This document shows, piece after piece, positions 1 to 16,895 of a stretch of DNA of 16,895 nucleotides. Where the stretch lies: the NCBI GenBank assembly GCA_050506795.1, contig JBJHCF010000067.1:1-16895 (forward strand). Reading direction: 5' to 3'. Position numbers and translations under genes: made by a program. This DNA is from Opitutia bacterium. Lineage in GTDB: Bacteria; Verrucomicrobiota; Verrucomicrobiia; Opitutales; T3Sed10-336. Position 1 is the first letter of the stretch; each line of letters opens with the position of its first letter. The notes below the pieces were generated by a model that worked only from the letters and a program-made list of their open reading frames with translations, had not been told where the DNA came from and did not search any database.

Positions 1-3000
1 CGTCGCCGACGTATTCAATCGGCAGTGACACGTATCGCCCTTCCAACAGAGCTTTCACCCGTGGCCCCGACACAATCAGCATCTCCGTCGGAGATCCAGT
101 TCCGGAGAGAATCGCCCCTCCGGAGCCCACCGCTATCCAGGGATCAGCTTCCACGGCCAATCCCGAATAAACGTTCGGCCACTCCCCAAGCTCGTGCCAA
201 TTTTCGCCGTCGTCGAAAGACACCAGCAACGCTCCCGTTTCAGTGGAGTCGCCAGACGTGTTGGCAGCCAAAGCCAGAAATGTCTTGTCCGAGTACACCA
301 CGTCCCGGAACGCATCCACCCCCGGTACCGTCCGAATTTCCCAGGTCAACCCATCATCGGAAAGAGCGACCTCTCCGGAGTCGGAAACCGCCACGTAACG
401 CCCGTTTCCGTACGCAATGCCCTGAAACGCGCCGCTTGCCGAGGTCAGAATCCGTTGCCAGCGCGGCCGGCCAAACGTTGATTCCAGGCTCTCTTCAAGA
501 GTTACACCGCCCCACTCGCCCACCGCGACCAGCTGCGGCCCCTGGGTCACGGCCTGCAGGTGGACTGAAAAAGTGGCGATATGAACAACCCATGACAAAC
601 CGTCGCTTGACCAAAGAACCCTGTTGCCGTCACCCACGGCGACAAAAGCCCCGCCAAGATAGCGAACGCTCCTCAGTGCGGTGTTGATCGGGACGGCGAC
701 ACTCATCCAGTTGACCGCGTCGGTCGAGGTCAGCACCGTGCCATGATCCCCAACAACCACAAACCGTTGCCCGCCATAAGCCACCGAGAACAGGTCGTGC
801 GGAACATCCGCGGATACCGGTTCCCAAATCTCGCGATCAGTCGAACGCAGAATGAGACCTCCTTCACCAACCGCCACATATTCATCACCATTCGTGGCGA
901 TCCCATGCAGCGTCTCGGCAACTCCCGAAGTCAGGGCGGCGCCTCCGGAGTTGTAGACCGTAACGGCCACCGTCTTGCGCACAGTCCCGTAGGCGTTCGC
1001 CAGGTCGAAAACGATCTCATAAAACCCGGCCGGCAATTCGCCGGAAAATTCTCCGGAGCCAGGATCGAATTCAATCCCATCGGGGAGGCTCACCGTGGTG
1101 ACCTCAACCGGGAGCCCATTGCCATCGTAGCGTATGGAGTATTGCAGCGACTCCCGCGGACCAATGGCCAGGTGTGACTCACTCTTCAGCACGGGGAGCG
1201 GCCCCGTAGCCGGGTGCACTTGAATTCGCAACAACGCCGTTTCCACCCAACCGGTGGCATTGCTCGCTCCGATAGTGACCTCAAACTCACCGGCAAGCAC
1301 GGGCACGCCGCTGATCGTTCCGGTAATCGCGTCGAGCACGAGGCCGGGAGGCAGACCGGCGCCGTAAAACCGAAGGGGGAAACGAGAAGCTTCGACCTGG
1401 TACCAGGTATCGCGCCCGACCACCGCGCTGTGAGCCAGTGGGCTCAAAACCTCCGACGCGAGAGACGCCTGATAAACCGTGGCGGAACCCGATCCGTTGA
1501 ACAATCCGCCACCGGAGTGAGAGATGACACGCACCTGAGGCAGGCCCACCGTTTCCAAACCGGCGAAGCGCCACCGATCGGCGTCGATATGGCCCGGACC
1601 TACTGAAATCCAGTGTGCGCCGTCGATACTCGCTTCGAGATGGGCGGCTCCGGGCCAGGGCGCCGATCCTCCAATCTCCAACACGATCCCGCGCGCATCG
1701 ATCCGCAACCCGGCCTCCGAAGAGTCGCCGAAGATCCTCAACAGGTTGGCTCCCTGCAAGGGTCCGACGAATTCTCCCGTCACAACCAGGCTACCATCCG
1801 CGAGACCGGTTACCCCGCGAACCTGATCCGACCCCGCCAGGCTGTCGAGCGGGGCAAATGAATCGTCCACGGCGCCATCGGATCCGACGCGGGCCAGCCC
1901 CATCGTATCCACTCCGGAGATACGCGAAAAGGCTCCCGCCAGGATGAGATCACCGTCCGCGCGCACTACAAGCGAACGTACCGGGCCGTCCGGACCGTCT
2001 CCGAGCCCCTGATTGAACGAGGCGTCGATCTGCCCATCCTCATCAAACCGAACCAGCCGGCCGGCTTCCGCTCCGTCGAACACGGTAAACTCCCCGGCGG
2101 CCACGATCCGGTTTTCCGGATCCCGACTCAGGGCGAATACATCGCCGTCGGGTCCGTCTCCGAGGGCAAGAGCAAAGGACTCATTCGGCTCTCCCTCCGC
2201 GTTGATACGAACCAGCCGATTGGCGGGTTGGCCGCCAAAGGCGCTGAATCCACCGGCCAGCAGCCAATCCCCATCAGCCAGAGGAAGGGCGGAATACACC
2301 GGGCCGTCCGAGCCGGCGAAAACCGACGCCAGACTTCCGTCGGATTCAAGCAACGCCAGGTTGCCGGTCGGCTCCCCGTTCACCGAAACGAACTCCCCCC
2401 AGACCATTATCCGGCCATCGCCACACTCATACATTCCGTAAACGGTCCCGGCAAAACCCTCTCCCAGATTGTCGGCAAAAGCGGCGTCCCAATTTTCCAG
2501 GCTATCGAGACGGGCCAGTCCCCCGGCGACTCCCGCCCTGAGCCGGCTCCGAAATTCACCTCCTACCAGCATCCCGCCGTCCCGCTGCCAACGGAACGCG
2601 GTGACCGCGCCTCCCAGCGCGTTTCCGGTCGCCGGATTCCAAGACTCCGCCAAACGGCCGTCAGCGTCCACCCGCACCAACCGGCGCACCGCGACACTGT
2701 TGAATTCATCAAAATCGCCTCCCAGGTAAAGGTCCCCGTCCGGGGACGCCGCGATCGCATAGAGCACTCCGTTCGCTCCCAATCCCAGGCGATCACTAAA
2801 AAGGAGATCCAACTCATCCGGGCCCTCTGAAACCGCGAGTACCTGGAACTCCCGTTCCACCGGATCCGCCGGCAAATAGAATCCATCGCCCGCCTGGGAA
2901 GCGGTGATCGTGGTTTCGCCGCTGGCGTGCACGGTTACCTGGTTTCCGGAAACCGAAGCCACGGCTGGATTGGAACTGGTGAAGGTCACCGGCAGTCCGC

Positions 3001-6000
3001 TGTCGGCCTCAGCAGTGACCGGGAATGGATCGGAGCCCAAGAGCCTGGGTGCCAGTTCACCAAACGAAATCGTCTGTGACACCCGCTCGACCGTTAACTC
3101 CCGGCTAACCGGATTCGCCGGCGCGTAATGCTCGTCGCCGGCCTGGACCGCGGTGAGAATCGTCCGACCCGGACGGTGAACGGTAACCGTCCCCTCATCG
3201 ACCGAGGCCACCTCCGGATTCGAACTGAAAAACACCAAAGGCAATCCGCTGCCGACCGATGCTTCCGGCACAAACGGCGCCGCGGTGAAGGGCCGGGGAT
3301 TCATCGCCGCGAAATCGATGGACTGAGGCTCCCGGCCGGGGAGCCAATTTTTTTCGTACAACCCCGATGAGGTGCCAACCGTCGTGCGGGCCAAAGCACG
3401 CACCTGATCGAAATTGCTCCAATCCACACCCTCCAGGCGCCAACCGCGGTCGATATATTCTCCCCAACCGAGATCAACCCAAGGGTCCTCTCCCGACTTC
3501 CCCTGAAAGGACACCGCTTGCGGCACCGGGGCGGTGCCGACCGAGAACCAGTGCAGACGATCTCCTTCGTTCGCCAGGAATACCATTCCAGGGTCGTTGT
3601 TCAAGCGGATCAGGTTTTTCGGAATCCTTTGGAAGCCGTCGAAACGATCGAACGAACCCCCGATCCAAATTTTCCCGTCTTCCTGCAGTGCGATCCGCGA
3701 CACTCCGCCGGTGGTGCCCGAACCGATGGAATCACTTACCACCGTATCCACGGATCCGTCACGCTGCAAGCGCACCAGACCCTGCGGCAGACCGCTCCGA
3801 TCGCCCACCCGATTGACAGTGCCCGGGATCAGGAGCCGGCCATCTCCCTGCAACACGGGAAAACTCGGCGAGCCGCCCAGATCGTAAACCGGCGCCCCGG
3901 ATTCGTCCTCCATAAGGTGACCGTCGGAATCGAGCCAGACCATCGAACCGGCCTCCCGACCGTCGAAGGCCAGGCCGCCGCTCAGGAGAATGCCGCCGTC
4001 CGGCAGGACCGAAAGCATGAATACATTTCCCGCCGGCCCGGCGCCGATCGCGTCCAGGAATTCGCTGTCGACTGAACCATCCGGCAACAGGCGGACCAGG
4101 CGCGGGACCTCCACACCATTGAACTCGGTAAAGTCTCCCCCGAGGAGAATACCGCCATTGGGTTGGACCACAACGTTGCGCACCCGGTTGTTGGCACCGG
4201 TGCCGATCCCGGCCAGAAAGGTTTCGTCAAGGGAACCGTCAGAGTGCAACCGGACCACCCTCCCGGCGCGTTGGCCGTCAAAGAAGGTGAACTGACCAGC
4301 GACCAGAACCTTGCCATCGGATTGCAGCGCCAGGCTGAGGACCTCGTTGTTCGCTGAAGAACCACGGTTCTGCCTGAACGCTTCATCCACGCTTCCGTCG
4401 CCCTGCAAACGCACCACCCTCCCTGCCGTAACGCCGGAAAAAGCAGTGAATGTTCCACCGAGAAGCAGGCCGCCGTCCCTGTCCACAATAACCGCGTTGA
4501 TCGCGTTGTTGGCCCCGCTGCCGGTATTGGCCACAAAATCCTCGTCGACCGTGCCGTTGGGAAAGAGTCGCACAATCCGCCCCACCGCGACTCCGTCGAA
4601 ATCGCCGAGCACGCCCCCGACCACCAGCTTTCCGTCCGGCTGGAAGGCGATGGTTCTGACGCCGTGCGCGGCGCCGGTTCCCAGGTTGTAATTGAAAGCC
4701 AAATCCATGGTTCCCGCGGCGACAGGCGGATCGATGACCTCGAGAACTCTCGTCACCGGCGCCGCCGGAAGAAAATTCTCATCTCCCGGCTGCGAAGCGG
4801 TCACCTCTACAACGCCGATCATGTGGGGAACAAGCGCCCCATTCTCGATGGAGACGATTCCCGGATCCGAGCTGCTGAATTCAATCGGCAATCCCGTCTC
4901 CCGGGTGGGGAATCCGCTGCGCGACAAGGCTTCAAGCACCACCGGCGGCGCATTAACGGGTATCGGATCCAGCACGGGAAAATTGATGGTCTGTTGCGCT
5001 TTTTCGATTACCAGAACCCGGGTGACCGGCGGCGCCGCCTCGTAGTGCTCGTTCCCCTCCTGAAAGGCCGTGATTTCGACCTCGCCGGCGCCGTGCGCCA
5101 CCACCCCGTTTCCCTCGATCGAGGCCAGTTCGGGATCCGAACTGACAAATGACACTGGAAGTCCGCTGCTGGCGGAGGCTTCCAGGTTGACGAGCGGAAA
5201 GTTGTAGGTGTGCCGGTAAGTCACCGTCGGCAACGCATCGAAGGCGATGGTTTGCGCCCCCTTCTCCACCACCAACTCCCGGGAAACGGCCGGCGCCGGA
5301 GCAAAGGTTTCGTTGCCTGCCTGGTAAGCGGTGATCGTCGTGCTGCCGGCGCCGTTGATTTGCACCTGTCCCCGGACCACCGAGGCCACGCTGGAATCCG
5401 AGCTGATAAACTGAACCGGCAGCCCACTGGATGCCGCCGCCGCCGGCACGAACGGATCCACTCCGACGGATCGATCGGCCAGGGCCGGGAAATCGATTTC
5501 CTGGCTTTCCTCCGCCAGAATCACCTCCGCCGCCACCAGGCTCACACCGCGATTGGATGGGGTCAGTGCCAGCGACCGGACCCGGTCCCAGGGGGAGAGG
5601 TCGATTTCGGCCAACTCCCAGTAGTCCGCCGTACGGACTCCTTCGCCCAGATCGATCCAATCTCCGTCGCCCGCGGCACCCTGAAAGATCACACCGTGAG
5701 CCTCCCCGGCGCCTCCGCCGCGAATCAGACGCAGACCGTCGTCAACAGCCCACAGAAACTCCCCGGCATCGAATCCCGCCACCCGGGTTATCCCAAGGCC
5801 TCCGTTCCCGTCCGACCGGGAGAACGAACCGATCACGACGATCGAGCCGTCAGCCTGCACGGCGGTCCCGGAGACCTGGCCAAATCCAATCGAGAATCGG
5901 TTGTGAAATTCCACGACCGCACTTCCATTGGTATTGAGAAAGGCTATTCTACTGGTCGAAGGTTGCACCCCTGATGAGGAAAAATCACCGGTCACGAGGA

Positions 6001-7030
6001 GCCGGCCATCCTCCATGTGCTGCATGCGACGGACGTTGTTACTGAACACGTCCCAACGGGTCGCCATATAGTCCTCGTCAGGCATCCCGTCGGGCAAAGC
6101 TTTCAGAAAATACCGGTATTGAATATCTCCCTGAAAGCGAAAAAACTCGCCACCCGCGTAAAAGTGATCGTCGGGCAACGGCACCACTACCTGCAAGGTG
6201 TGATTGAACCCCCCGACCTGCCCTTCGACAAAGTCTCCATCCACCGTACCGTCTGGGTGAAGGCGCGTCAGGTAGGGTGAACCCGTATACCCGGAGGCGG
6301 TGAGAGAACTTCCGCTCAGCCACAACCGCCCCTGGCGGTCGATGGCGATGGAGTTAACGGTCGGCAGAGCGGGCGGATGAAAGGTGCCAGTCAGATTGGC
6401 GTTGAATGCCGTATCGGGCGTACCGTCCGCATTCAACCGAACCAGGCCGGCCAGTCCGTGGAAATCGCGAAAACGCCCGCCGATCAGGAGGCCGCCATCG
6501 GGCTGGGGCACAACACTGTGCACCGCTCCGTTCGGACCGGCCCCCAGTGCAGTCAGAAAATCCTGGTCCAGCGATCCATCGGAATGCAGGCGCACCAGGA
6601 AATTCGCGCTCTGACCATCGAATGCTTCAAACGATCCCACGACCACAATCCCGCCGTTTGGCTGCACCGCGACGGCAATTACGGCTCCGTCGAATCCCAT
6701 CCCCATCGCCTGAATAAACGGCTCGTCCAACGATCCATCCGGCATCAGGCGCGCCAGGCGAGGCGCCGGGGCGCCGTTGAATTCCGTGAACGAACCGCCG
6801 ACCAGCAGCTTGCCGTCGGGCTGCAACGCCACCGCGGTCGCCGGGGCGGAGAACCCGGCGCCTATCGCGTCGATAAACGCGTCGTCCCGTTCCCCGGGAA
6901 GACTCCCCGCGACCGCGTCGGAAAAGATCACGGCCCCCAGCAAAGACAGCACGGCCGGCCAGAACGTCGCCGCACGATTCACGGCACGACGGCACAGCGG
7001 ATACAGAAAGGGTGTTCGGGTATCAAACAT
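1..7030 (-). CDS. Giant secreted delta-60 (DUF5122) repeat / Ig-like domain surface protein, 3'-truncated by the window edge (>=2343 aa)
   Basis: Manual translation from ATG at 7030 stays in one frame to base 2 with no stop found, which explains its absence from the ORF track. N-terminus MFDTRTPFLYPLCRRAVNRAATFWPAVLSLLGAVIFSDAVA-G looks like a signal peptide. Delta-60-type blades (e.g. AVALQPDGKLLVGGSFTEFNGAPAPRLARLMPDGSLDEPF) occur in three blocks at about 6900-5770, 4720-3600 and 2810-1730. Ig-like units (QxIxF...ASSGLPVxFxSSxPxVAxV...ITAxQxGxxxYxxAxPVxRxLxV) occur three times at about 5505-4735 and twice at about 3330-2830. He_PIG-like units (GLPPGLVLDAITGTISGVP; SLPDGIEFDPGSGEFSG) lie at about 1440-955. 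BNR/YCF48-like blades (VAVGxxGxILxSxDGxxW) lie at about 940-100. Domain boundaries are approximate. Confidence 0.92.
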   Translation of the reverse strand, partial: MFDTRTPFLYPLCRRAVNRAATFWPAVLSLLGAVIFSDAVAGSLPGERDDAFIDAIGAGFSAPATAVALQPDGKLLVGGSFTEFNGAPAPRLARLMPDGSLDEPFIQAMGMGFDGAVIAVAVQPNGGIVVVGSFEAFDGQSANFLVRLHSDGSLDQDFLTALGAGPNGAVHSVVPQPDGGLLIGGRFRDFHGLAGLVRLNADGTPDTAFNANLTGTFHPPALPTVNSIAIDRQGRLWLSGSSLTASGYTGSPYLTRLHPDGTVDGDFVEGQVGGFNHTLQVVVPLPDDHFYAGGEFFRFQGDIQYRYFLKALPDGMPDEDYMATRWDVFSNNVRRMQHMEDGRLLVTGDFSSSGVQPSTSRIAFLNTNGSAVVEFHNRFSIGFGQVSGTAVQADGSIVVIGSFSRSDGNGGLGITRVAGFDAGEFLWAVDDGLRLIRGGGAGEAHGVIFQGAAGDGDWIDLGEGVRTADYWELAEIDLSPWDRVRSLALTPSNRGVSLVAAEVILAEESQEIDFPALADRSVGVDPFVPAAAASSGLPVQFISSDSSVASVVRGQVQINGAGSTTITAYQAGNETFAPAPAVSRELVVEKGAQTIAFDALPTVTYRHTYNFPLVNLEASASSGLPVSFVSSDPELASIEGNGVVAHGAGEVEITAFQEGNEHYEAAPPVTRVLVIEKAQQTINFPVLDPIPVNAPPVVLEALSRSGFPTRETGLPIEFSSSDPGIVSIENGALVPHMIGVVEVTASQPGDENFLPAAPVTRVLEVIDPPVAAGTMDLAFNYNLGTGAAHGVRTIAFQPDGKLVVGGVLGDFDGVAVGRIVRLFPNGTVDEDFVANTGSGANNAINAVIVDRDGGLLLGGTFTAFSGVTAGRVVRLQGDGSVDEAFRQNRGSSANNEVLSLALQSDGKVLVAGQFTFFDGQRAGRVVRLHSDGSLDETFLAGIGTGANNRVRNVVVQPNGGILLGGDFTEFNGVEVPRLVRLLPDGSVDSEFLDAIGAGPAGNVFMLSVLPDGGILLSGGLAFDGREAGSMVWLDSDGHLMEDESGAPVYDLGGSPSFPVLQGDGRLLIPGTVNRVGDRSGLPQGLVRLQRDGSVDTVVSDSIGSGTTGGVSRIALQEDGKIWIGGSFDRFDGFQRIPKNLIRLNNDPGMVFLANEGDRLHWFSVGTAPVPQAVSFQGKSGEDPWVDLGWGEYIDRGWRLEGVDWSNFDQVRALARTTVGTSSGLYEKNWLPGREPQSIDFAAMNPRPFTAAPFVPEASVGSGLPLVFFSSNPEVASVDEGTVTVHRPGRTILTAVQAGDEHYAPANPVSRELTVERVSQTISFGELAPRLLGSDPFPVTAEADSGLPVTFTSSNPAVASVSGNQVTVHASGETTITASQAGDGFYLPADPVEREFQVLAVSEGPDELDLLFSDRLGLGANGVLYAIAASPDGDLYLGGDFDEFNSVAVRRLVRVDADGRLAESWNPATGNALGGAVTAFRWQRDGGMLVGGEFRSRLRAGVAGGLARLDSLENWDAAFADNLGEGFAGTVYGMYECGDGRIMVWGEFVSVNGEPTGNLALLESDGSLASVFAGSDGPVYSALPLADGDWLLAGGFSAFGGQPANRLVRINAEGEPNESFALALGDGPDGDVFALSRDPENRIVAAGEFTVFDGAEAGRLVRFDEDGQIDASFNQGLGDGPDGPVRSLVVRADGDLILAGAFSRISGVDTMGLARVGSDGAVDDSFAPLDSLAGSDQVRGVTGLADGSLVVTGEFVGPLQGANLLRIFGDSSEAGLRIDARGIVLEIGGSAPWPGAAHLEASIDGAHWISVGPGHIDADRWRFAGLETVGLPQVRVISHSGGGLFNGSGSATVYQASLASEVLSPLAHSAVVGRDTWYQVEASRFPLRFYGAGLPPGLVLDAITGTISGVPVLAGEFEVTIGASNATGWVETALLRIQVHPATGPLPVLKSESHLAIGPRESLQYSIRYDGNGLPVEVTTVSLPDGIEFDPGSGEFSGELPAGFYEIVFDLANAYGTVRKTVAVTVYNSGGAALTSGVAETLHGIATNGDEYVAVGEGGLILRSTDREIWEPVSADVPHDLFSVAYGGQRFVVVGDHGTVLTSTDAVNWMSVAVPINTALRSVRYLGGAFVAVGDGNRVLWSSDGLSWVVHIATFSVHLQAVTQGPQLVAVGEWGGVTLEESLESTFGRPRWQRILTSASGAFQGIAYGNGRYVAVSDSGEVALSDDGLTWEIRTVPGVDAFRDVVYSDKTFLALAANTSGDSTETGALLVSFDDGENWHELGEWPNVYSGLAVEADPWIAVGSGGAILSGTGSPTEMLIVSGPRVKALLEGRYVSLPIEYVGD

Positions 7031-7238
7031 GGGAGGTTAAAAGAAGGTTTGGGTTATCGTTTTGACAACGAACAAAAACGTAGCAGGAGCGAGAATCGAC
7101 GGCGGCTTTTCAGGCTCACGCCGTCAACCGGGCGCCATTGGACAAGAATCTTTTTGGCGCAAACTGGCAAACCTTTTCCCTCACGCCCGGTCTCGTTGAG
7201 CGTGAACAACGCCGGACCTTACCTGGAAATCGCCGCTC

Positions 7239-7676
7239 TCAGCGCAGTTCCGGCGGGGGCGGGCGGCCGGAGTGCCAGTGGCCGTGGCCGGGATCCCAAT
7301 GGCGGTCGTTGACCGGATCGTACTCCCAGGGGACGGGGATTCCGGTCCACGGCGACGCCGGTCGATTCCGTTCCGGAGGCGGCCCGTCATGCCAATGCCC
7401 GTGGGTGGGATCCCAGTGGCGATCATTGGCTTCGTCATATTCCCAGGCGGCGGGAGGCGGCTCCGGAGGAGACGACCACGGGCGGGTAATGCCCAAAACG
7501 ATGATCCCGACGAGCAGGCAGACAAAAAGGATCAAACGCAAAAACGCCGGCCGATTCCGGCCGGAGCGGGCGTCATCCGCCGCATGGTTCTCCTCTCTCG
7601 CCGCTCCGTCGGAACGCGCGCGGGCTTGATTTCCATGCGCGCCGCCGTGCCGATTTTTCTTTTTCCGTGGTGCCAT
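7239..7676 (-). CDS. Hypothetical single-pass membrane protein with two His/Trp-rich repeats (about 145 aa)
   Basis: Part of track ORF 7239..8003. The start was moved to ATG 7676 because the longer form overlaps the psd 3' end. It has a basic N-terminus (MAPRKKKNRH), one TM helix (FLRLILFVCLLVGIIVLGI), a Pro linker and two copies of WEYDxxNDRHWDPxHGHWHxGxPP. Confidence 0.8.
   Translation of the reverse strand: MAPRKKKNRHGGAHGNQARARSDGAAREENHAADDARSGRNRPAFLRLILFVCLLVGIIVLGITRPWSSPPEPPPAAWEYDEANDRHWDPTHGHWHDGPPPERNRPASPWTGIPVPWEYDPVNDRHWDPGHGHWHSGRPPPPELR
7257..7445 (-). repeat. Intragenic duplication of a 24-codon His/Trp-rich unit (7374-7445 and 7257-7328, 117-nt period)
   Basis: WEYDEANDRHWDPTHGHWHDGPPP versus WEYDPVNDRHWDPGHGHWHSGRPP. 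Several codons differ at silent positions while the W/H/D residues are kept. Confidence 0.9.
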
Positions 7677-7840
7677 GAAACAAAGATTCGCACGATGACC
7701 CGAAAAACACAAAAGCAATGTTCCCCTTTGGCCGCGGCCGAACCAGGAACCAATCCCTAAACAGATTGGGTCGAGGAGCGTGGGGGAAAAGCGGTGGAAT
7801 GAAGGGATGAAATCATGGCGGGTATCCTGCCCGGCACGGT

Positions 7841-7866
7841 TTCGTGCAATTCGCGCAATTCGTGGT
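7841..7866. repeat. Period-9 short tandem repeat (TTCGTGCAA TTCGCGCAA TTCGTGGT) just downstream of the psd stop
   Basis: Seen directly in the intergenic sequence. No inverted partner arm was found nearby. Confidence 0.55.
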
Positions 7867-7896
7867 CGAGAGTTTCCTGACCGAGGGCCATTCAGA

Positions 7897-8802
7897 CTAA
7901 GCCCGGCTGACTCCCAGGCGGTCACCCATGCGGGCGTAGGTTTCCAGGCCCTGGGCGGAGTTGCGCACCAGGTCGTCGTCGAAACGGATGCGGCCGGGCT
8001 CAAAGAGCAGGATCACGCAGGAACCGCCGAATTGAAAGTAGCCCTTTTCCTGTCCACGGCCGATTTCGCCGCCTTCGGGATAGGTTTGCACCACGCTGCC
8101 CACACAGGTGGCGCCGATCTCCAGGTAGAGGACCTGACCGAAATGTTCGGCATCCAGCCGGGTCACGAAACGGCGGTTCCGCCAAAGAAACGACAAGCGC
8201 CGCCGCAGGGCGTAAGGACTGACGGAATAAAGGTCGCCCGGAATCTCTTCAGCCCGGCCGGCAGTCCCGGCGCAGGGGAAGTGAAACCGGTGATAATCCA
8301 CCGGGCATAATCGAGAGACGGTCAGTGAGCCTCCGGCATAACGGGCGGCAAGAGCATTGTCACCCAGGAGTTCCGGCAGGGAAAAGGTTTGTCCCTTGGC
8401 GTAAACCCCTTCCACCGCGTTCAAGTCCGGAAAAACCAGGTGCCTCCCGTCGGCCGGGAACACCGCCGTCTCCGGACCGCCGTTCAACGGACGGGCTTCC
8501 GGTTTCAGTTTTCGCGAGAAAAAGGCGTTGAAATCGGAATAGGTCTCCGCCGGTTCGGCAAACTCCGATTCGTCGAGCCCGTAATCCCGGATAAAGGGCC
8601 GTATACGGGCGCGACTGCCCGGCCGGCTCATTCGCCAGCCGAACAAACGGGAGAAAAACGCCCGTTTGACCAACGTTTCCAGGAGAAACGTCCCGGGAGC
8701 CGTCCCGTAGGTCCAGCGCAGCCAGAGTCCTCCGTAAACCTTCTCCTCCCGCCGTTCGCCCCGGTAACGATCGACGTAAACAATGCCCTCCGATTCCTTC
8801 AT
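7897..8802 (-). CDS. psd: Phosphatidylserine decarboxylase proenzyme
   Basis: Motifs FNAFFSRKLKPEARP, FPADG, RLCPVDYHRFHFP, EIGATCVGS and the autocleavage/pyruvoyl site KGYFQFGGS. ATG at 8802 (301 aa) is preferred over the track start at 8814. Confidence 0.95.
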   Translation of the reverse strand: MKESEGIVYVDRYRGERREEKVYGGLWLRWTYGTAPGTFLLETLVKRAFFSRLFGWRMSRPGSRARIRPFIRDYGLDESEFAEPAETYSDFNAFFSRKLKPEARPLNGGPETAVFPADGRHLVFPDLNAVEGVYAKGQTFSLPELLGDNALAARYAGGSLTVSRLCPVDYHRFHFPCAGTAGRAEEIPGDLYSVSPYALRRRLSFLWRNRRFVTRLDAEHFGQVLYLEIGATCVGSVVQTYPEGGEIGRGQEKGYFQFGGSCVILLFEPGRIRFDDDLVRNSAQGLETYARMGDRLGVSRA

Positions 8803-8902
8803 TAAGCGCAGCAAAACGGAATGGCGCGCCGTTGTCCACCGGGATGGCTTGCCTCCGGATAAATTCGTCCTCTAATCTCCACCTCCCCCATTGATCCTGC
8901 CC

Positions 8903-8998
8903 ATGAAACTCTTTCAGCTTACCCGCCGCGAAAAGAAAACCCTCTCCGTGCTGCTCCTCCTGCTCTTGCTGGGATTTGTCGGCCTGCTAGTGCTCTAG
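8903..8998 (+). CDS. Putative 31-aa small membrane protein (MKLFQLTRREKKTLSVLLLLLLLGFVGLLVL)
   Basis: ATG 8903 to TAG 8998, divergent from psd. Basic N-terminus followed by about 18 uninterrupted non-polar residues, with mostly GC-ending Leu codons (CTC/CTG). It is below the ORF-track size cutoff. Confidence 0.6.
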   Translation: MKLFQLTRREKKTLSVLLLLLLLGFVGLLVL

Positions 8999-9062
8999 CG
9001 GGAATGGCACTCGGTTGAGACGATGGTTCGAAGAAGCTTAGCCTAATCGCATCGGTCGTTCC

Positions 9063-9150
9063 CCTGGAGGGCCATGCTCCCGCGTGGCCGCCGGCTTGGG
9101 AGTGCGGCCATCCTGTCCGCACCGGCGGCGCGGGAGCGCCGCCCTCCAGG
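9063..9150. repeat. REPIN-like inverted pair of GGAG-headed palindromic repeats enclosing a second REP-like unit
   Basis: 9066-9089 GGAGGGCCATGCTCCCGCGTGGCC versus the reverse complement of 9124-9147, GGAGGGCGGCGCTCCCGCGCCGCC. The outer CCTGGAGGG/CCCTCCAGG match is perfect. An internal unit GGGAGTGCGGCCATCCTGTCCGC lies at 9098-9120. Confidence 0.65.
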
Positions 9151-9185
9151 AAGCAGAGGCGCGATTGCGATTCGGTTTTTCAAAC

Positions 9186-9249
9186 GATGAACCTGCTTAA
9201 CCCAAGTTCATCCAGGCTAGCCTGGATCCGCCGGATTTTCAAATTCCGG
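9186..9249. promoter_or_regulatory. Cluster of inverted repeats upstream of siaA, including a perfect 18-bp palindrome (possible operator or RNA structure)
   Basis: ATCCAGGCTAGCCTGGAT (9210-9227) is self-complementary. It is flanked by GATGAACCTG/CAAGTTCATC (9186-9212) and CCGGA/TCCGG (9231-9249). Function is not demonstrated. Confidence 0.35.
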
Positions 9250-9395
9250 TGAAGTTGCCCTCGCTGGCAAAACCGCTCTTGCCTAACGAGTGAAACCTTG
9301 ACAACCCTTTTCACGCATAGGGTAAACCCTTATCTCGAACTAAAGCAATCAACTCAGACTCCGGCCTGCATCACCGTGGAAAAGCTCCAGCAATC

Positions 9396-11411
9396 GTGAC
9401 CGAAACCAATCAAAGGCCCATAAGCGGATCCCTGCGCAAGGTTTTCCTGACCGTGGTAGCTTTTGCCTACCTGGTAACGCTCACCGGCGCATTTGTCGCA
9501 TTCTACTGGAGCGCCCGCAGCATTAGCGACGAGTATGTGGAACGTTTTGCCCTCGCTCAGAACGAACTCGAGCGCAACCGGATCCTTTCCCTGGTGGACC
9601 GGGAACTCGCCCTGAGCCGGAAGCTTGCCGACGACCCGCAGGTCCGGGACTGGATTCGGGATGAGAACGATCCGGAACTGCGGGCTCTGGCGCAAAGGCA
9701 GATCGAGAGCTACCATCGTTTTCTCGGCTACGGGACGGTATTTGTCGCGGTGCGCTCCAGCGGGAATTATTACGTCAGCGCCGGCGAAAGCCCCGATCTG
9801 ATGCAGACCGTGTTGGACACCAATGATCCCGATGATCGCTGGTTTTTCGAATTCCTGGAGCGCAACCCCGATTACTCGATGAACGTCAATTACGACGCCC
9901 TGCTGGACGAGGTCCGGGTGTGGATGAACGTCATCGTGCGCGACGCGGACGGCGCCCCCATCGGGGTCGCCGGTTCGGGCATCGATCTCACCCGGTTCCT
10001 GGAAAACCTGGTGGAACATAGCGAACCGGGCATCCGTACCATCATCGTCAATTCGGCCGGGGAACTCCAGGCTCATCCGGACCGTTCTCTCATCGAGCAC
10101 AATGCCCGGGTGGTGGATGACGCCGACAAAGTCACGGTGTTCGATCTGCTCGACGACTCCAAAAGCATCGGCTCGCTGCGTTCGGCCATCGCCGGAAACG
10201 CGACGGGTGCGAAGCTGTTTCCGCTGGTAATGGACGGACAGACCGCGGTGACCGCGGTGGGGAGCCTAACCGACCTCGACTGGCACAACCTGGTGCTCGT
10301 CGACGCCGGAACGATTATCGGTCCGGGCGATTTTCTTCCCCTGGGATTGGTCTTCCTGGCCTCGTTGCTGGCGGTCCTGTTCTGCCTGATGTTCCTTCTG
10401 AATTCCTTGATCATTGATCCGCTGCAAAAACTTACCCGGGCCGCCGGATCCGTCGCCGAAGGCGCCCACGACACACAAATCCCGGAGGGCGGAAACAATG
10501 AAATCGGGGAACTGAGCGCGTCGTTCAACACCATGACGCGAAAAATCCGGCAGTACACCTCCGGGCTGGAATCGATGGTGAAAGAGCGCACCAAAGCGCT
10601 GGCCGCCACCAACCGCGACCTGACCGCATCGCAGAAGCGGATTACGGATTCCATTCAGTATGCGCGGATAATTCAAAACTCGATCCTGCCCTCTCCCCAA
10701 GAACTCGATCCCCATCTGGCCGAGTACTTCGTCATTCTGGAACCGGTCGATCCCGTGGGCGGGGACTTTCATTTTTTTCGGGAAACCCGCGACGGGTTCT
10801 GCGTCGCCGCCGTGGACTGCACTGGTCATGGGGTGCCGGGAGCGTTCATGACGATGATGGTCAACGCGCTGCTGAACCGCATCATCGAAACCGCCCCCGA
10901 CAAAGGACCGGCCGCCGTGCTCGACACGCTCCACGTTCTGGTGCAGGAAACCCTGCGCGGCAACGCCAATGGAGGCCAGGCGGTGGAGAACGGTCTGGAC
11001 ATCGCCTTCTGCCGGGTACGGCCGGGCGACGAGGTGATTGATTTCGCCGGCGCCGGACTCCCGCTTTTTGTAAAAGACGACCTGGGCATTCGCGAAATCC
11101 CGGGCGATCGCCGCCGGCTCGGCTTTTCCTCCGCACACGAATCCCGCGCCTTCACCGAACACCGTCTGGCACTCTCTCCGGAACAGACCTTTTACCTGAC
11201 CTCGGATGGAGTTCTCGATTTGCCGGGAGGGGAAAAAGGGTTTGGTCTCGGTCGCAAGCGGCTGACGGAACTCCTGTCCCAACTCGCCGGCCGATCGCTG
11301 GCTGAACAGGAGGAACACCTGCGCCAGGCATTGAAGGATTATCGCGGCGACCACCCCCAAAGGGACGACCTGTTACTCTGTGGGTTTCGGGTGAGTTTAA
11401 CGAAGGAATAA
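9396..11411 (+). CDS. siaA: SiaA-family membrane PP2C/SpoIIE phosphatase (TM - Cache-like sensor - TM - HAMP - PP2C)
   Basis: Two TM segments flank a periplasmic region with SiaA-like motifs (RELALSRKLAD, YSMNVNYD, VWMNVIV, QAHPD). HAMP: PLQKLTRAAGSVAEG...NEIGELSASFNTM. PP2C: DSIQYARIIQNSILP, VGGDF, DCTGHGVPGAFMTM, SDGVLD, QRDD. It is first in an operon with siaB and siaC. Confidence 0.9.
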   Translation: MTETNQRPISGSLRKVFLTVVAFAYLVTLTGAFVAFYWSARSISDEYVERFALAQNELERNRILSLVDRELALSRKLADDPQVRDWIRDENDPELRALAQRQIESYHRFLGYGTVFVAVRSSGNYYVSAGESPDLMQTVLDTNDPDDRWFFEFLERNPDYSMNVNYDALLDEVRVWMNVIVRDADGAPIGVAGSGIDLTRFLENLVEHSEPGIRTIIVNSAGELQAHPDRSLIEHNARVVDDADKVTVFDLLDDSKSIGSLRSAIAGNATGAKLFPLVMDGQTAVTAVGSLTDLDWHNLVLVDAGTIIGPGDFLPLGLVFLASLLAVLFCLMFLLNSLIIDPLQKLTRAAGSVAEGAHDTQIPEGGNNEIGELSASFNTMTRKIRQYTSGLESMVKERTKALAATNRDLTASQKRITDSIQYARIIQNSILPSPQELDPHLAEYFVILEPVDPVGGDFHFFRETRDGFCVAAVDCTGHGVPGAFMTMMVNALLNRIIETAPDKGPAAVLDTLHVLVQETLRGNANGGQAVENGLDIAFCRVRPGDEVIDFAGAGLPLFVKDDLGIREIPGDRRRLGFSSAHESRAFTEHRLALSPEQTFYLTSDGVLDLPGGEKGFGLGRKRLTELLSQLAGRSLAEQEEHLRQALKDYRGDHPQRDDLLLCGFRVSLTKE

Positions 11412-11416
11412 AATCA

Positions 11417-11965
11417 ATGAGAAGCATAATTGAAATCAAAGACTTCTTCGCTGAGGAAGGCATTCTGATCAGTTTCCACGGCTCCTTCAGCCACGGGATC
11501 GTCGAAGAAATTGGTAACGCGGTCCGGCGCCATCTCGAAAACCAACAGTTGGAACGGGGTATCATCAGCGATGTCTTCGCCGTCTACATCGAGCAGACCC
11601 AAAACGTCCGTAATTATCTGAAACGCAAAAATTTCTTGGAACCGGCTCAAAGCTCCGCGATCGTGTTGATCGTCCAAACAGGCGGCGATTATCTCCTTTG
11701 TTCAGGCAACACTATCGCCCGTGAAGACGTCCAGGACCTGGAAACCCGACTGGAAAAAATCAACAGCTCCGACCGAGACACTTTGAAACGAATGTACAAG
11801 GAACAGTTAAGAAAACCGCTTGAAGCCAAAGCCACCGGAGCCGGTGTGGGCCTCATCGATATCGCCCGGCGTTCTCCGGAAAAGCTCGGATACCGTTTCG
11901 ACCCCCAGGACGAACGGCACGATTTCTTCAGCTTATTCGTCAAAGTTGCGGGAGGCGACCGATGA
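11417..11965 (+). CDS. siaB: SiaB-family protein kinase (GHKL/SpoIIAB-like)
   Basis: Motifs FHGSFSHGIVEEIG, VYIEQTQNVRNY, SGN, LKRMYKEQLR and GAGVGLIDIARRS. SD-like AAGGA lies upstream. Confidence 0.9.
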   Translation: MRSIIEIKDFFAEEGILISFHGSFSHGIVEEIGNAVRRHLENQQLERGIISDVFAVYIEQTQNVRNYLKRKNFLEPAQSSAIVLIVQTGGDYLLCSGNTIAREDVQDLETRLEKINSSDRDTLKRMYKEQLRKPLEAKATGAGVGLIDIARRSPEKLGYRFDPQDERHDFFSLFVKVAGGDR

Positions 11966-12348
11966 TCGATATTCCCGCCAGTAAATCGTCACCGGAAATC
12001 AGGTATTCCGAATCGGACAACACCTTGACCATATCCGGAGAATCGTATCCGGAGAACTCATTCGCATTCTTTCAGCCTGTATTTGAGTGGTTGCACGACC
12101 AGCTCAAACGAAAGGAGCAGTTGCATGTCAGCATAAACATAAGCTACATGAATTCCAGCAGCACCAAATGCATGCTGGACATTCTCGATTTGCTCGGAGA
12201 CACCAGCAAGCACGATTGCTCAACCACGGTATCCTGGCATTACGAAAAGGAAAACGACCGCGCGCTGGAGTTGGCCGAGGAGTTCCAGGAAGAGGCGGCG
12301 GTTCCCTTCCGTATTATTCCCTGCGATAACCCGGATCAACGCCCATGA
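11962..12348 (+). CDS. siaC: SiaC-family regulatory phosphoprotein (DUF1987)
   Basis: Motifs GESYPEN..FF.P..WL, YMNSSSTK and VSWHY...ELAEEF. ATGA overlap with the siaB stop, and GGAGG SD upstream. Confidence 0.92.
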   Translation: MIDIPASKSSPEIRYSESDNTLTISGESYPENSFAFFQPVFEWLHDQLKRKEQLHVSINISYMNSSSTKCMLDILDLLGDTSKHDCSTTVSWHYEKENDRALELAEEFQEEAAVPFRIIPCDNPDQRP

Positions 12349-14123
12349 AAAACTCCTCCGACGACTTTTTCGAGCACCTGATGCAGAATCAACCCACTGA
12401 GGGAGCCTCCGGTGCTCCCGGGAAGGGAGAGGCCTCTCATTATATCAAGCTGGTTCAGCAATTCGCCAAAGTCATGGCGATCTCCGACAAGTACCAGGCC
12501 GAAGTGGTGGACATGGCCGAACAGTTGCGGGGATCCAAACAACAGTTGGAAAGCGCCCAACGCGAACTGCGCCAGAGCGAAACGAGGTTTCGCAACCTGA
12601 TCGAGAACCTGCCGGTGGGGGTCGCCATGTTTTCCACCGACATGAGCCTCCTGACCATCAACCCGATGATGGATCGCTGGTTTCCGGCGATCACCAAAGG
12701 CCCATGCTGCGACACCGGAGAAATCCTCGAAGAGGATGATGATTCGGACCAGACAAAGCCATCTCCGGTCCTGCGCGCTCTGGCCGACGGGCGGATCCAT
12801 ACCGGAGAGTTCGAGATAACCAGCGACCACGAACGAAGAGTTCTCCAGGTCACGGCAACCGCGGTCAAAAACGCGGATGATGAAGTGACCGCAGTCATCG
12901 AAATGGCGGAGGACATCACCGAGCGCAAACGAACCGAGGCCGAACGAAAACGGCTGGACGCCCAGGATCGCAGCCTGGAGAAATCGGAAAGCCTGAGCCG
13001 CATGGCGGCGGCCATCGCCCACCATTTCAACAATCAGTTGCAGTCGGTCATGGGTAATCTTGAACTGGTGATGGACGACGTTTCACGCGAAGACCCCATC
13101 AACCTCCGGCTCAACAGCGCCATGCAAGCGGCGCGCAAAGCGGCCGAAATGAGCGCCCTGATGCGCGCCTACCTCGGGCAGGCCAGCTTGCGCCTGCAGA
13201 CCATCGACCTCGCCGCCACCTGCCGGGACAATCTGGCGGCTTTGACGGCCAATCTCCCCGACGGCTTTACTTTGCGCACCGAAATCCCCGACTCAGGTCC
13301 CCTGATCAAAGCCGGGGGCGAGCAGATCAAACAAATCCTCAGCAGCCTGGTCACCAACGCCTGGGAAGCCATGGAGGAAGCCGAACGGGGCGTAATCCGC
13401 ATCAAGGTGAAAACGGTGAACCCCGGGGAGATCTCCGCGCCTTACCGGTTCCCGGTCGGATGGAGTCCATCCAACCGGGACTCAGCCTGCCTTGAGGTGT
13501 CCGATTCCGGCAAGGGAATCGAAAGCGCGGACATAGATAAAATCTTCGATCCTTTCTTCTCGAACAAATTCACCGGACGCGGCCTCGGATTGTCCGTTGT
13601 CCTCGGCATGATCCGGGCCGCCGGAGGTGGTGTGACCGTGAACACCCGGCCGGGAATCGGCAGCACCTTTCGCTGCTTTTTCCCCGTCATTGCCGACTCC
13701 ATCGCCTGCAAGCAGGACGGGAAAACGCGCCAGGCGCCCAATGATCGACCGGCGAAAATCCTTCTGGTCGAAGACGAGAAAGCCGTCCGCGAAATGTCGG
13801 TGGTGATGCTGCAGCGCATCGGTTTTGAGGTCGTCGAAGCGGAAGACGGAGAAAAGGCGGTGGAGATTTTCCAACGGGCTCCGCAAGAGTTCAATTGCGT
13901 GGTTTGCGACCTCAGCATGCCGCGGATGAACGGATGGGAAACCCTGACCGCGCTGCGCAGCATTCAGGCGAACATCCCGGTGGTCCTTTCCAGCGGATTC
14001 GAAGAGGGATACGTCATGAAGGACGAACATGAGGAAAAGCCGCAAGCATTTGTCAGCAAGCCCTACAATATCGAAGACCTTAGAAACGCGATAAACCGGG
14101 CTCTCGGAGTGAACGAGCCCTGA
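12345..14123 (+). CDS. Cytoplasmic hybrid sensor histidine kinase (SiaD-like N-terminal coiled coil - PAS - HisKA - HATPase_c - REC), CckA-like architecture
   Basis: PAS: ETRFRNLIENLPVGV...EDITERK. H-box: SLSRMAAAIAHHFNNQL. N-box: QILSSLVTNAWEA. G1: VSDSGKGI. F: IFDPFFSNK. G2: GRGLGLSVV. REC: ILLVEDE...CDLSMPRMNG...LSSG...FVSKPY. No TM segment and no GGDEF. ATGA overlap with siaC. Confidence 0.93.
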   Translation: MKNSSDDFFEHLMQNQPTEGASGAPGKGEASHYIKLVQQFAKVMAISDKYQAEVVDMAEQLRGSKQQLESAQRELRQSETRFRNLIENLPVGVAMFSTDMSLLTINPMMDRWFPAITKGPCCDTGEILEEDDDSDQTKPSPVLRALADGRIHTGEFEITSDHERRVLQVTATAVKNADDEVTAVIEMAEDITERKRTEAERKRLDAQDRSLEKSESLSRMAAAIAHHFNNQLQSVMGNLELVMDDVSREDPINLRLNSAMQAARKAAEMSALMRAYLGQASLRLQTIDLAATCRDNLAALTANLPDGFTLRTEIPDSGPLIKAGGEQIKQILSSLVTNAWEAMEEAERGVIRIKVKTVNPGEISAPYRFPVGWSPSNRDSACLEVSDSGKGIESADIDKIFDPFFSNKFTGRGLGLSVVLGMIRAAGGGVTVNTRPGIGSTFRCFFPVIADSIACKQDGKTRQAPNDRPAKILLVEDEKAVREMSVVMLQRIGFEVVEAEDGEKAVEIFQRAPQEFNCVVCDLSMPRMNGWETLTALRSIQANIPVVLSSGFEEGYVMKDEHEEKPQAFVSKPYNIEDLRNAINRALGVNEP

Positions 14124-14198
14124 TCCGAAAGAAACCTCGACCGAAAGAACGGGCACATTCCACCGCCGCTGCGGTCGGAAAGATTCCACCGAAGGTTC

Positions 14199-14915
14199 AT
14201 GCGCACAGACCGCCTCAACCAGGATTCCATCGGACGCGAAATCGCCTCCGGCCGACAAGTCGTCGTGCTTCTCCACGGCTTGGCGCGTCGCCCAAGCTCC
14301 ATGGCGAAACTGGCGCGTGCCCTGGCTGATGCCGGATACGTGCCGGTCAATCATGGGTATCCGTCCCGCAAACACACCATTGAGGAACTGGTCGACAGCT
14401 ACCTGAAACCCCTCCTCGACACCCTGCAAGCCGCGGGCGCCAGCCGGATTCACTTCGTCACCCACTCCCTCGGAGGAATCCTCCTGCGCCAGTACGTTCG
14501 CCGGCACGGCGCCGCTCTGGTCGGACGAGCGGTCCTGATCGCCCCGCCGAATCACGGCAGCGAAATCGCCGACCGCCTCCGGCCCCTGGGTCTGTTCCGC
14601 CGTTTTTACGGCCCCGCGGGCCAACAACTGGGAACCACCAGCGACCAACTCCCCGGTCAGTTGCCGGACGCAGACTTCGACGTCGGGGTGATTGCCGGAA
14701 CCCGAAACTGGAACCCAATTTTCAAACGCTGGCTGCCGGGCCCCAGTGACGGCACCGTAAGCGTTGAAAGCACGCGCTTGGGGAACTCCACGGGCTTCAT
14801 CGCCATACCGGCGACCCATCTCCTCATCATACGTCATCCGCAGGCCATCGCCCTCACCCTCCACTTCCTGGCCAACGGCTCGTTCGACCCGGCCGGCAAT
14901 TCCCGGGAATCGTGA
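14199..14915 (+). CDS. Alpha/beta-fold hydrolase (lipase/esterase-like)
   Basis: VVLLHGL oxyanion motif, nucleophile elbow VTHSLGG, PPNHGS, catalytic Asp in SDGTV and His in ATHLLI. Confidence 0.88.
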   Translation: MRTDRLNQDSIGREIASGRQVVVLLHGLARRPSSMAKLARALADAGYVPVNHGYPSRKHTIEELVDSYLKPLLDTLQAAGASRIHFVTHSLGGILLRQYVRRHGAALVGRAVLIAPPNHGSEIADRLRPLGLFRRFYGPAGQQLGTTSDQLPGQLPDADFDVGVIAGTRNWNPIFKRWLPGPSDGTVSVESTRLGNSTGFIAIPATHLLIIRHPQAIALTLHFLANGSFDPAGNSRES

Positions 14916-15010
14916 TCGGCCCACATCCGGTACGAAATCGAACCCGTACCCTGAAATACCACTCGATTAGGGCCGTTGAACGAAGTAGCGCACGCCTACA
15001 TTGGCAGGTT

Positions 15011-15082
15011 CTCACACGGAGTCACGGAGCTCACGGAGGCGGGTTCGGTTGATTTCTCCGTGTCTTTGTGGCTCCGTGTGAG
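15011..15082. repeat. Long hairpin built from CACGGAG sub-repeats (MITE/REP-like; may double as a terminator)
   Basis: Left arm CTCACACGGAGTCACGGAGCTCACGGAG (15011-15038) pairs with right arm CTCCGTGTCTTTGTGGCTCCGTGTGAG (15056-15082). A T-rich stretch follows at about 15087-15104. Confidence 0.7.
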
Positions 15083-15216
15083 GCCAATTTTCGATTTATT
15101 TTTTGCTTCATCAAACGATGAAACGCCTTGCCCGAGAGATTTACCCGGATATCATTTTACAGTAAGAACCAGGCACACTTGCCTCTGGATACCTTCGCCG
15201 GTAATACAGTGACCCT

Positions 15217-16548
15217 ATGATTATCAAACCCTTTTCCCTGTCCGTCGCCTTCCTCGCCCTGGCACTGACGGCAGCCTCGTCCGCCTTCGCCCAGATCGGC
15301 ACGCGTTTTCCGTCGGAAAAAGTGATCGTTGAGGATCCGGTAACCGGCGTTCCCTTGACCTTCCTGACCAGCACTCCGGTCGGAGACTCCAAGATCTACC
15401 AGACCCACCCGCAGTGGACCGCCGACGGCGAGTGGCTGATCTTTCGCTCCAATCGTGTCCCGGGCGAAGCCATGGCGGTCAACGAGGAGACCGGCGACCT
15501 GGTCCAGGTCACCGAGGGCGGATATCGGGGAATGCTGGTAATCGCCCAGAAGTCCATGACCCTGTACGCCATGCGCGATGCCGAACGGGGCTCGGGATAC
15601 CGGGAAATTATCGCCGTCGATCTGGCCAAACTCTTCGCCGACAGCGAATCCAATTCTCTGGAAGACGAATCCGCCTACCAAACCATCATCGGCGAAATCC
15701 CGGGCGACTGGGGCGCCGGGGGCGATATGGCCCTGGACGCCGATGAGGATGTCATCTACTTCCGGGTGGGACCCGGTAAGGCCGCCCAACACCTGCCCGA
15801 GGGTGTCGAGCCGGAGGAGAATTTCGGGCCGCGCAACATGGGCGCCGGTCCCACCGGGATCGCCAAAATGGACGTGGCCACCGGCGAGCTCGGTTTTGTG
15901 GTCGCCGTTCCTTTCCAGGCCGGGCACGTGCAGACCAACCCCTGGGTGCCGGGCGAAATCCACTTCTGCTGGGAAACCGGCGGCAAGGCGCCTCAACGCA
16001 CGTGGATCGTCAACGCCGACGGCACCGGCCTGCGGCCGTTGTACCCGGAAGCGGACTACGAATGGGTCACCCACGAAGCGGTGATCACCCCCGACGAAGT
16101 CGCCATCGCCATCATGGGCCACCGCAGCCCCGGCACCGAGGACGCCTGGGGCATTTCCGGCACGCGGGAAAAACCGACCGGCCTGGGGATCATCAACATT
16201 CGCACCGGCGAAATGCGCATCGAGGGTCAAACCGCCAGCGGCAGCGGGCTTTGGCACGTCCACGGATCGCCGGACGGACGGTGGGCCGTGGGTGACGACT
16301 TCGCCCGCGACATCTACCTGATCGACCGCCGCAATGGCGAGATGATGCTTCTCTCCACCGGACACAAACCCACCGCCGCGGATCACCCCCACCCCACCTT
16401 CAGCCGCGACGGCACGAGGATCCAGATTCAGAGCGCCATGCTCTCGGACGACGACCGCGCCATGAACATCTGCATCATCCCAGTGCCCCAGGAATGGCTG
16501 GACCGCACCTACGACGAACCCACCTCGCTCTACCGGCGGGCGCCTTGA
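15217..16548 (+). CDS. Oligogalacturonate lyase (PL22/Ogl)-like beta-propeller protein with signal peptide
   Basis: Signal peptide ending SAFA-Q. Ogl-like motifs GTRFPSE..EDPVTG..LT, YQTHPQW, GHVQTNP, FCWE, QRTW, WVTHE, WHVHGSPDG..VGD and HPHPTFSRDG. Confidence 0.75.
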   Translation: MIIKPFSLSVAFLALALTAASSAFAQIGTRFPSEKVIVEDPVTGVPLTFLTSTPVGDSKIYQTHPQWTADGEWLIFRSNRVPGEAMAVNEETGDLVQVTEGGYRGMLVIAQKSMTLYAMRDAERGSGYREIIAVDLAKLFADSESNSLEDESAYQTIIGEIPGDWGAGGDMALDADEDVIYFRVGPGKAAQHLPEGVEPEENFGPRNMGAGPTGIAKMDVATGELGFVVAVPFQAGHVQTNPWVPGEIHFCWETGGKAPQRTWIVNADGTGLRPLYPEADYEWVTHEAVITPDEVAIAIMGHRSPGTEDAWGISGTREKPTGLGIINIRTGEMRIEGQTASGSGLWHVHGSPDGRWAVGDDFARDIYLIDRRNGEMMLLSTGHKPTAADHPHPTFSRDGTRIQIQSAMLSDDDRAMNICIIPVPQEWLDRTYDEPTSLYRRAP

Positions 16549-16552
16549 TATT

Positions 16553-16615
16553 GTCGGCTTCGCCGGTTCCTGGTTCTTTGTTCTTTGTTCATGGTTGGGA
16601 AGCCGGCTTCGCCGG
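16553..16615. repeat. Heptamer tandem (GGTTCCT GGTTCTT TGTTCTT TGTTCAT GGTT) bracketed by two CGGCTTCGCCG mini-hairpins
   Basis: Seen directly right after the stop of the Ogl-like gene. The first hairpin plus the T-rich tail could act as a weak terminator. Confidence 0.5.
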
Positions 16616-16688
16616 GGAACGTAATAATTTGCTTTTTGAGGTGGGCTCCGAAGCAGTGATCTCCGGGAACCTATGCCCTCGGCATTGT

Positions 16689-16892
16689 CCGCCTGAAGCA
16701 CGGACCTACGGGGCCGAATTCGTAGCGCCCTGCTTTAGCGGGCGTCTGAGGGGCGTGCCGACGACGATTCCAGGGAACAACTCCGGCTGAAGCACGGACC
16801 TACGGCGGTAGCGCCCTGCTTTAGCGGGCGTCTGAGGGGCGTGCGGACGGCGATTCCAGGAGGGAACAACTCCGGCTGAAGCACGGAGCTAC
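16689..16892. repeat. BIME/REPIN-like array of alternating GTAG-headed 21-nt REP elements (continues to the window edge)
   Basis: Reverse-oriented units CCG(C/G)CTGAAGCACGGA(C/G)CTAC at 16689-16709, 16783-16803 and 16872-16892. Forward units GTAGCGCCCTGCTTTAGCGGG at 16722-16742 and 16808-16828. The roughly 40-nt linkers are near-identical and the period is 86-94 nt. Confidence 0.8.
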
Positions 16893-16895
16893 GGG

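Follow-up and report, generated by a model that had tools for sequence, protein, structure and literature searches.

A SiaABC partner-switch operon with a soluble hybrid histidine kinase carrying a predicted SiaC-docking motif

Known partner switches and the locus studied

The closest described relative of the locus analyzed here is the SiaABCD partner switch of Pseudomonas aeruginosa, which acts in the control of biofilms and for which several structures are available (6K4E, 6KKO, 6KKP, 7E6G; PMC7647112; PMC8457831). STAS-type partner switches also act on diguanylate cyclases, and PMC8457831 cites two of them, HptB-HsbR-HsbA-HsbD of P. aeruginosa and BgrSTUWV-BgrR of Sinorhizobium.

Here we describe an operon from an Opitutia bacterium in which siaA-, siaB- and siaC-like genes are followed by a histidine kinase gene, within a 16,895-nucleotide stretch of DNA analyzed as a whole (hereafter, the window). 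An initial annotation had interpreted the operon as a "rewired" Sia system whose Ser/Thr switch feeds a His-Asp phosphorelay. Our analysis supports that interpretation, and the refutation tests it named that could be run, of siaC–kinase adjacency in other genomes and of a canonical siaD elsewhere in this one, all favored it. The kinase carries the SiaC-binding motif of SiaD on an N-terminal helix, and we predict, with a probability of roughly 65%, that unphosphorylated SiaC docks there and switches the kinase, most likely on.

Operon organization and the Sia proteins

Four plus-strand open reading frames at 9396–11411, 11417–11965, 11962–12348 and 12345–14123 (671, 182, 128 and 592 amino acids) form a single tightly coupled row in the order siaA, siaB, siaC and soluble PAS–H-box–HATPase–REC kinase. 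The siaA gene, predicted to start at a GTG that is the first start codon following a stop, ends with a TAA at 11411, and after five nucleotides (aatca) siaB begins with the ATG at 11417. The siaB and siaC genes overlap in an ATGA at 11962–11965, with GGGAGG 7–12 nucleotides upstream, and siaC and the kinase gene overlap in a second ATGA at 12345–12348. The frames and junction sequences confirm the order and coupling first proposed, and the kinase gene is probably translationally coupled to siaA, siaB and siaC.

The first gene (9396–11411, plus strand) encodes a SiaA-like membrane PP2C phosphatase, recognized by Pfam and NCBIfam matches, hydropathy and a PDB match. Hydropathy gives two transmembrane-like segments (TM1, residues ~15–38; TM2, ~313–335) around a periplasmic dCache domain (residues 48–233; dCache_1 37.5 bits, below the Pfam cut-off of 45), followed by HAMP (335–386) and SpoIIE/PP2C (466–666) domains. 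The PP2C part aligns with P. aeruginosa SiaA-PP2C (6k4e_A, E 7.6e-60) and keeps the GGDF, DCxGHG, SDG and RDD motifs, which we regard as counterparts of D457, D474, G477, D600, G601 and D653 of that enzyme (PMC7647112). The second gene (11417–11965, plus strand) encodes a SiaB-like predicted protein kinase of SiaC, matching DUF6272 (135.6 bits), the NCBIfam SiaB family NF038262 (185.8 bits, cut-off 85) and 6kko_A (E 1.1e-34).

The third gene (11962–12348, plus strand) encodes a SiaC-like (DUF1987) protein, the predicted switch phosphoprotein, which matches Pfam SiaC (PF09345, 127.3 bits, cut-off 24.5) and P. aeruginosa SiaC structures (6kko_C, 6kkp, 7e6g; E 1.9e-24), and a profile search of the genome found no other SiaC. 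Its predicted phospho-acceptor, Ser65 (codon 12154–12156, plus strand), aligns with P. aeruginosa Thr68 (NSSSTK in the window, NTSSIK in P. aeruginosa, whose chain in the alignment is numbered +1 relative to the paper), and Ser occupies this position in at least 90% of 26 aligned SiaC sequences. Among the contact residues reported in PMC8457831, the window SiaC keeps N67, S69, Y65, D79, R103, L107 and E110, and has Glu in place of D114. As judged by alignment, the catalytic and switch residues of SiaA and SiaC are intact. All three Sia proteins score below the NCBI equivalog cut-offs (SiaA 565 bits versus 700, SiaB 155 versus 225, SiaC 127 versus 150).

A soluble hybrid histidine kinase as the fourth gene

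Pfam and NCBIfam matches and the positions of its boxes identify the fourth gene product (12345–14123, plus strand; 592 residues) as a soluble hybrid histidine kinase, laid out as a predicted N-terminal docking module, a PAS domain, a DHp domain with H226, a catalytic ATPase domain and a receiver with D522. The PAS-HisKA-HATPase-REC architecture given in the initial annotation stands in three of its parts, a PAS domain (12603–12932, plus strand; residues 87–196; PAS_4 33.3 bits, cut-off 23.1), an HATPase_c domain (13320–13688, plus strand; residues 326–448; 68.7 bits) and a receiver (13758–14096, plus strand; residues 472–584; Response_reg 73.4 bits). The fourth part holds as an H-box, AHHFNN (A225–N230), invariant across five orthologues, but not as a Pfam HisKA domain, for which there was no match at E ≤ 0.01. 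An NCBIfam CckA alignment covers residues 65–585; the N (335), G1 (387), F (401) and G2 (411) boxes are present, as are D522 and K572 of the receiver. Within the H-box, His226 (codon 13020–13022, plus strand) is the predicted phospho-accepting histidine, which we take to be the phospho-site by analogy with AHxFNN-type H-boxes. The receiver is absent from two orthologues (L016 and L040). The protein was described as membrane-less and as devoid of GGDEF, and both descriptions hold: no transmembrane-like segment was found (highest 19-residue Kyte-Doolittle mean 1.59), and a Pfam search gave no GGDEF match.

The single GGDEF gene of the genome is an unlinked REC-GGDEF-EAL gene on another contig. 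It scores 146 bits against a SiaD cut-off of 290, module HMMs found no docking module in it, and its orthologues do not track SiaC among relatives. We found no canonical siaD elsewhere in the genome, which had been named as a possible sole partner of SiaC. A domain search of the operon found no linked Hpt partner or response regulator, and the only Hpt match in the genome is a 934-residue frame on contig C13, away from the operon. The switch likely drives a phosphorelay in this organism and not c-di-GMP synthesis.

The N-terminal docking module

Kinase residues 1–89 (12345–12611, plus strand) align with an N-terminal module common to SiaC-adjacent cyclases, and residues 42–51 (12468–12497, plus strand) form the predicted SiaC-docking motif KVMAISDKYQ, which matches that of SiaD. 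The SiaC-binding contacts of SiaD include K77, V78, I81, S82, D83, Y85 and Q86 (PMC8457831), to which K42, V43, I46, S47, D48, Y50 and Q51 of the kinase correspond; thus 7 of 10 aligned contact residues are identical, and the other three differ (SiaD R74 to Q39, R80 to A45 and R84 to K49). When a profile built solely from the N-termini of 22 SiaC-adjacent kinases was compared with 177,635 PDB sequences, the sole match was SiaD (7e6g_A, E 3.8e-8), and the alignment fell at both of its SiaC-binding motifs. A single-sequence PDB search with kinase residues 1–93 did not find SiaD and returned five matches, all unrelated coiled coils (best E 0.044). The kinase N-terminus is also 40% identical (E 1e-14) to residues 1–93 of a PAS-GGDEF protein encoded after siaC at another locus (L020), and no similarity between the two proteins was found outside this module. 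A predicted docking module common to kinases and cyclases gives a physical basis to the earlier description of SiaABC as a portable input module with swappable outputs.

The motif is confined to this kinase within the genome. A strict motif pattern has a single match among 20,023 open frames of 100 amino acids or more (4.39 million residues), and module HMMs, which include the window's own sequence and so recover it by construction, matched only the siaC-linked kinase among 42,960 frames (next best E 8.7). Among 60 relatives, the module occurs in four, all SiaC holders and each match directly after siaC, and in none of the 55 that lack SiaC; in a 300-genome sample of the phylum it occurs in two, both SiaC holders, and in none of the 296 SiaC-less genomes. 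All SiaC-downstream outputs examined carry the motif, cyclase or kinase alike, with one exception (L050) in which siaA intervenes after siaC and the motif-bearing frame comes next.

This distribution bears on whether the kinase could be co-transcribed yet functionally independent, its motif a relic, inherited with a coiled-coil stalk, that now plays no part in binding SiaC. Binding is predicted from sequence and coiled-coil segments yield weak chance similarities, both of which suit such a relic. A relic would nevertheless have to account for a segment, Q39–Q51, that is invariant bar position 49 in five orthologues only 44–88% identical overall, and for a module that was never seen without SiaC in the genomes searched and that occurs in two or more classes of enzyme, in every case adjoining siaC. 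We consider functional independence the least probable of the readings weighed here.

Recurrence of the siaC–kinase wiring

A kinase gene follows siaC in 8 of 8 Verrucomicrobiota relatives with a readable siaC context (four related at the level of the order and four more SiaC holders from an even sample of the phylum). Across bacteria and archaea, the 80 SiaC loci nearest to that of the window have a kinase next in 21 cases and a GGDEF cyclase next in 53. The siaC–kinase wiring is therefore not unique to the window, and the adjacency whose absence was to count against the initial annotation is conserved. Its word "rewired" implies more about direction than can be claimed, since the evidence does not order the two outputs in time. 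Full-text literature searches found no paper describing SiaABC–histidine kinase wiring.

In other lineages the motif lies directly on minimal HisKA-HATPase kinases that have no sensor domain, and several classes of kinase have a motif helix that continues into the H-box helix, about 25–40 residues before the His, an arrangement that we liken to the SiaD stalk running into its GGDEF domain. The minimal kinases suit a target of SiaC better than an input, which matters for the idea of a kinase placed upstream or serving as a sink, which would either sequester SiaC or pass a cytoplasmic signal sensed by its PAS domain to the balance of SiaA and SiaB, with the real output elsewhere or absent. The kinase does have its own PAS input, and two-component parts feed other partner switches, such as HptB-HsbR-HsbA as cited in PMC8457831. 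The genome, on the other hand, offers neither another frame with the docking module nor a second SiaC, and we regard an upstream or sink role as quite improbable.

Proposed mechanism

By extension from P. aeruginosa, SiaA would sense a periplasmic or membrane cue, presumably of extracellular origin, through its dCache-HAMP region, and its PP2C domain would dephosphorylate Ser65 of SiaC, which SiaB would re-phosphorylate. As the motif match predicts, free SiaC would then bind kinase residues ~30–85, arranged as a parallel dimeric stalk; with one docking motif per chain against two in SiaD, two SiaC would bind each kinase dimer versus four per SiaD dimer. By analogy with SiaD activation, the fixed stalk dimer may set the register that the PAS domain relays to the DHp helices, raising His226 autophosphorylation, and the phosphoryl group would pass to Asp522 of the fused receiver and on to a further partner. 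The PAS domain between stalk and DHp makes transmission less direct than in SiaD.

The same docking could also act with the opposite sign, such that unphosphorylated SiaC bound to the stalk lowers autophosphorylation or shifts the kinase to phosphatase mode, in the way that some small proteins inhibit kinases. All of the docking evidence fits this equally, either sign is compatible with the sequence, and the intervening PAS domain could invert the signal. Yet SiaD, the only characterized SiaC target, is activated through stabilization of its stalk dimer (PMC8457831), and histidine kinases likewise work as dimers. Inhibition thus seems unlikely, and an activating SiaC is the direction that the analogy with SiaD most probably indicates.

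Implications

More broadly, we put at about even odds a model in which the ~60–90-residue K-[IV]-x-x-I-S-D-x-Y-Q helix serves as a portable socket for SiaC, and SiaABC as a detachable transmembrane sensor for any dimeric signaling enzyme, the cassette having moved onto two-component kinases in lineages that have hardly any c-di-GMP machinery. Examples of such lineages are the window genome, with its one GGDEF gene, and Methanospirillum archaea. If the model is correct, one Ser/Thr phospho-switch would stand in for the sensor domain that otherwise blind histidine kinases lack, and sequence alone would suffice to predict the targets of SiaC, with a SiaC neighbor plus an ISDxYQ helix as the annotation rule. 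SiaC, known as the regulator of a single cyclase in Pseudomonas, would become a general adaptor for two or more classes of output, found across bacterial phyla as well as in methanogenic archaea. Histidine kinases that are soluble and have no sensor are common, and their signal input is often obscure; here a defined motif ties one of them to a Ser/Thr partner switch for which structure and mode of binding have been solved with another enzyme, so that the predicted connection between Ser/Thr and His-Asp signaling, the two main forms of phosphorylation signaling in bacteria, is directly testable by point mutants.

Comparison with known systems

Some histidine kinases are controlled by small accessory proteins, as KinA is by Sda or KipI, NtrB by PII and FixL by FixT, and like the window kinase, as predicted, these are soluble kinases that take input from a separate binding protein and not from their own sensor domain. 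Where known, these regulators attach to the DHp or catalytic domain and not to an N-terminal helix dedicated to docking, and to our knowledge none is controlled by a kinase/phosphatase pair of its own.

The STAS-type HsbA and Bgr switches, as far as they are presented in PMC8457831, resemble the window in that a small Ser/Thr-phosphorylated STAS-like protein swaps partners and controls a signaling enzyme by direct binding. As presented there, they differ in using canonical STAS proteins and ending in c-di-GMP synthesis, and the HsbR system places its two-component part upstream of the switch, whereas the window is predicted to have the reverse order, with the switch first and the kinase after it.

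Unlike SiaABCD of P. aeruginosa, whose output is a GGDEF cyclase, the window operon ends in a PAS hybrid histidine kinase that has a single docking motif where SiaD has two, the Thr68 position is occupied by Ser, and its Sia proteins all fall under the equivalog cut-offs. The two systems nonetheless have in common, in one gene order, a membrane phosphatase with dCache, HAMP and PP2C domains, a kinase of the SiaB family and a phosphoprotein of the DUF1987 family. Both have a phosphorylatable residue at position Thr68, and in both the next gene opens with a helical stalk that contains the K-V-x-x-I-S-D-x-Y-Q motif, which binds SiaC in P. aeruginosa and is predicted to do so here.

Organization and Neighborhood of the siaABC-Kinase Cassette

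The forward-strand cassette (positions 9396-14123) comprises a siaA-type gene encoding a dCache-HAMP-PP2C protein (9396-11411), a siaB-family kinase gene (11417-11965), a siaC-family DUF1987 gene (11962-12348), and a gene for a 592-residue PAS_4-HATPase_c-Response_reg histidine kinase (12345-14123). The siaA product scores 565 bits with the NCBIfam SiaA model, under its equivalog cut-off of 700, and the siaB and siaC products score 186 bits (cut-off 85) and 127 bits (cut-off 24.5). Reading the sequence shows 5 nt between siaA and siaB and ATGA start/stop overlaps at the siaB/siaC and siaC/kinase junctions, and Pfam and NCBIfam scans found no GGDEF domain in the kinase gene. The four-gene arrangement lacking a GGDEF output that was proposed in the initial annotation is thus confirmed by open reading frames, junctions, and domain scans. 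Its PAS-HisKA-HATPase-REC description of the kinase holds for the PAS_4, HATPase_c, and Response_reg domains and for the H-box, but no Pfam HisKA match reached E 0.01. The kinase retains the H-box AHHFNN, the N, G1, F, and G2 boxes, and receiver residues D522 and K572. Two TM-like segments flank the dCache domain of SiaA and none occurs in the kinase, in agreement with its earlier description as membrane-less. A promoter and terminator scan of positions 8700-15200 returned site numbers not above those of shuffled sequences.

On the reverse strand, an open frame running off the window start (2-7030) encodes more than 2343 residues with 12 DUF5122 beta-propeller repeats and He_PIG and Big_2 Ig-like domains, and is probably a giant surface protein. 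A phosphatidylserine decarboxylase gene (7897-8814, reverse strand; PF02666, 185 bits) diverges from siaA over a 580-nt gap. Downstream, an alpha/beta-hydrolase gene (14199-14915) follows the kinase by 75 nt on the same strand. It was considered as a cassette member and left out of the system because the cassette in another locus, L016, lacks it and is followed instead by miaA and trpA on the opposite strand.

The Kinase Carries a Predicted SiaC-Docking Motif Like That of SiaD

The upstream components align with their Pseudomonas aeruginosa counterparts. The PP2C part of SiaA aligns with the crystal chain of P. aeruginosa SiaA-PP2C (E 7.6e-60) and keeps the GGDF, DCxGHG, SDG, and RDD motifs, which contain the active-site residues named as conserved in PMC7647112. 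SiaB matches 6kko_A (E 1.1e-34) and SiaC matches P. aeruginosa SiaC (E 1.9e-24), with the phospho-site Thr68 aligned with Ser65 of the window protein. Among the SiaD-touching SiaC residues listed in PMC8457831, Y65, N67, S69, D79, R103, L107, and E110 are identical in the window, and D114, M75, and I71 are replaced by Glu, Leu, and Thr, respectively. These assignments take the PDB chain numbering as the paper's plus one, since this shift brings all residues that the paper names into agreement with the chain letters.

According to PMC8457831, the helical stalk of the diguanylate cyclase SiaD presents two near-identical motifs to which SiaC binds, with SiaC Thr68 inserted between the two stalk helices and bonding to S82 and Q86 or, at the second motif, to S50 and Q54. 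The paper also names SiaD contacts at R74, K77, V78, R80, I81, D83, R84, Y85, M88, R90, and D91. Residues K42 to Q51 of the window kinase (KVMAISDKYQ) are identical to SiaD at K77, V78, I81, S82, D83, Y85, and Q86; the change of R84 to Lys is conservative, and R74 and R80 correspond to the dissimilar Gln and Ala. Across five orthologous kinases with 44-88% overall identity, residues Q39-Q51 are invariant except at position 49.

This resemblance was also recovered by a profile search. A profile (A2) made from 22 N-terminal sequences of SiaC-adjacent kinases, with cyclases excluded, had a sole match among 177,635 distinct PDB sequences, namely SiaD (7e6g_A, E 3.8e-8), at both SiaC-binding motifs. 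Searching the PDB with the single sequence of kinase residues 1-93 did not find SiaD and returned just weak coiled-coil matches. Within the whole 4.94-Mb assembly, the strict motif occurs once among 20,023 open frames of 100 aa or more, in the window kinase, and HMMs of the docking module (kinase residues 1-89) found nothing beyond that kinase among 42,960 frames (next best E 8.7); as the kinase matches itself by construction, the informative result is the absence of other matches. A regular expression for the motif matched the proteins after siaC one or two times each in 80 other loci and four relatives. The sole exception was L050, where siaA comes after siaC and the following frame has the docking motif and an H-box-like sequence.

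The module also co-occurs with SiaC across genomes. The A2 profile matched four of 60 relatives, all four of which hold SiaC and have the match directly after siaC, and none of the 55 SiaC-less relatives. Two of 300 genomes drawn evenly from the phylum, a sample that partly overlaps the relatives set, were also matched; both have SiaC, and no match arose in the 296 SiaC-less genomes of that sample. In another two genomes with SiaC, the motifs (KMTRIGDSVQ and KLVHISDAIQ) have diverged and fall under the A2 threshold.

A Putative Docking Module Shared by Kinases and Cyclases

In a Desulfatirhabdiaceae MAG, siaC is followed by a gene for a PAS-GGDEF protein whose first 93 residues align with kinase residues 1-89 at 40% identity (E 1e-14); the two proteins have no similarity outside this N-terminal module. 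From 1.84 billion representative proteins, a module profile built from both kinases and cyclases (A3) retrieved 501 clusters at E <= 0.001, 160 of them at E <= 1e-10. By Pfam, the best 150 of the 501 divide into 108 GGDEF clusters, 25 kinase-type clusters (HATPase_c in 23, and HisKA or HisKA_3 alone in two short fragments), and 17, mostly short, without a family at E <= 1e-5; the best 150 included no enzyme class beyond these two.

In many outputs, such as the GGDEF proteins of L045, L048, and L052, the first docking motif is followed by a conserved Cys-rich element (LPICxYCKKIR...YWQxVE). At two loci (L044:6369-6788 and L046:5550-5996), siaC-adjacent open reading frames of 139-148 aa consist of the docking module and Cys-rich element only, with no Pfam family. 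In Azospirillum (L084:7268-8400 and L089:7280-8068), a GGDEF protein follows the SiaC-adjacent kinase, with a 4-nt overlap in L089, and its N-terminus resembles the docking module of that kinase (KIAKISDRMQ or KIAKISDRIQ versus KIAKISDRLQ). These sequences suggest that one SiaC may control both a kinase and a cyclase in Azospirillum.

Distribution and Evolution of the Outputs

The adjacency of siaC and a kinase, a point on which the initial annotation could be checked, recurs in other genomes. SiaC was found in five of 60 other genomes of the order, and a kinase follows siaC at all four loci with readable context, the fifth ending at a contig end. The same-genus relative has a 591-aa PAS-kinase-REC protein, two other genera have PAS-HisKA-HATPase proteins without a receiver, and the fourth relative has a minimal HisKA-HATPase protein adjoining flaF and a maf-like gene. 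In this last genome (G037, L009:1020-4141), a divergent siaB-siaC pair with no siaA seen upstream is accompanied by a minimal 318-aa kinase directly upstream of flaF and near the maf-like (MptE-like) gene, a context that may point to an output connected with motility there. Of 300 other genomes in the phylum sample, four have SiaC, and a kinase is next in all four, two of them hybrid.

Beyond the phylum, a pattern scan with one genome per species yielded 208 confirmed SiaC relatives, of which the 80 most similar were kept. The gene after siaC, which the initial annotation had proposed to tabulate, encodes a GGDEF protein at 53 of these loci and a histidine kinase at 21 (18 Pfam-scanned here and three Opitutales loci also counted among the order relatives), a kinase share that is inflated and not a population estimate because the loci were chosen by likeness to the window SiaC. 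The remaining loci have a PAS fragment at a contig end (one), siaA (one), a product without a Pfam family (three), or no open reading frame before the contig end (one). By record title, kinase-type loci occur in Opitutales, Cloacimonadota, Thermotogaceae, Spirochaetes, Azospirillum, and the archaea Methanospirillum/Methanomicrobiales, and the upstream order siaA-siaB-siaC is the same in nearly all loci. Loci of the methanogenic archaeon Methanospirillum (L014, L019, L037, and others) have the order siaA(PP2C)-siaB-siaC-kinase with SiaC proteins 57-63% identical to that of the window; their sensor differs, as SiaA resembles the window protein over the PP2C part only.

A quick maximum-likelihood tree of concatenated SiaB and SiaC (80 rows, unrooted, with two loci with short SiaB pieces excluded and L039 coded as kinase from its PAS fragment) places 20 of 23 kinase-coupled rows in one group of 23 (SH-aLRT 90), which spans five phyla and both prokaryotic domains and also includes L050 and two GGDEF rows. 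Outside this main kinase group lie Azospirillum and G037, the latter on a long branch. The tree requires outputs to have switched between kinase and cyclase at least four times, compared with a shuffled mean of about 20. Kinase cores differ within the group: the window has the AHHFNN type with PAS, Cloacimonadota and Thermotogaceae have SHEIRTP HisKA cores with REC-Hpt, and Methanospirillum has PAS and HATPase. Such differing cores within a single SiaB+SiaC group indicate that the cassette has moved between hosts and that its outputs have been swapped more than once. Because the tree is unrooted, it does not give the older output.

GGDEF Proteins Elsewhere in the Genome

The whole 4.94-Mb assembly (97.8% complete per its record) holds one SiaC and one GGDEF domain. 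The sole GGDEF gene, on a different contig from the cassette (C2:90486-92603, reverse strand; L098:6484-8598), encodes an orphan REC-GGDEF-EAL response regulator, on which module HMMs found no docking module and beside which no kinase was found. A canonical siaD elsewhere in the genome, raised in the initial annotation as a possible sole SiaC partner, was thus not found. We also considered whether the Sia-linked kinase might feed this REC-GGDEF-EAL protein, with c-di-GMP as the end point, and found this unsupported, both by the gene's lack of a neighboring kinase and by its phyletic pattern. Full-length orthologues occur in one relative with SiaC (G001) and in two where SiaC was not found (G006 and G011), and none was found in the SiaC-kinase genomes G003, G007, and G037. 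The gene overlaps one encoding a 700-aa protein with a cNMP-binding domain, and GGDEF matches were sparse across the order with the query used.

Proposed Mechanism and Relationship to SiaABCD

The best-supported reading is that the cassette would work as in P. aeruginosa except for a new final step. We hypothesize that the sensor phosphatase SiaA and the kinase SiaB set the state of SiaC Ser65, that unphosphorylated SiaC would dock onto a dimeric N-terminal kinase stalk with one site per chain, and that docking would alter kinase output, the fused receiver first. Activation is tentatively favored as the sign of control, because stabilization of the SiaD stalk dimer is how SiaC activates that cyclase, and histidine kinases also function as dimers. 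The motif helix of several lineages continues directly into the H-box helix; in the window kinase a PAS domain lies between them and may add a second, cytoplasmic input. From its distribution, the receiver seems to be an optional part: it is fused to the kinase in the window and the same genus, two sister genera lack it, three Methanospirillum loci encode it in a REC-only gene of its own behind the kinase, and elsewhere it is joined to Hpt.

The open-access full-text literature searched contained no description of SiaC/DUF1987 coupled to a histidine kinase. The discussion of PMC8457831 proposes that DUF1987 proteins modulate "adjacent proteins" and names no kinase there, and PMC9239204 mentions SiaABCD solely as a merging of PP2C with c-di-GMP signaling. 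Compared with SiaABCD, the window system has three of four parts and the docking motif in common, whereas the defining fourth feature, the GGDEF output, is absent. Because that output is missing, we regard the window system as a variant of SiaABCD rather than a member.
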